From NCBI GenBank assembly GCA_963715985.1, contig CAVQSP010000020.1, forward strand, positions 192,001-256,000: a DNA stretch of 64,000 nt, written 5' to 3'. Source of the DNA: an uncultured Thermoleophilia bacterium (lineage in GTDB: Bacteria > Actinomycetota > Thermoleophilia > UBA2241). Below the pieces are notes generated by a model. That model saw only the letters and a program-made list of their open reading frames with translations. It made no database searches and was not told the DNA's origin. The position numbers and the translations under genes are program-made. This document shows positions 1 through 64,000 of the stretch, in pieces; the stretch's first letter is position 1; each line of letters starts with the position of its first letter.

Positions 1-313
1 CCGTCACGTACGCGAAGCCGACGAACCAGACGACGCCCATCGTCACCGAGAGCATGATGACCCAGCGACGCCCGAGCCGGTCGGTGAGCTGCCCTCCCCA
101 GAACTGCACCGGCATCACCGCGACGGGCACCAGCCCGAACACCACGCCGACGACCGACATCGACGCGCCCAGGTAGCTGTGCATGTAGATGCCCTCGAAG
201 GGGAACGCCAGCGCCGCCGCGGCGACGTAGACGAACGTGCCCAGCGTGAGCACCCAGAACTGGGCGGGGAAGGAGCGCAGCTCGCGGACGGCTCGAGAGA
301 GGCGTGAGGACAC
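1..313 (-). CDS. MFS transporter, N-terminal part (runs off window edge)
   Basis: Manual translation from GTG 313: VSSRLSRAVRELRSFPAQFWVLTLGTFVYV...WGGQLTDRLGRRWVIML; MFS motif A (GxLxDRxGRR) and hydrophobic helices. Confidence 0.85.
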   Translation of the reverse strand, partial: MSSRLSRAVRELRSFPAQFWVLTLGTFVYVAAAALAFPFEGIYMHSYLGASMSVVGVVFGLVPVAVMPVQFWGGQLTDRLGRRWVIMLSVTMGVVWFVGFAYVT

Positions 314-399
314 GCGCCAATGCTATCGAACACGCCGCCGCCGGGGCAGCTGCAGCGGGTCAGGCGCGGCGGAGACTGCCGCAGCCTGAGCCGCAGCGG

Positions 400-779
400 T
401 CAGGCGCGACGCAGCCGCCTGACGGCGAGGGTGAGGCGGTCGCGGCTGCTCCGGCGCAGCAGCGGAAACCCGACGCCGCCGGCGAGACCCGACAGCAGGA
501 CGAGGGTGAACAGCCCTCGCCCGCCGAGCGCGTCCAGGAGGAACCCACCGGCCGTCGGCCCGAGGCTCGCGCCGAACATCCACACGAGCGTCCACGCGCC
601 GAGGTAGCGGCCGCGCAGTTCCACCGGCGCCAGCTGGGTGACCACCGTGGACGAGACCGGTGAACGCAGGACCTCCCCGACGGCCATGACCGCGAGAGGA
701 GCCGGAACTGCCGGGGGAGGGCGCGGGTCCCGCGCCTGATCTTCTGGAGTGTGGCGCCCCGTCTCGGCGTAGGTATCAC
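400..779 (-). pseudogene. Collapsed MFS transporter remnant (N-terminal start joined to C-terminal helices)
   Basis: N-terminus LQKIRRGTRALPRQFRLLS resembles the neighbouring MFS start; near 692 it joins, out of frame, a C-terminal MFS segment LAPVELRGRYLGAWTLVWMFGASLGPTAGG; the middle is missing. Confidence 0.65.
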
Positions 780-929
780 CTCGTTCACGCTGGCTCGCGC
801 GATGATGGTAGCAGGCGCTGCTGCCTGCTTCGACCTGCGCCCGCGATCCCGTCTCCGGCCGGAGACGTGGGACGCGGCGACGCGGCGACGCGGAAATCGC
901 GCGGCTTCGGCCTCGAAAGCTGCAGCCTG

Positions 930-958
930 TTGACGGCGGTCCGGCCGCCGATGAAGAT
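930..958 (+). promoter_or_regulatory. Putative sigma70-type leaderless promoter of HTH-GAF gene 1
   Basis: TTGACG-17 nt-GAAGAT, ATG 6 nt downstream, no SD; inverted repeat CGGCGG..CCGCCG in the spacer region. Confidence 0.45.
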
Positions 959-964
959 TGACCA

Positions 965-2018
965 ATGTTGCTCACCGTCCAGCAGGCGGCGCGCCGCCTC
1001 GGCGTCTCGCCGGTCACCGTGCGCAGGTGGACGGCCACCGGCTTCCTTCCCTGCACGAGGACCGCCGGCGGGCACCGCCGCATCGACGAGCACGACCTCG
1101 ACGACCTGGCGCAGGTCATCGGCGCCAGTGACCACGTGGGTGCCCAGGTCGCGCGCGAGCGCGAGGTGGACGTGCTCATCGACACGTCCATCGCCCTGGC
1201 CGAGCGGCTGGACCTCGGCGAGCTCCTGCAGGAGGTCGCGATGCGCATGACGAGCCTTCTCGACTGCCACTTCTGCGCCATCTCGGCCTACGACCCCGTC
1301 GCCGAAGCCGTGATCACGCTGGCGGAGTACGACGACGCCGGCCGCCGGCTCCCCGACGCCAGCCCCTACAAGCTGCGTGACTTCCCGCTCACGCGGCGCG
1401 TGCTCACCGAACAGGTCACCGTGGTGGTGAACGTCGACGACCCGGAGGCCGACGAGGCGGAAGTCGCGGAGCTGCGACGCGAGGGCGACAGGAGCCTCCT
1501 CATGGTGCCGCTGGTCGTTCAGGGAGACACCATCGGCCTGCTCGAGGTGGCCGACCAGCGACGTGCTCGCCAGTACTCGCGCCAGGAGCTGCGCCTCGCG
1601 GGCGCTGTGGCGGGACAGGCGGCGGTGGCCATCAAGAACGCCCGGCTCTTCGCCGAGAGGCGCCGCAGCGACCAGGACATCACCAGTCTGCGGCGGGGTC
1701 TGGCCGAGCTCACGAGGCGCGTCCCCGAAGCCGCCGGCGGCGGCCGGGCGAAGCTGCTCGAGTGTGGTCGCCGCCGCCGTGTGCGAGGCCGTCGGCGCCA
1801 TCTCGTGCGTGGCGGGCGCCGGCGGCGAGACGGCCGGCGCTTCAGGCCCTGCCGCCGCTGGCGCCCCGGAGCACGGCGCCAGCGTCCTCGTCGCTCGCGA
1901 TCCATCGGGCGCCACCGACATCACGCTCACGGTCACCTTGCGCGACGCCCCGGGCGAGGGCGTGGCCGACCTGCTCGATCTTGTCGCAGCACTCACGTCT
2001 GCCGCGCTGAACATGTGA
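965..2018 (+). CDS. BldC/excisionase-like (MerR-type) HTH + GAF domain regulator; frameshift near 1750
   Basis: LTVQQAARRLGVSPVTVRRW...RTAGGHRR HTH and a GAF domain; the C-terminus matching the paralogue (GGETAGASG...LTVTL) lies in another frame ending at 2018. Confidence 0.8.
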
Positions 2019-2125
2019 CGCACCGGGCCTTGATCACAGGTTCGCTGCATTCATCGTTTGCTGGTCTTTTTCTCGTGATACTCGGACGCCGAACTTTGCA
2101 CGATATCGAGTGAGAACTTCGGGGT

Positions 2126-2154
2126 TTGACGGCGACAACACGAGTTGTTAACTT
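2126..2154 (+). promoter_or_regulatory. Putative sigma70-type leaderless promoter of HTH-GAF gene 2
   Basis: TTGACG-17 nt-TAACTT, ATG at 2162, no SD; ACAAC-N4-GTTGT palindrome in the spacer. Confidence 0.55.
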
Positions 2155-2161
2155 CTTCGCC

Positions 2162-3235
2162 ATGTATCTGAGCGTCCAACTCGCCGCGCGCCGTCTGGGC
2201 GTCTCACCCCACACCATCCGTCGCTGGACTGCGTCCGGCTTCCTCCCCTGCACCCGCACCGCCGGCGGGCACCGCCGTATCAAGCAGGAGGACATCGACG
2301 AGCTCACGCACCTCATCGGCGGGCGCAACCACCTCGCCGCCCGCCTGGCGAGGGAGCGCGAGCTCGAGACCCTCGTGGAGACGGCCATCCTGGTCAGCAG
2401 CCGTCTGGACACCGGCGAACTGCTGCATGAAGTCGCCCGCCAGATGACGAGCCTCCTGGACGCGCACGTGTGCGCCATCTCCGGGTACGACCCGCTCACG
2501 CGCACGGTCGCCGTGCTCGCCGAGTACGACCATCTCGGCAACCGCCAGATCGACACCATGAAATACAAGCTCCCCCAGTTCCCCATGGCGCGTCGCGCCA
2601 TCGAGGACCACGAGAGCATCACCGTCAACGTGAGCGACCCGCGCGCCGACCCCGCCGAGGTGGCCATCATGCGCCGCGACGGCGACAAGTGCCTGCTCAT
2701 CATCCCCATGATCCACCAGGGCGAGGCGATCGGGCTCATCGAGATCCTGGACCACGTGCGCGAGCGCCGCTTCAGCCGCCAGGAGATGCGCCTCGCCAAT
2801 GCGGTGGCCGGCCAGGCGGCGGTGGCCCTGCACAACGCGCGGGTGTTCGACCAGTTGCGGCGCAGCGACGAGGACGTCGTCGCGCTGCGCCGCGCCGTGG
2901 AGTGCATCTCGGAGGGGCATGCCGGCCTGCTGGCGCAGCAGACGGCGGCGGGCATGCTGCAGGCCGCCGCCAAGCTGGCCACCGAGGCCCTCGACGGGCT
3001 CTCGTGCGTCGCCGGCCGCGGTGACGAGACGGCCGGCGCGGCCGGGGCCGGCGCGACAACGCAGGGTACGCGCACGGACGCGGCCCACGTCATCGTCTCG
3101 TCGGCGCCCTGCGCGGGCGAGCAGCTCACACTCACGCTCACCCTGGCGCGACCCGCCGGAGAGGGTCAGGCCGAGCTGCTCGGACTCATCGCGAGCCTGG
3201 TCGCCGGGGCCGTAGCCTCTCTGCCGCCGGCCTAG
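2162..3235 (+). CDS. BldC/excisionase-like HTH + GAF domain regulator (paralogue of upstream gene)
   Basis: MYLSVQLAARRLGVSPHTIRRW...RTAGGHRR; GAF segment LLIIPMIHQGEAIGLIEI...AVALHNARVF. Confidence 0.85.
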   Translation: MYLSVQLAARRLGVSPHTIRRWTASGFLPCTRTAGGHRRIKQEDIDELTHLIGGRNHLAARLARERELETLVETAILVSSRLDTGELLHEVARQMTSLLDAHVCAISGYDPLTRTVAVLAEYDHLGNRQIDTMKYKLPQFPMARRAIEDHESITVNVSDPRADPAEVAIMRRDGDKCLLIIPMIHQGEAIGLIEILDHVRERRFSRQEMRLANAVAGQAAVALHNARVFDQLRRSDEDVVALRRAVECISEGHAGLLAQQTAAGMLQAAAKLATEALDGLSCVAGRGDETAGAAGAGATTQGTRTDAAHVIVSSAPCAGEQLTLTLTLARPAGEGQAELLGLIASLVAGAVASLPPA

Positions 3236-3441
3236 CCCTCCTTCCCACACGCCTGCACCGCGTCGGCGGCGTGCCCCTCCGCTCTGCCAGCTCCACGGCT
3301 TCAGCGCACGGCGAGGCGCGCCCTCACGCTCTGGTCAAGACGGGCTTGGGTGGGTGACGATCTCGGGGTGCGGCGGGACTTGACCCGCGTCGATGACCGG
3401 CAAAGCAGGCCCAGACCATGAGAGTTTGCTACCCTCACCCC

Positions 3442-6372
3442 ATGCCCGCCGCTCTCCCCCAGCTCGTCGTGCTCGACACCGAGACAACGGGGCTCGACCC
3501 CGAACACGACCGCATCATCGACATCGGCGCCGTCCGCCTGGGGCCGGACCTCGCGGTGATGGACACCTTTCAGACGCTTGTCGACCCCGGCGTGCCGATC
3601 CCGCTGTACATCGTGCGGCTCGTGGGCATCACCGACGCGGACGTGCGCGGGGCGCCCTCCTTCGGCGACGCCTTCGAAGCGCTCCGGCAGTTCGCCGGCG
3701 ACGCCGTGCTCGCCGGCCACAACGTGGGCTTCGACCGCGAGCACCTTGCGGCGGGAGCACGCCGCGCCGGGCTCCCGTCCCTGCGCAACGCATGGTTCGA
3801 CACGCTCGAGGCCGCCACCCTCCTCTTCCCCGAGCTCGACCGCCATGCGCTGACGGTGCTCGCGGAGGAGTTCGGCATCGAGCGCACCGCGCACCGCGCG
3901 CTGCCCGACGCGGAGACGGCGGCCGACGTGCTGCGCCGCCTCTGCGCCAGGGCGTCGGGCCTGGGCGCGGAGGAGCGCGCGCTGCTCACTGCCGTCGGCT
4001 GGGAGCCGCTCGCGCTGCTCGACCGCTTTCGCGCGCCGCCCGACGAGGCGCCGCCGCCGATCGTCTCCGACGATGCGCCCGGCCAGCTCGTGGCCTTCCC
4101 CGTGGAGGCGGATGGCTGGCGCGCCGAGCTCGGAGGGGACGAGGAGAGTGACGCCGGCGACCTCCCCGGCCTGGCGGCGCGTCTGCCCGGCTTTCGCCGC
4201 CGGCCCGGGCAGGTGCAGCTTGCGGCCGCCGCGGGCGAGGTCTTCTCGCACGGCGGCGTAGGGCTGTTCGAGGCCGGCACCGGCATGGGCAAGAGCCTCG
4301 CCTACCTGCTGCCCGCCGCGTTCTTCAGTGCTTCGCAGGGCCGCCGCGTGGTGGTGAGCACCAAGACCAAGGCCCTGCAACGGCAGCTGGCCGCGCACGA
4401 GCTGCCGCTCGTGGCCGACGCACTGCCCGACGGCTGGCGCTGGACGCTGCTCATGGGCCGCGAGAACTACATCTGCCGGCGCCGGCTGGACGAGGCCGTT
4501 GCCGGCGAGGACGGCGCCTTGCCCGACAGGGACCGGGCGCTCGCCCTCGCCTACCTCATGGGGCGCGCGCGCCGCGGCGAGGTCGACCTCTCTTCCCTGC
4601 CGTACCGCGCCTCCCTGGAGCTCGCGGCGCTGCCCGAGATCGCCCGCGATCTGCGCTCCTCCCGCGGGACCTGTCTGGGCAGGCACTGCCCCTCCAGGCG
4701 CCGCTGCCACTGGCGCGCGGCGCGCGCCCGTGCCGAGGCCGCCCACCTCGTCTGCGTGAACCACGCGCTGCTGCTCACCGGCCCCGAGACGCTGCCGCCG
4801 TTCGAGGACGTCATCATCGACGAGGCGCACCTGCTCTACCACGAGGCCACCGAGGCCTTCAGCGAAGAGGTCGACGCCGTGACCCTCGACCTCCTGCTCG
4901 CCGACCTGCGCGGGCGCCGCCGCCAGCGGCCTCTGCCGCAGCGCCTGCGCGCGGCGGCGCGCGGCCTGGACACGCTCGAGCGGCGTCAGCTGGAGGCGGC
5001 CGCCGACGCCTGCGAGATGGCCGCCGAGACGCTCCCACCGCTGTCTCGTGCCGTGGGCGAGACGCTGGCGCGGCTGGGCGCTGCGGCCGGTCGCGACGAC
5101 GACACGCCCTCGGCCGGCGCCGCGGACCGCGCCTTCGGCGCCGGCGGCGTCTCCGCTCAGGCGCCCGCGTACAACCTGAGCACCTGGATCACGCCGGGTC
5201 TCCGCGAGCACCCGGCCTGGGACCCGTTCGCCACGGCCACCGGTCTGCTCGCCGAGGGCCTCGCGGCACTTGCGGCGGGCGTGGCGCCGGTCGCCGAGGC
5301 GCTGCCCGAAGAGCACCGCGACTTCGCCGCCGCGGTCACGCTCGCGGAGGACGCTGCCCGCCTCGCCGCGCTGCTCGGCGAGCTCCCCGAGAGCGGCAGC
5401 GCGGACGCCGTGGTGTGGGGCGAGGTCGAGCCGGCCGGGCGCCCCGACCGGGGCGGCTCAGGAGGCGCGGGACGGGCGGGACGGGCCCGTGACCTCGGAC
5501 CTCAGGCGCCGCGATGGACGCTGACGCGCACGCCGCTCACGCCGGCGCGCCAGGTGCGCGAGGCGCTCTGGGACCGCCTGCGCAGCGCGGTGCTCGCCAG
5601 CGCCACACTCACGGTGGCCGGTTCCTTCTCCTATTACCGGGAGATGACGGGCCTGGACGCCGACGTGGACGTGGTGGAGCGCGTCTTCCCCTCCCCCTTC
5701 GACTTCCGCCGCCAGGCCGTGCTCGTGCTCGAGCACGACCCGCAGAGCGCCTGGCGGCCGGACGCGCTCGCCGAGCGCCAGGGCGAGCGCCTCAAACGGC
5801 TCGCCGAGGTCACCGGGGGACGGACCATGGTGCTGTTCACCAACAAGCGCGACATGAACCGGGTCGCCGCGGAGGTGGGCGCGCACGTCGAGGACGACGG
5901 CGTCCTCGTCCTCGCGCAGGGCCTGCACGGCAGCGCCACCGCCCTCGCCGACGAGTTCCGCCAGCACCCCGCGACCATCCTGTTCGGCGTGGACACGTTC
6001 TGGACCGGTCAGGACTTCCCCGGCGACGTGCTCACCTGCCTCGTGATCGCCAGGCTGCCCTTCCCCCGCCTCGATCCGCTGTATCAGGCGCGGCGGCGAG
6101 CCTGCGAAGAGGCCGGCCAGCGCTGGTTCGACGCGTTCTACCTGCCGGAGGCGGTGCTCAAGTTCCGCCAGGGCTTCGGCCGTCTCATCCGTACCGAGAC
6201 CGACCACGGCGTGGTCGTGGTGCTCGACCACCGCCTCACGCAGAAGAACTACCGCGGCGCCTTCGTCGGCAGCCTGCCGGAGCTGGAGGTGGTGGAGGCG
6301 GCGCCCGCCGAGATCCCCGCCCTGGTCGAGTACTACCTGCGGCAGCTCGACCCCGGCGAGCCCGGCACCTGA
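3442..6372 (+). CDS. dinG: DEDDh 3'-5' exonuclease (DnaQ-like) fused to DinG-family Fe-S helicase
   Basis: LDTETTG, HNVGFD, HRALPDA exonuclease motifs; EAGTGMGKS Walker A, DEAH, Fe-S Cys cluster, SATL, QGFGRLIR. Confidence 0.9.
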   Translation: MPAALPQLVVLDTETTGLDPEHDRIIDIGAVRLGPDLAVMDTFQTLVDPGVPIPLYIVRLVGITDADVRGAPSFGDAFEALRQFAGDAVLAGHNVGFDREHLAAGARRAGLPSLRNAWFDTLEAATLLFPELDRHALTVLAEEFGIERTAHRALPDAETAADVLRRLCARASGLGAEERALLTAVGWEPLALLDRFRAPPDEAPPPIVSDDAPGQLVAFPVEADGWRAELGGDEESDAGDLPGLAARLPGFRRRPGQVQLAAAAGEVFSHGGVGLFEAGTGMGKSLAYLLPAAFFSASQGRRVVVSTKTKALQRQLAAHELPLVADALPDGWRWTLLMGRENYICRRRLDEAVAGEDGALPDRDRALALAYLMGRARRGEVDLSSLPYRASLELAALPEIARDLRSSRGTCLGRHCPSRRRCHWRAARARAEAAHLVCVNHALLLTGPETLPPFEDVIIDEAHLLYHEATEAFSEEVDAVTLDLLLADLRGRRRQRPLPQRLRAAARGLDTLERRQLEAAADACEMAAETLPPLSRAVGETLARLGAAAGRDDDTPSAGAADRAFGAGGVSAQAPAYNLSTWITPGLREHPAWDPFATATGLLAEGLAALAAGVAPVAEALPEEHRDFAAAVTLAEDAARLAALLGELPESGSADAVVWGEVEPAGRPDRGGSGGAGRAGRARDLGPQAPRWTLTRTPLTPARQVREALWDRLRSAVLASATLTVAGSFSYYREMTGLDADVDVVERVFPSPFDFRRQAVLVLEHDPQSAWRPDALAERQGERLKRLAEVTGGRTMVLFTNKRDMNRVAAEVGAHVEDDGVLVLAQGLHGSATALADEFRQHPATILFGVDTFWTGQDFPGDVLTCLVIARLPFPRLDPLYQARRRACEEAGQRWFDAFYLPEAVLKFRQGFGRLIRTETDHGVVVVLDHRLTQKNYRGAFVGSLPELEVVEAAPAEIPALVEYYLRQLDPGEPGT

Positions 6373-6406
6373 GAGGCCCTGGGGCCGGGCGGCCCCTACG
6401 CCCGCC

Positions 6407-6799
6407 CTACTTGAGCAGCTTGCCGCTCCCCGTGCCGGCCACCCGGTCCACACGCTTGACCACGCGCGCCTTGGTGCGCTTGCCGCAGTTGGGGCAGGTG
6501 AGCGTCTTGTAGCTGTAGTAGGTGCCGTCGGGGTTCTTGCCGATGGACGAGGTGGTGAAGAAGTTGATGGTGGTGGGCACCTGGAAGGGCTTGTCGCACT
6601 TGTCGCACAGGTAGCCGCTCTTGCGCGAGACGAGGCTGATGTACATCCACAGCCCGGCGAGGATGAGCAGCAGCGTGGGCAGGAACCCCCGCCACGGATA
6701 GATCACCACCATGGCGAAGACGATGATGGCGACGAAGATGAGGAGCTTCCACAGCGTGCTCCACCAGTCGTACTTGCTGCGTTCAACGAAACGGGCCAA
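6407..6799 (-). CDS. Membrane protein with two TM helices and a zinc ribbon
   Basis: Two hydrophobic stretches, then CDKC...CPNC. Confidence 0.75.
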   Translation of the reverse strand: MARFVERSKYDWWSTLWKLLIFVAIIVFAMVVIYPWRGFLPTLLLILAGLWMYISLVSRKSGYLCDKCDKPFQVPTTINFFTTSSIGKNPDGTYYSYKTLTCPNCGKRTKARVVKRVDRVAGTGSGKLLK

Positions 6800-6817
6800 T
6801 GAAGTGCCTTTCTCTCG

Positions 6818-7384
6818 TCACTCCCAGCGGAACAGGCGCCACGCCAGCACCACGAACACGGCGGTACAGGCAAGCAGCACCAGGATGTCGGTGCGCACTG
6901 CCCACAGGGTAGCATCGTCGATGATGACCTTGCGCAGCGCGTCGGCCAAGTAGGTCAGCGGCATGAGCTTGACGATGGGCTGGATCCACGCCGGCGCGTT
7001 GTTCATCGGGAAGAAGATGCCGCTCAGGAACATCATGGGCGTCTGCACCACGTTCATCAGCGCCTGCGCGACCTCCATGTTCTTTGACACGGAGGCGATC
7101 GTGAAGCCCAGGCTCACGAAGGTGCCCGAGCCGAGGATCGCCACCACGCACACGATGAGCAGCGAGCCGTTGACGCTGACGTGAAACAGGAGCATGCCGA
7201 CGGCCAGCACGATGGCGGTCTGGATGAGGCTCGTGACGATGCGCATGAGCACGTGGGCGCGCCGCACCTCGAAGGAGACACCGTCGACGGCGACGAGCTC
7301 ACCGTAGCGTTTGGTGAGCCCCAGAAGGGCGATGACGGAGTCGCCGGCGGCCCCCGGCGGTGACGCGGAAGCGGCCGGGCTCAC
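6818..7384 (-). pseudogene. In-frame deletion fusion of ABC ATPase N-terminus and ABC-2 permease C-terminus
   Basis: LTKRYGELVAVDGVSFEVRR (ATPase start, no Walker A) joined near 7260 to permease PMMFLSGIFFP...MPLTY...WRLFRWE. Confidence 0.7.
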
Positions 7385-7500
7385 CCGCCGACGGGGCCGG
7401 CGAGGTAGCTCACCAGCGTGAAGATGCCGAACAACGCTCCCAGGACGACGGCCGCGAACGCCAGCGTCAGGAAGAAAGCCGAGAAGAACTGCCGGGCCAT
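7381..7500 (-). CDS. Small single-TM protein (39 aa)
   Basis: MARQFFSAFFLTLAFAAVVLGALFGIFTLVSYLAGPVGG; GGGAG SD; stop overlaps the next GTG start. Confidence 0.55.
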   Translation of the reverse strand: MARQFFSAFFLTLAFAAVVLGALFGIFTLVSYLAGPVGG

Positions 7501-7685
7501 CGCTGTGCTCCCGCTCGTCGTCGCCGTGCCGGCGCGTCCGCGCCACGGAGAGTATGCCATCCCGCGCGCCGATGAGAAAGCGCCGGGAGGCGGTCCGGCC
7601 GGGCCGCCCGGCTCAAGCCCGCGTTCTCGGCGGCCGACGACAGGGTACGAACCAGCATCCGTCGCATCCCTGAGGAGGAAGCCCC

Positions 7686-8360
7686 ATGGAAGTCGAGTTC
7701 CAGAACGGTCCGGCCTTCACCGTCGCCGTCGCCAAGCTGGCGGGTGGAGAGAAGCTGCGCGCCGAGAGCGGCGCCATGATCAGCATGACCACCGGCACGG
7801 AGATCGAGACGTCCACGCAGGGCGGCATCCTCAAAGGGCTCAAGCGCTCGTTCTCCGGCGAGTCGTTCTTCATGAACACGTTCACGGCGCCGGCCGGCGG
7901 CGGCGAGGTCGTCCTCGCCTCGCCCCTCCCCGGCGACATGACCTACGTGGACCTGCAGGGCCACACCTGGTTCTTCCACCGCGACGGCTTCATCGCCTCG
8001 GAGCAGGGCGTGGACCTGGACACGAGCTGGGGCGGTCTCAAGGGCGCGTTCGGCGCCTCGTCGTTCTTCGTCGTCAAGTGCTCCGGTCAGGGCAAAGCCA
8101 TCGTGGCCACCTACGGCGCCCTGCGGCGCATCGACCTGCAGGCCGGCCAGCAGTACACCGTGGACTCCGGCCACCTCGTGGCCTGGCCCGACGGCATGCC
8201 GCTGCAGGTGCACAAGGTGGGCGGGCTCAAGTCGCTGTTCCTCAGCGGCGAGGGCTTCGTGGTCTCGCTCACCGGCCCCGGCACGTTCTTCATGCAGACC
8301 CGCAGCGAGGCCGCCTTCGTGAGCTGGCTGGCCCCCCTGCTCCCCAAGAGCGGCAACTGA
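7686..8360 (+). CDS. TIGR00266/AIM24 family protein
   Basis: RAESGAM, SGESFFMN, VDSGHLVAW, SGEG..GPG..MQTR motifs; GAGGAGG SD. Confidence 0.9.
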   Translation: MEVEFQNGPAFTVAVAKLAGGEKLRAESGAMISMTTGTEIETSTQGGILKGLKRSFSGESFFMNTFTAPAGGGEVVLASPLPGDMTYVDLQGHTWFFHRDGFIASEQGVDLDTSWGGLKGAFGASSFFVVKCSGQGKAIVATYGALRRIDLQAGQQYTVDSGHLVAWPDGMPLQVHKVGGLKSLFLSGEGFVVSLTGPGTFFMQTRSEAAFVSWLAPLLPKSGN

Positions 8361-8396
8361 GCGACGATAACGTTTCACCGGCGCGGCCCCGGGTAG

Positions 8397-8419
8397 TACG
8401 TTAGTGAACTGCTTCACGG
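8397..8419 (+). promoter_or_regulatory. -10 box with adjacent Rex/CRP-type operator
   Basis: TACGTT overlapping TAGTGAACTGCTTCACGG (GTG-N8-CAC). Confidence 0.5.
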
Positions 8420-8429
8420 GAGGTGGACC

Positions 8430-8606
8430 ATGTCACCTGACTCCGGCGAGAAGCCCGGCGCGCACGACCCGCGGCAGGACCACCGCGGCAAGGGGTTGGG
8501 CTGGCCCACCCCCAGCAAGCTCAAGACGCCGCCCCCGCGATGGAACAGCAAGACCCTTCACCACCCCGCGACCCGCATCGGCGAGATCAAGCACGGCAAG
8601 GCCTGA
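8430..8606 (+). CDS. Small basic protein (58 aa), not in ORF track
   Basis: GGGAGGT SD; MSPDSGEKPGAHDPRQDHRGKGLGWPTPSKLKTPPPRWNSKTLHHPATRIGEIKHGKA; followed by a terminator. Confidence 0.6.
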   Translation: MSPDSGEKPGAHDPRQDHRGKGLGWPTPSKLKTPPPRWNSKTLHHPATRIGEIKHGKA

Positions 8607-8641
8607 CCCAACAGCGAGCCGTCGGCGCGGGCGCGAGTGAA

Positions 8642-8680
8642 AGGGCCCGGCGCTCCTCGGAGCGCCGGGCCCTGTTCTTC
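8642..8680 (+). terminator. Intrinsic terminator hairpin
   Basis: AGGGCCCGGCGCTCC-TC-GGAGCGCCGGGCCCT then GTTCTTC, between convergent genes. Confidence 0.7.
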
Positions 8681-8724
8681 GGGTGATCGCCGAGGCGCCC
8701 CCGCCGAGGGGCGGCTCCCGGCCG

Positions 8725-9306
8725 TCAGGCGTTGAGCTTCTTGAGCGCCCAAGCCATGGTGCGACCCAGGTCCTCCATGTTGGCGATGCCCTCGGCGTCG
8801 TCTTCCACGTCGCCGGCGCCGAGACCGTACCCCATGTTCCAGTACGTGGAGCCGATCACGATCATGCCGCCGATCTGGAACCAGTGGTTGATGCTGTCGA
8901 AGGCGTGGATGGCGCCGCCGCGCCGCGCCGCGACCACGGCCGCCCCCACCTTGCGCTTGAGCGCCTCGCCGCCGCTCTTGCGCGTGGCGTACCCGGCGCG
9001 CTCCATCAGCGCCTGCGTGTTCGCCGTGCAGTTGGCGTAGTACGTCGGCGAGCCGATGAGGATGCCGTCCGCCTCGACCATCTTGGCGATGCAGGCGTTG
9101 AGGCCATCGTCCTTCTGCCCCGGGCAGGTGTTGTCCTGGGTCTCGCCGCACTTGAGGCAGGCGATGCAGCCGCGGAAGCGCTTGTTGTAGAGCTGGACGA
9201 GCTCGGTCTCGATGCCCTCGGCCTCCAGCTCGGCGAGCACGCGGCGCAGCAGGATGGCGGTGTTGCCGTCCTTGCGCGCGCTGCCGTTGAACGCGACGAC
9301 CTTCAT
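8725..9306 (-). CDS. Flavodoxin-like iron-sulfur flavoprotein / NADPH-dependent FMN reductase
   Basis: NGSARKDGNT, CIACLKC..C, GSPTY, ARRGG. Confidence 0.9.
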   Translation of the reverse strand: MKVVAFNGSARKDGNTAILLRRVLAELEAEGIETELVQLYNKRFRGCIACLKCGETQDNTCPGQKDDGLNACIAKMVEADGILIGSPTYYANCTANTQALMERAGYATRKSGGEALKRKVGAAVVAARRGGAIHAFDSINHWFQIGGMIVIGSTYWNMGYGLGAGDVEDDAEGIANMEDLGRTMAWALKKLNA

Positions 9307-9350
9307 GTGACCCCCGTCTCCCCTCGATGAGCCCGCCCGGCGGGCCCGCG

Positions 9351-9932
9351 TCAGACGACCTCGAGCGCCGCGGCCAGGTCGCCGAGGTGGCGCTTGGACT
9401 CGCGCAGCGTACACGCCACGCCGGGCAGCGGGAACGCGAACACGCGGCGCCCGAACGTGCGCATGAGGTCGTCATTGAACCCGTACTCGCTCTTGTGGTC
9501 CCAGCCGAAGGAGTACTTGAGCACCTTGTCCAGAGCGCCCTTGTACACGAACGTGAGGATGCGCGGCCGCGTGGCGGTGATGACTCCGGAGACGCGCTCC
9601 CAGCCTTCCACGTACTCGCGTTCAGTGGGTTCGTCGCCGAACGGCCGCGGCACCTTGCACAGGTCGGTCATGCCGAAGCCGTTGGCCAGCAGCAGGTCGT
9701 CACCGAACTCCCCGGGGGCGGCGCGCAGCAGGCCGTACTCGTCGAGGCGCTTCCACAACCCCTTGCCCATGCGGCCCTGGTAGTAGTGACCTGCCTCCAC
9801 GCTGGCCGGCGAGGGCGTCTTGCCGATGAACAGCACACGCAGCGGGCCGCGTGCCGGCAGGATGTCGCCGAGGGTGACCACCGTGCGTCCGTCCAGCTCC
9901 ATCTCCACGCTGTGATCCACCGTACTCCTCAT
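9351..9932 (-). CDS. Uracil-DNA glycosylase superfamily protein (Mug/TDG-like)
   Basis: LRVLFIGKTPSPASVEAGHYY...LWKRL...FGMTDL matches the Mug layout. Confidence 0.75.
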   Translation of the reverse strand: MRSTVDHSVEMELDGRTVVTLGDILPARGPLRVLFIGKTPSPASVEAGHYYQGRMGKGLWKRLDEYGLLRAAPGEFGDDLLLANGFGMTDLCKVPRPFGDEPTEREYVEGWERVSGVITATRPRILTFVYKGALDKVLKYSFGWDHKSEYGFNDDLMRTFGRRVFAFPLPGVACTLRESKRHLGDLAAALEVV

Positions 9933-11323
9933 TCGCAGCTCAGCCGGTGCGCGACGCGCACGAGGGCCAGGGTGTCAAGACCGCAGTACTCCAGCAGTGC
10001 GGCGCGCACCTCCGCGCGCCGCTCCGGCGTTGTGCCCGGGGCGATGGCCTCGTGAAACGCCGCCTGCGCCGAGAGCCCGTCCTGGACGTCGCCGAGCTGG
10101 GCGTGGTCGAGGTCGGCGTCCACGGTGGGCAGCACCACCTTGAGCGAGTAGGAGCCGTTGAGCGCCGGGTGCGTGTAGTGGTCGCGCGTCAGGCGCAGCA
10201 GGTCGACGAGCCGTCCGGTGATGCCCTCCAGCTGCGGCGAGAGGTCCGGGAACATGCGCGCCGTCTCCACCAGGCGCCACTTCTCGAAGTCGTGATACAC
10301 GAAGATGGGCCCGTCGTCGCCGAGCGCAGCGATGAGCGACTCTGCCGCCGCCCGCATCGGCGCGGCGCCGCTCGTGTCCAGGAACTCCTGGTGCCTGAGG
10401 GACCCGTCCGCGTCCTCGCTGTGGCACGACCACTGGAAGACGAGCTGCTGGAAGGGGCTCGTGCCCTCCCAGATCGGCACTGCGAACTGCACGGTCTCGA
10501 AATCCAGGTAGTGGCGCGGGTAGGGCATCGTGGCGAGGAACTCCGTGGCCGCCGGATCGAGCTCGCCCAGCGAGATGTCGATGGGCTCGGGCTCGCAGGG
10601 CTCCGCCAGCTCGAGCTCGCCCTCGGCGGCGCAGCGCAGCTTGCCCTCCTGTTCCTCGCAGTAGCGGAGGAACGGGCACTCGAAGGGGCGACGGCACTGC
10701 GGCCCCGTGCGGATGGCCGGCTGCGGCCCCGCGAGAAGCTCGTTGAACCCGCGCACCCAGCCGGGGATGTGCGCCATGAGCGGCCGCGCCTGGTCCGCCA
10801 CGGGGATCTCGCGCAGCAGGCCACGGTAGTCACCGCCGCCGGGATAGACGAAGTCGGTGTCGATGACCGCCACGCTCACCACGTCGAGGGGCACGCCGGC
10901 TCCCTCCGTGACCCACGCCTGGATGGCGACGTCCTGCAGGTGATACTCCTTGAGGCGCGTGGCCGACTTGACCTCCACCATGCGGCAGCGGCCGTCCTTG
11001 CGCTCCAGCACGTCCGCGCGGATCAGGACACCGCGGTGGCGGAAGGTGGCCTCATACAGCGTGACGTCGCCCGGCCGCGCCAGCACCTCCTCGGTCTCCC
11101 GCAGAGCCCGGCTGAGGCCGCCGTCGCCGTCGATGAGGATCCCGCCCGGGTAGAGGTCGCGAGCCACCTCGCCCACCTCGTGGCCGGCGGCGAAGCGCCG
11201 CTGCGTGTCCGCGGTGTACACCTCGGCCTCGGGGCGATGGATGGCCAGCCACAGACGCTTGCCGCATTGCAGGCCGGCGGTGATGCGGGACTTGGAGAGT
11301 CGGAAGGTACGCACTCCGTGCAT
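9929..11323 (-). CDS. DUF2779-containing protein (PD-(D/E)xK-like nuclease + RNase H-like domain)
   Basis: LSKSR..GLQC.K.LWL; RADVL...EVKS; LDFET, FQWS.H, GSYSLK.VLP, LLEYC.LDT. Confidence 0.85.
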   Translation of the reverse strand: MHGVRTFRLSKSRITAGLQCGKRLWLAIHRPEAEVYTADTQRRFAAGHEVGEVARDLYPGGILIDGDGGLSRALRETEEVLARPGDVTLYEATFRHRGVLIRADVLERKDGRCRMVEVKSATRLKEYHLQDVAIQAWVTEGAGVPLDVVSVAVIDTDFVYPGGGDYRGLLREIPVADQARPLMAHIPGWVRGFNELLAGPQPAIRTGPQCRRPFECPFLRYCEEQEGKLRCAAEGELELAEPCEPEPIDISLGELDPAATEFLATMPYPRHYLDFETVQFAVPIWEGTSPFQQLVFQWSCHSEDADGSLRHQEFLDTSGAAPMRAAAESLIAALGDDGPIFVYHDFEKWRLVETARMFPDLSPQLEGITGRLVDLLRLTRDHYTHPALNGSYSLKVVLPTVDADLDHAQLGDVQDGLSAQAAFHEAIAPGTTPERRAEVRAALLEYCGLDTLALVRVAHRLSCE

Positions 11324-11409
11324 TCTACCTTGCCGGAGGCTCGCGGGCCTCCGGCGAGCCCGGAAGACAGGCGAAGGCGCCGTCCGGGCGCTGTGGTAGG
11401 GTCGCCGCC

Positions 11410-12600
11410 ATGAGGCTTATCCACACGGCGGACTGGCATCTCGGCCGGCTCTTCCACAACGTCCACCTGACCGCCGACCAGGAGCACGTGCTCCTCCAGC
11501 TCGTGGACCTGGTGGCAGAGGTCGAGCCGGCCGCCGTCATCGTCGCCGGCGACCTGTACGACCGCGCGGTGCCCCCCACGGAGGCCGTGGGGCTGCTGGA
11601 CCACGTGCTCGCCGAGATCGTGATCGGCAAGCACGTGCCCGTGGTGGCCATCGCCGGCAACCACGACAGCGCCGTGCGCGTCGGCTTCGCGTCGGCGCTG
11701 CTCCGCGAACGCGGCCTGCACTTGGCCGGCGAGCTGCCGCAGGCGGCCTCGCCGGTGGTGCTGCGCGACGAGCACGGCCCGCTCCACCTTCACTCCCTGC
11801 CCTACGCCGACGCCGCCGAAGCGCGCTTCGCCTACGGCGACGACACCATCCACGACCAGGAGGCCGTCGCCGCAGCCGGTGTCGCGAGGGCGCTCGCGGC
11901 CACGCCGCCCGGCGAGCGGCGCGTGGCCGTGGCGCACGCCTTCGTGGCCGGCTCAGTGGAGAGCGAGAGCGAGCGCCCGCTCAGCGTGGGCGGCGCCACC
12001 CAGGTGCCGGCGGCCGTCTTCGACGGCTTCGACTACGTGGCGCTCGGGCACTTGCACCGCCCGCAGCGCTGCGGCGCCGACGCCGTGCGGTACGCCGGCT
12101 CGCTGCTCAAGTACTCCTTCGCCGAGCACGACCACCACAAGTCGGTGAGCGTGGTGGACATCGGCGCACCCGGCAGCGCCGGCGGTGAGGCGGGGGCCGC
12201 GGGCCGCGCCCGTGTCACGGTCGAGACGGTGGAGCTCGCCCCTCTTCGCGACGTGCGCCGGTTGCAGGGCACGCTCGACCAGCTCATCGCGCAGGGGCGT
12301 GACGACCCTCGCCGTGACGACTACGTGCAGGCCTCGCTGCTCGACCGCGGCGCCCTGCTCGACCCCATCGGGCGCCTGCGCGAGGCCTACCCCAACACGC
12401 TCGCCATCGAACGCCCCCTCTACGAGGTCGCCGGCCCCGAGGGCGAGCGGCGGCCACGCCCGGGCTCCGCGGGCGACGTCGAGCTCTTCGACGCCTTCCT
12501 CAGCTACGCCACCGGGGAGCCTCTGGACGGCGCCCAGGCCGCGGCGTTCACGCGCGTCGTGGACGCGCTAGAGCGCCGCCGGCGGGAGGGCGCCCCGTGA
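11410..12600 (+). CDS. sbcD: Exonuclease SbcCD subunit D
   Basis: HTADWHLG, AGDLYD, AGNHDS, ALGHLH, YAGSLLKYSF. Confidence 0.95.
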   Translation: MRLIHTADWHLGRLFHNVHLTADQEHVLLQLVDLVAEVEPAAVIVAGDLYDRAVPPTEAVGLLDHVLAEIVIGKHVPVVAIAGNHDSAVRVGFASALLRERGLHLAGELPQAASPVVLRDEHGPLHLHSLPYADAAEARFAYGDDTIHDQEAVAAAGVARALAATPPGERRVAVAHAFVAGSVESESERPLSVGGATQVPAAVFDGFDYVALGHLHRPQRCGADAVRYAGSLLKYSFAEHDHHKSVSVVDIGAPGSAGGEAGAAGRARVTVETVELAPLRDVRRLQGTLDQLIAQGRDDPRRDDYVQASLLDRGALLDPIGRLREAYPNTLAIERPLYEVAGPEGERRPRPGSAGDVELFDAFLSYATGEPLDGAQAAAFTRVVDALERRRREGAP

Positions 12601-15327
12601 GGCCCCTCCGCGTCGCCATGGAGGCGTTCGGCCCCTACGCCGGCCGGCAGGTCCTCGACTTCGCCGACCTGCACGGCCGCGGCTTCTTCCTCATCACCGG
12701 GACCACCGGCTCCGGCAAGACCACCGTGCTCGACGCCATGTCGTTCGCGCTGTACGGCGTCACCAGCGGCGGCCCTGAGAGCGAGGGCGGCCGCTCCGGC
12801 GCGTCCATGCGCAGCGACCACGCCGACCCGGGCCTGCTCACGCGCGTGGTCTTCGACTTCGCCCTCGGCGCCGACCTGTACCGCATCGTCCGGGAGCCCG
12901 AGCAGGAGCGTCCCAAGGCGCGCGGCGAGGGCACCACCACTCATGGGCAGACCGCCACCATCTGGCGGCTGCGCCGCGCCGGACCAGACGGGGACGGGCC
13001 GGGCGGCGGTCCCGGGGGGACAGACGCCAACGGGCCGGGCGGCAGCCACGGCGGCGGCGCGCAGGCCGCCGCCGGTCCCGAGGACGGCGGCACGCTCGCC
13101 GAGGAGGGCAAGCCCCTCGCCACCGGCTGGACGAGGGTGAGCGCAGAGGCGGAGCGGCTGCTGGGCTTTCGCAGCGAGCAGTTCCGCCAGGTCGTCATGC
13201 TGCCGCAGGGACGCTTCCAGAAGCTCCTCGAAGCGGACTCGAAGGAGCGCGAAGCCATCCTGCGCGCCCTCTTCGACACCGGCCACTACAGCCTCATCGA
13301 GCAGACGCTCAAGGACGAGGCGGCCACACTGCGCAAGGCCGCCGAGAAGATCGGCATCCGGCGACAGGAGATCCTGCACCAATCCGGAGCCGAGACGGTC
13401 GACGGCCTCGCGGAGCGCCGCGCGCTGCTGGCCGTGGAGGCCGGCGAGGCCGACGCCGGCGCGCTGCGCGCGGAGGCGGCGCGGGACCGCGCTCAGGCGG
13501 AGCTGGCCGGCGGGCGCGATGCGGCGGCGCGGCTTGCGGAGCTGGACGGAGCCACGGCTGCGGCGGCGGCAGTCCACGCCGGCGCCGGCGCCGTGGCCGA
13601 ACAGCGGCGCCGGCGCGACGAGGCCGAGCGCGCGGCCGCGCTCTCCGACGCGTACCGGCGCGCCGCCACCGCCAGGTCGCGCCTCACCGAGCGTCGCGCC
13701 ACCTCCGTCGCCGCCCAGGCCGACCATGCGGCTCGCGCCGAGGCGCTGCGGGTCGCCGTGGCCGCCCTGGCCCGGCAGGAGGAGCGCGCGCCCGAGCGCG
13801 AGGCGGTCGATGCGGACGTGCTGCGGCTCAAGAGCATGGTGGGCGCCACCGCCGGCCTGGCAGAGGCGCGCGCAGCTGCCCGACGGACGGAAGCCCGCCT
13901 GGCGACGGCGCGCGACGACGCCGGCGCCGCCGATGCGGCTTGGCGCCAGGCACAGCACGAGGCCGAGCGCGCCGACGCCCTGTTGCGCGAGGCTCACGCC
14001 GGACTGCTGGCACACGAGCTCCGCGACGGTGAGCCCTGCCCGGTCTGCGGCGCCCGCGAGCATCCGGCGCCTGCCGCCCTGCCGGCGGAGACGCCCGCGG
14101 CCGCTGAGGTCGAGGCGTTGCGCGGCCGCGCCGACGAGCTCCTGCGGGCGCGAGACGCGGCCGCAGCCGTGCTGCACGCGGCGGAGGCGGAGCTGGCCGC
14201 GGAGACCGCCAGAGTGGCCGAGCGAGAGAAGGCCGCGCCGCCGGAGTTCGCCGATCCCGCGGCGCTGGCGGCGGCCGTCGCTAGCCGCGGAGCAGCGCGC
14301 GGCGTCCCTCGCGGTCGAGCACCGCGCCGCGGCCGACGCGGCCCGCACCGCGGAGGCGGCCGCCGCCGCGGCCGAGTCGTGGGCGGCGTCCGCGGCGGAC
14401 GAGCTCGCGCGAGCGGAGGCAGAGGAGGCTGAGGCCACGGCCGAGTTCGCCACGCGCCTCTCCGGCGCCGGCTTCGACGACGAAGCCGCGCTCACCGCGG
14501 CCACCCTGGAGCCAGACGAGATCCGGCGCCTGCGTGCCGCCGTGGAGGCACACGAGCAGGCCAGCATCGAGACCGCCGAACGGCTGCGCCTCGCGACCGC
14601 CGCCGCCGCGGGTGTCACGGCCCCGCATCTGGACGCGCTCATTGCGGCCGCCGAGACGGCGGCGGAGACCGCGCGGGTGCAGCGCACCTCCGCCGCCGGA
14701 CTCGCCGCCGACGCCGACGCGGCCACGCGCTTCCTCGACAGCCTCGAGACGCTCGCCGGCGAGGCCCAGTCGCTCGACGAGCGCTACGCCGTGCTCGGTC
14801 GCCTCGCCGACGTGGCCAACGGCGCCAATCCGCGCCACCTCTCGTTTCAGCGCTACGTGCTGGGCGCCTTCCTCGACGACGTGCTGGTGGCCGCATCGCA
14901 GCGCCTCCACGTCATGACCAAAGGCCGCTATCGCCTCGAACGCACCGAACGCCGCTTCGGCGGCAGGGCGGCGGCCGGGCTGAACCTCGAGGTCTACGAC
15001 GCCTGGACAGGGGCAACCCGCCCCGTCTCCACGCTCTCCGGCGGCGAGACGTTCATGGCTGCGCTGTCGCTGGCCCTGGGGCTGGCCGAGGTCGTCCAGG
15101 CCCACGCCGGCGGCATCCGCCTCGAGACGGTGTTCGTCGACGAGGGCTTCGGATCTCTCGACGACGAGTCCCTGGACCTCGCCGTGGACACACTCATGAG
15201 CCTGCACGAGGGCGGACGGCTGGTCGGCATCATCTCGCACGTCAGCGAGCTGCGGGAGCGCGTGGACGCGCGGCTCGAGGTCACCGCCGGCAAGCGCGGC
15301 AGCTCCGCGCGCTTCGTCGTGCCCTGA
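12597..15327 (+). CDS. sbcC: Exonuclease SbcCD subunit C (SMC/Rad50 ATPase); frameshift near 14283
   Basis: GTTGSGKTT, LPQGRF, CPVCG zinc hook; LSGGE and FVDEGFGSLD in a second frame. Confidence 0.9.
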
Positions 15328-15362
15328 CCTTCACGGCGCCCCTTGCGGGGCGCCTCCGCCTC

Positions 15363-15660
15363 TCAGCGCTTCACGGCGATGACTGGCGACGCCGTCGGCC
15401 CCGACAGGACGCTGCTTGAGGTCCTGCGTGGCCCCCTCGGTGATCCAGACCACGTGCGGCACGCCTGTGGGATCGCGAGCCACGCGCGGCTGCACGAGCA
15501 GCGAGCCGACGGGGCCGCTGAGGTCGGTCCAGACGCCGGGTCCGCCGGCGCGCGCCGCGGGCGCCGCGGTGACGAGCGCCAGGAGCGCCGCAAGCACCAG
15601 CGCGATGGATGCCGCCACGAGGTCGAGGGGACGGATGCCATGCGCACCTCTGCTGCTCAT
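15363..15660 (-). pseudogene. Truncated secreted protein remnant
   Basis: GGAGAGGAG SD, signal peptide (LVLAALLALVTAAPAARA), then about 55 aa before the frame degenerates. Confidence 0.45.
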
Positions 15661-15795
15661 GGCTCTCCTCTCCGAAAGTGGAACGCCGGCCCCGGCGCCA
15701 GCTGAGCGTTCGTGCCCCCGGCCGGCGCAGACCTCAACCTCACGCCACCGGCGGCGTAGAATCGGCTCGTCCGCACCGCCGACCCAGGAGATCAC

Positions 15796-16539
15796 ATGGC
15801 CGCGAGCGCCGTCCCGGACCCCACCGCCCTCGTCAGCGCGCTCGACCTGCGCACGCCTCTCATCGGCCTGTACGACGCGCCCGACCCCGACGCCTTCGCG
15901 CCACTCGTCACCCCCGCCAAGGGGGCGCGTCGCGGCCAGTGCCTGTTCCACTTCTACCGGCGCTGGGAGAAGGGCGAGACGCTGCACCTCACGGCCGACA
16001 ACTTCGGCTGTGGCGGCTGCGGGCGCAGCCTGTTCGGCGTGATGTTCAGGGACCGCGACGACTTCATCGACTTCCTGTGGAAGGACGAGGGCCTGCGCGC
16101 GACCCGTGAGCTGATGGCCACCTACGTGGACAACGCGCCGACGTACCGGCCCACCCACCCGCACGTGCTCGTGGGACCGCTGCGCGACGACCACGCCGAC
16201 TGCCTCAAGACGGTCACGTTCTGGGTGAACGCGGACCAGCTGAGCGTGCTCCAGCACGGCGCCTACCACCACCAGGCCTGGGGCGACCCCGACCCCGTCA
16301 CCGTCCCCTTCGGGTCGGGCTGCTCGGAGCTCGTGGTGCCCTTCCGCGACCTCGACCGGCCGCAGGCCGTGATCGGCGGCACGGACGTGGCGATGCGCGA
16401 CGGCCTGCCGGCGGGCGTGCTGGCCTTCACCGTCACCGTGCCCATGTTCGCCCAGCTCTGTGCGCTGGGTGCGGACAGCTTCCTCGGCAAGGGCTTCCTG
16501 AAGCACTTGCGCACGGCGCGGGGCGGATCACTCGGCTGA
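15796..16539 (+). CDS. DUF169 family protein
   Basis: CLF, GCGGCG, PFGSGCS, AVIGGTD...FTV pattern; AGGAG SD. Confidence 0.75.
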   Translation: MAASAVPDPTALVSALDLRTPLIGLYDAPDPDAFAPLVTPAKGARRGQCLFHFYRRWEKGETLHLTADNFGCGGCGRSLFGVMFRDRDDFIDFLWKDEGLRATRELMATYVDNAPTYRPTHPHVLVGPLRDDHADCLKTVTFWVNADQLSVLQHGAYHHQAWGDPDPVTVPFGSGCSELVVPFRDLDRPQAVIGGTDVAMRDGLPAGVLAFTVTVPMFAQLCALGADSFLGKGFLKHLRTARGGSLG

Positions 16540-16624
16540 GACGCGGCGGGTGTGGGGCCTCCGCCGAGCGCGGGGCCCTCCGCCGGACGCTGGCCGCGTC
16601 CCCGCACTCCGATAGAATCGCGCC

Positions 16625-16921
16625 ATGACGCGCCGCGAAGCCCTCCGCCGCCTGGCCCGCAACCGTGACAAGCTGCGCACGCTGGCCGTGCGGCACATCG
16701 CCGTCTTCGGCTCCACGGCCCGCGACCAGGCCACGGTGCACTCGGACGTGGACATCCTCGTGGAGTTCGAGCCGGGGGCGCACGTGGGTCTCTTCGCCTT
16801 CGTGCGCCTGCTCGACTACCTGGGCGACATCATGGACACGCGCATCGACCTCGCGACACCCGATGCGCTCCGCCCCGAGATGCGCGACGAGATCCTCAGC
16901 GAGGCCGTCCGTGCCTTCTGA
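16625..16921 (+). CDS. Minimal nucleotidyltransferase (MNT) antitoxin
   Basis: FGSTARDQATVHSDVDILVEF (GSx10DxD). Confidence 0.9.
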   Translation: MTRREALRRLARNRDKLRTLAVRHIAVFGSTARDQATVHSDVDILVEFEPGAHVGLFAFVRLLDYLGDIMDTRIDLATPDALRPEMRDEILSEAVRAF

Positions 16922-16975
16922 CCCGCCCGGCTCTCGCGACCGCCGCAGCCCGGCTACCTCGAGCGCGAGGCCAAG

Positions 16976-17314
16976 CTGCGCTTTCGCGACTGGCGCTTCC
17001 GCGTACGCGATATCCTCGCGGCCGTCGAGGCCGTGGGCCGCTACACCGACGGCATGACCTACGACCAGTTCGTCGCCGACCAGCGTACGGCCGACGCCGT
17101 GGTCCGCAACCTCATGACGATGGGCGAGTCCATCCGCTGGATCCCGGAGCCCATCCTGGACGCACACCCGGAGGTGCCCTGGCGCATCATGCGCGCCGTG
17201 CGCAACGTGGTGGTGCACGAGTACTTCGGCATCGACGCGCACATCCTGTGGGAGACGGTGCGCGGGGACCTGCCCCCGCTCGTGCCGCGGCTCGAGGCCG
17301 TCCTCACATCGTGA
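16976..17314 (+). CDS. HEPN/DUF86 ribonuclease toxin (start uncertain)
   Basis: RDWRFRVRDIL...DAVVRNL...PEVPW...RNVVVHEY (Rx4HxY); frame open from CTG 16976. Confidence 0.85.
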   Translation: MRFRDWRFRVRDILAAVEAVGRYTDGMTYDQFVADQRTADAVVRNLMTMGESIRWIPEPILDAHPEVPWRIMRAVRNVVVHEYFGIDAHILWETVRGDLPPLVPRLEAVLTS

Positions 17315-17317
17315 CGC

Positions 17318-17361
17318 AGGTGCGGCAGGGCGGCCCGTCGCCGGGCCGCCCTGCCGCACCT
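17318..17361. terminator. Bidirectional hairpin between convergent genes
   Basis: 20-bp perfect stem AGGTGCGGCAGGGCGGCCCG/CGGGCCGCCCTGCCGCACCT. Confidence 0.65.
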
Positions 17362-17368
17362 CTGCCTG

Positions 17369-17995
17369 CTACTGCAGCCTGAAGTCGAGGTCCGCGTCGG
17401 AGAACAGCGTGGTCGCGTCCAGCGTCACGCCCAGCGCGTTCTGCACGGCGAGCACCCCCGCCGCCGTCAGTTTGAACTGGATGCCGTCGATGCTGACCGC
17501 CTTGCCCTGCTTGCTGAACGCGGGCGAGCTGGTCGAGGTCATGACGTCGGCACGCGTCACCGGAGCGTTGCCCACGGCGGCGCTGAGCACTATCGACGAG
17601 GGGCCGTTCACCACGACCCTCAGTCCGGTCAGGCGCAGCGTGGTGTTGTTGGCCACGTTGACGAAGCGGATGCCGCCCTTGTGGACGAAGGTGCCCTTCT
17701 TGGCCGCGAAGTCGAAGGTGCCGCCCTTGTCCATGGGCACGTTGAACCACCAGCTCAGGGCGTTCTCCCACACGAAGCGGAACGAGACCGGCGCGATGTT
17801 CACCATCGCGACGTTCTGGACGGTGAGCGCGGACACGCGCGCCTTGGGGATGCTGAGATGAGTGTCTCCACTCACGACCTTCTGCGCCTTGGCCGACGCC
17901 GGTCCGGCGGCCAGGGCCATGACCAGGACCATCAACGCCGCCAGCACGACGACCACGGTCACCGTCTTCTCAGGTCCCACACGTGACCCACCCAT
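17369..17995 (-). CDS. Secreted beta-rich protein (possibly HtaA-like fold)
   Basis: Signal peptide ending GPASA; GTFVHKGGIRF...KLTAAG; AGGAGG SD. Confidence 0.65.
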   Translation of the reverse strand: MGGSRVGPEKTVTVVVVLAALMVLVMALAAGPASAKAQKVVSGDTHLSIPKARVSALTVQNVAMVNIAPVSFRFVWENALSWWFNVPMDKGGTFDFAAKKGTFVHKGGIRFVNVANNTTLRLTGLRVVVNGPSSIVLSAAVGNAPVTRADVMTSTSSPAFSKQGKAVSIDGIQFKLTAAGVLAVQNALGVTLDATTLFSDADLDFRLQ

Positions 17996-18116
17996 ACCAG
18001 TACCTCCTGTCCCACGATGGACGTTCAAGACCAGGACCGCGGCGCCCGCCCGGCCAGCGGCGTATAGAATCGCACACATCCGCGGCGTACGGCCCGCGGA
18101 GCCCGAGGAGACCCGC

Positions 18117-19088
18117 GTGCAACCAGTCGCTCACGAACAGGTCCAGTATGCCACGCTCGGCTGGCGCGCGGTCGCGGTGATCATCGACACCCTCATCGTG
18201 CTCGTGGTGTCCTCCATCGTGATCGCCGTGCTGATGGCCACCGGCGTGCTGGACCTGGGCCTCTCGCAGGCGGCCACGCTCGAAGACATCGTCAACGCCA
18301 GCCGTTCGGCACCCGGCTGGCTCATGCCGGTGGAGTACGCGCTGGTCTTCGCCTACTTCACCCTGTTCGAGCTCTTCGGCACGACGCCGGGCAAGCGCGC
18401 GTTCCGGATGACGGTGTTGCGCGACGACGGCACGCGCGCCTCGCCCACGGCCGTGGTGGTCCGCAACCTCGTGCGCATCCCGGAGATGTACCTGCTCTAC
18501 CTGCCGTCGGCGGTGTCCTGCCTCGTCAGTCGGCGGCGGAAGCGCCTCGGCGACTTCGCGGCCCGCACCGTGGTGATGCGCAGCGCCCGCGTCCCTGCGG
18601 CCGGCCGCAGGCCGGGCGCCAGGGCCGCGTACCCGCAGCCACAGGCTGCGCCGACGGCCGCGGTGGCCGCGGTGGTGACCACACAGCCCGCCGGTCCCGC
18701 GAGCCTGGACGACGCCCTTGCGACCCTCAAGACGGCGGCCCTCGCGATGCACGGCGCCCACCTGAACTACCTCCGCTTCTCCGAGATCGAGCTGGCGCGC
18801 ACCGAGCCCGACCGCGCGCCGCACCCGGGCGAAGGCGAGGCCGCCTTCTCCCCCGGCTACGCCGCCGCCTGGTACACGCTCGCGGATGCCGTCGTCGCCC
18901 TCCGGCAGGCACACGCCGTCGCGCAGGCGGCAGCCGCTCACGCCGGCCTCGACCTGGCGACGGCCTGCGCCGACCAGCCCGACCTGGTCTACCTGTTCCA
19001 CCAGCTCGAGCCATACTTCGCGGCCGGGTCCGACGAGGACGTCCACGAGGCGTACCTGCGAGTGGCCCGCGCCGAGAGCGCGGGCTGA
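18117..19088 (+). CDS. RDD family membrane protein with C-terminal extension
   Basis: WRAVAVIIDT, TPGKR, VVRNL, RLGDFAARTVV. Confidence 0.85.
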   Translation: MQPVAHEQVQYATLGWRAVAVIIDTLIVLVVSSIVIAVLMATGVLDLGLSQAATLEDIVNASRSAPGWLMPVEYALVFAYFTLFELFGTTPGKRAFRMTVLRDDGTRASPTAVVVRNLVRIPEMYLLYLPSAVSCLVSRRRKRLGDFAARTVVMRSARVPAAGRRPGARAAYPQPQAAPTAAVAAVVTTQPAGPASLDDALATLKTAALAMHGAHLNYLRFSEIELARTEPDRAPHPGEGEAAFSPGYAAAWYTLADAVVALRQAHAVAQAAAAHAGLDLATACADQPDLVYLFHQLEPYFAAGSDEDVHEAYLRVARAESAG

Positions 19089-19323
19089 TCGCGGAGCCCG
19101 CCGCCGCCAGACCCCCGAACAGACGGTGGGCGGCGCCTTCCGGCGCCGCCCACCAACCAGGGGGTCGCTCGCGGTCCGTCCCGTCTTCGCCCTGTGGCGG
19201 CACGGTCCCGCCCCCATGTTGTCGGCACCGCCGGCGGCGAACATGAGCGCCGCCGTTGTGCTGTGGGCCGCGCCGCCCGCTGGAGTACGATGGGCACAGT
19301 GGAGGTCGACAGGGAGGGCAGCC

Positions 19324-20388
19324 ATGACCCGGCTCGCCACCGCGGCACGAGCTCTCGTGCGGGGCCGCATCATCGTGATCCTCGCGTTCTCCGTCGCCTG
19401 CCTCGCGCCCGCGCCGGCGGCGCAGGCGCGGCCGGCGGCTCCGGCCGTGTTCCCCGTCTGCATCGAGATGGGCGGGCAGGCCGGTCCCGACATCGCCGGC
19501 ACGGTGGTCGTGTGGACCGACAACCGCAACGGCGAGCTGGACATCTACGGCCGCGACGTGAGCAGGTCCGGCGACTTCACCGTGTGCACGGCGGCCGGAT
19601 CGCAGGACAACCCGGCCGTTGCCGCAGTCACCACCGGCTCCCGGACGGAGTACGTGGCCGTCTGGGTGGACAAGCGCAACCACGACGGCGGCGACATCTA
19701 CGGCCGTGACCTCACCACCCGCAAGAGCTTCGTCGTGGCGCGCAGCGCCACCCTGAAGTGGTTCCCGGAGATCTGCGATTCCTGGGTGGCGTGGATCGAG
19801 GCCGCCGACTCTGCCGGGCCGTACACGATCAGGGCCCGCGACCTCGCCGCCGGCAAGACGTACAAGATCGCCACCAGCACCGTGCTGAGCAGCTTCGGCC
19901 TGACGCGCCGCACGGTGGACGGCGTCACGGTCTACACCGCCGTCTACGCCTCGTCCGGCGGGGACATCAGCGGCCGCGACCTGCCGGACGGCGCGCCGTT
20001 CAACGTCTCCCGTTCCGCCGCGTTCGAGTGGAGCCCGGACATCAGCGCCAATCGCGTGGTGTGGTGGGGGGACGGTGAACGCATCTGGCTGAGGAATCTC
20101 AAGACGGGTACGCGCACCCTGGTCGGCACCGGCTCGCGGCCGCGCGTGGACGGCGAGCTCGTGGTGTGGGACGACGGCGGCCAGGGCGGCGGCTTCGTGA
20201 CCGAGTACAAGGACGGCGCCGTGATCTCGGTGCGCAACGTCGCGCACGGCACCAAGGTCGTGAAGATCAGCCAGCCGCACCTCACCTGCCTCTTCCCCGC
20301 GGTGAGCGGCGACACGGTGGTGTGGGAGTCCGGGCCGGCGCGCCGCGTGCTCTTGCACATCCACATCTACGGGGCACACGTGCACTGA
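19324..20388 (+). CDS. Secreted beta-propeller repeat protein (TolB-like)
   Basis: Signal peptide; repeats PDIAGTVVVWTDNRNGELDIYG / PAV..VWVDKRN..DIYG / PDISANRVVW. Confidence 0.75.
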   Translation: MTRLATAARALVRGRIIVILAFSVACLAPAPAAQARPAAPAVFPVCIEMGGQAGPDIAGTVVVWTDNRNGELDIYGRDVSRSGDFTVCTAAGSQDNPAVAAVTTGSRTEYVAVWVDKRNHDGGDIYGRDLTTRKSFVVARSATLKWFPEICDSWVAWIEAADSAGPYTIRARDLAAGKTYKIATSTVLSSFGLTRRTVDGVTVYTAVYASSGGDISGRDLPDGAPFNVSRSAAFEWSPDISANRVVWWGDGERIWLRNLKTGTRTLVGTGSRPRVDGELVVWDDGGQGGGFVTEYKDGAVISVRNVAHGTKVVKISQPHLTCLFPAVSGDTVVWESGPARRVLLHIHIYGAHVH

Positions 20389-20399
20389 ACGCTCTGGCG

Positions 20400-20545
20400 C
20401 GCAGGTCACCCTCGACTGCCGCCCGGCCACACCGCGGCTCCAGGCCTGCTTCGCGCAGGCGCCGCAGCATCAGCTCTACGTCGTCCTGGCTGTCCTCGAC
20501 GAACAGGATGCGGAGTCTCGCCGGGTCTCCGGTCGCCGGTCGCAT
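20400..20545 (-). pseudogene. Response regulator receiver N-terminal fragment
   Basis: LRILFVEDSQDDVELMLRRLREAG, then no phosphoacceptor Asp region; abuts the convergent gene. Confidence 0.55.
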
Positions 20546-20606
20546 GGCCGCATCGAGCCGGCTCACGACCCGGCCGCCCCGTCGTCGAGGGCGGGCGGGG
20601 CGGCCG

Positions 20607-21761
20607 TCAGCCGGCGAAGTAGGCTTGGGCCTTCTCCATCCAGACGGGGATGTCGATGCTCTGCGGGCACGTGTCCAGGCACTCGCCGCAGGCCGTGCAC
20701 CGGTCGGCGCGCTCGCTCTCGGCCAGGAACATCGAGTAGAGCCTCTGACGGAGCGGCAGGTCGCCGTACACATGGGCGTCGTTGTACAGCTCGATGACGC
20801 CGGGGATGTCGACTCCCTGCGGGCACGGCATACAGTAGCGGCACGACGTGCAGGGGATCGGGGTGCGCTCGCGGAGGACGTCGCGCACGCGGGCCACGAC
20901 GGCGAGCTCGTCGGCGCTCAGCAGCCCCGGGCGCGAGCGGCCGGCGTACTCCAGGTTCTCCTCGACGTGCTGCATCGTGGTCATGCCGCTGAGCAGGAAG
21001 GAGACCGCGGGCTCGCTCCACACCCACTGCAGCGCCCACTCGGCCGGGGTGCGGTGCACGGACGCCTCCTCCCACAGGGCGTCGATCTCGGGCGTGACCG
21101 CGCGAGCGAGCCCGCCCCCTCGCACCGGCTCCATGGCGATGATTCCGAGTCCCTTGCCGGCCGCGAGCTCGAGTCCGCGGCGGCCGGCCTGGAACTCCTC
21201 GTCCATGTAGTTGAACTGGATCTGGCAGAACTCCCAGATGTCGGTGGCGGCGAGGATCTCCTCGAAGTCCTCGTAGGTACCGTGGAAGCTGAAGCCGAGA
21301 TGCCCGATGCGACCATCGGCGAGGGCGCGCTCTGCCGACGCCAGCTGCCCCTGCTCGAGGACGGTGCGCCAGTGATCGGCGTCGAGCGAGTGGAGCAGGT
21401 AGAAGTCGACGTGGCCGAGCTGCAGCCGTTCCATCTGGACGGCGAGGATGCGGTCGAAGTCGTCCGGCTTCTCCACCCTCCACACCGGCATCTTGGTGGC
21501 GACCTTCACCTTCTCGCGGTAGCCGCCCTTGAGCGCCTCGCCGAGCCAGGTCTCGCTGGTGTCGCCGTGGTACATCCAGGCGGTGTCGACGTAGTTCACG
21601 CCGCCGTCCACCGCGCGGTGCAGCATGGCCGTCGCCAGCTCGTGGTCGATGCGCGTGTGGTCCGGCCTGCCGTCGTCGCCGGTGAGCACGGGCAGCCGCA
21701 TGGCGCCGAAGCCGAGGGCGGAGGGCCGGAAGTCGAGTCTGCCGAAGTCGCGGTACTGCAT
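20607..21761 (-). CDS. Aldo/keto reductase with C-terminal 4Fe-4S dicluster
   Basis: ALGFGAMRLP, NYVDTAW.YH, ATKMP, MEPVRGG, CTSCRYC.PCP, CTACGEC...CP. Confidence 0.93.
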   Translation of the reverse strand: MQYRDFGRLDFRPSALGFGAMRLPVLTGDDGRPDHTRIDHELATAMLHRAVDGGVNYVDTAWMYHGDTSETWLGEALKGGYREKVKVATKMPVWRVEKPDDFDRILAVQMERLQLGHVDFYLLHSLDADHWRTVLEQGQLASAERALADGRIGHLGFSFHGTYEDFEEILAATDIWEFCQIQFNYMDEEFQAGRRGLELAAGKGLGIIAMEPVRGGGLARAVTPEIDALWEEASVHRTPAEWALQWVWSEPAVSFLLSGMTTMQHVEENLEYAGRSRPGLLSADELAVVARVRDVLRERTPIPCTSCRYCMPCPQGVDIPGVIELYNDAHVYGDLPLRQRLYSMFLAESERADRCTACGECLDTCPQSIDIPVWMEKAQAYFAG

Positions 21762-21830
21762 GGCGGCATGGTACCGCCCGTGGGTCGGCCACGCGACCGC
21801 GGGCGGCGCCTGCGATAGACTGCCGCCGGC

Positions 21831-22754
21831 ATGACCGAAGCCGCCCAGCATCCAGAGATCCTCGTCGAGGCGCGCCGCGGGGGCACGGTGGAGAGCCTCC
21901 ACCGCGCCGTGGCGGCGCTGGCCGCTCCCGACGGCGAGATCGTGGCGCGCTGGGGCGACCCCGGCATGGTCACGTACTGGCGCTCGTCGGCCAAACCCTT
22001 CCAGGCCCAGGCGTGGCTCGCCGACGGCACCGCCGCCCACTGGGCCTGGGGCAGCGAGGAGCTCGCCATCATCAGCGCCTCCCACGACGGCTTGCCGGTG
22101 CAGGCCGGCCTCGTGCGGCGCATGCTCGCGGACCTGGGGCTCTCGGAGGAGGACCTGCGCTGCGACCGCGAGCTCAAGGCGCGGCACAACTGCTCCGGCA
22201 ACCACACCGGCTTCCTCGGCGCCTGTGTGCACCACGGCTGGGACGTACCGACCTACCAGCAGCCGTCGCACCCCGCGCAGCAGGCGGCTCTGCGCATGTT
22301 CGCGGCGTGCACGGGTCTCGAGGTGGCGCAGATCCCCACGGGAGTGGATGGTTGCGGCGTGGTCGCCTACGCCACGCCGGTCGCGGTGGCCGCGTCCACC
22401 TACGCGCTGCTCCCCGAGCTGCTGCCGGAGATCGGCGCCGCGATGCGCGCCCACCCGCTCCTCGTCGAGGGCCCGGGCTGGCTGGACACCGTGGCCATGG
22501 AGCACGTCCCGGGCCTCACGAGCAAGAGCGGCGCGGAAGGCCTCGGCTGCATCTCGCTGCCGGACGGGCGCGGGCTGGCCGTCAAGGTCGTGGACGGCGC
22601 CGACCGCGCCATGGAGCCGGCGGCCGTGGCGCTCCTCGAGCTCGTGCTCGGCACGGCCGCCGTACCGGACGCGCTGCGCGCCCTGGGGCGGCCGCCCATC
22701 AAGAACGACGCCGGCGACGTGGTCGGCGAGCTGCTGGCGGTGGCGCCGGCCTGA
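21831..22754 (+). CDS. Class 3 (Rhizobium etli AnsA-type) L-asparaginase-like protein
   Basis: RSSAKPFQA, ASH, HNCSGNH, VDGCG, KSGAEG, KVVDG. Confidence 0.85.
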   Translation: MTEAAQHPEILVEARRGGTVESLHRAVAALAAPDGEIVARWGDPGMVTYWRSSAKPFQAQAWLADGTAAHWAWGSEELAIISASHDGLPVQAGLVRRMLADLGLSEEDLRCDRELKARHNCSGNHTGFLGACVHHGWDVPTYQQPSHPAQQAALRMFAACTGLEVAQIPTGVDGCGVVAYATPVAVAASTYALLPELLPEIGAAMRAHPLLVEGPGWLDTVAMEHVPGLTSKSGAEGLGCISLPDGRGLAVKVVDGADRAMEPAAVALLELVLGTAAVPDALRALGRPPIKNDAGDVVGELLAVAPA

Positions 22755-22788
22755 GCCGGCGCTCACGCGCCGTGTGCAGCCCCCAGCC

Positions 22789-24657
22789 TCAGCCCTCTTC
22801 GGCTCGCGGCCGCCGCCGCAGCAGCAGAAGCACCACGACGACCACCACGACGATGGCGACGATCACGCCCACGATCACGGCCGGGCTCGTCCCGCCGGAC
22901 GTGGAGGCAGTGTCGGCGGTGGCCACCTTCGGCCCCACCTTGAAGTAGTTGCTCACGTTGTCGCTGATGAAGGCCACGGCGCCGTTGGGCTGCGGCACGC
23001 GCCGCCAGCCCTCCCAGTCCGCCGCGTTCCAGCCTTCGAGCAGTTTGCTGTAGCAGAGGACGATGTACGGCGACTCGCGGTAGAAGATCTCCTGCATCTT
23101 CCAGACGATCTCACGGCGCGCCTGCGGGTCGAGCTCCTGTGACTGCTCGGTCCACAGCTTGTCGTACTCGGCGTTCGACCAGGCGCAGTCGTTCTGGTTC
23201 TCGATCTGCTCCGTGCGGAAGTAGCCGAGCCGGCGGCCGGGGTCGGAGCCGCTCGGCTGCCAGTACCAGAGGTAGACGTCGTAGTCCGGCGTGAACGTGT
23301 CGCCCACGTAGTTCCAGCCCGCGTCGGCCAGGACGCCCTCGTCTTCCACCGAGTACTTGATGTCCAGGCCCAGGTCCTTCCACCAGCCCGCGATGAGCTT
23401 GCCCTGGATCTGGCTCTGCGGCGACTGCGCCCGCGACCACAGGCGCAGTGTGATGTCCTTGCCCTTGTTGTTGGGGTCGTTGAGGATGCCGTCCCCGTCC
23501 GTGTCCGTGTAGCCGGCGTCGGCCAGGAGCTGCTTCGCCTTCGCGGGGTCGAAGCCGTACTCCACGTCGGCGGCCGGCTGCCAGTGCCAGTCCAGATCGG
23601 GGTCGTAGAAGTCCACCTCGAACATCGACGTGCCCGGGTCCGCGTATCCCTGATAGGACAGCTCCGTCATCTTGACCTTGTCGATGCCCCAGTTGAGCGC
23701 CTGGCGGAACTTGGGGTCGCGCAGCACCGGGTTACCCAGTGACGGCCCCTCGTAGCAGTTGAAGGAGAGGTAGTCGAACTCCTTCTGCGAGCAGCCGAAG
23801 GCGGCGAGCCCCTGGGTGGCCGCCAGCGGTTTGATCTGCGCCGGCGGCAGGTTGATGGCGAGGTCGATGGCGCCGAGCTTGAGGTCCTGGGCCAGCGTGT
23901 CCTGGTTGGTGTACTGCTCGAAGAGGAGCTCGTCGACCTTGGGGGCGCCGCCCCAGTACTCCTTGTTGGCCACGCAGCGCACGAACGCGCCCTTCTTCCA
24001 CTCGCTGACCACGAACGGGCCCGAGCCCACGATGGGCGGCGCGTTGAGGTACTTCTTGGCCTCATCCTCGGTCTTGAACTGGCTCCAGATGTGTTCGGGG
24101 AGGATCGGGCACCACATGGAGAGGATGTCCGCCTTGGGCCGCGAGCACGTGATGACGAGCGTGGTGTCGTCGGGCGCACTGGCGCTCTCGATGCCGTCGA
24201 GCGCGGAGAGAAACGCCTGCAGTTGCAGCTTGATCTCCCAGTTGTAGGTGAAGGCGATGTCGGCGGCGGTCAGCGGCTGCCCGTCGCTCCACTTCACGCC
24301 GCTGCGGATCTTGAACGTCCAGGTGAGGCCGTCGTCGCTGGTCGTCCAGCTCTCGGCGAGCCCGGGCTGGGTCTCCAGGTACTGATCGCCGTAGTCGGTG
24401 AGGAAGTCGTAGGCGACGTGCCAGAGCTCGTACGACGTCTGGTTGATGCCGACGAAGGGGTTGAAGTTGTCCACATCCGGTGACCAGCCGACCTTGAGGA
24501 CGGCCTGGGAGGCGCCGGGGGAGGAGCTCTCGCCGTAGAGCGTGGGCGTCGGGCTTTCGCTGCCGAGCGCCGGCGCGAGACCCCACACGAGGCCCGCGAC
24601 GAGCAGCGCGAGCACCCAGAGCGGCAGTGTGACTGCGAGGCTTGGACGGGCACCCAT
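22789..24657 (-). CDS. Peptide/nickel ABC substrate-binding protein (family 5) with C-terminal TM anchor
   Basis: PGLAESW..SDDGLTWTFKIRSGVKWSDGQPLTAADIAFT, VGSGPF, FRQAL; C-terminal VIVAIVVVVVVVLLLLRRR. Confidence 0.92.
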   Translation of the reverse strand: MGARPSLAVTLPLWVLALLVAGLVWGLAPALGSESPTPTLYGESSSPGASQAVLKVGWSPDVDNFNPFVGINQTSYELWHVAYDFLTDYGDQYLETQPGLAESWTTSDDGLTWTFKIRSGVKWSDGQPLTAADIAFTYNWEIKLQLQAFLSALDGIESASAPDDTTLVITCSRPKADILSMWCPILPEHIWSQFKTEDEAKKYLNAPPIVGSGPFVVSEWKKGAFVRCVANKEYWGGAPKVDELLFEQYTNQDTLAQDLKLGAIDLAINLPPAQIKPLAATQGLAAFGCSQKEFDYLSFNCYEGPSLGNPVLRDPKFRQALNWGIDKVKMTELSYQGYADPGTSMFEVDFYDPDLDWHWQPAADVEYGFDPAKAKQLLADAGYTDTDGDGILNDPNNKGKDITLRLWSRAQSPQSQIQGKLIAGWWKDLGLDIKYSVEDEGVLADAGWNYVGDTFTPDYDVYLWYWQPSGSDPGRRLGYFRTEQIENQNDCAWSNAEYDKLWTEQSQELDPQARREIVWKMQEIFYRESPYIVLCYSKLLEGWNAADWEGWRRVPQPNGAVAFISDNVSNYFKVGPKVATADTASTSGGTSPAVIVGVIVAIVVVVVVVLLLLRRRPRAEEG

Positions 24658-25099
24658 GGATCCTCCCTTTTCGCGCCGGATGGCGAGCGGCGACCCCACC
24701 CCGGACCGCCGCCCGGCGCCGCGAGGCGCCGTGGGCACAGGCTACGCAACACAGCCGCGGCCATGCAAGAGGAGCCGCGCGCGGCGCGGGCACGGTGCGC
24801 GGCGCATACGCGCATGCACGCCGCGGACACACTCGCCGCGGAGCTCGCAGGCACGCGACGGCGTGCCGTACCTGCAGGGGCCACACCGGCGGAAGGTCAC
24901 GCAGACTCCGCCGCATGCGAACGGGCCATGCCCCGCGGGGACGGCACCGCCGCCCGCGCCTCTTTGCGAGACGGCGCTCGAGGTCGGCGAGCTGGCGGCG
25001 AGTCTGGCGGACTTGGACCCGCTCGACTGGGTGGAGTGACGAGTGGTGCGGTGCGGTACACTCTGCCGCGCCGCCCACACCACCTGCAAGGAGCCTCGC

Positions 25100-25969
25100 A
25101 TGATCCTCAAGCTCGGCCTGCCCAAAGGCAGCCTCGAGAACGCCACCATCGACCTGATGCGCCGCGCCGGCTTTCTCATCACGGTGGCCTCGCGTTCGTA
25201 CTTCCCAGCCATCGACGACCCCGAGATCGAGTGCATGCTCGTGCGCGCCCAGGAGATGGCACGCTACGTGGAGGACGGCGCCCTCGACTGCGGCCTCACG
25301 GGCTACGACTGGGTCGTCGAGAACCAGGCCACCGTGCAGACGGTGTGCGATCTGGTCTACGCCAAGCAGAGCTTCGGCAGAGTACGCTGGGTGCTCGCCG
25401 TGCCCCGCGACTCGGACGTGCAGACCGTGGCCGACCTGGAGGGCAGGATCGTGGCCACCGAGCTGGTCGGCGTCACCAAGCGCTGGTTCGCGGAGCACGG
25501 CGTCACCGCCAAGGTCGAGTTCAGCTGGGGTGCCACCGAGGCCAAACTACCGGAGCTGGCCGACGCCATCGTGGAGGTCACCGAGACCGGCTCGTCGCTG
25601 CGCGCCAACAAGCTGCGCATCGTCGAGACGGTGCTGGAGTCCACGACGCAGCTCATCGCCAACGGGGACGCCTGGGAGGACCCGGACAAACGCCGCAAGA
25701 TCGAGGACATGGCCCTGCTGCTGCAGGGCGCCATCGCCGCCCTCGACCGTGTGGGCCTGATGCTCAACGTGCGCGCGGAGGACCTCGAGGCCGTACTGGC
25801 CGTCCTCCCCGCGCTGCGCAACCCGACGGTCTCGCACCTCAGCGACCCGGGCTGGCTGGCGGTGAACACCATCCTCGAGGAGAGCGTGGTGCGCCACATC
25901 ATCCCGCGCCTCAAAGAGGTGGGCGCCGAGGGCATCGTGGAGTTCCCGCTCAACAAGATCGTGATGTGA
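25100..25969 (+). CDS. hisG: ATP phosphoribosyltransferase (long form)
   Basis: [43 protein letters not shown]; C-terminal regulatory domain. Confidence 0.95.
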
Positions 25970-26044
25970 GGGGCGCCGCGGCCGGACGCTGATCGGCGCG
26001 CCGCGGCGGACGATGACGGCGCCGCCGCGCGCCTGACGGCGCGG

Positions 26045-26815
26045 TCAGCCGGACGTCAGGTGCGCGAGCGCTGCCCAGGCTTCATGCGCCGAGAGGCGCG
26101 GATAACGGTCGCGGAGGTCACCTTCCGGGACGGGCAGCCACACGCGGCCGTCGCGGTCGTCGCCGAGGCCCGTCACAAGCCCCTGGCAGAAACGCCACGC
26201 CGTGAACGCCGCCATGAGCGCGTCCAGCGAGTCGTGGTCGAAGTACTCGTCCCAGTGGACGCCGAGGCGCCGCAGGGTGAGCACGCGCAGGCGGAGCCCT
26301 TCGCGCGTGCTCTTGGGCGGCGGCGTGCCGCCCAGCAGGCTCACGAAGCCGGCGTGCGGGTACACCTCCAGGGCCACCGGCGCCTGTCCAAGGGCGCCGG
26401 GCAGCCAGCCGTCGGCCGGGCGCTCGTAGCCGCGCCGGCCGAGCTCCTTGAAGTACGCCCAGCCGGTCTGCATCCAGGCGTACCTGCGCTCGCGCCCCTC
26501 CACCTCGGCCGCGGTCGGCACCTGGTACACGGAGATGCGCCGCGAGAGCAGCTCCGCGTCACAGCGCCGGGAGTGGGCGGTGCCGCCGGGCAGCGCCCGT
26601 TTGGGGCGCTGCGGCGCGTCGACGCCCACGGCCGCCGGCGCGAGGGCGCCGAGCCACTCGAACAGGCGACCGCGGTCCCCGGGCTCACGCTCGTCCGCCA
26701 CGTGCCACGCGAGCGCCTCGAGCGTCCGCCCGCAGCGCAGCGCCACGGCGACGCACGGGCGGCTGGAGGCGATGTCGATGCCGACGACGACGGGTGCGGG
26801 TTCGCTGGATCTCAT
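26045..26815 (-). CDS. DUF429 (RNase H-like) protein
   Basis: VGIDIA, GVDAP, EVYPHA, HDSLDAL. Confidence 0.8.
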   Translation of the reverse strand: MRSSEPAPVVVGIDIASSRPCVAVALRCGRTLEALAWHVADEREPGDRGRLFEWLGALAPAAVGVDAPQRPKRALPGGTAHSRRCDAELLSRRISVYQVPTAAEVEGRERRYAWMQTGWAYFKELGRRGYERPADGWLPGALGQAPVALEVYPHAGFVSLLGGTPPPKSTREGLRLRVLTLRRLGVHWDEYFDHDSLDALMAAFTAWRFCQGLVTGLGDDRDGRVWLPVPEGDLRDRYPRLSAHEAWAALAHLTSG

Positions 26816-26829
26816 ACCGGCGACCGCGC

Positions 26830-28164
26830 TCAGGGCGCGACGAGCGTGACCTCGCGCACGCCCCAGCGCGACCACTCCGGATAGTCCCCGCGAGCCACGA
26901 AACCGATCACGTTGCGGCTCTTGTTCAGCATGCTCGCCGGGATGGCCAGCGAGCGTATCCCGCTCCACTTGCCCTTGGGTCCAGGGTCCAGGGCGCCCGC
27001 GTCCTGCCAGTTCACGACCAGCCTGACCTCGTCGGCCTGCACGTCCCACAGACGGAAGTGCAGCACACGCTCGGAACTCGCCCCCTTGGCCGTGTAGAAG
27101 ACCTCTTTGGGGTGCGACGTGTCGTTGCGGCAGTTGCCCAGGCCGGTCGCGGAGGGCACCTCCCTGGGCAGCGCGGGTCTCTGCACCGGGTTGAAGCGCA
27201 CGTTGGCGAGCGGCGCCCAGTCCTCGTCGCCGGTCGTGGACCAGTCGTACATGCCGCCGCCCAGGCACCCGGTCTCACGCAGGGCACGGACGAAGGCGGT
27301 GGTCTCCGCGCCGGACGACTTGTCGCCCAGGCCGGCGATGACGTGGATGGGGATCGTCTCGACCCCCGTCTGCTCGCGCACGATGCGCACGTTGTCCAGG
27401 GTCTCGTTGTAGACCTTGGTATAGCCGTCCACGTGGTAGGTGTAGTAGCCCATGGGGACCATGACGTCGTAGATCGCGGCCACCGTCTTGTAGGGGAAGT
27501 CGGGCCAGTACGTGCTGTTGATCGTCATCCCTTTGGGGGAGGGCGTGACGCCGCCCAGCGGGTACGTGGCGCCCACGTAGTCGCGGATCCGCTGCGACAG
27601 GGTCTTCACACGCTCGCTGCGCGTGCTGGCCGGCTTCACGGTGCTGTCCTCGATGTCCAGGGCGAAGGAGTCGAACTTCTGCCCGTCGTCGGTGCGGAAG
27701 TCGATCGCGGCCTTGCTGCGCAGGTAGTCCTTCTCCAGGTTCTTGAAGCCCGGGAGGTACCACGCCACAACGTACATCTTGCGCGCGTGGCACTCCTTGA
27801 TGAACTGGGCCAGCGCCGGCCTGTTGAACAGCGTCGACGAGGTGGGGTTGTGGTAGTTCGCCGTCTCGATGAAGAGCGTGCGCACGCCGTGGGAGGCCAT
27901 GTCCTGCACGGCGGCGGCGGGGTCGTCCCAGGCGCTCGGGTCGTACAGGTCCACCCACGACCCGAGCCCGCGGTAGGCCACCAGCGGCGCCTTCCCGGCG
28001 GCGGCCTTGGGCTGCGCCGTGTCGGCGGCGGCGCTCGGCTGCGCCCCCGCCGCCGCGTACGTGGCCGCGACCATGGCCGCAGCGGCCACCGCCGCGGCCA
28101 CGCACAGCAGCACGCCGACGGCACGGAGGCGAGGCAGATGCGAGCGGAGGGAGCGAGTCGTCAC
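26830..28164 (-). CDS. Secreted putative glycoside hydrolase (TIM-barrel) with C-terminal beta domain
   Basis: Signal peptide; GSWVDLYD, GVRTLFIET, VVAWYLP, FALDIED, VPMGYY. Confidence 0.6.
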   Translation of the reverse strand: MTTRSLRSHLPRLRAVGVLLCVAAAVAAAAMVAATYAAAGAQPSAAADTAQPKAAAGKAPLVAYRGLGSWVDLYDPSAWDDPAAAVQDMASHGVRTLFIETANYHNPTSSTLFNRPALAQFIKECHARKMYVVAWYLPGFKNLEKDYLRSKAAIDFRTDDGQKFDSFALDIEDSTVKPASTRSERVKTLSQRIRDYVGATYPLGGVTPSPKGMTINSTYWPDFPYKTVAAIYDVMVPMGYYTYHVDGYTKVYNETLDNVRIVREQTGVETIPIHVIAGLGDKSSGAETTAFVRALRETGCLGGGMYDWSTTGDEDWAPLANVRFNPVQRPALPREVPSATGLGNCRNDTSHPKEVFYTAKGASSERVLHFRLWDVQADEVRLVVNWQDAGALDPGPKGKWSGIRSLAIPASMLNKSRNVIGFVARGDYPEWSRWGVREVTLVAP

Positions 28165-28331
28165 GGGTGACCCCCATGGTGGCTGGCGCTAGGTCACCCA
28201 GTATACGACGCGGCACCGCCCCGGGCCTCCCGGCCGTGCCGCCCGCCCTCGCCGGTCCGGCGGCGGCGTGCGCGTTACGCCGCCGGCCTCGCGTGGTAGG
28301 TTGCTGCAGACACTCGGGGACGGAGGCGTTG

Positions 28332-28850
28332 ATGAGCATCGCGTACGTGGAACAGCAGCTGGGGGCCAGCGAGAAGATCCTGTACACGGAGCGTCACCAC
28401 TGGGTGTTCTTCGTCGCCGAGATGATCAAGTGGATCCTGTTCGCGGCGGCGGTGATCGCGGTCATCATCATCTTCAGGGTCTGGTTCTTCGAGGGCCAGT
28501 CGTGGGTCTGGTGGCTGCTGCTCGTCTTCCTCGTCCCCGCGGTGCGCATCGCCTGGGGGTTCCTCTCCTGGAAGATGAACGTCTACGTGCTCACCAACCG
28601 CCGCGTGATCGAGTCCACAGGGGTGCTGAGCAAGCGCGTGGCCGATTCGTCCCTCGAGAAGCTCACCGACATCGTGCTCAAGCAGTCGATCGTGGGGCGC
28701 ATGCTCAACTACGGGGACATCGTCGTGCTCACGGCCGCGGCGGGCGCCGGTGTCAACAACCTCAAGCAGATCCGGCGCCCGATGGAGTTCAAGACGCAGA
28801 TGCTCAACGCCAAGGAAGAGCTCGAGAGGGAGCTCGGCGGCAGCAACTGA
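28332..28850 (+). CDS. Bacterial PH (bPH_2) domain membrane protein
   Basis: Two TM helices; YVLTNRRVI..GVL, QSIVGRMLNYGDI. Confidence 0.85.
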   Translation: MSIAYVEQQLGASEKILYTERHHWVFFVAEMIKWILFAAAVIAVIIIFRVWFFEGQSWVWWLLLVFLVPAVRIAWGFLSWKMNVYVLTNRRVIESTGVLSKRVADSSLEKLTDIVLKQSIVGRMLNYGDIVVLTAAAGAGVNNLKQIRRPMEFKTQMLNAKEELERELGGSN

Positions 28851-29030
28851 CCGGCGCCGCGGCCCGGCGTTGTCCATCCCGGGCCGGGCGACTCGCCCCC
28901 TCGTCTCACCCGGTGCAGGCGCTCAGGGTCTCCAGCTGTGTACCTAGACGAACGACCCATGCAGAGAAGACGGATCGCGGCCGACTCTCTGCATCAGGAC
29001 GATCGGTACTCTGCCCCCGGAGGCGACGCC

Positions 29031-29634
29031 ATGAGGCGCACACGAGAAGGTCAACAGGGTTTCACGTTGATCGAGTTGCTCGTCGTGATCATCGTCATGG
29101 GCATCCTCGCCGCCATCGCGCTTCCCATGTACCTCGGGCAACGCGAGAAGGCGAAGGTGGCGTCCCTCAAGCACGAGTGCCCACATCGTCGTCGTCGAGG
29201 CCACCACCTGCCTGACGGACCCCGGCCTGAGCAAGACCTACAGGGCCAGTGCCGGCACGGCGACCAGCGCCGCACAGATCGCGGCCGCGAAGGCAAATCT
29301 CAGCAATGCCCTCGAGGCTGCCCTCGAGAACGGCATCGAAAGCAGCAATGGGGCCGGCATCGCCAACCCCTACTCGCGCAAGAAGACCATCCTCAATCTC
29401 ACGAGCGCGAGCCTGAGCGCCGCCAACGCCACGCCCGCCGTGTTCATCACGAACGCGACGGGCTGTCGCTACGCCAGCTTCCAGACCCAGAGCGCCACGA
29501 TCCGCAACAATCTCAGGGGCACCGTCATCGCCTGCTGGAACACGCTCGCAGCGGTCAACGCGATCGAGATCTACTTCGTCGACAAGAACGGGGTCAAGTC
29601 CCCGACGGCCACGCTGGTGTCTCTGACACCGTGA
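29031..29634 (+). CDS. Type IV pilin-like protein; frameshift near 29178
   Basis: Prepilin cleavage/methylation site QQG|FTLIELLVVIIVMGILAAIALP; continuation (ANPYS...IEIYFVD) in another frame. Confidence 0.8.
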
Positions 29635-29682
29635 CCGATGGCCGGCGACGGCTCTCAGGCCGCCCGCCTCAGTCCCGTCGTC

Positions 29683-30243
29683 TCACCCCGCCGGCTCGAA
29701 GTCCTTGCCCACGCTCCAGCACTTGGCCACCGGCGCACCCAGCGACCAGTACTTGCGGCTCGACATGTCGAAGAGCAGCGGCTTGAGCTTGGCGATGTCC
29801 ACGATGCCGTTGGTCAGCACGTCCGCGTCCGCGTACGTACCGACGATCTCGCCGACGAACAGGTCGTGCGTGGGCAGCTCCACGTGCTCGATGAGCCGGC
29901 ACTCCATGGTCACCTTGCACTGCTCGATCATGGGGGCGGTGTCGAGCTCGCCGTAGAAGAGGTCGAAGAGCTCGCCCTTCTTCTCCTTACGCCCGCTCAC
30001 CATCCCCACGTGGTCGGTGATCTCGACCATGTCCTCCGACGGGAGGTTCACGCTGAACGTGCGGTTGGCCTTGATGCCCTCGTTGGTGAGGTGGATCCTC
30101 CCCATCCCGAGGGTGATGCCTTTGAGGTGGGCGATGCCGACGTGCGCCACGGTGGCGAAGTCGGGCACACCGTCTACCGTGGCGCCCACGAGGGCGGTGA
30201 CCAGCGGGTAGAGGGCGTTGGTGTCGCCGAGCTTCTGCTTCAC
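29683..30243 (-). CDS. Flavin reductase-like (flavoredoxin family) protein
   Basis: LYPLVTALVG, FSVNLPS, VGMVSG, APMIEQC...ECR, THDLFVGEI. Confidence 0.88.
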   Translation of the reverse strand: MKQKLGDTNALYPLVTALVGATVDGVPDFATVAHVGIAHLKGITLGMGRIHLTNEGIKANRTFSVNLPSEDMVEITDHVGMVSGRKEKKGELFDLFYGELDTAPMIEQCKVTMECRLIEHVELPTHDLFVGEIVGTYADADVLTNGIVDIAKLKPLLFDMSSRKYWSLGAPVAKCWSVGKDFEPAG

Positions 30244-30394
30244 GAGAGACCCCGTTCGTGTAGGTGACCGGACCGTGGCCCTTGCATACCCACGGCCGCG
30301 TGAGCGGCAACCTGCCGGTGCTGGGGCGGTGCTGCCGGCGCCGTCGCCCCGGGTTTCGCGGCCGCCGGGCGACGGTCATGATGGAGCGGTGAGT

Positions 30395-31514
30395 GTGACC
30401 CCCTCACAGGTCCAGGAGCCCGGCCAGACGCCCGTCCCGCCGCGTGCGCGCCGGCGGCGGCGCGGGCGACTGGCGCCGCCGCTGGTGTTCATCGTGGTGA
30501 TCGGCGTGGCCGCCATCGCCGGCGCCTTCATGCTGGCGCGCGCCTTCGAGGACGACCGGCCACGCGGCCCCTACCTGATCGGCGCCTGGACCTTCGGCGA
30601 CGCCGGCTCCCTGGAGAGGGCCGTGGACGCCGGCGCGCTCGACGAGGTCAGCCTGGACTGGCTGCAGTCGCGGGCGGACGGCTCGGTGGCCGCACCACGG
30701 TTCGACGCCGGCTTTCTCGCCCTCGTGCGCGAGAAGGACTGCCGCGTTGTCGTCACGCTCACCGACTACGACGAGACCATCCACACCTTCGACCCGCGCA
30801 TCTCGGCCGAGATCCTCGCGACGGCGCAGACGCGCCGAGCCCATGCGGAGGCCGTGGCCGAGTGGTGCCGCGCCAACGACGTGGACGGCCTCGACGTGGA
30901 TTGGGAGGCGCTCAAGGCAACGCAGCGCGGGCGCTTCACCGCCTTCGTCGCGGAGCTTGCCCGGCAGCTCCACGACGACGGCCGCTTCATCGCCGTGGAC
31001 GTCTACCCCAAGCTGCGCGAGCCGGGCGGCTGGGACGGCCCGCGCGCGCAGGACTGGAGCGCCCTCGGCGAGGTCGTCGACCAGGTCCGCGTGATGACCT
31101 ACAACTACTCCGGCTCGTGGTCCGGTCCGGGTCCCCTCTCCCCTCCCGCGTGGATGGACGCCGTGCTCACGTTCGCGGAGTCCCAGATCGCCTCACGCAA
31201 GGTGGTGATGGGGATCGGCTTCTACGGCAGGGACTGGCGCGGCTCACGAGACCACGGACCTGGTGTGGGCCAACGTGCGCCAGATCCGCGCCGACTACCA
31301 CCCCAGGATGTGGCGCGGACCCTCCGTCGAGCTGACGCTCGACTACAAGCGAGACGGCGCCGCGCACACCGCCTTCTTCCCCGACGCCAGGGCGATCGAC
31401 GCCAAGCTGACCATGATGCTCACGCGGCACCCGCACATCCGCGGGGTGTACTGCTGGATGCTGGGGCAGGAGGACCCCGCCGTGTGGAAGGTCCTCCGCA
31501 AGCGGCTCCACTGA
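30395..31514 (+). CDS. GH18 glycoside hydrolase with N-terminal TM anchor; frameshift near 31248
   Basis: VDGLDVDWE (DxxDxDxE), VMTYNY, MGIGFYG; final GVYCWMLGQED in another frame. Confidence 0.82.
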
Positions 31515-31548
31515 GGCGCGGGGCCCGCTCAGGCAGCGGGTAGCGCGC

Positions 31549-32520
31549 TCAGGCGTTCACGTCCTCGGGAGGCTCCCCGTCCCAGTAGTCGCAGAGGGCG
31601 AGCCGCCCGGTGACCCCCAGCCCGCGGAACCGCACCTTGCCGCTGCGCGGGTAGAACGTCATCTCGTCGCTGCGCCGCTGCCCATACGCCAGCAGCGTGA
31701 TGCCGAGGGCGTTGGCCATGAAGGCGTGCGCGACACCGGTGCCCGCCGGGCGCACGAGCACGTCGCCGGCGGTCACCGCGTGGACCCGCAGCTGCGGCGG
31801 CCGCGAGTCGCAGTCGTAGGCGAGCACCGTGCCGTCGCCTTCCAGCAGCACGAAGATCTCCTCCTCCGCCGCGTGCACGTGCGGCGGGCAGTTGAGCCGG
31901 TTGTGCCGCACGACCACGTGGTTGAGCCCGGTGAGCCGCGAGCCGGCGGCCAGTCCCAGCGCGCGCTGGCGGCGGTCGGTGTCGCCCTGGCACACCGCGA
32001 CCTCCTCGACGTCGTCGAGGGCCACCACGTTGGCGGGGCGCGGGCCGGGCGCGGGGACGTCGAGCTCACCGGCCGCCAGCTCCCGCGCCCACGGGTGCGG
32101 CTCGTCACCGATGCGCACCCAGCTGGGTCCCGCCCAGGCGACGCCCGCGCGAGGCAGCCGCGCGAACGGCGACTGGCGGCGGGTGCCGAAAGCGAGCACG
32201 TCGAGCCCATCCGGCCCGGCGACGAGGGTATGTCCCTTGCCGCCGGCGACCTGGACGATGCAGTCGCCGGGGCCGATCTCGCACGTGGCACCGTCCTGCC
32301 AGCTGAGCCCCGAGCCTTCGAGGACGTAGAAGATCTCCTCCTCGGCGTCGTGCACGTGCACCGGGGTGGAGCGGCAGTCAGGATCGATGCGGATACGCTT
32401 GAGGCCGGTCTCGACGCTCCCGCCGGCCTTGCCCAGGTCGGTCCACGTGGCGCTGAGCGGCCCCATCTCCACCTTGCGCCCAGGTACGTCACCGCCGTGG
32501 ATGAGTCCGCTGAGGAACAC
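31549..32520 (-). CDS. Bicupin protein
   Basis: Two cupin motifs HVHDAEEEIFYVLEG / HVHAAEEEIFVLLEG...AH. Confidence 0.85.
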   Translation of the reverse strand: MFLSGLIHGGDVPGRKVEMGPLSATWTDLGKAGGSVETGLKRIRIDPDCRSTPVHVHDAEEEIFYVLEGSGLSWQDGATCEIGPGDCIVQVAGGKGHTLVAGPDGLDVLAFGTRRQSPFARLPRAGVAWAGPSWVRIGDEPHPWARELAAGELDVPAPGPRPANVVALDDVEEVAVCQGDTDRRQRALGLAAGSRLTGLNHVVVRHNRLNCPPHVHAAEEEIFVLLEGDGTVLAYDCDSRPPQLRVHAVTAGDVLVRPAGTGVAHAFMANALGITLLAYGQRRSDEMTFYPRSGKVRFRGLGVTGRLALCDYWDGEPPEDVNA

Positions 32521-32544
32521 GTCACACCTCCCGGAACGAGTCGC

Positions 32545-32675
32545 TCATCTGACGATCAGGCTGTTGGCGCCGGCGCGGCGCTGCGCGTTGCCGGCCAGGT
32601 CGGTGGCCAGCACCGTGTAGCTGTAGCGGCCACGCTCGCGAGGGCGACTCGGACCAAAGACCGCGACCCTTCCAT
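32545..32675 (-). pseudogene. Collapsed secreted surface-protein remnant
   Basis: GAGGGAGG SD + MEGSRSLVRVALA joined out of frame to C-terminal GRYSYTVLATDLAGNAQRRAGANSLIVR-stop. Confidence 0.6.
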
Positions 32676-32882
32676 GACGCCTCCCTCTGGGCTGAAGTGG
32701 ACGACGCACGGGTCCCGGCTTGCCGGTGGGTCAGACGAGGCCGGCCACCCCGATCCCGTGACCACGCCAGCCGAGTGTCGCCCCTGCGGCGATGCCGCGC
32801 AACCGCCGTACACGGCGAGGGGGCGGCGGCGCTGCGCGCCGCCGCCCCCTCGCCGAGAGTGCCGGCTCCCGCCGGCCCCGGG

Positions 32883-34175
32883 TCAGGGCTGTGGTGCGGC
32901 CGGCGGAGCAGGCGGCTCCGGAGCCGCTGGAGCCTGCTCGACGACGGGCTCGGCGGCGGCCGTCACGTCCGTGACGGCGTCGACGGCCGGGGCCTCGGCG
33001 GTGACCGACGTGGCCTCCTGAGCCTCGGCGCCCACGTCAGCCGCCGCAGCCTCGACCGGCGGTGGCGCGCTCACGCCGGCGTCCTCCGCAGCGACCTGGA
33101 CGTCTGTCACTGCGGTCTCTGCGACCGGCGGCGGCGGGGCCTGCACGGCAGGCGGTGGCGGGGTGAGCGGAGGAGGAGGTACGAGCGGCGGCGGCGGCAC
33201 GAGCGGCGGCGGCGGGGAGGGCGCTTGGCCCGCCAGCGGATCGGCCGCCGACTTCCACGCATCGGGGCCCGCTGCCGGGGCCGGCGGACCGACCTGCTGG
33301 TAGCCCTGAGCGGGCGCCGGTGGCACCGCGTACGCGCCCGGCGCCGGCGGCGGCATGGGCGCCCCGTACCCGCCGGCGTACCCGCCCGCGGGCAGGCCCG
33401 CGGTCTCGCCGCCGGCCTGCAAATACATGGTGCTCACGTAACAGATGGCGAAGGGGAAGGCGAGGATCTCGAACACCAGCATGAGGAAGCTGCTCACGCC
33501 TTGGGACGAGCGCCCGATCAGCGAGATGATCAGAGCTATCACGAAGAAGGCCACCCCGAGCACGATGATGGTGCCGAACGTCTTCCACCAGCCCACGCCC
33601 TTGACCATCTGGCTGCTGGCGCGCGCCGCCTCCCCGAACGTCATACCGCGGTCGGCGATGAGCGGAAGCACGTACAGCCAGGTGGTGCCCAGCCAGCAGA
33701 GGAAGACGGGCACGGCGATCCACCCCAGTACCGGGATCAGGAACACGAGGCCGCAGACGATGCCGATGCCGACCATCACGAGCCAGTAGACGATGAACGA
33801 CCCGAACTTGCGGAACCCGCTGAAGAGGTCGCCGAAGACCACACCGCGGTTCTCGCGGGCGGCGCCGATGACCATCTCGAACAGGCCGCCGTAGAACACC
33901 ATGGCGAGCACGGAGACGATGAGGTAGCCGATGATCCCCACCACCAGCGCCCCGATGAAGCTGCCGGCACTCAGCCCGCTGATGGAGTTCACGTCGCCGG
34001 ACGCGTCGACCGAGAGACCGGCGATGCTCACGGCGCTCATGCCCACCACGATGGCGACGACGACGACCGCGATGACGCCCACGATGAGCCCGACCACCAG
34101 ACCGGCGAGGATGAGCCAGCCTACGTCACGGCGCCACAACTCCCACGCTTTGGCGAACACATCGCCGATTGTCAT
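32883..34175 (-). CDS. Multi-TM membrane protein with long Pro/Ala-rich tail (paralogue 3)
   Basis: MTIGDVFAKAWEL...WLYVLPLIADRG...YVSTMYLQA; Pro-rich C-terminus. Confidence 0.8.
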   Translation of the reverse strand: MTIGDVFAKAWELWRRDVGWLILAGLVVGLIVGVIAVVVVAIVVGMSAVSIAGLSVDASGDVNSISGLSAGSFIGALVVGIIGYLIVSVLAMVFYGGLFEMVIGAARENRGVVFGDLFSGFRKFGSFIVYWLVMVGIGIVCGLVFLIPVLGWIAVPVFLCWLGTTWLYVLPLIADRGMTFGEAARASSQMVKGVGWWKTFGTIIVLGVAFFVIALIISLIGRSSQGVSSFLMLVFEILAFPFAICYVSTMYLQAGGETAGLPAGGYAGGYGAPMPPPAPGAYAVPPAPAQGYQQVGPPAPAAGPDAWKSAADPLAGQAPSPPPPLVPPPPLVPPPPLTPPPPAVQAPPPPVAETAVTDVQVAAEDAGVSAPPPVEAAAADVGAEAQEATSVTAEAPAVDAVTDVTAAAEPVVEQAPAAPEPPAPPAAPQP

Positions 34176-34337
34176 ATGCCCCTCCACGTCTCTTCTGCGG
34201 TGAGCGCGCCCTCATGGCGACGCCGTCGCGGACAAGCTTCTACCTTCATCGTCCGTCTGTCACGTAATCTCCCCAACTGCTCGTCGGCCGGACGGGCTAC
34301 AGCCGGCGGGTCGCCCCAGCTCTCCTCAGAGACTCGA

Positions 34338-35420
34338 TCAGGCACGGGCCGGAGGCTCGGGGGCCGCGGGCGGCTCCGGCACCGCGGGCGGCGCCGGCGG
34401 CGCCGCCGGGGCCTGGACGGCGGCGTCGGGCGCCGACGGCGTGGCCAGCGGCGGAGGTACCGGCGCGTACCCTTGGCCGCCTGTGAGCGGCGGCGCAGCC
34501 GCCGGCGGAGCCGGAGGCGGCGGCTGCGCGGCAGGCGGCATGGGCGGCGCGGCCGGCGGCGCATACGGCGTGGCGCCCTGGGAGTACGCCGGGACGCCGG
34601 GCACGACCGGCCGGTAGCCGGTGACGGCGTCGATGAGCTCGCCCTCGCCGCGGGCCTGGAAGTACATGGCCACCACGTACGTCAGCACGAAGGGGTAGAG
34701 CAGGATGGTGGCGATGGCTCCGACGAACGGGATGAAGCCGAGCACGCTGCTCACGGCCCCGACCACGACCCAGAGCACGAAGAGGATGAGGAACGTCCAC
34801 CACCAGCCGCTGCCCCGCACCAGGCTGCGGCTCTCGGGCAGCGCCTCGGAGACGCCGATGCCGCGGTCCACGATCGCAGGGAAGACGTACACCCAGCTGA
34901 TGCCGAGGTAGATGTACGCCACGATGGCGACGAGCTCGAGCACGATGCCGAGAGCGAGCACGACCCACACCTGGGTGACGGCGCCCACGACGATGATAGC
35001 CGCCGGCACGAGCATGATCAGCCCGAGGATGATGCCGATCAGCACGTAGGCCCACACCACGCGGCCAAAGATGCGGAAGCCGCTGAAGGCGTCACCGTAG
35101 GCCATCTCCCGGCCCTCGCGGACGCGGCGCAGCACGCCCTCCAGGAGGCCTGCGAACAGCGGCACCGTGAGGAAGATGGACACCAACACCACGACCACCA
35201 TGCCGATGCTGAGCGCGATCCAGCTGGAGGTGTCAACGCTGGTCACGTCACCCTGTGCGTTGGTCTGGAAGCCGCTGATGCTGGCGCCGATGGTGATCGC
35301 CATGACCACCGTGACGGCCACGGCGGGGATGATGCAGGCGATGATCATGCCCACCATCAGCGGCCCCACGTCCTTGGTGAACAGGCCCCACGCGTCCCGG
35401 AACACCTTGCCCAGGTCCAT
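34338..35420 (-). CDS. Multi-TM membrane protein with Pro-rich tail (paralogue 2)
   Basis: MDLGKVFRDAWGLF...WVYVFPAIVDRG...YVVAMYFQA. Confidence 0.8.
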   Translation of the reverse strand: MDLGKVFRDAWGLFTKDVGPLMVGMIIACIIPAVAVTVVMAITIGASISGFQTNAQGDVTSVDTSSWIALSIGMVVVVLVSIFLTVPLFAGLLEGVLRRVREGREMAYGDAFSGFRIFGRVVWAYVLIGIILGLIMLVPAAIIVVGAVTQVWVVLALGIVLELVAIVAYIYLGISWVYVFPAIVDRGIGVSEALPESRSLVRGSGWWWTFLILFVLWVVVGAVSSVLGFIPFVGAIATILLYPFVLTYVVAMYFQARGEGELIDAVTGYRPVVPGVPAYSQGATPYAPPAAPPMPPAAQPPPPAPPAAAPPLTGGQGYAPVPPPLATPSAPDAAVQAPAAPPAPPAVPEPPAAPEPPARA

Positions 35421-35462
35421 CTCCTCCTCCTTCTTCCTGTTCCTGGTCGCCGACGCCGCCGG

Positions 35463-36201
35463 TCAGCGGCCTCGCTGCGAGGGAGTGGCCGCGCGCCCGA
35501 TGGCGGCGTCCACCATGGCCCCCTGCCCCTCGGCCTGGAAGTACATGCTGATCACGTAGGCCACCGCGAACGGGGCGGCCACGAGGCCGATGATGACACC
35601 CACCACCGGGATCACGCTGAGCAGTCCCACGATGACGCCGACCACGATCGCTCCCACCAGCCAGGTGACGAAGGTCGTCATGTACCCGAGACGCGCGGCC
35701 ATGTCCTTGCTCTGGGCCATCGCCGTGCCCACGCTGAGGCGACGATCTCCTATCAGCGGGAGGGCGAAGATCCACAACGTCGTGAGGATGAGGCCGGGGA
35801 TGATGAGCAGTGCATAGCCGATCGCCGATGATGACGCCGAGGACCACGGCGGCCACGGCGAAGGCGCCGATCTGGTCGAAGCTCTGCATGTCGGTGTACT
35901 CGGCGGCGCGCCCCTCGCGCACGCGCCGCAGCACCATCTGGAACGTCACCGCGTACATCCACGAGTACACGACGATGGTGACCAAGCCCACCAGCACCGT
36001 GAAGAGGAAGCCGGCGCCGAACCCGAACCCGGTGAAGCTGAGGGAGAAGGCGCCGAGACCCTGGACGCCGCCCAACGCCAGACCGACGACAGCGCGAACG
36101 ACGCCCACGATGACGGCGGCCACAAGGGCCGTGACCGCCAGCGGTCCCCAGTCGAGCCTGAACAACCCCCACGCGTGCGTGAAACACTTGCCGATGTCCA
36201 T
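35463..36201 (-). CDS. Multi-TM membrane protein (paralogue 1); frameshift near 35820
   Basis: MDIGKCFTHAWGLF...; WIFALPLIGDRR...YVISMYFQA in a second frame. Confidence 0.75.
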
Positions 36202-36288
36202 CCCGTGAGCCTCCCGCCTAGCGCCCCGACGTTGCACCCGGACCTGAGGGTGTGTTCGGCCCCACCCCCTGCTACCCTTGAGGATGTC

Positions 36289-37260
36289 ATGCGCGAGTGT
36301 ACCCGCAGGGACTTTCTCAGAATAGGGGCAGCGGCGGCGACCGGTACGGCCCTGGCGGCCGCCGGCTGCGGGGGGCCGTCCGGCCCGGCCGCGGATCCGC
36401 CGGACACGGCGCGCCTCTCGCCCTCCCCGGATCCAGCCGGAGGGCAGCCCGCGCCCGCTCGCCTCAGCGTAGCCCGCGGCGGCGACGCCGCCGCCATCAC
36501 GGCCGCCGCCGTCGCCGCCCTCGGCGGCATGCAGACGTTCGTGCGCCGCGGCGACGACGTCGTCATCAAGCCCAACATCTGCACCGGCTACCACGGGCCG
36601 GAGTACGCGGCCACCACCAACCCGGACGTGGTGGGCCAGCTCGTCGGCCTCTGCCGCGCGGCGGGCGCCGGCCGCGTGCGCGTCATGGACACACCGTTCG
36701 GCAGCAGCGCCGACGAGGCCTACTCCGTGAGCGGCATCCAGGCCGCCGTGCAGAAGGCCGGCGGCACCATGGAGCTCATGGCCCCGTCGGGGTTCAAGAA
36801 CTTCCGCATCCCCGACGGTCGCGACATCACGGAATGGCCCATCTACCGGGACATCCTCGCCTGCGACGTGCTCATCAACGTGCCCATCGCCAAGACCCAC
36901 GGCCTCACCCGGCTCACGCTGGGCGGCAAGAACTTCCTCGGCGTCGTCCTCTCCCCCGGCGACCTGCACAGCAACATCGGCCAGCGCACGGCCGACCTCG
37001 TGAGCGTGTGCCGGCCCACGCTCACCGTCATCGACGCCTACCGCATCCTCACGGCCAACGGCCCGACGGGCGGTGACCTGAACGACGTCGAGAAGCTGGA
37101 CACCGTCATCGCCAGCACGGACATCGTGGCCGCCGATTCGTACGCCGCCACGCTCTTCGGGCTCGGCGGCGCCGACGTCCCCTACGTGCGCGCCGCCGCC
37201 GCCATGGGACTCGGCGAGATGGACCTGGAGAAGGTCGACATCCGCAAGGTCAGTGCCTGA
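36289..37260 (+). CDS. DUF362 family protein with Tat/lipoprotein signal
   Basis: TRRDFL twin-arginine and LAAAGC lipobox-like; VVIKPN, TTNPDVV, INVPIAKTH, KNFLG, DIVAAD. Confidence 0.88.
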   Translation: MRECTRRDFLRIGAAAATGTALAAAGCGGPSGPAADPPDTARLSPSPDPAGGQPAPARLSVARGGDAAAITAAAVAALGGMQTFVRRGDDVVIKPNICTGYHGPEYAATTNPDVVGQLVGLCRAAGAGRVRVMDTPFGSSADEAYSVSGIQAAVQKAGGTMELMAPSGFKNFRIPDGRDITEWPIYRDILACDVLINVPIAKTHGLTRLTLGGKNFLGVVLSPGDLHSNIGQRTADLVSVCRPTLTVIDAYRILTANGPTGGDLNDVEKLDTVIASTDIVAADSYAATLFGLGGADVPYVRAAAAMGLGEMDLEKVDIRKVSA

Positions 37261-37408
37261 CCAGCTCCCGGCTCGCCCGTTTGGGTCGCGCTCCCCAGCG
37301 GCATCTCCCATGTTCACCCGATGGACCCTGGGCTTCCCCCATGTGAGACCGGGGACAACCTAACCAGGCACCGGTGCGGGCGGCCGGTCGCGAAACGAGG
37401 GGGGAGCC

Positions 37409-37960
37409 GTGGAATCGCTGGAGATCCTGGAGCGAGAACACCGCATGGTGTCGCTCGTGGCGGACGCCGCGCGCCGTGACGTCGACCGTGCCCTCAAGAC
37501 CGGCGTGGCCGACACCAAGGAGATCGACGAGCTCATCGAGTTCCTGCGCTACTTCATGAACTCGTGCCACGCCCCCAAAGAAGAGGACCTGCTGTTCACG
37601 ATGCTCCACCGCCGCGGGCTGGCGTGGGACGCCTCCCCGCTGTGCGACCTCGTGCGTGAGCACGAGGAGATGCGCGTGATGCTCGACTCGGCCTCCGACT
37701 GGCTCCGGCCCGTCGAGGCCGGCGAGGCCGGCGCCCTGCAGCCGTTGCTCCACGATCTGGCGATGTACCTGGATCTCCTGAAGCAGCACATCGCCACAGA
37801 GGAGGACGTCGTGTACCCCCTCGCCCGTGAGCGGCTCACGGCCCACGACTTCGCTGAGCTGGGCGAGAAGTTCTCCACCATCGCCTGTGAAGAGCTCGAC
37901 GAGGGCATCCACGCGTACTACGCCGACATGGCCCACCATCTGGCGGGCGCAGCGGCGTGA
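37409..37960 (+). CDS. Hemerythrin domain protein
   Basis: EH, CHAPKEEDLLF, EHEEMR, HIATEEDVVYP. Confidence 0.88.
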   Translation: MESLEILEREHRMVSLVADAARRDVDRALKTGVADTKEIDELIEFLRYFMNSCHAPKEEDLLFTMLHRRGLAWDASPLCDLVREHEEMRVMLDSASDWLRPVEAGEAGALQPLLHDLAMYLDLLKQHIATEEDVVYPLARERLTAHDFAELGEKFSTIACEELDEGIHAYYADMAHHLAGAAA

Positions 37961-37964
37961 GGAG

Positions 37965-38004
37965 GCGCCGGCGGCGGGGCTCCTCGGAGCCCCGCCGCCG
38001 GCGC
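37965..38004. terminator. Hairpin between convergent genes
   Basis: 19-bp perfect stem with TC loop. Confidence 0.6.
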
Positions 38005-38044
38005 ACACGCACGGGCGCCGGGCGGTCCCCCCTCCCGGCGCCCG

Positions 38045-38873
38045 TCACTCGTTCAGGAGAGGGCCGTCCTGCTCCTCGACCTCCGCGTGCCAGGAGACGC
38101 GCGTGCCTACCTTGGCGCGGAGCCTCCAGGCCAGGCTCTTCGGGGCGGCGTCGAGAGCGGCGCTCAGGCGCGCGATAGCCTGAGCGACGCGGTCCCGGTC
38201 CGCCGCCTCAAGGCCGAAGCCGTCCAGCTCGTCGCGGCAGCGTCGCAGATTGACGGTGACGTCGTACCACAGGCCCCAATCACGCGCGCACAGGGCGGCC
38301 GCATAGCTCAGGTCGATCGCCCCGCGCGACGTTCCCATCCGCCAACGGCAGATCCTTGAGCAGCGTGATCACGTCCCGCACGTCCCTGCTCTCCAGACGC
38401 GCCACCTGCAGCTTGGTCAGCAGGAGGTCCGCCGAGCTGATCGTGTAGGGCTCGAGTGCGAGCCGGTCGCGCAGATCCACGGCGTGGTCCATGCGGAACA
38501 CGTCGTAGAACACGTCGGCGTGATCGTCGTCGTGAACGGTGCCGCCTCCATGCGGAAGCTGGTGGACGCACCTGCGCACGAACTGGGCCTGGCCCATGAT
38601 CGTGGCTTCGCGCACCTCACGCCGCTCGGCATAGCCCAGCGCGGCGAACAGCTGCGCCACCTGTAGGGCCTCAGCACGCAGGCCGACCAGGTCGAGGTCC
38701 GAGTGGTCGCGGCCGCAGAAGTCGAGCACTTCGCAGTGGTCGCGGACGGCGAGGCCGCCGAGCAAGCGCAGCGTGAGGCCACGCTCCCGCGCGGCATCCA
38801 CGATGCGGCGGCCCTCGGCGGCCATCTCTGCGGCTGCGTCCGAGGCGACAGTTCTGTGCGCGTACACACTCAT
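38045..38873 (-). CDS. Nucleotidyltransferase-fold hypothetical protein; frameshift near 38325
   Basis: LRLLGGLAV, SDLDLVG, DLLLTKLQ; C-terminus DWGLW...PKSLAWRLRAKVG in another frame. Confidence 0.7.
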
Positions 38874-38929
38874 AAGGCCCCTATCCCCATCGGAGCCCCG
38901 ATTGACGCATGGATGTCGGCGAGCCCGGT

Positions 38930-39964
38930 TCAGGAGCGCGGCCAGGGCGGAGGCGGTGGGATGAGCGACCACCCCACCACGTCCTCCTCCTCGCGCACCG
39001 CGATCCACTGGAGCACCGAGAGGGTGTGCTCGGCGATCGGCGCCAGGACGTGGTCCTCGCACGCCGCGAGCCCCTTCAGGCCGTCCAGGAGGTCCATGCC
39101 GTGTTCGAAGACCGCGTGGGGGTCGTCGTGGCGCACGCCCAGGCGCAGGAGCCGCAACGCCTCGAGGACGCGCGCGTCACGGTCGCGGAGCATGGCACCG
39201 GGCCCGTCGGCGCCCGCCACCGCAAGCACCGGGAGCCAGGCCTGCTGCACCCGGCGCACGCGCAGCTCCACGCCGCCGAGCCGGTCCACAAGCCTGGCCA
39301 CCAGCGCCCGGGCGGCGCGCCAGCGCCCCAGCCCGGGGGAGCCGCCGAGGCGTTCGAGCTCCTCACGGAGCGCGTGGCCCACTACCGTCAGCTGCGCACC
39401 CTCTCTTGCCAGAGAGTCCAGCGGGTGGCCCTCAGGGGGGCCGCCCAGGGGCTCGCCCCCGGTCTGCGCCTCCAGCACCTCGCAGAGACGGGGGTCGCCC
39501 GCCGCCGCCTGCCTGGCGGCGATCGAGAAGGCCGCGTCGAGCGCCTCTGCCTCGCGGGCGTCTACGCCCGACGTCACCTCGCGCAGCCGCGCGGCCAGGT
39601 CCACCAGTGAGCCGCCGCGCTCGAAGTCCAGGGCGATGTCCCCGAGCTCCCCGAGTCGGGGGTCATCTGGGCTTACGGAGCCGGGATCGTCTACCGTCAC
39701 CGGCGACGTGCCGGTCTCCCGGGCGATCTGGGCGGCGATATCGCCCACCAACCGCCGCCACGTCATGTTCATCTCCACGGCGAGGTCGCCGAGGGTCGCG
39801 ATCCTCGCCCACCTCGCCGGAGCGCCCGGGTCGGCGACGCGCCGGAACGCCGGATGGTAGCCGGGAAGAAACGCCGCCAGAGAGGGGTGTGCGCGCAGAA
39901 GCGCGAACACGGTGGTGCGTGGTCCCAGTACGATGCCGGCCCTCTGCTCGTCGCCGCCCGCCAC
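38930..39964 (-). CDS. DUF1858/DUF438-like protein with degenerate hemerythrin-like region
   Basis: TTVFALLRAHPSL..FL, RIATL, PEGHPLDSLARE, EDHVLAP, EDVVGW. Confidence 0.65.
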   Translation of the reverse strand: MAGGDEQRAGIVLGPRTTVFALLRAHPSLAAFLPGYHPAFRRVADPGAPARWARIATLGDLAVEMNMTWRRLVGDIAAQIARETGTSPVTVDDPGSVSPDDPRLGELGDIALDFERGGSLVDLAARLREVTSGVDAREAEALDAAFSIAARQAAAGDPRLCEVLEAQTGGEPLGGPPEGHPLDSLAREGAQLTVVGHALREELERLGGSPGLGRWRAARALVARLVDRLGGVELRVRRVQQAWLPVLAVAGADGPGAMLRDRDARVLEALRLLRLGVRHDDPHAVFEHGMDLLDGLKGLAACEDHVLAPIAEHTLSVLQWIAVREEEDVVGWSLIPPPPPWPRS

Positions 39965-40175
39965 CGCCTCCTCCTCGCCACGGACACGGCCCTGCACCCG
40001 GACCAAGGGTACCAGCCTTCAACAAGAGTCCGCCCGCGGCGTGGCCCGACGGGGTGCCCGCGGCGTGGCCCGGCAAGGGGCCCGCGCCGCGGCGCCGGCC
40101 CGCTGGCGGCGCGGCGCGGGCGGTGGTACCCTGTCGCTCCCGCCCGCCTCCCCTTCCCCGCGCGGGCGCCGGCCC

Positions 40176-42119
40176 ATGAGCATCGTCACCTTCAACAACG
40201 TCGAGAAGTCCTTCGGGGGCCAGCGCCTCTTCACCAACGTCACCTTCGCGATCGACGGGCACGACCACGCCGTGCTCGTCGGCCGCAACGGTACCGGCAA
40301 GACCACGCTGCTGCGCCTGATCGCCGGGGACGAGCATGCCGACAGCGGGACCATCGCCCGTGCCCGCGGCAGGCGCATCTGGCTGCACGAGCAGACTCCC
40401 GAGCTGGAGGCGGACCGTCCCGTGCGGGACTACCTGCTCGAGGCCTTCGGCGAAGCCGTGCAGCTCGAGGCGGAACTGCGCGCCACGGAGGAGAGCCTCT
40501 CGGGTCTGGCGGAGCACAGCCCCGGGCTCCGCGACACGATGAAGACGTACCAGCAGCTGCAGCGGCGCTTCGAAGCCGCCGGCGGGTACTCGTACCGCAA
40601 CCGCCTCACGGGCGTGGTGGAGGGCCTCGGTCTCCCCGAGGAGATGCTGGACCGCGGCCTGTTCTCGCTCTCCGGTGGCGAGCTCACGCGCGTGACGCTG
40701 GCCCGCGCCCTGCTGGCCGACGCCGACCTCCTGCTGCTGGACGAGCCCACCAACCACCTCGACATCGACTCCGTCGAGTGGCTCGAGGGCTTCCTGGCGG
40801 ACTATCCGCGCGCCTTCCTCCTCGTGACCCACGACCGCCGCCTCCTCGAGAAGGTGGGGCGGCGCGTACTCGCCGTGGAACACGAGCACGTGGAGGTCCA
40901 GGGTGGGGACTTCGGCACCTATCTGCGTGAGAGCGAGGCGCGCCTCGCCCTCATGCGCCGCGAGTACGAGCAGGATCTGGAGAAGATCGCCCAGCTACAG
41001 CGCTACTACGACCGCTTTCACGCCAAGAAGGACAAAGCCAAGCAGGCCAAGGCCAAGCTCACGCAGATGGATCGCATCAAGAAGGGACTGCGTGAGCCGC
41101 CGCGTCAGACCAAGAGCTTCAAGCTCGGCCTGCCGCAGCCGCAACCGTCCGCACGGGTGGTGCTGGAGATGAAGACGCCGGCGCTGACGGTCGGCTCCGC
41201 CGACGAGGCCGCCGGCGTGCGCACGCTCGTGAGGGGCATCGACGTGGTGCTCGAGCGCGGTGAGAAGGTCGCCCTGCTGGGCGCCAACGGGTCCGGCAAG
41301 ACGACCCTCGTGGAGACGGTCGCCGGCCTGCGCAACCTTGCCGACGGAGCCGCACACCTGGGCCACAACACACGCGTCGCGTACTACTCCCAGCAGGGCC
41401 GCGAGCTCGACGAGTCGGCCACGTGCCTGCAGACCGTGCTGCCCCTCGTGGGGCAGGACGAGGAGCAGGCGCGCAAGCTGCTCGGGCGCTTCCAGTTCGG
41501 CGCTGAAGAGGTGGAGAAGCGCGTCGAGATGCTGTCGGGCGGCGAGCGCAGCCGCCTCCGCCTGCTCACACTCCTCGTCGGCGACGCCAACCTCCTGCTG
41601 CTGGACGAGCCCACCAACCACCTCGACATGGGCTCGGTAGAGGCGCTCGCCGACGCTCTCGAAGACTACACCGGCACCATCCTGCTCGTGACCCACGACC
41701 GTCACCTCATCGACCGCGTGGCCACCCGCGTCCTCGAGATCCACGACGGCGGCCTGTTGAACCACCTCTCGTCGTCCCGCTACTGGGAGGCCCGCACGGC
41801 GCGCCTCCCGGACGCCGACGAAGTAGCCACCGCTCCGGCCGCGAGTCGCAGCGCGGCGCCCGCCGGCGCCGCCAAGACGCGCCAGACCAAAGAATCGGCC
41901 GAGGAGGCGCGGCGGCGGCGCGCGCGCTTGCGCGGCGTCGAAGCCGCCATCCTGCGCGCCGAGAAGCGGCTCGGCGAGATCGACGCGGAGCTCGCCGAGC
42001 CGGAGACCTACGCCGAGCGCGAGACCCTCAACCGGCTGCTCGACGAACGAGGCATCGTGGAGGGCCAGCTCGGCCGCGAGTACGCGGAGTGGGAGCGGCT
42101 CGTCGACGAGGGCGGCTGA
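40176..42119 (+). CDS. ABC-F family ATPase
   Basis: Two NBDs (GRNGTGKT, LSGGE, LDEPTNHLD; GANGSGKT, LSGGE, LDEPTNHLD), no TM, C-terminal coiled coil. Confidence 0.95.
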   Translation: MSIVTFNNVEKSFGGQRLFTNVTFAIDGHDHAVLVGRNGTGKTTLLRLIAGDEHADSGTIARARGRRIWLHEQTPELEADRPVRDYLLEAFGEAVQLEAELRATEESLSGLAEHSPGLRDTMKTYQQLQRRFEAAGGYSYRNRLTGVVEGLGLPEEMLDRGLFSLSGGELTRVTLARALLADADLLLLDEPTNHLDIDSVEWLEGFLADYPRAFLLVTHDRRLLEKVGRRVLAVEHEHVEVQGGDFGTYLRESEARLALMRREYEQDLEKIAQLQRYYDRFHAKKDKAKQAKAKLTQMDRIKKGLREPPRQTKSFKLGLPQPQPSARVVLEMKTPALTVGSADEAAGVRTLVRGIDVVLERGEKVALLGANGSGKTTLVETVAGLRNLADGAAHLGHNTRVAYYSQQGRELDESATCLQTVLPLVGQDEEQARKLLGRFQFGAEEVEKRVEMLSGGERSRLRLLTLLVGDANLLLLDEPTNHLDMGSVEALADALEDYTGTILLVTHDRHLIDRVATRVLEIHDGGLLNHLSSSRYWEARTARLPDADEVATAPAASRSAAPAGAAKTRQTKESAEEARRRRARLRGVEAAILRAEKRLGEIDAELAEPETYAERETLNRLLDERGIVEGQLGREYAEWERLVDEGG

Positions 42120-42148
42120 CCACCCGGCAGCGTGCTACCCTAGCGCCG

Positions 42149-43033
42149 ATGTCGCGCCGCACACCCCCTCACGCGCCGCCCGACCTGGACCCGGCCGTGG
42201 TCTCCGCCCTTCAGGAGCGCATCCTCGGCTGGTACGCAGCCAACCGCCGCGACCTGCCCTGGCGCCGCACCGCCGACCCCTACGCCATCCTCGTCAGCGA
42301 AGTGATGCTGCAGCAGACGCAGGTCTCGCGCGTGGTCCCCAAGTACGAGGCCTTCGTTGCCGCCTACCCGGCCCTGGAGGACCTCGCTGCCGCCCCGCTC
42401 GGCGACGTACTCACGCTGTGGCAGGGGCTCGGATACAACACCCGGGCGCGCCGCCTGCGCGAGTGCGCGACCGCCGCGGTGGCGGCCGCGACGTGTGCGG
42501 CCGCGGCGGATGAGCTCGCGCGGGAGAGTGACGCGCGCCGGGCCGCCCTGCCGCGCACTCTGGACGGCCTTCGCCGTCTGCCCGGGCTGGGGCCGTACAC
42601 GGCGCGCGCGGTGCTCATCTTCGCCCACAACGACGACCTCGCGGCGGTGGATGCCAACGTGCGCCGCGTGCTCACGCACGAGCTGGTCCTGGGGCTGGAC
42701 CTCGCGGACCGCGACCTGCAGGCCGTCGCGGACACCGTGCTTCCCCACGGGAGAAGCAGAGACTGGCACAACGCCTTGATGGACTACGGCGCCCTGGTGC
42801 TGACGGCGCGCACCACGAGGATCCCGTCGCGCACGCAACAGAGCACCTTCGAGGGGTCACGGCGCTGGCACCGGTCCCGCCTCCTGCGCGCACTCCTCGA
42901 GCACGGTCCCATGCACGAGGCTCAGCTGCCCGCGCTGCTCGGCCTCGACGAGGGCGCCGCCGCCGAGATCATCGCCGTCCTGGAGGCGGACGGCCTCGTC
43001 TGCAGGGACGGCGGCGCGATCCACGTCCCCTGA
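42149..43033 (+). CDS. HhH-GPD A/G-specific adenine glycosylase-like (MutY-like, no Fe-S Cys motif, no NUDIX domain)
   Basis: RDLPWR, SEVMLQQTQV, WQGLGY, LPGLGPYTA, VDANVRRV, ALMDYGA. Confidence 0.85.
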   Translation: MSRRTPPHAPPDLDPAVVSALQERILGWYAANRRDLPWRRTADPYAILVSEVMLQQTQVSRVVPKYEAFVAAYPALEDLAAAPLGDVLTLWQGLGYNTRARRLRECATAAVAAATCAAAADELARESDARRAALPRTLDGLRRLPGLGPYTARAVLIFAHNDDLAAVDANVRRVLTHELVLGLDLADRDLQAVADTVLPHGRSRDWHNALMDYGALVLTARTTRIPSRTQQSTFEGSRRWHRSRLLRALLEHGPMHEAQLPALLGLDEGAAAEIIAVLEADGLVCRDGGAIHVP

Positions 43034-43058
43034 GCGGGCCGGCAGGCGTGCGCGTCGC

Positions 43059-43379
43059 TCAGGTGCGGAACATCGTCAGGAGGAAGACGAGCTCCTCCCG
43101 CGCGCGCACAGCGTGCCGCAACTCGGCCGGCATGTAGTACAGCTTGCCGGGTCCCGTCTCGTACTCGACTCCGCCGAGCACTACTGTGCCCGCTCCGCGC
43201 AATACCTGGATCACGGCCGGGACGCTGGCCGTGTGCTCACTGAGCTCCTGCCCGGGCGCCAGCGTGAAATGGATGATCTTGTGGTGGTCGTTCTCGACGA
43301 TCGACTTGCTCACGATGCCCTGGTCGGCTACCTGCGTCATCTCGTCAAGGTCGACGACCAGCGGCTCTGACCCGTCCAT
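43059..43379 (-). CDS. Cupin domain protein
   Basis: GIVSKSI, FTLAPGQELSEHTA, YMPAELRHAV. Confidence 0.85.
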   Translation of the reverse strand: MDGSEPLVVDLDEMTQVADQGIVSKSIVENDHHKIIHFTLAPGQELSEHTASVPAVIQVLRGAGTVVLGGVEYETGPGKLYYMPAELRHAVRAREELVFLLTMFRT

Positions 43380-43487
43380 GATTGCCTCCGTTTCGCGAAC
43401 GTGTGGATGCTCCCCCTGAGACTACCCCGGCCCCACGACGCCGAACTTGACCTTCGTCAGGCGCGTTGGCGCCTGCTATCACGGTGT

Positions 43488-43534
43488 TTGACATTCACGC
43501 AAGGGGGAGATATAGTTTGTGATGAACTTCACAG
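43488..43534 (+). promoter_or_regulatory. Near-consensus sigma70 promoter with Rex/CRP-type operator
   Basis: TTGACA-17 nt-TATAGT immediately followed by TTGTGATGAACTTCACAG. Confidence 0.8.
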
Positions 43535-43561
43535 TAATGGACTATTTTTAGGAGGGTCGCC

Positions 43562-43702
43562 ATGACGAATATCGCCACGATCATCAAGCGTTTCTTCGAG
43601 GGTACCGGTCACGTCGTGAGCACGCCCTCCGGCGACGCTCGCGGCCACGTCCGCGAGAAGGACTTCATGACACAGGACCTCACCGCCGGCACGCGGTTCT
43701 GA
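43562..43702 (+). CDS. Small protein A (46 aa), not in ORF track
   Basis: AGGAGG SD; MTNIATIIKRFFEGTGHVVSTPSGDARGHVREKDFMTQDLTAGTRF; paralogous to the next ORF. Confidence 0.8.
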   Translation: MTNIATIIKRFFEGTGHVVSTPSGDARGHVREKDFMTQDLTAGTRF

Positions 43703-43724
43703 TCCGGTCGACAGGAGGCCACCC

Positions 43725-43862
43725 ATGCGCACCAACGTCATTCGCTCGATCGGCCGGTTCTTCGCCGGCACCGGCGCCGTCATCGCCACGCCCTCGGGCG
43801 ACGCCCGCGGCCACGTCAGGGTCTATGCCGACACCACTGTGACCCGAGGCCGCAGCTTCTGA
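43725..43862 (+). CDS. Small protein B (45 aa), paralogue of A, not in ORF track
   Basis: AGGAGG SD; MRTNVIRSIGRFFAGTGAVIATPSGDARGHVRVYADTTVTRGRSF. Confidence 0.8.
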   Translation: MRTNVIRSIGRFFAGTGAVIATPSGDARGHVRVYADTTVTRGRSF

Positions 43863-43871
43863 GACACACGA

Positions 43872-43968
43872 GCTGCGTGCGACCCCCCCATTCGCACGCA
43901 GCCTCTCTCGAAGGCCTCCCGCTCCCTGGCCCGGCCCACCACGCCAGGGGATCTCGCGGGAGGCCTTC
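43872..43968 (+). terminator. Two hairpins downstream of the small-protein pair
   Basis: GCTGCGTGCGA..TCGCACGCAGC and GAAGGCCTCCCGC..GCGGGAGGCCTTC inverted repeats. Confidence 0.55.
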
Positions 43969-44004
43969 TGTATGCCTCACCCATCGGCGCGAGTCGAGAC
44001 TCGT

Positions 44005-44051
44005 TTGACAGATGATGGATTGTGGAATACATTTTGTGCAGGAAAGCACAA
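44005..44051 (+). promoter_or_regulatory. Sigma70 promoter with Rex/CRP-type operator
   Basis: TTGACA-17 nt-TACATT immediately followed by TTGTGCAGGAAAGCACAA. Confidence 0.78.
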
Positions 44052-44081
44052 AATGCCATTGATTACGCTGAGGAGAAGGCC

Positions 44082-44240
44082 ATGAACACCCGACTGGGCC
44101 GCATGATCGATCGACTGTTCTTTGGTGGTAGCCGGTCGGATGACGTGAGCCTGCATGAGTCGCAGACCACGCGCCACGCCCGTCCCGGCGTCGAAGACCC
44201 TGCCCGGTACGACAGCGGCGCCTCGGTCTACTTCCACTGA
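44082..44240 (+). CDS. Small protein C (52 aa)
   Basis: GAGGAG SD; MNTRLGRMIDRLFFGGSRSDDVSLHESQTTRHARPGVEDPARYDSGASVYFH. Confidence 0.7.
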   Translation: MNTRLGRMIDRLFFGGSRSDDVSLHESQTTRHARPGVEDPARYDSGASVYFH

Positions 44241-44290
44241 CACTCGCGGGTGCGGCCGGCTGACGCCGGCCCGCGGCTCATACGCGCGCA

Positions 44291-44346
44291 AAGGCCCCCG
44301 GCCGCTCCACCCGACGAGTCGGGTGGAGCGGCCGGGGGCCTTCTTC
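44291..44346. terminator. Long bidirectional terminator hairpin
   Basis: 25-bp perfect stem AAGGCCCCCGGCCGCTCCACCCGAC / complement, between convergent genes. Confidence 0.75.
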
Positions 44347-44377
44347 ACGTACGCATGTCTCTGGAAGTGATGCAGCC

Positions 44378-45691
44378 TCAGGCCGGGAAGTACTCCGGGT
44401 AGCTGCGCGGCTTGGTCTTGCGCCGCTGGTAGGTGTGCGCCAGTTCGAGGAAGATGCCCACGTCGCGCTCCAGGTCGCCCTGGGTGCCGTCGAAGTAGAA
44501 GACGCGGATGGGCATGTTCTCGAGGTCCTTCTGCAGGCTGGGGTACACGGCCTCGGTGACGATGCCGTTCATGCAGGTGAACGGGCTGATGTCGATGATG
44601 CCGTCCGCGCCCTTGCCGTACAAGTAGACGGCCTTGCCGCTGCTCAGCACCATCTCCCCCAACGCCCCGGTGTAGGGCAGGTACGGGTAGCTGAGCTCGA
44701 GCACCTGGCCGACGTCCTCGGGCTCCTCGTACCCGACGAAGTCGTCGTGGAACGGGCCGTACAGCGCGTGTTCGTCGGAGCGCATGATCCTGCTCTTCAG
44801 ATAGCGGTAGGCGTTGTCCTTGGAGAAGCGGCGCTTGGTCTCGATGAGGCGGCGGCGCTGCTCGTCGTCCGTGTACCACACCCACTCGCCGATGTCGGCC
44901 AGCCAGCACTCCCCGCCCTGCTCCTCGACCACACGGATCAGGTCGAAGTTGGAGAAGGTGTTCTGGCGGCAGAAGATCTCGCCGACCACGCCGATGAGGG
45001 GCCGCGAGCGGTCGTAGGCGGCCGGGATGGCGCGGAAGCGGTCGCGGGCGGCCAGCATGGTCGGCAGGATGGCCGCCATACGCTCCTTGTGCGAGACGCC
45101 GTTGAGGCTGACGGCCTCGCCGACCTCCTTGAGGCTCTGATGGTAGGCCGCGTCGGTGCTGCCCTTCTCGAGCTCGTAGGGCCGCGTCTTGAGCAGGAGC
45201 TTCATGAGGATGTCCTGCGTGAGCACGGCCCGCCAGGCCGTACGGATGAGGTCGCTGGAGTAGCTGCCGATGGACGAGTAGCCGTCGCTCGAGGTGATGG
45301 TGATCACCGGCACGTCCGCGTAGCCGAGCTCGCGGAACTTGGCATTGATGAGGTGCAGGTACTGACCGAAGCGGCAAGGCCCGTTGGCCGTGGGCATGAG
45401 GAAGGCGACGTTGTCGCGACCCTCGTCCTCGATGATGCGCAGGAAGTCGCCCATGGTGATCTTCTGGGGGTAGCACTCGTCACCCGACGTCACGCGGCCA
45501 CCCAGGTCGAGCGTGCGCTCGTCGGAGTCGCTCGTGGGCCACGCGTCGAAGCCGATGGAGCGGATGGCCGCGGCCAGCAGGTAGGTGCCGCCGTACGGCA
45601 TCTGCGGCAGATAGAGGCGCCGGCCCTCGAGGCCGAAGTCCTTGATGGCCTGCTGGATGCGCGCGTCCTGCACGACGTCACTTGGCGACAA
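44378..45691 (-). CDS. 2-hydroxyacyl-CoA dehydratase/reductase-like subunit (PlsR-like)
   Basis: GDECYP, GPCRFGQY, IGVVGEIF, GALGE, ISPFTCMNG. Confidence 0.8.
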   Translation of the reverse strand: MSPSDVVQDARIQQAIKDFGLEGRRLYLPQMPYGGTYLLAAAIRSIGFDAWPTSDSDERTLDLGGRVTSGDECYPQKITMGDFLRIIEDEGRDNVAFLMPTANGPCRFGQYLHLINAKFRELGYADVPVITITSSDGYSSIGSYSSDLIRTAWRAVLTQDILMKLLLKTRPYELEKGSTDAAYHQSLKEVGEAVSLNGVSHKERMAAILPTMLAARDRFRAIPAAYDRSRPLIGVVGEIFCRQNTFSNFDLIRVVEEQGGECWLADIGEWVWYTDDEQRRRLIETKRRFSKDNAYRYLKSRIMRSDEHALYGPFHDDFVGYEEPEDVGQVLELSYPYLPYTGALGEMVLSSGKAVYLYGKGADGIIDISPFTCMNGIVTEAVYPSLQKDLENMPIRVFYFDGTQGDLERDVGIFLELAHTYQRRKTKPRSYPEYFPA

Positions 45692-48600
45692 CGGCCACCT
45701 CCTCCTCGGGGGCGCAGAGGTGCTCGCGCGCCTCGCCGGCCTGCGACCACCAGCGCAGGAACCCCTTACTGTCCAGGTAGGCCTCGCAGCGCGTCATGGC
45801 TCCGGCGTCGTTCTGATGCTCGTCGAACTGCAGTGTGAGGAACGGCTTGCCGGAGGCCTCGCGCACGTAGTGCTTGATGTACGAGTCCGGGCCGCACTTG
45901 AAGTTGGTCATGTAGATGATGTGCAGGTGGTCCTGCCCCTGCACGTAGGTGGCGGCCTGCAGGATCTTGCGCCCGTAGTTCCAGTACATGTTGGGGACGA
46001 CGGGGCTGACGTCGATGCCCTGGATGGGCAGGAAGTCCAGCGGGATCACATTGACGCCGTAGAACTTGCGCAGCTTGCGCGGGATGTCCATGTTCACGCC
46101 CTTGTCGTACATGTTGTACGGGCGCCCGATGAGCACGATGCCCAGCTCGCCGGAGCGGCGAAGGGTGTCCAGGGCTTCGTCGCCGGCGACACGCAACGCA
46201 GCGCGGAACTCGTCCTGGGCCACGAAGGCGCGGTCCAGAGCGGCGCGCAGCCGTCCCTTGCTCACTCCCAGCGTGGCGGCCATCGGAGCGAGGTCGCGGA
46301 GCAGACCCTCGCGGCCCTCGCGGAACATCACGCGCGGGGCGAGGAACTTGTCCTTGTACTGCTGGAGCGCCGGGGCGGAGCGCACCACGAAGGGCAGCGT
46401 CTGGCCCCACGGGCAGGCGTGTGAGTTGTAGGAGGTGAACTCGCTCTCCTCGTTGACCTGGTTGGGGAGGAAGACCCAGTCCACGCCCTGCTGCAGCAGC
46501 CACTGCGCATGACCGTGCGCCACGCGGATGGGGAAGCAAGGCTCGGCCACGGTGAGGTCCACCCCGGCCTCGCGGATCTGCTTGTCGCTCTCCGGCGACA
46601 GCACGGGGCGGACGCCAAGGTCCGCGAAAAGCGTCGCCCAGAAGGGCAGCCTGTCGTACGTGTACATGGCGCGCGCCAGGCCGACGGTGGGCGCGGACTC
46701 GCCCAGTCGCGCGCGCGCCTGCTCGTACGCCGCCAGGAGCTTCTCCTCGCGGAACGCTACGAGGTCGGCGATCACGGGCTCCTTGTCCACCTTGGCCGGC
46801 TTGCGATACCGGTCCGAGCACTTGTCGCCCCAATACGTCTTCTGGCCCTCGATGGTGAACTGGCGCACATCGCACTCGTTGGAGCAGGCCTTGCAGACGA
46901 AGTCGACCACGGTGTAGTCCACCTCGCCGAGGTCCCAGCCGCGGAACGAGCTGGGCTCGCCGGTGCGCTGCACGCGCTCGCGCGCGAGCAGGGCCATGCC
47001 GAGCGCGCCGATCACGCCGTTGTGCGGCGGCACGATGATCTCCTTGTCCAGGATCTGGCTGAAGGCCGCGGCCACGGCGTCGTTGTAGGCCGTGCCGCCC
47101 TGGAAGAAGATGCACTCCCCGACCGTGCGTTCGCGCACCAGGCGGTTGAGGTAGTTGGTCGCGATCGAGAAGGCGAGCCCGGCGACGAGGTCGTCGCGCC
47201 GGGCCCCACGCTGCTGGTACGCCATCACGTCCCGCTCCATGAACACCGTGCAGCGCTCCCCCAGGCGGATCGGAGCCTTGGAGCTGAGAGCCAGCTCGGC
47301 GAACTCGCCGATGATGTTGATGCCGAGCTTCTCTGCCTGCTCCTCGAGGAACGACCCCGTGCCGGCGGCGCACGCCTCGTTCATGGCGAAGTCCACGACG
47401 ATGCCGTCCTGCAGGCTGATGAACTTGGAGTCCTGGCCGCCGATCTCGAAGATCGTGTCGACCTGACGGCCGATCTTGCGGCTGATGAAGTCGGCGCCGG
47501 TCTTGTGGGCGGTGATCTCGTCGGTGATGATGTCCGCCCCGCACAGCTCGCCGATGAGCTCGCGGCCCGAGCCGGTGGTGCCCACACCCAGGAGGTTGAT
47601 GCGCGCCCCGAGCTCTTCGTGGATGTCCTGCAGGCCCTTGGTCACCACTTCGACCGGACGCGCGTCGGTCTTGGTGTAGATCTCCTTGATGACGCGCCCG
47701 TCGTCGTCGATGACCACGAGATTCGTGGACACCGAGCCGATGTCGATACCCATGAAGACGTCGATCGGCGCGCCGTTGCCTGCGAACTCGAAGGGTTCGG
47801 CCATGTCGCGCAGCAGCAGCACCTTGTCCATGGAGAGCGGCTCGGTCACGGGGAAGTCGGCGGCCGGCAGGCGGCTGGCGTCCAGCGTGGACATGGCCGC
47901 GCGCACCGACTCGTAGTCGGCCTCGATGAGCGCCGCTCCCACGGCGCCGAGCTCGGCGTGATACTCGGGGATGAAGAGGTCGCCGGGCTCCAGGTCGAAG
48001 GCCTCCAGGAGCGCCTGCACCGCGCCCTTGTTGGCGGCTACGCCGCCGATGAAGGCGATGGGCGGCTCCACGACCTTGCCCTTGGCGATGGTGCCCTTGA
48101 AGTTGCGCATCACGGCGTCGCAGAGGCCGCGCAGCACCTCGGGCGGCTGATAGCCCTTCTGCTGGGCGTGGATCATGTCCGACTTGGCGAACACGCTGCA
48201 GCGCCCGGCGATACTGGCGGCCTTGCCGGCATCCAGCACGATGTCGCCGACGTCCTCGATGTCGTAGAGCAGGCGGCTGGCCTGCTGGTCCATGAAGGAG
48301 CCGGTGCCGGCGGCGCAGTCGCCGTTCGACTGATAGTCCGTGATGCCGTGGCAACGCGCCTCGTCGTCCGGCTCGAGCCTGATGAACTTGGAGGTCTCGC
48401 CACCCATCTCGAAGATCGTCCGCGTCTCCGGATACAGAGCGCTGACGCCGCGCGTGATCGCCTTGAACTCGTTCTCGAAGCTGGCCGTGAGGGCCTGCCC
48501 GATGAGCCGGCCGCCCGACCCGGTGACCCGCACGCCGGCGATCTTGCCCTCGGGCAGCACGGCGACGAGCTCGTCGAGCAGCGCCTGAGTGGCTGCGCCC

Positions 48601-48794
48601 GGGCTGCCCTTGATGCGACGGTAGCGCGCCACGAGCACGGGCCGGCCGTCGACCATGGTCAGACCGTCGGCGGGAAGCTCGAAGAGTTCGGGATGCGCGG
48701 AGAGGAGATCGGAGTAGAGAGTGAGGTCCTCAGCCTCTCCGGCCAAGGCCGCTTTGAGGCTGATGCAGCCGATGTCGATACCGAGAGAAGTCAT
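45678..48794 (-). CDS. Double CoA-activase (BcrAD/BadFG ATPase) + DUF2229 protein (PlsA/Ger-like)
   Basis: Two ASKHA modules (GIDIG, EMGGETSK/EIGGQDSK, CAAGTGSF, RCSVF/RCTVF), CKACSNEC, EPCFP, GRPYN, FKCGPD. Confidence 0.88.
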   Translation of the reverse strand: MTSLGIDIGCISLKAALAGEAEDLTLYSDLLSAHPELFELPADGLTMVDGRPVLVARYRRIKGSPGAATQALLDELVAVLPEGKIAGVRVTGSGGRLIGQALTASFENEFKAITRGVSALYPETRTIFEMGGETSKFIRLEPDDEARCHGITDYQSNGDCAAGTGSFMDQQASRLLYDIEDVGDIVLDAGKAASIAGRCSVFAKSDMIHAQQKGYQPPEVLRGLCDAVMRNFKGTIAKGKVVEPPIAFIGGVAANKGAVQALLEAFDLEPGDLFIPEYHAELGAVGAALIEADYESVRAAMSTLDASRLPAADFPVTEPLSMDKVLLLRDMAEPFEFAGNGAPIDVFMGIDIGSVSTNLVVIDDDGRVIKEIYTKTDARPVEVVTKGLQDIHEELGARINLLGVGTTGSGRELIGELCGADIITDEITAHKTGADFISRKIGRQVDTIFEIGGQDSKFISLQDGIVVDFAMNEACAAGTGSFLEEQAEKLGINIIGEFAELALSSKAPIRLGERCTVFMERDVMAYQQRGARRDDLVAGLAFSIATNYLNRLVRERTVGECIFFQGGTAYNDAVAAAFSQILDKEIIVPPHNGVIGALGMALLARERVQRTGEPSSFRGWDLGEVDYTVVDFVCKACSNECDVRQFTIEGQKTYWGDKCSDRYRKPAKVDKEPVIADLVAFREEKLLAAYEQARARLGESAPTVGLARAMYTYDRLPFWATLFADLGVRPVLSPESDKQIREAGVDLTVAEPCFPIRVAHGHAQWLLQQGVDWVFLPNQVNEESEFTSYNSHACPWGQTLPFVVRSAPALQQYKDKFLAPRVMFREGREGLLRDLAPMAATLGVSKGRLRAALDRAFVAQDEFRAALRVAGDEALDTLRRSGELGIVLIGRPYNMYDKGVNMDIPRKLRKFYGVNVIPLDFLPIQGIDVSPVVPNMYWNYGRKILQAATYVQGQDHLHIIYMTNFKCGPDSYIKHYVREASGKPFLTLQFDEHQNDAGAMTRCEAYLDSKGFLRWWSQAGEAREHLCAPEEEVAVVAK

Positions 48795-49088
48795 GGGTGA
48801 AAGACGTGTACCTCCTGCGGGCCGAACCCGCCTAGCCGACCAAAAAGACTACCGTCCCCGGCGGTCTCCCGCAAGCTGGCTGAACAAGAGTACGTTACTC
48901 CTGTTTCTCAGTCAACGGCCCGTCCGGCGGGCCGGCGGGCCTATGCGCCATCGTGCACCCGGGTGACCGCGGTGATGTCATCCCCCCGCGCTCTTCGTGA
49001 GCCTGTGAGAGCGGCCGGCGCGCCGCTACGCTGCCTGCACGGCGCGCCGGCCGGCCGCCCCCGGCAATCTCCATCCCTGGGAGCACCC

Positions 49089-49880
49089 GTGAACGAATCG
49101 ACCACGCTCACCAACCGCGAGCGCCGCGAGAACGTCGCCTTCCTCGGCCAGGCGTTCGCCGCGGCACAACGCCAGCCGGCCGACGTGCTCGACGCCGACG
49201 AACGCGAGCGCTTCGCCGCCGAGCCCGGCGAGCAGGCCAGGCTCTTCTTCAAGCTCCTGTGCTACGGCGCCCTCGCCGCGCAGCCCGCCCCCGAGGCCGT
49301 CGTCGACGCCGACTGGCGGCGCCTCGAGGCGGCGGGGGTCGTCGACGCCCTGTTCGCCGACGAGTTCGACCTCAAGCGATACGCCCTCGACCCTCCAGTC
49401 TCGCGCACCGACAGCAAAGGCAAGGTCATCGACTTCGTCCGCCTCGCCGAGGCGCGCGACACCTGGAGCAGGCTCCTGCCGCAGCCCGACGACCCGGACG
49501 TCGCCGTGGACGTGCTGCACGCGTCCTCGGGGGGCGCGCTCAAGTCGCGCGCCTTCTGGGCCGTGCGCGAGATGCGGCGCCACAAGCTGTGGCAGGACGA
49601 GGACCTGGACCGCTATGCCTGCGTGCCGGACGGCCGCGTGCGCAAGCGCGCCGTGCGCATGGGTCTCATCGATCTGCCGGAGAAGGCGGACACGTTCGCC
49701 GACATGAAGGCGGTGTCACGAGCGCTGCACGCCGTGTTGCGTCTCGGCGAGGCACCCGATGGGGCCTTCGACCTGCCCATCAGCACCGCCGACATGCGCT
49801 GCGAGATCTGCGACGCGGCGCGCATGGCGGCCTGCCCCATCCCGCATTGCCGCTGGCGCCGGGAGCACGCCGTCGCCTGA
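49089..49880 (+). CDS. Hypothetical protein, possibly divergent HhH-GPD/EndoIII-like with C-terminal Cys cluster
   Basis: VPDGRVRKRAVRMGL resembles the xVDxHVxRxxxRLG motif; C-terminal CEIC...CPIPHC. Confidence 0.5.
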   Translation: MNESTTLTNRERRENVAFLGQAFAAAQRQPADVLDADERERFAAEPGEQARLFFKLLCYGALAAQPAPEAVVDADWRRLEAAGVVDALFADEFDLKRYALDPPVSRTDSKGKVIDFVRLAEARDTWSRLLPQPDDPDVAVDVLHASSGGALKSRAFWAVREMRRHKLWQDEDLDRYACVPDGRVRKRAVRMGLIDLPEKADTFADMKAVSRALHAVLRLGEAPDGAFDLPISTADMRCEICDAARMAACPIPHCRWRREHAVA

Positions 49881-50116
49881 GGTGAACACCCCAGAACGCC
49901 GCCGGAGCCCCGCCGGAGCAGAGGGAGGCTCCGGCGGCCTCGTGGAGCCGTTTCTGCGCGGAGATGGCGTCAAGCTGCGGTGAGCGGCCCGGCGGAAGTC
50001 AGGTGAGAGACCCACCCCTCTCTAGTGCGGGCGCCCTATGCTCACCGCGCCTCCGAAGGGAGATAACACTGGTGAGAGTCGAGTGGAGCGACTCGCTAGC
50101 GGAGAAAGGGGGCGTC

Positions 50117-50260
50117 ATGAGCGGCTGGGAGATCCTCGCATGGCTCGCCGTGGCCGTAGTGACCATCCTCCGCGTTGCGCTCGTGGTCGGGCTGATCGCC
50201 TTGATCGTCCTGGTCGCGCGCGGCGTATGGAACTATCACGCGCCACAGCCGATGTCCTGA
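50117..50260 (+). CDS. Small membrane protein (47 aa)
   Basis: AAAGGGGG SD; MSGWEILAWLAVAVVTILRVALVVGLIALIVLVARGVWNY... Confidence 0.6.
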   Translation: MSGWEILAWLAVAVVTILRVALVVGLIALIVLVARGVWNYHAPQPMS

Positions 50261-50318
50261 CGTCACAGCTCTGACGTCACAAGCGTGAAGCGCCGGCTCG
50301 AGAACATGGGCCGGCGCT

Positions 50319-52784
50319 TCAGCGTACGGTGAGTCGCGTCACCGCCGGCGCGCTCTGCCCGTTCCCCGCCCGATCCAGAGCGGCGAACGTCAGCGTGTAG
50401 ACGCCCGGCGACGTCGCCTTCCACGTGCACGTCGCCGGCTTGCCCTGTTTGACCCATCCACACGCGACGGTGCCGACCGCGGCGCCGCCGGCGTCCGTCA
50501 CCGCGACCGTGACCTTCACCGTCGAGCTCCAGGCGTCACGGACGGTGAACGAGACGTTGGCCGCCTTTCCTGGCTTGGCCGTCGCCTCCGCGGGCACGGT
50601 GAACTTCGGCGCGCTGCGGTCGACCGTGACCGGAGCGCTCACCGACGTCTCGCCTTCAGCGCCGTCCGCGAGCACCTGCAGCCGGTAAAGGCCGCTTGCG
50701 GCCGCGCCGCCGCCGGAGACCGTGCCGTCCCAGACCACCTCGTGCGTACCGGCGACCATCGTCCCCGCCGACAGCGTGCGCACGACGTCGCTCGCCCTCA
50801 GCACGTTGAGCGTCACATCCGCCCGCCGCGTCAGCTTGAAGGCCAGCGTCGCCGAGTCCTTGACCCCGTCGGCGTTGGGCGAGAAGGCCGCCGGCGTGAG
50901 CACCGGGAACCCGAGCGTGCGGTCCACGATCACCGCGCGCCGCACCGAATCGCTGTTGCCGGCGAGGTCACGCATCTCGACGACGATCACGGCTTTGCCT
51001 TCAGGGGCGTCCACGAGCTTGCCGCCGTCGTTGACGCGCCCGTCCCAGGGCACCGTCCTCGAGGAAGCGCCGACGCTGCGCCAGCCCATGAGCGTGCGCA
51101 CGACGCGGTCGTTCTCGTCCACCACGGTCACCCGCGCAGTGCCCGCCTCACCGGGCTTGAACGTGACGCCGGCCACGTCGTCCTGCCCGTCCCCGTTCGG
51201 GCTGAACGGGGTCGGCGAGACGGCGGCGCTCTGCAGGCGCGGCGGCGTGGTGTCCACGTACACCGCCGCGGTGGCCGGACGCGCCTCTCCGTCCGGGCTC
51301 GTCGCGTCTACGGTCAGCGTGTACGTGCCGTCCGGGACCCTGGCGCCGTCGTTGTCGTGGCCGGACCAGCTGGCCTCCACGGTCTTCCCCGTACCGCTGA
51401 CGCTGCGGACCACGGTCCCCTGGGCATCGGTGATGCGCATCTTCCAGTCTGCGTCCTGCGACAGCCGGCAGGTCACGGCGATGGTGTCGCGCACGCCGTC
51501 GCCGTCCGGGCTGATGAACGGGTCGCCCAACTCGACCTCGAAGATCTTGGGCTGGCCCATGGCGGCGACCGTCTTGCGGATCTCCGGGAGGAGGGCGTAC
51601 AGACGGTTGCCCGGGCACTCGGTGTAGTTGGCGTCGCGGTGCCCTGCGATGGCCGGTAGCGTGACGCTCTCGCCGGTCGAGAACTTCTCACCGTACCCGC
51701 AGGTGAGCGTGCCCGTACCCTGCGGGTCCACGTGATGAACGTCGAGCTTCCAGGCGAGGAGGCTCTCGAGCGCCTGGATGGTGGCCGACGTGGGCGTGAC
51801 CTTGCTGTACGTACCGATGACGGAGACGCCGAAGCTGTGCGTGTTGAACCCCAGCACCTGCGCCCCGATGACCCCCTTGGTGACGCCGCCGTAGCGGCCC
51901 TCGTACACCGTGCCGTACTTGTCGACGAGGAAGTTGTAGCCGATGTCGCTCCAGTGCAGCGCCTTTGTGTGGTAGTAGTAGGCGCCGCGCACGACTGAGG
52001 CGGCCTCCGCGCGCGAGTAGTCGTTGCCGCTGGCGGTGTGGTGCACGAAGGCCACGACGGGGTCGGCGTAGTCGGGCGTCCCGGTGCGCAGGGATTCGTC
52101 CGCTCCCCACTCCTCGCGCGTCACGATCGCCGGCTTGTCGGTCATGGCGGCGGCCGGCTGCACGGCGCCGAGCCCGGCGACGACCGCCACCGTACGGCGG
52201 ATCACGCCCAACGCCACGGCGCCCGCATCGGCCTGCTCCGTACTGTCGATGGCCACGACCCTGACGTCGCGCAAAGCGGCGGGCGCAGCGTCGCGGGCGG
52301 GCCGCGCGGCCACCTGCACGAACCGGCCGGGGCCGGTCCACAGGGCCTCGATGAACGCCTGCGGCGTCCGCGAACCAGCCTCGGCCTGGACGTCGAGCGA
52401 GGCTGTGTACCAGCGGCTCCACGCGCGGCCGTCCAGACTCGTGCGGATGTCGACGAGGACGCGGTCCGCGTGAGCCGGGGTGCTGCAGGTGACGCCGATC
52501 ATGGTGAAGCGCAGGCCGGCGTCCACAGTGACCGCGCCCGCGCCGCGCACGGCCTGACTCACGTCGCCGGCCGCCGTGCGCGCCGCGGAGGCGGCCGGGG
52601 CGGCCACCGGCAGCCCGGCCGGGACGGCGATGGTGGCCGAGTGCACCTGCGGGGTGCGTACCCACGCGGCCACGGCTTCGCTCACCCGCGGGGCGCACCA
52701 GATCGCTGCGAGCGCCGCCATGAGGGTGATGATGGAAACGGCCGCCACGCGTGCGGCCCGCTTGTGAGCTCGAGCTCTCGCCAT
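50319..52784 (-). CDS. Secreted N-acetylmuramoyl-L-alanine amidase (Amidase_2) with FlgD-like Ig repeats
   Basis: REEWGADE, VHHTA, WSDIGYNF, GHRDANYTECPG; three FSP(N/D)GDG-type Ig repeats. Confidence 0.9.
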   Translation of the reverse strand: MARARAHKRAARVAAVSIITLMAALAAIWCAPRVSEAVAAWVRTPQVHSATIAVPAGLPVAAPAASAARTAAGDVSQAVRGAGAVTVDAGLRFTMIGVTCSTPAHADRVLVDIRTSLDGRAWSRWYTASLDVQAEAGSRTPQAFIEALWTGPGRFVQVAARPARDAAPAALRDVRVVAIDSTEQADAGAVALGVIRRTVAVVAGLGAVQPAAAMTDKPAIVTREEWGADESLRTGTPDYADPVVAFVHHTASGNDYSRAEAASVVRGAYYYHTKALHWSDIGYNFLVDKYGTVYEGRYGGVTKGVIGAQVLGFNTHSFGVSVIGTYSKVTPTSATIQALESLLAWKLDVHHVDPQGTGTLTCGYGEKFSTGESVTLPAIAGHRDANYTECPGNRLYALLPEIRKTVAAMGQPKIFEVELGDPFISPDGDGVRDTIAVTCRLSQDADWKMRITDAQGTVVRSVSGTGKTVEASWSGHDNDGARVPDGTYTLTVDATSPDGEARPATAAVYVDTTPPRLQSAAVSPTPFSPNGDGQDDVAGVTFKPGEAGTARVTVVDENDRVVRTLMGWRSVGASSRTVPWDGRVNDGGKLVDAPEGKAVIVVEMRDLAGNSDSVRRAVIVDRTLGFPVLTPAAFSPNADGVKDSATLAFKLTRRADVTLNVLRASDVVRTLSAGTMVAGTHEVVWDGTVSGGGAAASGLYRLQVLADGAEGETSVSAPVTVDRSAPKFTVPAEATAKPGKAANVSFTVRDAWSSTVKVTVAVTDAGGAAVGTVACGWVKQGKPATCTWKATSPGVYTLTFAALDRAGNGQSAPAVTRLTVR

Positions 52785-52925
52785 GTCGATTCCGGCAGAC
52801 TCAGTTTCGACAGGGTAGCACGAAACCCTCAGCCGGCCACCCGGGGCCCGGCCACGAACGAGAGACGGGCGGCGGGGCGCTGCTCGCGCCCCGCCGCCCG
52901 CGGGATCCAGGCTCGTACGGCCGCG

Positions 52926-54317
52926 TCAGGGAACCGGCGCGTGCTCGCAGGCCTTGTGCCCTGCGCTCTCTTCCTTCTCGGCGCTCAGACAGCTCCAGAT
53001 GGGGCTGTACAGGTGATCGACCTTCCGGGAGTACTCGTCGAGCTCGTCCTGGAGGTCGGTGATCATGACGTCGCCGCCCGGGTGCGTAGGCTTGGCTCCG
53101 GTGGCCGCCATGATCTCACGGGCCTGATTGGGGTTGTCGATCCACATGCACGGCATCAGCAGGTTGTGGTTGAACGGCTGCCGCCGCCGGATCTCCTTGA
53201 AGAAGTCCGAGTTGAACGCCTCGAGGAGACTGACGTCGCGGATGTTGTCGGTGGCGAAGTGCGTGAAGATGCACGGCTCCACCCAGCCGCCGCTGTTGAT
53301 GTGCATGTAGTGCTTGCCGGCGATGCAGCCGTTGACCCACGGGGCGTCGCCCCAGAAGTCGATCGGGAAGATCGGCTTGGTGTCGCGGATGCGGTGGATG
53401 TCGATGCGGAACTGGTTCCGCTCCTCCGCCGTCAGCATCATGCTGGTGTCAGGGTCCCGGCCCACCGGCATGTAGAGGAAGTGCCACGCCAACATGGCGC
53501 CCTTGGCGATGAGCGGATCGACGAAATCGTCGCTCACGATGGCCTTCCACGTGTCGCGCGTGACGGTGCACGAGTAGCCGAACAACACGCCGGCATCGCC
53601 CAGATGGTCCATGATGTCCATGACCTGGTCGTGCACGCCGGGGCCGCGACGGTGGTCCGTCAGCTCCGGCGAGCCCTCGAGGCTGAGCATGGGGGCGATG
53701 TTGCCGATCTTGGCGAGCTCGTCGATGGTGTCGTGGTCGAGGAGCGTGCCGTTGGTGAACACCTGGAAGTAGGCGTCCTTGTTCTCCTGGGCGAAGTCGA
53801 GCAGTTCGTCCCACATGAACGGCTCGCCGCCCAGCAGGGTGAACAGATAGACGCCCATGTCGTTGCCCTCGTCCACGATCTTCTGCATCAGCTTGCGGTC
53901 GAGGTCCTGGTCGGGTGCGTACTCCGCCGCATAGCAGCCGTCACAGGTGAGATTGCAGCGCATGGTGGGACTCATGAGGATCGTCGTCGGCGCCTTGCAG
54001 CCCGTCTCGTCGATCAGTTCCCTACGCTTTGCCACGCCACGAAGAAGGGTGTTGACGATAAGACATTCAATAAAACGGTCGCGGCAGCGCGGGCTGAGTC
54101 TGGACGAGACGTGCCTTGCGATAGTGAGCGCCGGGTGGTCCTCCTGGACCTTCTCTGCGACGAATCGCACTGAGCCCTTGTACTGGTCGGGGGTGATCTT
54201 CTCGGCCAGGTTGAATGCCTTGACGATCTTGGTCTTGTCGTCACTGGACGCCAACTTGAGCATCTGGTTGATCACTTGCCTCTGCACCGCGGTGTAAAGG
54301 CCGTCCGTACGGCTCAT
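52926..54317 (-). CDS. Radical SAM protein with SPASM/twitch-type C-terminus
   Basis: CNLTCDGC, GGEPF, FTNGT, GCIAGKHYMHINSGGWVEPC; AGGAGGAG SD. Confidence 0.92.
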   Translation of the reverse strand: MSRTDGLYTAVQRQVINQMLKLASSDDKTKIVKAFNLAEKITPDQYKGSVRFVAEKVQEDHPALTIARHVSSRLSPRCRDRFIECLIVNTLLRGVAKRRELIDETGCKAPTTILMSPTMRCNLTCDGCYAAEYAPDQDLDRKLMQKIVDEGNDMGVYLFTLLGGEPFMWDELLDFAQENKDAYFQVFTNGTLLDHDTIDELAKIGNIAPMLSLEGSPELTDHRRGPGVHDQVMDIMDHLGDAGVLFGYSCTVTRDTWKAIVSDDFVDPLIAKGAMLAWHFLYMPVGRDPDTSMMLTAEERNQFRIDIHRIRDTKPIFPIDFWGDAPWVNGCIAGKHYMHINSGGWVEPCIFTHFATDNIRDVSLLEAFNSDFFKEIRRRQPFNHNLLMPCMWIDNPNQAREIMAATGAKPTHPGGDVMITDLQDELDEYSRKVDHLYSPIWSCLSAEKEESAGHKACEHAPVP

Positions 54318-54607
54318 GTCTCTCCTCCTCTCCTGTTCGCGCGCCCGTGCCCGGCGAGCGCGGCTCCTCGGCCGTCAAATGACCGTACGCAGGGGGAGGT
54401 GAGGCGGCGCGGCGGAGAGACCCCTCCGCCTCGAAACGTCGGCTCCCCCCGACGGCATTCGGGCAACCATGTGAACATTCTAGCACCCGCTCCGCCGGAA
54501 CAGGTGACATTCGTGGCCGCCGGTGCGTGCACCGGCCCGGCGGCCACCCGCCCCGGGGCTGCGTCCGGCGTGGCAACACATGCGTTGCCAATTCGTCTAG
54601 AAGAGTC

Positions 54608-54635
54608 TTATGTTTCCCCGACTCCCAGCCGATAG
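54608..54635 (+). promoter_or_regulatory. Putative sigma28 (FliA/WhiG)-type promoter
   Basis: TTATGTTT-N12-GCCGATAG just upstream of the riboswitch; compare consensus TAAAGTTT-N11-GCCGATAA. Confidence 0.5.
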
Positions 54636-54640
54636 ACACT

Positions 54641-54722
54641 CTTGATAAGGGCAAACCTGTCGTGAGGCAGGGACGCAAAGCCAGAGGTCTTGGATGTTCA
54701 AGATAGCTCGGTTGCCGGATTC
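54641..54722 (+). ncRNA. Cyclic di-GMP-I (GEMM) riboswitch
   Basis: AGGGCAAACCTGTC-GTGA-GGCAGGGACGCAAAGCCAGAGGTCT...AGATAGCTCGGTTGCCG has the GGCAAACC / GNRA / GGGACGCAAAGCC signature. Confidence 0.9.
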
Positions 54723-54866
54723 GATCTTCGCCCTTGCGAACGTCGCCTTCTGCCCCGGACCTCAGCTTCACGCACCCGTCGCACGCCACCGGTGACCCAC
54801 GTGATCTACCGCCGCGACCTCCAGGGGCCGGCCGGTCAAGGGAGTACCGAAGTGGAGGCGAAAGCG

Positions 54867-56501
54867 ATGAACCTCAGGATCATCGTCCTGGCCATCGTGG
54901 CGGTGAGTCTCCTGATGCTGCCCGGTGTGGCGTTGGCCGACAACGAGCCGGCCGGCAAGATCGACACCAGCGTCCAGACCGTTCTCGAGGCGACCGGCGG
55001 CAACGTGGCCGTGCCGGTCATGGTCCAGGCGCCCGGGGCACTCGACCAGGTGCAGGCGACGATCCCGCTGGGCGTGGACGTCACGCAGATCCCGATCGTG
55101 GACAGCCTCGCCGCGTATCTGACGCCCGAGGAGATCAAGGCGCTTGGGAAGGCGAGCTTCGTCACGCAGATCGTCGCCGACAACCTCGTCTTCGGCATGA
55201 GCTACCAGAGCACGATGGACGTCACCAACCTGAGCATCGGGCTCGGCGATGTGGTCGCCCCACGTGACGGCGGGCCGGATGGCGCGGGCGTGACCGTCGC
55301 GATCGTCGACAGCGGCATCGCCACGAACACCGATCTCGCCGCCAGCCGCATCGTCGGCTGGAAGGACTTCGTGAACGGGCAGGAGACCCCGTACGACGAC
55401 GCCGGCCACGGCACCTTCGTCGCCGGCCTCATCGCCGGAGACGGCACCGCTTCGCTGCCGCTCGAGAACGGCGGCACGGCGAGCGTCCAGTTCCGCGGCG
55501 TCGCGCCGGCGGCCAACGTCGTCGGCATCAAGGTCCTCGACGAGGTCGGCCAGGGCCGCACCTCGGCGCTCATCGCGGGCATCGCCTGGGCGATCGCGCA
55601 CAGGAACGACTACGACATCCGCGTCCTCAACCTCTCGATCGGCGGCAACCCCGTGTGCACGGTGACCAAAGACCCGGTCGCCCTGGCGGTCGAGGCCGCA
55701 TGGCGCAGTGGCATCACGGTCGTGTGCGCGGCGGGCAACGAGGGTTCCTTCGGGTCGGGAGGCGTCCTCTCCCCCGGCAACGACCCCTTCGTCATCACCG
55801 TCGGCGCGACCGACAGCCAGGAGACGTCAGCGACCGCGGACGACACCGTGGCCAAGTACAGCTCCGCCGGTCCGACGCTCTTCGACGAGATCGCCAAACC
55901 AGATGTGGTGGCGCCCGGCAACCGGCTCGTGTCGGTGCGCACCGTCGGTTCGTACATCGACACGAACTTCCCCGCCAACGTCATCCTGCTGGAGAGCTAC
56001 GAGACGAGCGCCAGCGCAGGCGCGGCGTCCAACTACCTCATGCTCTCCGGCACCAGCACCTCCTGCCCGGTCGTCGCCGGCGCCGCCGCTCTCATGATCG
56101 GCGAGGATCCGACCCTGACCCCTGACGACGTCAAGGTGCGCCTGATGGGCACCGCCGACCCGGTCGCCGGCGCCACTGCCGACCAGCAAGGGGCCGGCCT
56201 GATCGACGTCGACGAGGCTCTCCAGAGCCCGGCACACTCCACCGGCTACGCCCTCTCTGCGTACCTCGGAGACGGCAAGAAGCACTTCAAGAACGGCGAC
56301 TACAACAAATGGGAAAAGCGCGTGTGGGAGAAGTACGGGTGGACGAAGTACAAGTGGACCAAGTACAAGTGGACGAAGTACAAGTGGACGAAGTACAAGT
56401 GGACTGAGATCGCCTGGACCAAGTACAAGTGGACCAAGTACAAGTGGACGGAGTACGAGTGGGCCAAGTACAAGTGGACCATCCTGATCGAGGGCCAGTA
56501 A
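54867..56501 (+). CDS. Secreted S8 subtilase (AprX-like) with C-terminal Trp-periodic pentapeptide repeat tail
   Basis: Signal peptide (PGVALA); triad VDSG, HGTFVAG, SGTSTS; oxyanion AAGN; GGAGG SD. Confidence 0.93.
   Translation: MNLRIIVLAIVAVSLLMLPGVALADNEPAGKIDTSVQTVLEATGGNVAVPVMVQAPGALDQVQATIPLGVDVTQIPIVDSLAAYLTPEEIKALGKASFVTQIVADNLVFGMSYQSTMDVTNLSIGLGDVVAPRDGGPDGAGVTVAIVDSGIATNTDLAASRIVGWKDFVNGQETPYDDAGHGTFVAGLIAGDGTASLPLENGGTASVQFRGVAPAANVVGIKVLDEVGQGRTSALIAGIAWAIAHRNDYDIRVLNLSIGGNPVCTVTKDPVALAVEAAWRSGITVVCAAGNEGSFGSGGVLSPGNDPFVITVGATDSQETSATADDTVAKYSSAGPTLFDEIAKPDVVAPGNRLVSVRTVGSYIDTNFPANVILLESYETSASAGAASNYLMLSGTSTSCPVVAGAAALMIGEDPTLTPDDVKVRLMGTADPVAGATADQQGAGLIDVDEALQSPAHSTGYALSAYLGDGKKHFKNGDYNKWEKRVWEKYGWTKYKWTKYKWTKYKWTKYKWTEIAWTKYKWTKYKWTEYEWAKYKWTILIEGQ
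56310..56489 (+). repeat. 12 x 15-bp coding tandem repeat (consensus TGGACSAAGTACAAG = WTKYK)
   Basis: TGG every 15 nt from 56310 to 56475; six exact WTKYK units plus variants WEKRV, WEKYG, WTEIA, WTEYE, WAKYK, WTILI. Confidence 0.97.
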
Positions 56502-56542
56502 CAGTCCCGGCTGCGGCACTGAAGCGAGACAGAGAGACGGCC

Positions 56543-58030
56543 GTGCGGCAACGCACGGCCGTCTCTGTTCTCGTGGGCCTTCTCACCGTCGCCGCGGCGG
56601 GGGCGGCGGCGGCGGCGCTGCTCCGGGACCCCGCCCCGCTGACGGTGGACATCGTCGCCTTCGTGATCCTCGCCACGCTCGCCGATCTGCGCGAGATCAA
56701 GATGCCCCTGGTCGGCATCGTCACCCTGTCGTTCGTCCCGGTGCTCGCCGCCCTCATCGTGCTGGGGCTCTGGCCGGCCATCGTGGTCGCAGCCATCTCG
56801 GGGCTCGCCAGCGCCTGGTACATGCGCGACCCGGTCAAGATCGTCTTCAACGTCTCCAACTACATCGTGTCGACCTACCTGGCCGGGATCCTGTACCTGG
56901 CGCTCACTCCGGCAGGCGGCAGCTTCATGAGCAAGGTCCTCCCCACGTTCGGCGCGACCATCGTCGACTTCCTCGTCAACACGGTGCTGCTCGCCCTCGT
57001 CATCGCGCTGGCGAGCAGAAGGAATCCCTTCGCGGTCTGGCGGCAGAACTACCAGTGGGGCCTGCCGAGTTACCTCACCGGGTCCACGCTCGCGCTGCTC
57101 CTCGCCGCCCTGTACCTGTGGCTCGGCGTTCCCGGCATGCTGCTCGCCATACCGCCCGTCTACCTCATCTACTACTCCTACGACATCTACGTGAAGCGCG
57201 CCAGGGAGCGCGTCACCTTCGACGCCGAGCGCGACTCGTTCCACGTGGAGCTCGCCCAGTCGATCGAGCTCCACGACGAGCTCCGCGCCGCTCAGCTCAA
57301 GGTGGCGGCCGAGATCGAGCGCGCGCGGCGCATCCAGACGGACCTCCTCCCCGCCTCCACTCCCGACGTGGCAGGCCTCGGCCTGGCCCAGCACATCGAG
57401 TTCCTCGGAGAGATGGGCGGCGACTACTACGACTACATCCCGTTCGGGGACGGACGTCTGGGCATCGTGTGCGGCGACGTGATGGGCAAAGGTCTCGCCG
57501 CCGCCCTCATCATGGCGATGGCGCGCTCGCTGCTGCACACCGCCATCGCTCCCGGAAGGAGCCCGGGCGCGGTGCTGGCGGAAGTCAACGACGGCCTGGC
57601 GCGCGACCTGGAGGGCCAGCGCCTGCCGTACTTCGTCACGCTCGTGCTGGCCGTGTACGACCCGGCCACCCGGCACCTGGCGGTCGCGGGAGGCGGGCAC
57701 AACCCCCTGCTCGTGGTCTCGTCCGGCGGCGTCGAGCGCGTACCCTCCCGGGGTGCGGCCCTGGGCGTGCGCCCGGGCCTGCAGTTCCCCGAGGACGACG
57801 TGGTCCTCAAACCGGGGGCCACGGTGGCCCTCTACACGGACGGCCTCACGGAGGCCCGCGACCCGGGCGGCGCACTCCTCGGCCAGGAGCGCCTTGAGGC
57901 CATGCTGGCCGACTCGGAGCAGGGCTCGCTCGACGCCACCCTCGAGGCCGTCTGGGGCCGGGTGGCTGCCTTCCGCGGCGCGGCGCCGGCGGGCGACGAC
58001 GCCACGCTGCTGCTCGCGCGTCTTGTGTGA
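56543..58030 (+). CDS. Multi-TM sensor (MASE-like) fused to PP2C/SpoIIE-RsbU phosphatase
   Basis: About 210 aa hydrophobic N-terminus, coiled coil, ARRIQ, GGDYYD, GDVMGKG, YTDGLTEA, GDDATLL. Confidence 0.9.
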   Translation: MRQRTAVSVLVGLLTVAAAGAAAAALLRDPAPLTVDIVAFVILATLADLREIKMPLVGIVTLSFVPVLAALIVLGLWPAIVVAAISGLASAWYMRDPVKIVFNVSNYIVSTYLAGILYLALTPAGGSFMSKVLPTFGATIVDFLVNTVLLALVIALASRRNPFAVWRQNYQWGLPSYLTGSTLALLLAALYLWLGVPGMLLAIPPVYLIYYSYDIYVKRARERVTFDAERDSFHVELAQSIELHDELRAAQLKVAAEIERARRIQTDLLPASTPDVAGLGLAQHIEFLGEMGGDYYDYIPFGDGRLGIVCGDVMGKGLAAALIMAMARSLLHTAIAPGRSPGAVLAEVNDGLARDLEGQRLPYFVTLVLAVYDPATRHLAVAGGGHNPLLVVSSGGVERVPSRGAALGVRPGLQFPEDDVVLKPGATVALYTDGLTEARDPGGALLGQERLEAMLADSEQGSLDATLEAVWGRVAAFRGAAPAGDDATLLLARLV

Positions 58031-58078
58031 GCCACGGCGACGCGAGAGTATCTACCTGACTCCCCACGAAAGGACGTG

Positions 58079-58855
58079 ATGGCCGAGCCCGCGCCCGACC
58101 AGCCCGCCTCCCTGCAGGTGCTCCGGTACAGAAGTGGAGACTCCGAGGTCCACGCCGTCCTCGGCGATCTGGACCCCGAACTCCGTCACGACGATCTGGT
58201 CGCCCACGCGTCCGAAGCGCTCAACAGCGAGACGTTCGTCTGTCTTGCCGTGGCTCAGGACGACGACTTCGTCGCCGATGAGCTCTGCTTCGTGCCCCAG
58301 GGCGAGTGCTGCGAGATCCTCAGCATCCGCACGAGCGGCTGGAAGCGTCATCACGGCGACCACCGACGCAGCCTCGTCGAGATCCTCAACACCCTCGCCG
58401 CCGCCGTCGCCTGCGGCAAGCTCCGCATCCTCGACGGCGCGCAGGTCGACGAGGAGGCGCACGCGGGGGAGCTCGTGCGGACGTTCGACGTCGCCGATCC
58501 GGGCGGCCTCGTCCTCGCGCGCGACGCCGTGAACGAGGTCATGCTGCAAGCGGGCGTCGATGAGATCACCCGGCAGAAGACGATCCTCTGCATCTCGGAG
58601 GCAGTGACGAACATGCTGCTTCACGGGGGCGGCCACGGCTCTGTGACTCTACGGCGGCCGCCCGGACTTCTGCGCATCGTGGTCGCCGACGAAGGCTCGG
58701 GGCTCAACTTCCTGAACTGGATCGATCCTCCCACCGTCAAGGGGCAGGCCTCCATGGGCTACGGCTTCAAGATCATCCTCGACAACCTCGACGCGGTCGG
58801 TCTGCACGCGAGTCAGACCGGCACCACGCTGCTGCTGGACCGCGTCATCGACTGA
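58079..58855 (+). CDS. Anti-sigma factor-type Ser kinase (RsbW/RsbT-like HATPase) with N-terminal extension
   Basis: SEAVTNMLLHG (N box), VADEGSG (G1), SMGYGF (G2), GTTL. Confidence 0.82.
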   Translation: MAEPAPDQPASLQVLRYRSGDSEVHAVLGDLDPELRHDDLVAHASEALNSETFVCLAVAQDDDFVADELCFVPQGECCEILSIRTSGWKRHHGDHRRSLVEILNTLAAAVACGKLRILDGAQVDEEAHAGELVRTFDVADPGGLVLARDAVNEVMLQAGVDEITRQKTILCISEAVTNMLLHGGGHGSVTLRRPPGLLRIVVADEGSGLNFLNWIDPPTVKGQASMGYGFKIILDNLDAVGLHASQTGTTLLLDRVID

Positions 58856-58867
58856 GGCAGGACAAGT

Positions 58868-59179
58868 ATGCTGCGGACATCGATAGCGCAAGGCCCGGCG
58901 CCCACCGTGTTCCTCGCCGGGGAGATGGATCTGGACTGCGCCGACACCCTCCGCGAGGCGGTGGCGGAGGCGGCCCGCGGCGCCGAGACGGTAGTGCTGG
59001 ACTTCGCCGACGTGTCGTTCATCGACTCGTCCGGCACCGGGATCTTCGTGCGTCTCTGTCTCGATCTGAGCAGCCAGGGCACGCCGATCGTGGCGCGCAA
59101 CCTGTCGCCGGCCGTGCGCGGCGTGTTCGACATGTTGCGCGTGCGCGAGCTCGTGGGCGAGGACGTCTTCCCCGGCTGA
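58868..59179 (+). CDS. STAS anti-anti-sigma factor (RsbV/SpoIIAA-like)
   Basis: LAGEMD, VVLDFADVSFIDSSG phosphoacceptor motif. Confidence 0.92.
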   Translation: MLRTSIAQGPAPTVFLAGEMDLDCADTLREAVAEAARGAETVVLDFADVSFIDSSGTGIFVRLCLDLSSQGTPIVARNLSPAVRGVFDMLRVRELVGEDVFPG

Positions 59180-59221
59180 GCGCGCACTGCGGACGCGCCG
59201 GCGGTCCCGGCTGTCCGCCGG

Positions 59222-61328
59222 TCAGCGCACCGTCAGCCGTGCCTGGGCGACGCTGACCGCTCTGTTTGCGGCCGCGTCGGTCGCCTGCGCTCTCCAGGTG
59301 TACGCGCCCTTGGCCAGCGCCGCCTTGAAGCGATAGGTCAGCGCGACGTTCATCGGACGCGTGCCGAGGGCGATGGTCTTCACCGTCCTGCCGCTCGTGC
59401 GGATCTGGATGGCGACCGCAGCGACCCCACAGCTGGGCTGGTCGTCGTCCACGCGGAACCTGAGGGTCACCGTCTTGCCGGCCCTGACCGAGGCGGGCGA
59501 GGCACTCGTGCTCGGCACCGACGTGTCGATGTTCACGTACCCGGTCCGTGTGGTCTCCGCGGCGCCGAGCACGTCCACGGACGAATAGGCGACGAGGTGG
59601 CTGCCCGCCCCGGAGACCAGGAAGGGCGCGCCATACTGGGTCGCGGTCGCACCGTCGACCGAGAAGTCGGTGCGCGCCACCCCCGCGCCCGCATCCTTCG
59701 CCGTGAGCGTGACGGTGAGGGCGCTGTTGCGCCACGCGCTGGTGGCGCTGGACGCCAGCTCCGGGCTGGCCGTGGTCACCGGCGGGGCGAGGTCGATGTT
59801 GACGTAGGCGGTGTGGCCGGCCTCCGCGTTGCCGGCCGCGTCCACCGACGAGAAGACGACCGCGTGGCTGCCGCCGCCGGAGACGACGAACGGCGCGCCG
59901 TACACGGTAACGGCGCCGCCGTCCACGGTGTAGGTCGTCCGTGCGACCCCCGAGAGGTCGTCCGTAGCCGTGAGCGTCACGGTCAGGGCGCCGGAGATCC
60001 ACCCGCCGGTGGCGCCGGCTGAGAGCGGCGGGGACGCGACCGTGAGCGGCGGCACCTCATCGATGTTCACGTAGCCGCGGCGGGGGACCTCGGAGTTCCC
60101 GGAGGCGTCCACCGAGTAGTACGTGATGAGGTGGCTGCCGGGAGCGCTCACCGCAAAGGGGATGGTGTACACGAGGGGCTCGCCGCCGTCGACGGTGTAG
60201 AAGGTGGTCGCTATGCCTGAGCCGGCGTCACCTGCCGCCAGCGTCAGGGTGACGCCGCTGGCGCGCCATCCGGTGGTGGCGGTCTCGGCCAGCGCCGGCG
60301 AGACAGTGGTCACCGGCGCCAGTCCGTCGATGGACAGCTTGCGCACGGTGCTGTTGGCGGTGTCGGCCACGTACACGTCGCCGGCGGCGTCGCAGACAAG
60401 GCCCTGCGGGCCGCCGAAACGCGCCACGGAACCGGCGCCGTCGGCGCTGCCGGGATCGCCCGGGGAGCCGGCGAGCGTGACCACGCCCCCCGCCCCGTCG
60501 AGCTTGCGCACGCAGTCGTTGTCCGTGTCGGCCACGTAGACGGTGCCGGCGGCGTCACAGGCGACGCCGCCCGGATAACTGAGTCCGGCATCCGGGCCGG
60601 CGACGTCGCTCACAGCCGCCGCCGGGGGCGATGGCGACGATCCTGCTCCCGCCCGTGTCCGCCACGTACACGGTGCCGGACGAGCCCCAGGCCACGCCCA
60701 GCGGCGAGGTGAGACCGGCCGCGGGCCCTGCCACAGTCGTCACCACGCCGGCCGGCGTGATCTTGCGCACGGCGCCGTTCTCGGTGTCGGCCACGTACAC
60801 GTTGCCGGCGGCGTCGCAGGCCAGGCCCGCCGGGTAGCAGAACCGCGCCGCCGCGCCGGCGCCGTCGTCGCTGCCCTGTTCGCCCGACAGCCCGGCGAGC
60901 GTGCTCACGGCGCCTCCGGGGGCGATCCTGATGATCACGTGGTGGTACGTGTCCGCCACGTAGACGTTGCCGTCGGCGTCGCAGGCGACCCCCTGGGGAT
61001 AGCTGAGGCCCGCGGCCGCCCCGGCGATGGTACTGACCACCCCTTTGGGGGTGATCTTGCGCACGGCGTCGTTGTCGGTGTCGGCCACGTAGATGTTGCC
61101 GGCAGCGTCACACGCCACGCCGAAAGGCCCGCTGAACCTGGCTGCCGCGCCCGCCCCGTCGCTGCTGCCCGTGGCCCCGGCGGCCCCGGCAACCGTGGAC
61201 ACGGTCACGCCGGCCGCGGCGGCCCGCGGCGGCGCCGCGGCGGCCATGCACATGCATACGGCCAAGAGCACCACCAGACCCACCACGGACCCCGTGGCCG
61301 GCAGGTCCAGTCGTCGTGGGCGGCTCAC
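59222..61328 (-). CDS. Secreted NHL-repeat + Ig-like repeat surface protein; frameshift near 60612
   Basis: Signal peptide; repeats PxGVACDAAGNVYVADT; three APVTT..YTVDG..G.H....SVD.AGN repeats; C-terminal beta domain. Confidence 0.85.
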
Positions 61329-61544
61329 TCGAACACCTCCGGGGGATCGCCCGGCGGGGCGGCCGGGTGACGTTTGCGCCTGCGCCGTGCCCGTGGACGC
61401 GGTCAGGCAGATGTCCGTCTTCCAGATATCGGCAGCCGTGCGCCACATGCTTAGGCCCGCCGGCCGCCGCCACCGCGCCATGTGAGCGGGACGCCCGGAC
61501 GCTGACGGAGCCTCGGCGCGCCACGCCGCAAGGCACCGACGGCG

Positions 61545-61850
61545 TCAGTCGTTGCGAAGGGGTCCGACGCCGGCGAGCACGACCAGCGAGGCGACGTCCG
61601 CAGACGCGCTTACGCTGGAGACACAAGCTTCGCCGCGGTAGACACTGCCGTCGCGCGCGAACAGCGTCAGCAACATGGACGAACCTTGGGCGAGGTGCTG
61701 CTGGAACTCGTCGAGGTTCTCGGGCGACTCGACCCTGAGGCACCACGCGCCGGGGCAGCTGGACTCGTTGACGAGGCGAGCGCTGAGAAAGCCTATCTCG
61801 CGATGCTCGTGCTTGATCTTGAGCAACCGTCCCGCAGGTGTCTCGTGCAC
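61545..61850 (-). CDS. Hypothetical protein
   Basis: GAGGGGGAG SD; plausible composition; ends LAGVGPL. Confidence 0.55.
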   Translation of the reverse strand: MHETPAGRLLKIKHEHREIGFLSARLVNESSCPGAWCLRVESPENLDEFQQHLAQGSSMLLTLFARDGSVYRGEACVSSVSASADVASLVVLAGVGPLRND

Positions 61851-62109
61851 TGCCGTCTCCCCCTCATCGCTGCTTCTCTGGCACTCTTCCCCCGAGTCGG
61901 GGAGGCCAGACGCCGTGCGAGGAGAGGCACCGGTGCGACTCCACAGCCCTGCGGCTCAGGGGGACCGACAGCGACAGGCGGTCAGGGACGTATGAGCGTG
62001 ACGCTCAACACACGCATCGACCTGACCCGCCCACGCGCTACGCCTCGCCGGGGGCGCGGCGCTTGCAGGTCATGCGCGGGGCGCCAGACTGCCGGATCCA
62101 GCTCGCAAC

Positions 62110-62785
62110 TCAATCCAGATGCCTCTGGAGTCCATCCAGAATGAGGTCGAGCCCGAATTCGAAGTCGGCGCTTTCGTCGTAGCCATAGTTCATCGCGTAC
62201 TCGACGACCATCTCCCTGAGGTACGGGTACTCATCGGCGGGTATCGCACGCAGAAAGCCCTCCGCCACTTCCTCGGGCTTGATGTCGCGTTCGGCAGCCG
62301 TGTTGAGTTGCTGCCGACCGAAGCCGTAGATGTAGCTGTCGAGGACCGAGAACGCACGAGCGGCCAGTTCGAGCGAGAACCCGGCGCGCCGGAGGGTCCC
62401 CACCACCCAGTCGAAGTAGCGCAGCCTCGCCGGTCCGCTGCTCTCTCGAGAATCGATCAGACCGCTCGCCCACGGGTGACGAGAGAAGACCGACTGGGCC
62501 GAGATCGCCCTCCGGCGCATGGCCTCCCTCCAATCGACCGTGTCCGTGGGAAGCTCGATCTCGCTCACGACGAGGTCGACCATGCCGTCGAGGAGGTCGT
62601 CCTTGTTGGCCACGTGGTTGTACAGCGACATCGCCTCGACGCCGAGTCTCAGCCCGAGCTCGCGCATCGTGAGTGACTCGAGGCCGTCCTCGTCGGCAAG
62701 CAGGACGGCGGCGCGCGAGCACTCGCTCCCTGCTGAGCGGTACTCGGGACCCGGGACTCGGCGTGGGTCGTGTCGGCACGGGCAT
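62110..62785 (-). CDS. TetR family regulator (TetR_C type); frameshift near 62715
   Basis: PLSRERVL in one frame; ADEDGLESLTMRELG.RLGVEAMSLYNHV.NKDDLLD...FEFGLDLILDG in the other. Confidence 0.88.
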
Positions 62786-62816
62786 CTTCCTCCTCGGGCT
62801 CTGGCGTCCAAGCCAC

Positions 62817-62860
62817 TTGACATACTTACGGCGTAAGCATTACACTTACACTGTAAGTAT
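62817..62860. promoter_or_regulatory. Tandem TetR operator palindromes overlapping a promoter
   Basis: CTTAC-GGC-GTAAG (62825-62837) and CTTAC-ACT-GTAAG (62845-62857); TTGACA at 62817 and TACACT at 62841. Confidence 0.8.
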
Positions 62861-62914
62861 ACAGCTTACCCGTCTGAGCGGGAAGCGCAACATCTTCGAC
62901 GAGAGGAGACCGAG

Positions 62915-63658
62915 ATGAATTCGTCCGTCGGTGGGAGCAAGCGGCAACAGAGGGTGGGGGGCATGGCAGCACTCTACCTGGCTGCAGCCTTCGTGGTGGC
63001 GATGTTCTACTTCCTCGTGTTCGTCAAGTACCCGAGTGTGGTGGATCCCGTTGAGAAGGTGACCCTGCTCGTGAGCAACCACGACAGCATGCGGGTCATG
63101 TATCTGGTCACGTACGTCATCTTCGGCATCGTGCTGGCCGTCCTGGCGCTGGCGCTCCACGCACGCCTGAAGGACGAAGCCCCGGCCTTGGCTCAGGCGG
63201 CGACCGCCGTGGGACTCATATGGGCCTTCGTGCTCGTTGCGAGCGGGTTGATCTTCAACGCCGGCGCGGCGGCGGTCGTCGGGCTCCACGGCACCAGTCC
63301 GGACCAGGCCGTGGCGGCCTGGCAGGCGATCGAGCCCGTGGCCCAAGGCCTCGGCGGATCCGGCGGTGAGCTGCTCGGCGGTCTGTGGGTCCTGCTCGTG
63401 AGCGTGGCTGCTCTGCGCACCAGGGGACTGCCCAAAGTGCTGAACTGGTTCGGAGTGGCGATCGGCGTCGTGGGTGTCCTCTCAGTCGTGCCGGCACTCA
63501 ACGAAGTGGCGTACGGCTTCGGGCTGCTGGAGATCGTGTGGTTCGTGTGGCTGGGCATCGTCATGCTGCGCACGAGGTCACGCGTCGCCGCTCCGGCGAG
63601 GCAGAGAGCTGAGGCCCTCGAGCCAGGGAGTAGCTTCCTGCCTTCCACTTCGCTCTAG
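62915..63658 (+). CDS. DUF4386-like multi-TM protein
   Basis: GGMAALY..., LGGSGGELLGGLW, LPKVLNWFG, IVWFVWLG; divergent from TetR. Confidence 0.7.
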   Translation: MNSSVGGSKRQQRVGGMAALYLAAAFVVAMFYFLVFVKYPSVVDPVEKVTLLVSNHDSMRVMYLVTYVIFGIVLAVLALALHARLKDEAPALAQAATAVGLIWAFVLVASGLIFNAGAAAVVGLHGTSPDQAVAAWQAIEPVAQGLGGSGGELLGGLWVLLVSVAALRTRGLPKVLNWFGVAIGVVGVLSVVPALNEVAYGFGLLEIVWFVWLGIVMLRTRSRVAAPARQRAEALEPGSSFLPSTSL

Positions 63659-63768
63659 CAACGGCATGCAGCAGAGAGCGCGCCCCGCTCGGGTACTCTG
63701 GACAAGGGAGACGTCGGGGCGCGCTCCAGCTGATGCCGAAACACGTCGGACAGGCCAGGTGAGGCACG

Positions 63769-63963
63769 ATGATCAAGGTCAGCATGCGCTCTGCCGCGCG
63801 AGAGGACGAGCAGTTCCTCTCCTCGGTGTACTGCGGCAACATGCGCCACGTGGTCGAGCAGACGTGAGGCTGGGATGACGCGTGGCAACTCGCTGAGTTC
63901 AGAGTGACGCAGGTCGAACCGCCCTTCGTGCGCATGCGCCATGACACGCGGTCGGCTGACTGA
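63769..63963 (+). pseudogene. GNAT acetyltransferase remnant
   Basis: MRSAAREDEQFL...MRHVVEQT*GWDDAWQ with TGA at an expected Trp, then short tail VEPPFVRMR; core missing. Confidence 0.5.
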
Positions 63964-64000
63964 GACGCGCACCGAGCAGAACGCCCGATGGTCTGCCGCG

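Follow-up and report, generated by a model that had tools for sequence, protein, structure and literature searches.

We consider it likely, with a probability of roughly 0.58, that the operon analyzed here encodes a Phr-like peptide-signaling unit, in which a peptide borne on the tail of a secreted protease is read by a MASE9 membrane sensor. The operon lies in a window of 64,000 nucleotides from an uncultured Thermoleophilia bacterium (contig CAVQSP010000020.1), and all positions refer to this stretch. Its features, all on the plus strand, are the following.

54609..54635 (+): candidate promoter of the sigma28 (FliA/WhiG) type, with the -10 element GCCGATAG at 54628-54635
54641..54720 (+): c-di-GMP-I-GGC riboswitch aptamer (Rfam RF03167)
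54867..56501 (+): secreted S8 subtilase of 544 aa (PF00082, E 4.8e-46)
56310..56498 (+): Trp tail of period 5 with 12 Trp and the main unit TKYKW, the proposed multi-copy peptide ligand
56533..56566 (+): conserved 15-bp RNA hairpin, directly past the protease stop and within the first codons of the sensor
56543..57208 (+): MASE9 membrane sensor domain, 8 helices, predicted S-component fold, with the covarying residues I59 (56717), G173 (57059), and S176 (57068)
57449..58030 (+): PP2C/SpoIIE phosphatase domain of the sensor protein (PF07228, E 3.4e-51), metal-binding motifs intact
58079..58855 (+): RsbW/SpoIIAB-like kinase (PF13581, HATPase_c_2)
58868..59179 (+): STAS protein of the anti-anti-sigma type (PF01740), with Ser54 in FIDSSG as candidate phospho-acceptor

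The original prediction had described four co-oriented genes behind a c-di-GMP-I riboswitch, with intergenic gaps of 41, 48, and 12 nt, and this layout is correct as drawn. Profile searches agreed with its assignment of the genes to an S8 subtilase, a multi-TM PP2C sensor, an RsbW-like kinase, and a STAS protein, and the riboswitch model RF03167 scored 68.2 bits, compared to a gathering cut-off of 59. The complete four-gene set occurs at 37 of the 40 family loci, and the riboswitch was found in 11 of 15 family loci and in none of 13 distant loci. The riboswitch is preceded by a conserved -10 element of the sigma28 type: CCGAT[AG] occurs at most 35 nt from the aptamer core in 25 of the 33 core-matching loci, the remaining eight carry GTCGATA, and the genome background is 1.7%. 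The promoter candidate was compared with the sigma28 consensus; scans for sigma70 promoters and terminators yielded matches at chance level only. At 30 of the 38 loci the z value of the hairpin was less than -2, and compensatory changes were seen at 6 of its 15 pairs (24 sequences). A radical SAM/SPASM gene lies divergently upstream (52926-54317); a role of its product as RiPP maturase was considered and dropped because every NCBIfam score was below cut-off.

The subtilase has a Sec-type signal peptide (residues 1-24, read from the sequence) followed by a propeptide, and the Asp-His-Ser triad and the oxyanion Asn are present at the motif positions D148, H181, N291, and S397. Its nearest solved relative is chain 3afg_A, a subtilisin-like serine protease. 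At the aligned position that presumably forms the base of the S1 pocket, an invariant Leu replaces the Gly of the solved relative, and judging from this alignment the Leu does not favor cleavage after Trp. The 12-fold Trp periodicity predicted for the tail was found as described, with Trp at positions 482, 487 ... 537 (period 5), and no other period-5 run of at least five Trp occurs in the 4.35-Mb genome when all six frames are read. The units follow the register [T/S/A]-K-[Y/F]-[K/R]-W, and tail length varies mostly by whole units. The tail had no match in Pfam or NCBIfam, its Atlas matches were all below 0.9, and AlphaFold2 returned no confident structure for it (pLDDT about 24). At the loci examined for motifs, the tails ride on proteases with catalytic motifs. 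Tails of period 6 occur at five loci, one of which has a sensor match.

Linkage of the tailed protease to the sensor in other genomes had been posed as a check, with the expectation that the same TM domain would be joined to variable outputs. The domain was indeed found downstream of tailed proteases, with PP2C, GGDEF/EAL, HD-GYP, or kinase outputs. In all 59 metagenome loci with room for it, the sensor followed the tailed protease. In a DNA-pattern scan that was blind to both protease and sensor, the sensor follows in 11 of 14 assessable records; it was found at none of 62 other pattern loci and was absent at 30 generic S8 loci, 13 of which had at least 500 nt of room. No sensor occurred nearby in 3 of the 14 pattern-scan records and at 6 of 19 tailed class-level loci, and at three loci a divergent sensor lies upstream of the protease.

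The repeat had also been expected to covary with the sensor, which was borne out at sensor residues 173, 176, and 59 (numbered from the GTG at 56543). From 92 tail/sensor pairs, 77 were kept after removal of 15 (12 short, 3 identical). Tyr in the repeat went with G173 and S176 in 34 of 34 pairs, and Phe with A173 and G176 in 43 of 43. These two columns are the only ones among 495 sensor columns that are perfectly split by Tyr/Phe, compared to none of 571 protease alignment columns (35 pairs). The inferred changes of the Tyr/Phe trait number five on the whole-sensor tree, eight on the PP2C-only tree, and four on TM-only trees without both columns. The residue at 59 varies with positions 1 and 4 of the repeat: Arg at position 4 is accompanied by D59 in 21 of 24 cases and Gln by R59 in 2 of 2, while Ser/Ala at position 1 is accompanied by H59 in 17 of 17. 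Co-change was observed for 18% of the TM columns versus 1.5% of the PP2C columns. Independent-pairs tests agreed in 3/3, 4/5, and 4/4 cases with none opposed, each test alone being too small for significance and the covarying columns having been picked from the scan. Because residues 59, 173, and 176 change in step with the tail peptide, the peptide is very probably the signal of the sensor family; peptide-receptor recognition is the best-supported step of the scheme.

Sensors without a protease often follow a gene for a signal peptide of about 24 aa that ends with x-F/Y/V-K/R-W. Among 120 sensor-first loci, the sensor is preceded by a Trp tail in 37, by a mini-gene in 50, and by both in two (both doubtful); the control counts were 0 for 120 reverse complements and 76 for 6000 shuffles. 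Rows L220 (an unpublished genome) and the duplicates L263 and L267 were left out of this survey, and L245 and L102 additionally out of the tree. The N-terminus of the mini-gene products is basic, and an AGGA that resembles a signal-peptidase site directly precedes the four conserved residues; five of these products were compared with NCBIfam, and no model scored above cut-off. Across 49 mini-gene pairs, column 173 is the top covarying site among 219 columns (rho -0.73). Six of its seven changes coincide with ligand changes; an initial regex-based register, which misplaced six rows, had given only two of seven shared changes. In a hold-out, the 173 rule fits only 8 of 13 mini-gene cases. In a quick tree, the sensors of the family cluster with sensors linked to mini-genes and with four further rows at an SH-aLRT of only 93, a grouping that is not counted as evidence here. 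With the MASE9 profile, five large genomes gave one strong match each (ORFs of 450-493 aa) and one weak match, and five MASE9-type genes of large genomes have neither partner upstream.

The sensor protein (56543-58030) consists of MASE9 and SpoIIE domains. Its TM domain matches Pfam MASE9 (PF20972) with 33.4 bits, compared to a cut-off of 24.3, and both the model helices and hydropathy show eight membrane segments, of which two are short, preceding the signaling domain. The reading frame is open through the protease stop, and a GTG or ATG overlaps this stop in 70 of 96 relatives; therefore, the true start is probably at or upstream of about 56498 rather than at 56543. Fusion of the two proteins by a -1 frameshift was also considered, but it would place the phosphatase outside the cell, and translational coupling is therefore preferred. 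The sensor model (pLDDT 90.9) adopts an ECF S-component fold, a six-helix core with an L1 hairpin. Its best 15 structural matches are all S components, with 4m5c at the top (Z 14.6, rmsd 3.4, 188 aligned); the values for 5kbw are Z 13.6, rmsd 3.1, and 162 aligned, and the best Foldseek E is 1.2e-3. Lys and Arg are concentrated in the termini and in loops L1, L3, and L5 in all four sensor groups, and tandem sensor-GGDEF-sensor-HD-GYP proteins require both termini inside. Charge counts and helix parity thus suggest that the pocket loops L1, L3, and L5 probably face the cytoplasm. Of the proposal that the sensor detects the peptide, possibly at the surface, the peptide part is strengthened by the covariation, but surface sensing is not: with a probably cytoplasmic pocket, import of the peptide is likelier.

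The following scheme is proposed. Transcription of the operon would start at the sigma28-type promoter and be gated by c-di-GMP. The exported subtilase would cut its own tail, or that of a neighbor, into short Trp-containing peptides; that the protease processes its own tail is somewhat more probable than not. The peptides would reach the MASE9 pocket, which is probably open to the cytoplasm, most simply via import by an oligopeptide permease, a route to which we give even odds; 48 matches to solute-binding proteins of the peptide type (PF00496) were counted in the genome. Binding of the tail peptide by MASE9, which we regard as highly probable, would alter the activity of the fused PP2C, which would set the phosphorylation state of STAS in opposition to the RsbW-like kinase. 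The kinase would then hold or free its target, a sigma factor or some other protein. Elsewhere among bacteria, this receptor domain would drive GGDEF, EAL, HD-GYP, or kinase outputs, with a tail or the product of a mini-gene of about 24 aa as ligand.

It is also conceivable, if unlikely, that the sensor binds the still attached Trp units in the cytoplasm before or during export and thereby monitors the capacity for secretion or the accumulation of precursor; the protease would remove the signal once it is outside. Covariation and an inward pocket would be accounted for without import, multiple copies would bring avidity, sensor translation would be coupled to that of the protease, and the S1 residue is unfavorable for Trp; however, the basic N-terminus and the AGGA of the mini-genes orient the motif outward, and an export monitor would have no need for the catalytic motifs of the tailed proteases. 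Distinctly less probable is direct sensing from outside, in which the pocket, like that of S components and 5TMR kinases, would be open to the exterior or sideways to the bilayer and would bind the tail, released or tethered, without import. S components bind their ligand on the outer face, and basic aromatic peptides could enter via the bilayer. Outer-face binding is described in section 6 of PMC11109136, and binding within the membrane is proposed in the MASE9 preprint (bioRxiv 10.1101/2021.11.05.467447), yet with eight helices and both termini inside the core is inverted, and the K/R counts place L1, L3, and L5 inside in all four sensor groups. The start overlap, the conserved frame, and the conserved hairpin would also fit a tail and mini-genes that act in cis on the mRNA, as leader or stalling peptide with a hairpin that controls sensor synthesis, and not as ligands; this is very improbable, as it leaves the residue-level covariation inside the sensor unexplained and does not suit the three loci with a divergent upstream sensor. 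Equally improbable is a role of the tail in structure or anchoring, as a solenoid, an amyloid-like repeat, or a wall-binding repeat, with the sensor as a merely co-inherited neighbor: it would agree with the strict period of 5 and the whole-unit length changes, and one-block inheritance of tail and TM region could explain part of the TM-column excess, but the tail has no confident fold, the switch recurs across TM backgrounds and is perfect at only two columns, and single-copy mini-peptides share the same code.

The output side of the peptide-signaling unit resembles known partner switches. RsbU/RsbV/RsbW, SpoIIE/SpoIIAA/SpoIIAB, and SiaABC combine a PP2C phosphatase, a HATPase_c_2 kinase, and a STAS protein with an acceptor serine. 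The same three components, with intact partner-switch motifs in each, are encoded here, and we take Ser54 of the STAS protein to be equivalent to the SpoIIAA phospho-serine; the NCBIfam equivalog matches are weak, all scores being below cut-off. In contrast to those systems, the kinase has an N-terminal domain of about 130 aa that is conserved and unclassified (alignment of 15 sequences; Atlas), and the operon contains no sigma gene; elsewhere on the contig there are one SigB/F/G gene above cut-off and one SigB-like gene.

Rap receptors have a TPR fold. In this respect the proposed unit differs from Rap/Phr, because its receptor is a membrane S-fold domain instead of a soluble TPR protein, and none of the four proteins had a TPR match. 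It also differs in that precursor and protease form one protein, with about 8-20 copies of the unit, and in that the outputs are PP2C, c-di-GMP enzymes, or kinases. The features that it is proposed to share with Rap/Phr (RRNPP), as these are described in PMC8767453 and PMC11343458, are an exported precursor, maturation by the subtilisin family, a pentapeptide, import, and an allele-specific receptor; according to the same texts, some Phr propeptides hold several copies. With the 5TMR-LYT kinases BtsS/YpdA (PMC11109136), the sensor shares a six-helix S-component core as receptor and an extra N-terminal helix, but it has an eighth helix, a probably inverted topology, and a proposed peptide ligand instead of pyruvate. 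SpoIIE fusions of S-component-fold receptors are mentioned in PMC11109136, the main text of which does not contain the term "MASE".

With MASE9 (PF20972) the sensor has in common the above-cut-off match, the eight TM segments, and the family's many output domains. The preprint (10.1101/2021.11.05.467447) lists HD-GYP and GGDEF/EAL fusions but no PP2C fusion such as that of the present sensor; it names no ligand, and "protease" and "peptidase" are absent from its main text. RmdB of Streptomyces, with 8 TM segments according to the text of PMC13232838, was considered as a MASE9-type protein, but the profile gave only the matches described above for the five large genomes, and we make no claim about it.

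A literature search found no paper describing such a system. If the scheme is correct, a testable ligand is named for an orphan sensor domain, and peptide signaling unrelated to Agr, Com, or RRNPP receptors would be tied to c-di-GMP. A protease that carries its own signal precursor and an inward-turned transporter fold as peptide receptor would both surprise specialists. The chances seem evenly balanced that MASE9 domains are, more generally, the receptors of an undescribed and widespread class of peptide-based cell-to-cell signaling in Actinomycetota, Chloroflexota, and Bacillota, in which Trp peptides of four or five residues, released by signal peptidase (24-aa mini-genes) or by a subtilase (its own multi-copy tail), would be recognized in an inverted S-component pocket through a sequence-predictable code and wired to c-di-GMP enzymes, kinases, or partner switches. 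MASE9-type sensor domains occur in 198 of the 301 genomes that were sampled from the phylum, four unpublished genomes being counted in, and in 86 of 201 genomes of a Bacillota-centered sample.

The original prediction had described a riboswitch followed by four genes, and Rfam, ORF and domain searches recovered all of these elements where they had been proposed. The first two are:

54641-54720, + strand: c-di-GMP-I-GGC aptamer (Rfam match)
54867-56501, + strand: S8 protease of 544 aa with a Sec-type signal peptide and a Trp tail

The catalytic set of the protease is complete according to motif positions (triad D148, H181 and S397, oxyanion N291), and its tail contains 12 Trp residues spaced by five residues, the sole such run in the six frames of the host genome. 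The genes after the protease encode, in this order, MASE9-SpoIIE, HATPase_c_2 and STAS domains. The predicted parts were thus all present, while two details had been missing from the predicted layout, namely, that the sensor reading frame extends over the protease stop codon (70 of 96 relatives have a GTG or ATG that overlaps it), and that a 15-bp hairpin with compensatory base changes among relatives lies 3' of this stop. The kinase has a conserved, unclassified N-terminal domain with Cys/His-rich motifs (58079-58480). A relative with 59% identity is assigned by its source to Thermoleophilia, and the host therefore probably belongs to this class. In the host family, the tail region was matched in 50 of 55 genomes, and all four genes were found in 37 of the 40 loci fetched, the other three stopping at contig edges. 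In one family member (L185) the cassette is intact and the tail is reduced to about one unit.

Linkage of protease and sensor was also observed outside the host family. Genome contigs were scanned for eight Trp codons spaced at period 5, with no requirement for a protease or a sensor, and this yielded at least 122 stretches, 80 of them with flanks. Tailed S8 proteases occurred in at least 15 records, and those listed stem from Actinomycetota, Chloroflexota, Dormibacterota and one record labelled Saccharimonadales. Among the matches listed, 11 of the 14 tailed records that could be assessed have the same TM domain encoded by the next gene, fused to GGDEF-EAL (5), histidine kinase (3), GGDEF (1), GGDEF plus kinase (1) or HD-GYP (1); two further loci consist of a tail fragment at the contig start and then a sensor, and the other 62 contained no sensor. 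The sensor followed the tailed protease in 59/59 metagenome loci with room. The proposed check for a shared TM domain with varied outputs behind the tailed protease came out in favour of the original prediction. Thirty generic S8 loci, only 13 of which had at least 500 nt of room, contained neither tail nor sensor. In 19 tailed class-level loci the sensor was downstream (10), divergent upstream (3) or absent (6). Two or three tandem tailed subtilases are present at each of L082, L101 and L203, and at five loci (L424, L426, L427, L429, L430) the Trp tails of the S8 proteases have a period of 6; three of these terminate in a GE/GDD motif resembling the EGQ/NGE end of the cassette family.

The predicted covariation of repeat and sensor was borne out in 77 distinct tail/sensor pairs of the host family. 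At the third residue of the tail unit TKYKW, these pairs have either Tyr (34) or Phe (43), and all 34 Tyr tails are paired with G173 and S176 in the sensor, all 43 Phe tails with A173 and G176. These columns are the only perfect splits among 495 sensor columns, and the protease alignment (35 pairs) contained none. The Tyr/Phe trait changed five times on the sensor tree, and columns 173 and 176 changed on exactly the same branches (0.28 expected); it changed eight times on a PP2C-only tree and four times on TM trees without the two columns. Because the changes recurred in visibly different sequence backgrounds, block inheritance does not account for the code. Residue 59, in the L1 hairpin, tracks positions 1 and 4 of the unit: at position 4, Arg occurs with a sensor Asp (21/24) and Gln with a sensor Arg (2/2), and Ser/Ala at position 1 occurs with a sensor His (17/17). 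Independent pairs on strong branches were concordant in 3/3, 4/5 and 4/4 cases with none opposite, each alone not being significant. The pairings would make chemical sense, with Ser meeting the Tyr hydroxyl, a small sensor residue leaving space for a large ligand side chain, and Asp facing Arg.

A second partner was revealed by a sensor-first survey of the better-scoring 120 among several hundred loci matched by a profile of protease-linked sensors. Directly upstream of the sensor, 37 loci had a Trp tail, 50 a mini-gene (an ORF of 20-40 codons preceded by a ribosome-binding site, its product starting with basic residues and having a hydrophobic core) and 35 neither; both were flagged at two loci, each doubtful. 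Control searches gave 0/120 for reverse complements and 76/6000 for shuffles, and when the criteria were relaxed for 20 of the 35 partner-less loci, 13 more mini-genes emerged. Aligned alone, the peptides show AGGA or a related sequence near the C-terminus and then four last residues, for example NFRW, MFKW, TYKW or TVRW, in the same register as the tail unit (TKYKW/TKFRW), and therefore tail and mini-gene substitute for each other. Four loci (L254, L273, L290, L293) have two to three tandem near-identical mini-genes ahead of one sensor, the gene-level counterpart of the multi-copy tail. The host's second MASE9-type gene (HD-GYP, apparently two ORFs; contig C11, about 500600-502100) is preceded by a 26-aa mini-gene ending in SKIH.

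The mini-genes offered an outside test of column 173 with 49 pairs. An aromatic ligand residue was paired with a residue other than Leu/Ile/Met in 16/16 cases, a non-aromatic one with Leu/Ile/Met in 28/33. The column ranked first of 219 and shared 6/7 changes with the ligand; under an alternative register rule, which misplaces six mini-gene rows, it ranked second with 2/7 shared changes. In a later hold-out the rule applied in 8/13 cases, three of the misses being a single clade without the neighbouring Trp172.

The sensor model (pLDDT 90.9) retrieved ECF S components, which bind small ligands, in all top 15 rows of a structure search (best match Z 14.6, rmsd 3.4, 188 aligned), compared to which it has one additional helix at each end. 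The N- and C-terminus must both be on the cytoplasmic side. K/R residues accumulate in loops L1, L3 and L5 in all four sensor groups; these loops cap the pocket and, in S components, lie on the outer side (PMC11109136, section 6). Because of these two features, the pocket probably opens to the cytoplasm, in agreement with the poor conservation of the outer MASE9 segments described in the preprint (bioRxiv 10.1101/2021.11.05.467447). By the predicted helices, residue 59 falls within L1, whilst residues 173 and 176 are located where helix 6 begins, next to L5.

Most likely, the tailed protease would be exported, proteolysis would free short Trp peptides from the tail, these would be re-imported, a step that can be paired with the 48 PF00496 matches of the genome, and the imported peptide would bind MASE9 and thereby control the PP2C-STAS-kinase switch. 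Simple cleavage after Trp is disfavoured, because Leu aligns with the S1 base of the protease. Rival explanations are that the sensor reads the tail still attached and unexported, that it binds the tail directly outside or within the membrane, that the tail controls translation in cis, or that the tail, for which no confident fold was predicted, is structural. The individual parts of the cassette are already known. Since the proposed peptide circuit would work like Rap/Phr, but with a sensor that is unlike the receptors of that system, we rate the cassette, judged from sequence, as a new type of peptide-receptor system in which peptide binding is putative. The available text of the preprint naming MASE9 gives no ligand for it (bioRxiv 10.1101/2021.11.05.467447), and no description of tail, mini-genes or protease-sensor pairing was found in the main texts of the openly accessible literature.

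The riboswitch was present in 11 of 15 family loci and in 0 of 13 distant loci scanned. Upstream of it, 25/33 loci have a sigma28-type -10 box (background 1.7%), and the remaining eight have a one-base variant. FliA/WhiG and SigB/F/G genes are located elsewhere in the host genome; the SigB/F/G gene and a SigB-like gene in a type IV pilus cluster (contig C20, 112400-116100) are candidate outputs of the switch. Two additional c-di-GMP aptamer matches, which score under the family cut-off, lie ahead of the pilin genes of this cluster. Conserved motifs 5' of the promoter, GGC[AT]ACAC and CCAATTCGTCTA (54570-54600 and family loci), are possible regulator sites. Divergent from the operon lies a radical SAM/SPASM gene (52926-54317, - strand) with no family match above the cut-off, and downstream an NHL-repeat surface protein (59222-61481, - strand) appears to be divided between two overlapping ORFs (60555-61481 and 59222-60613), owing to a frameshift or an assembly error.
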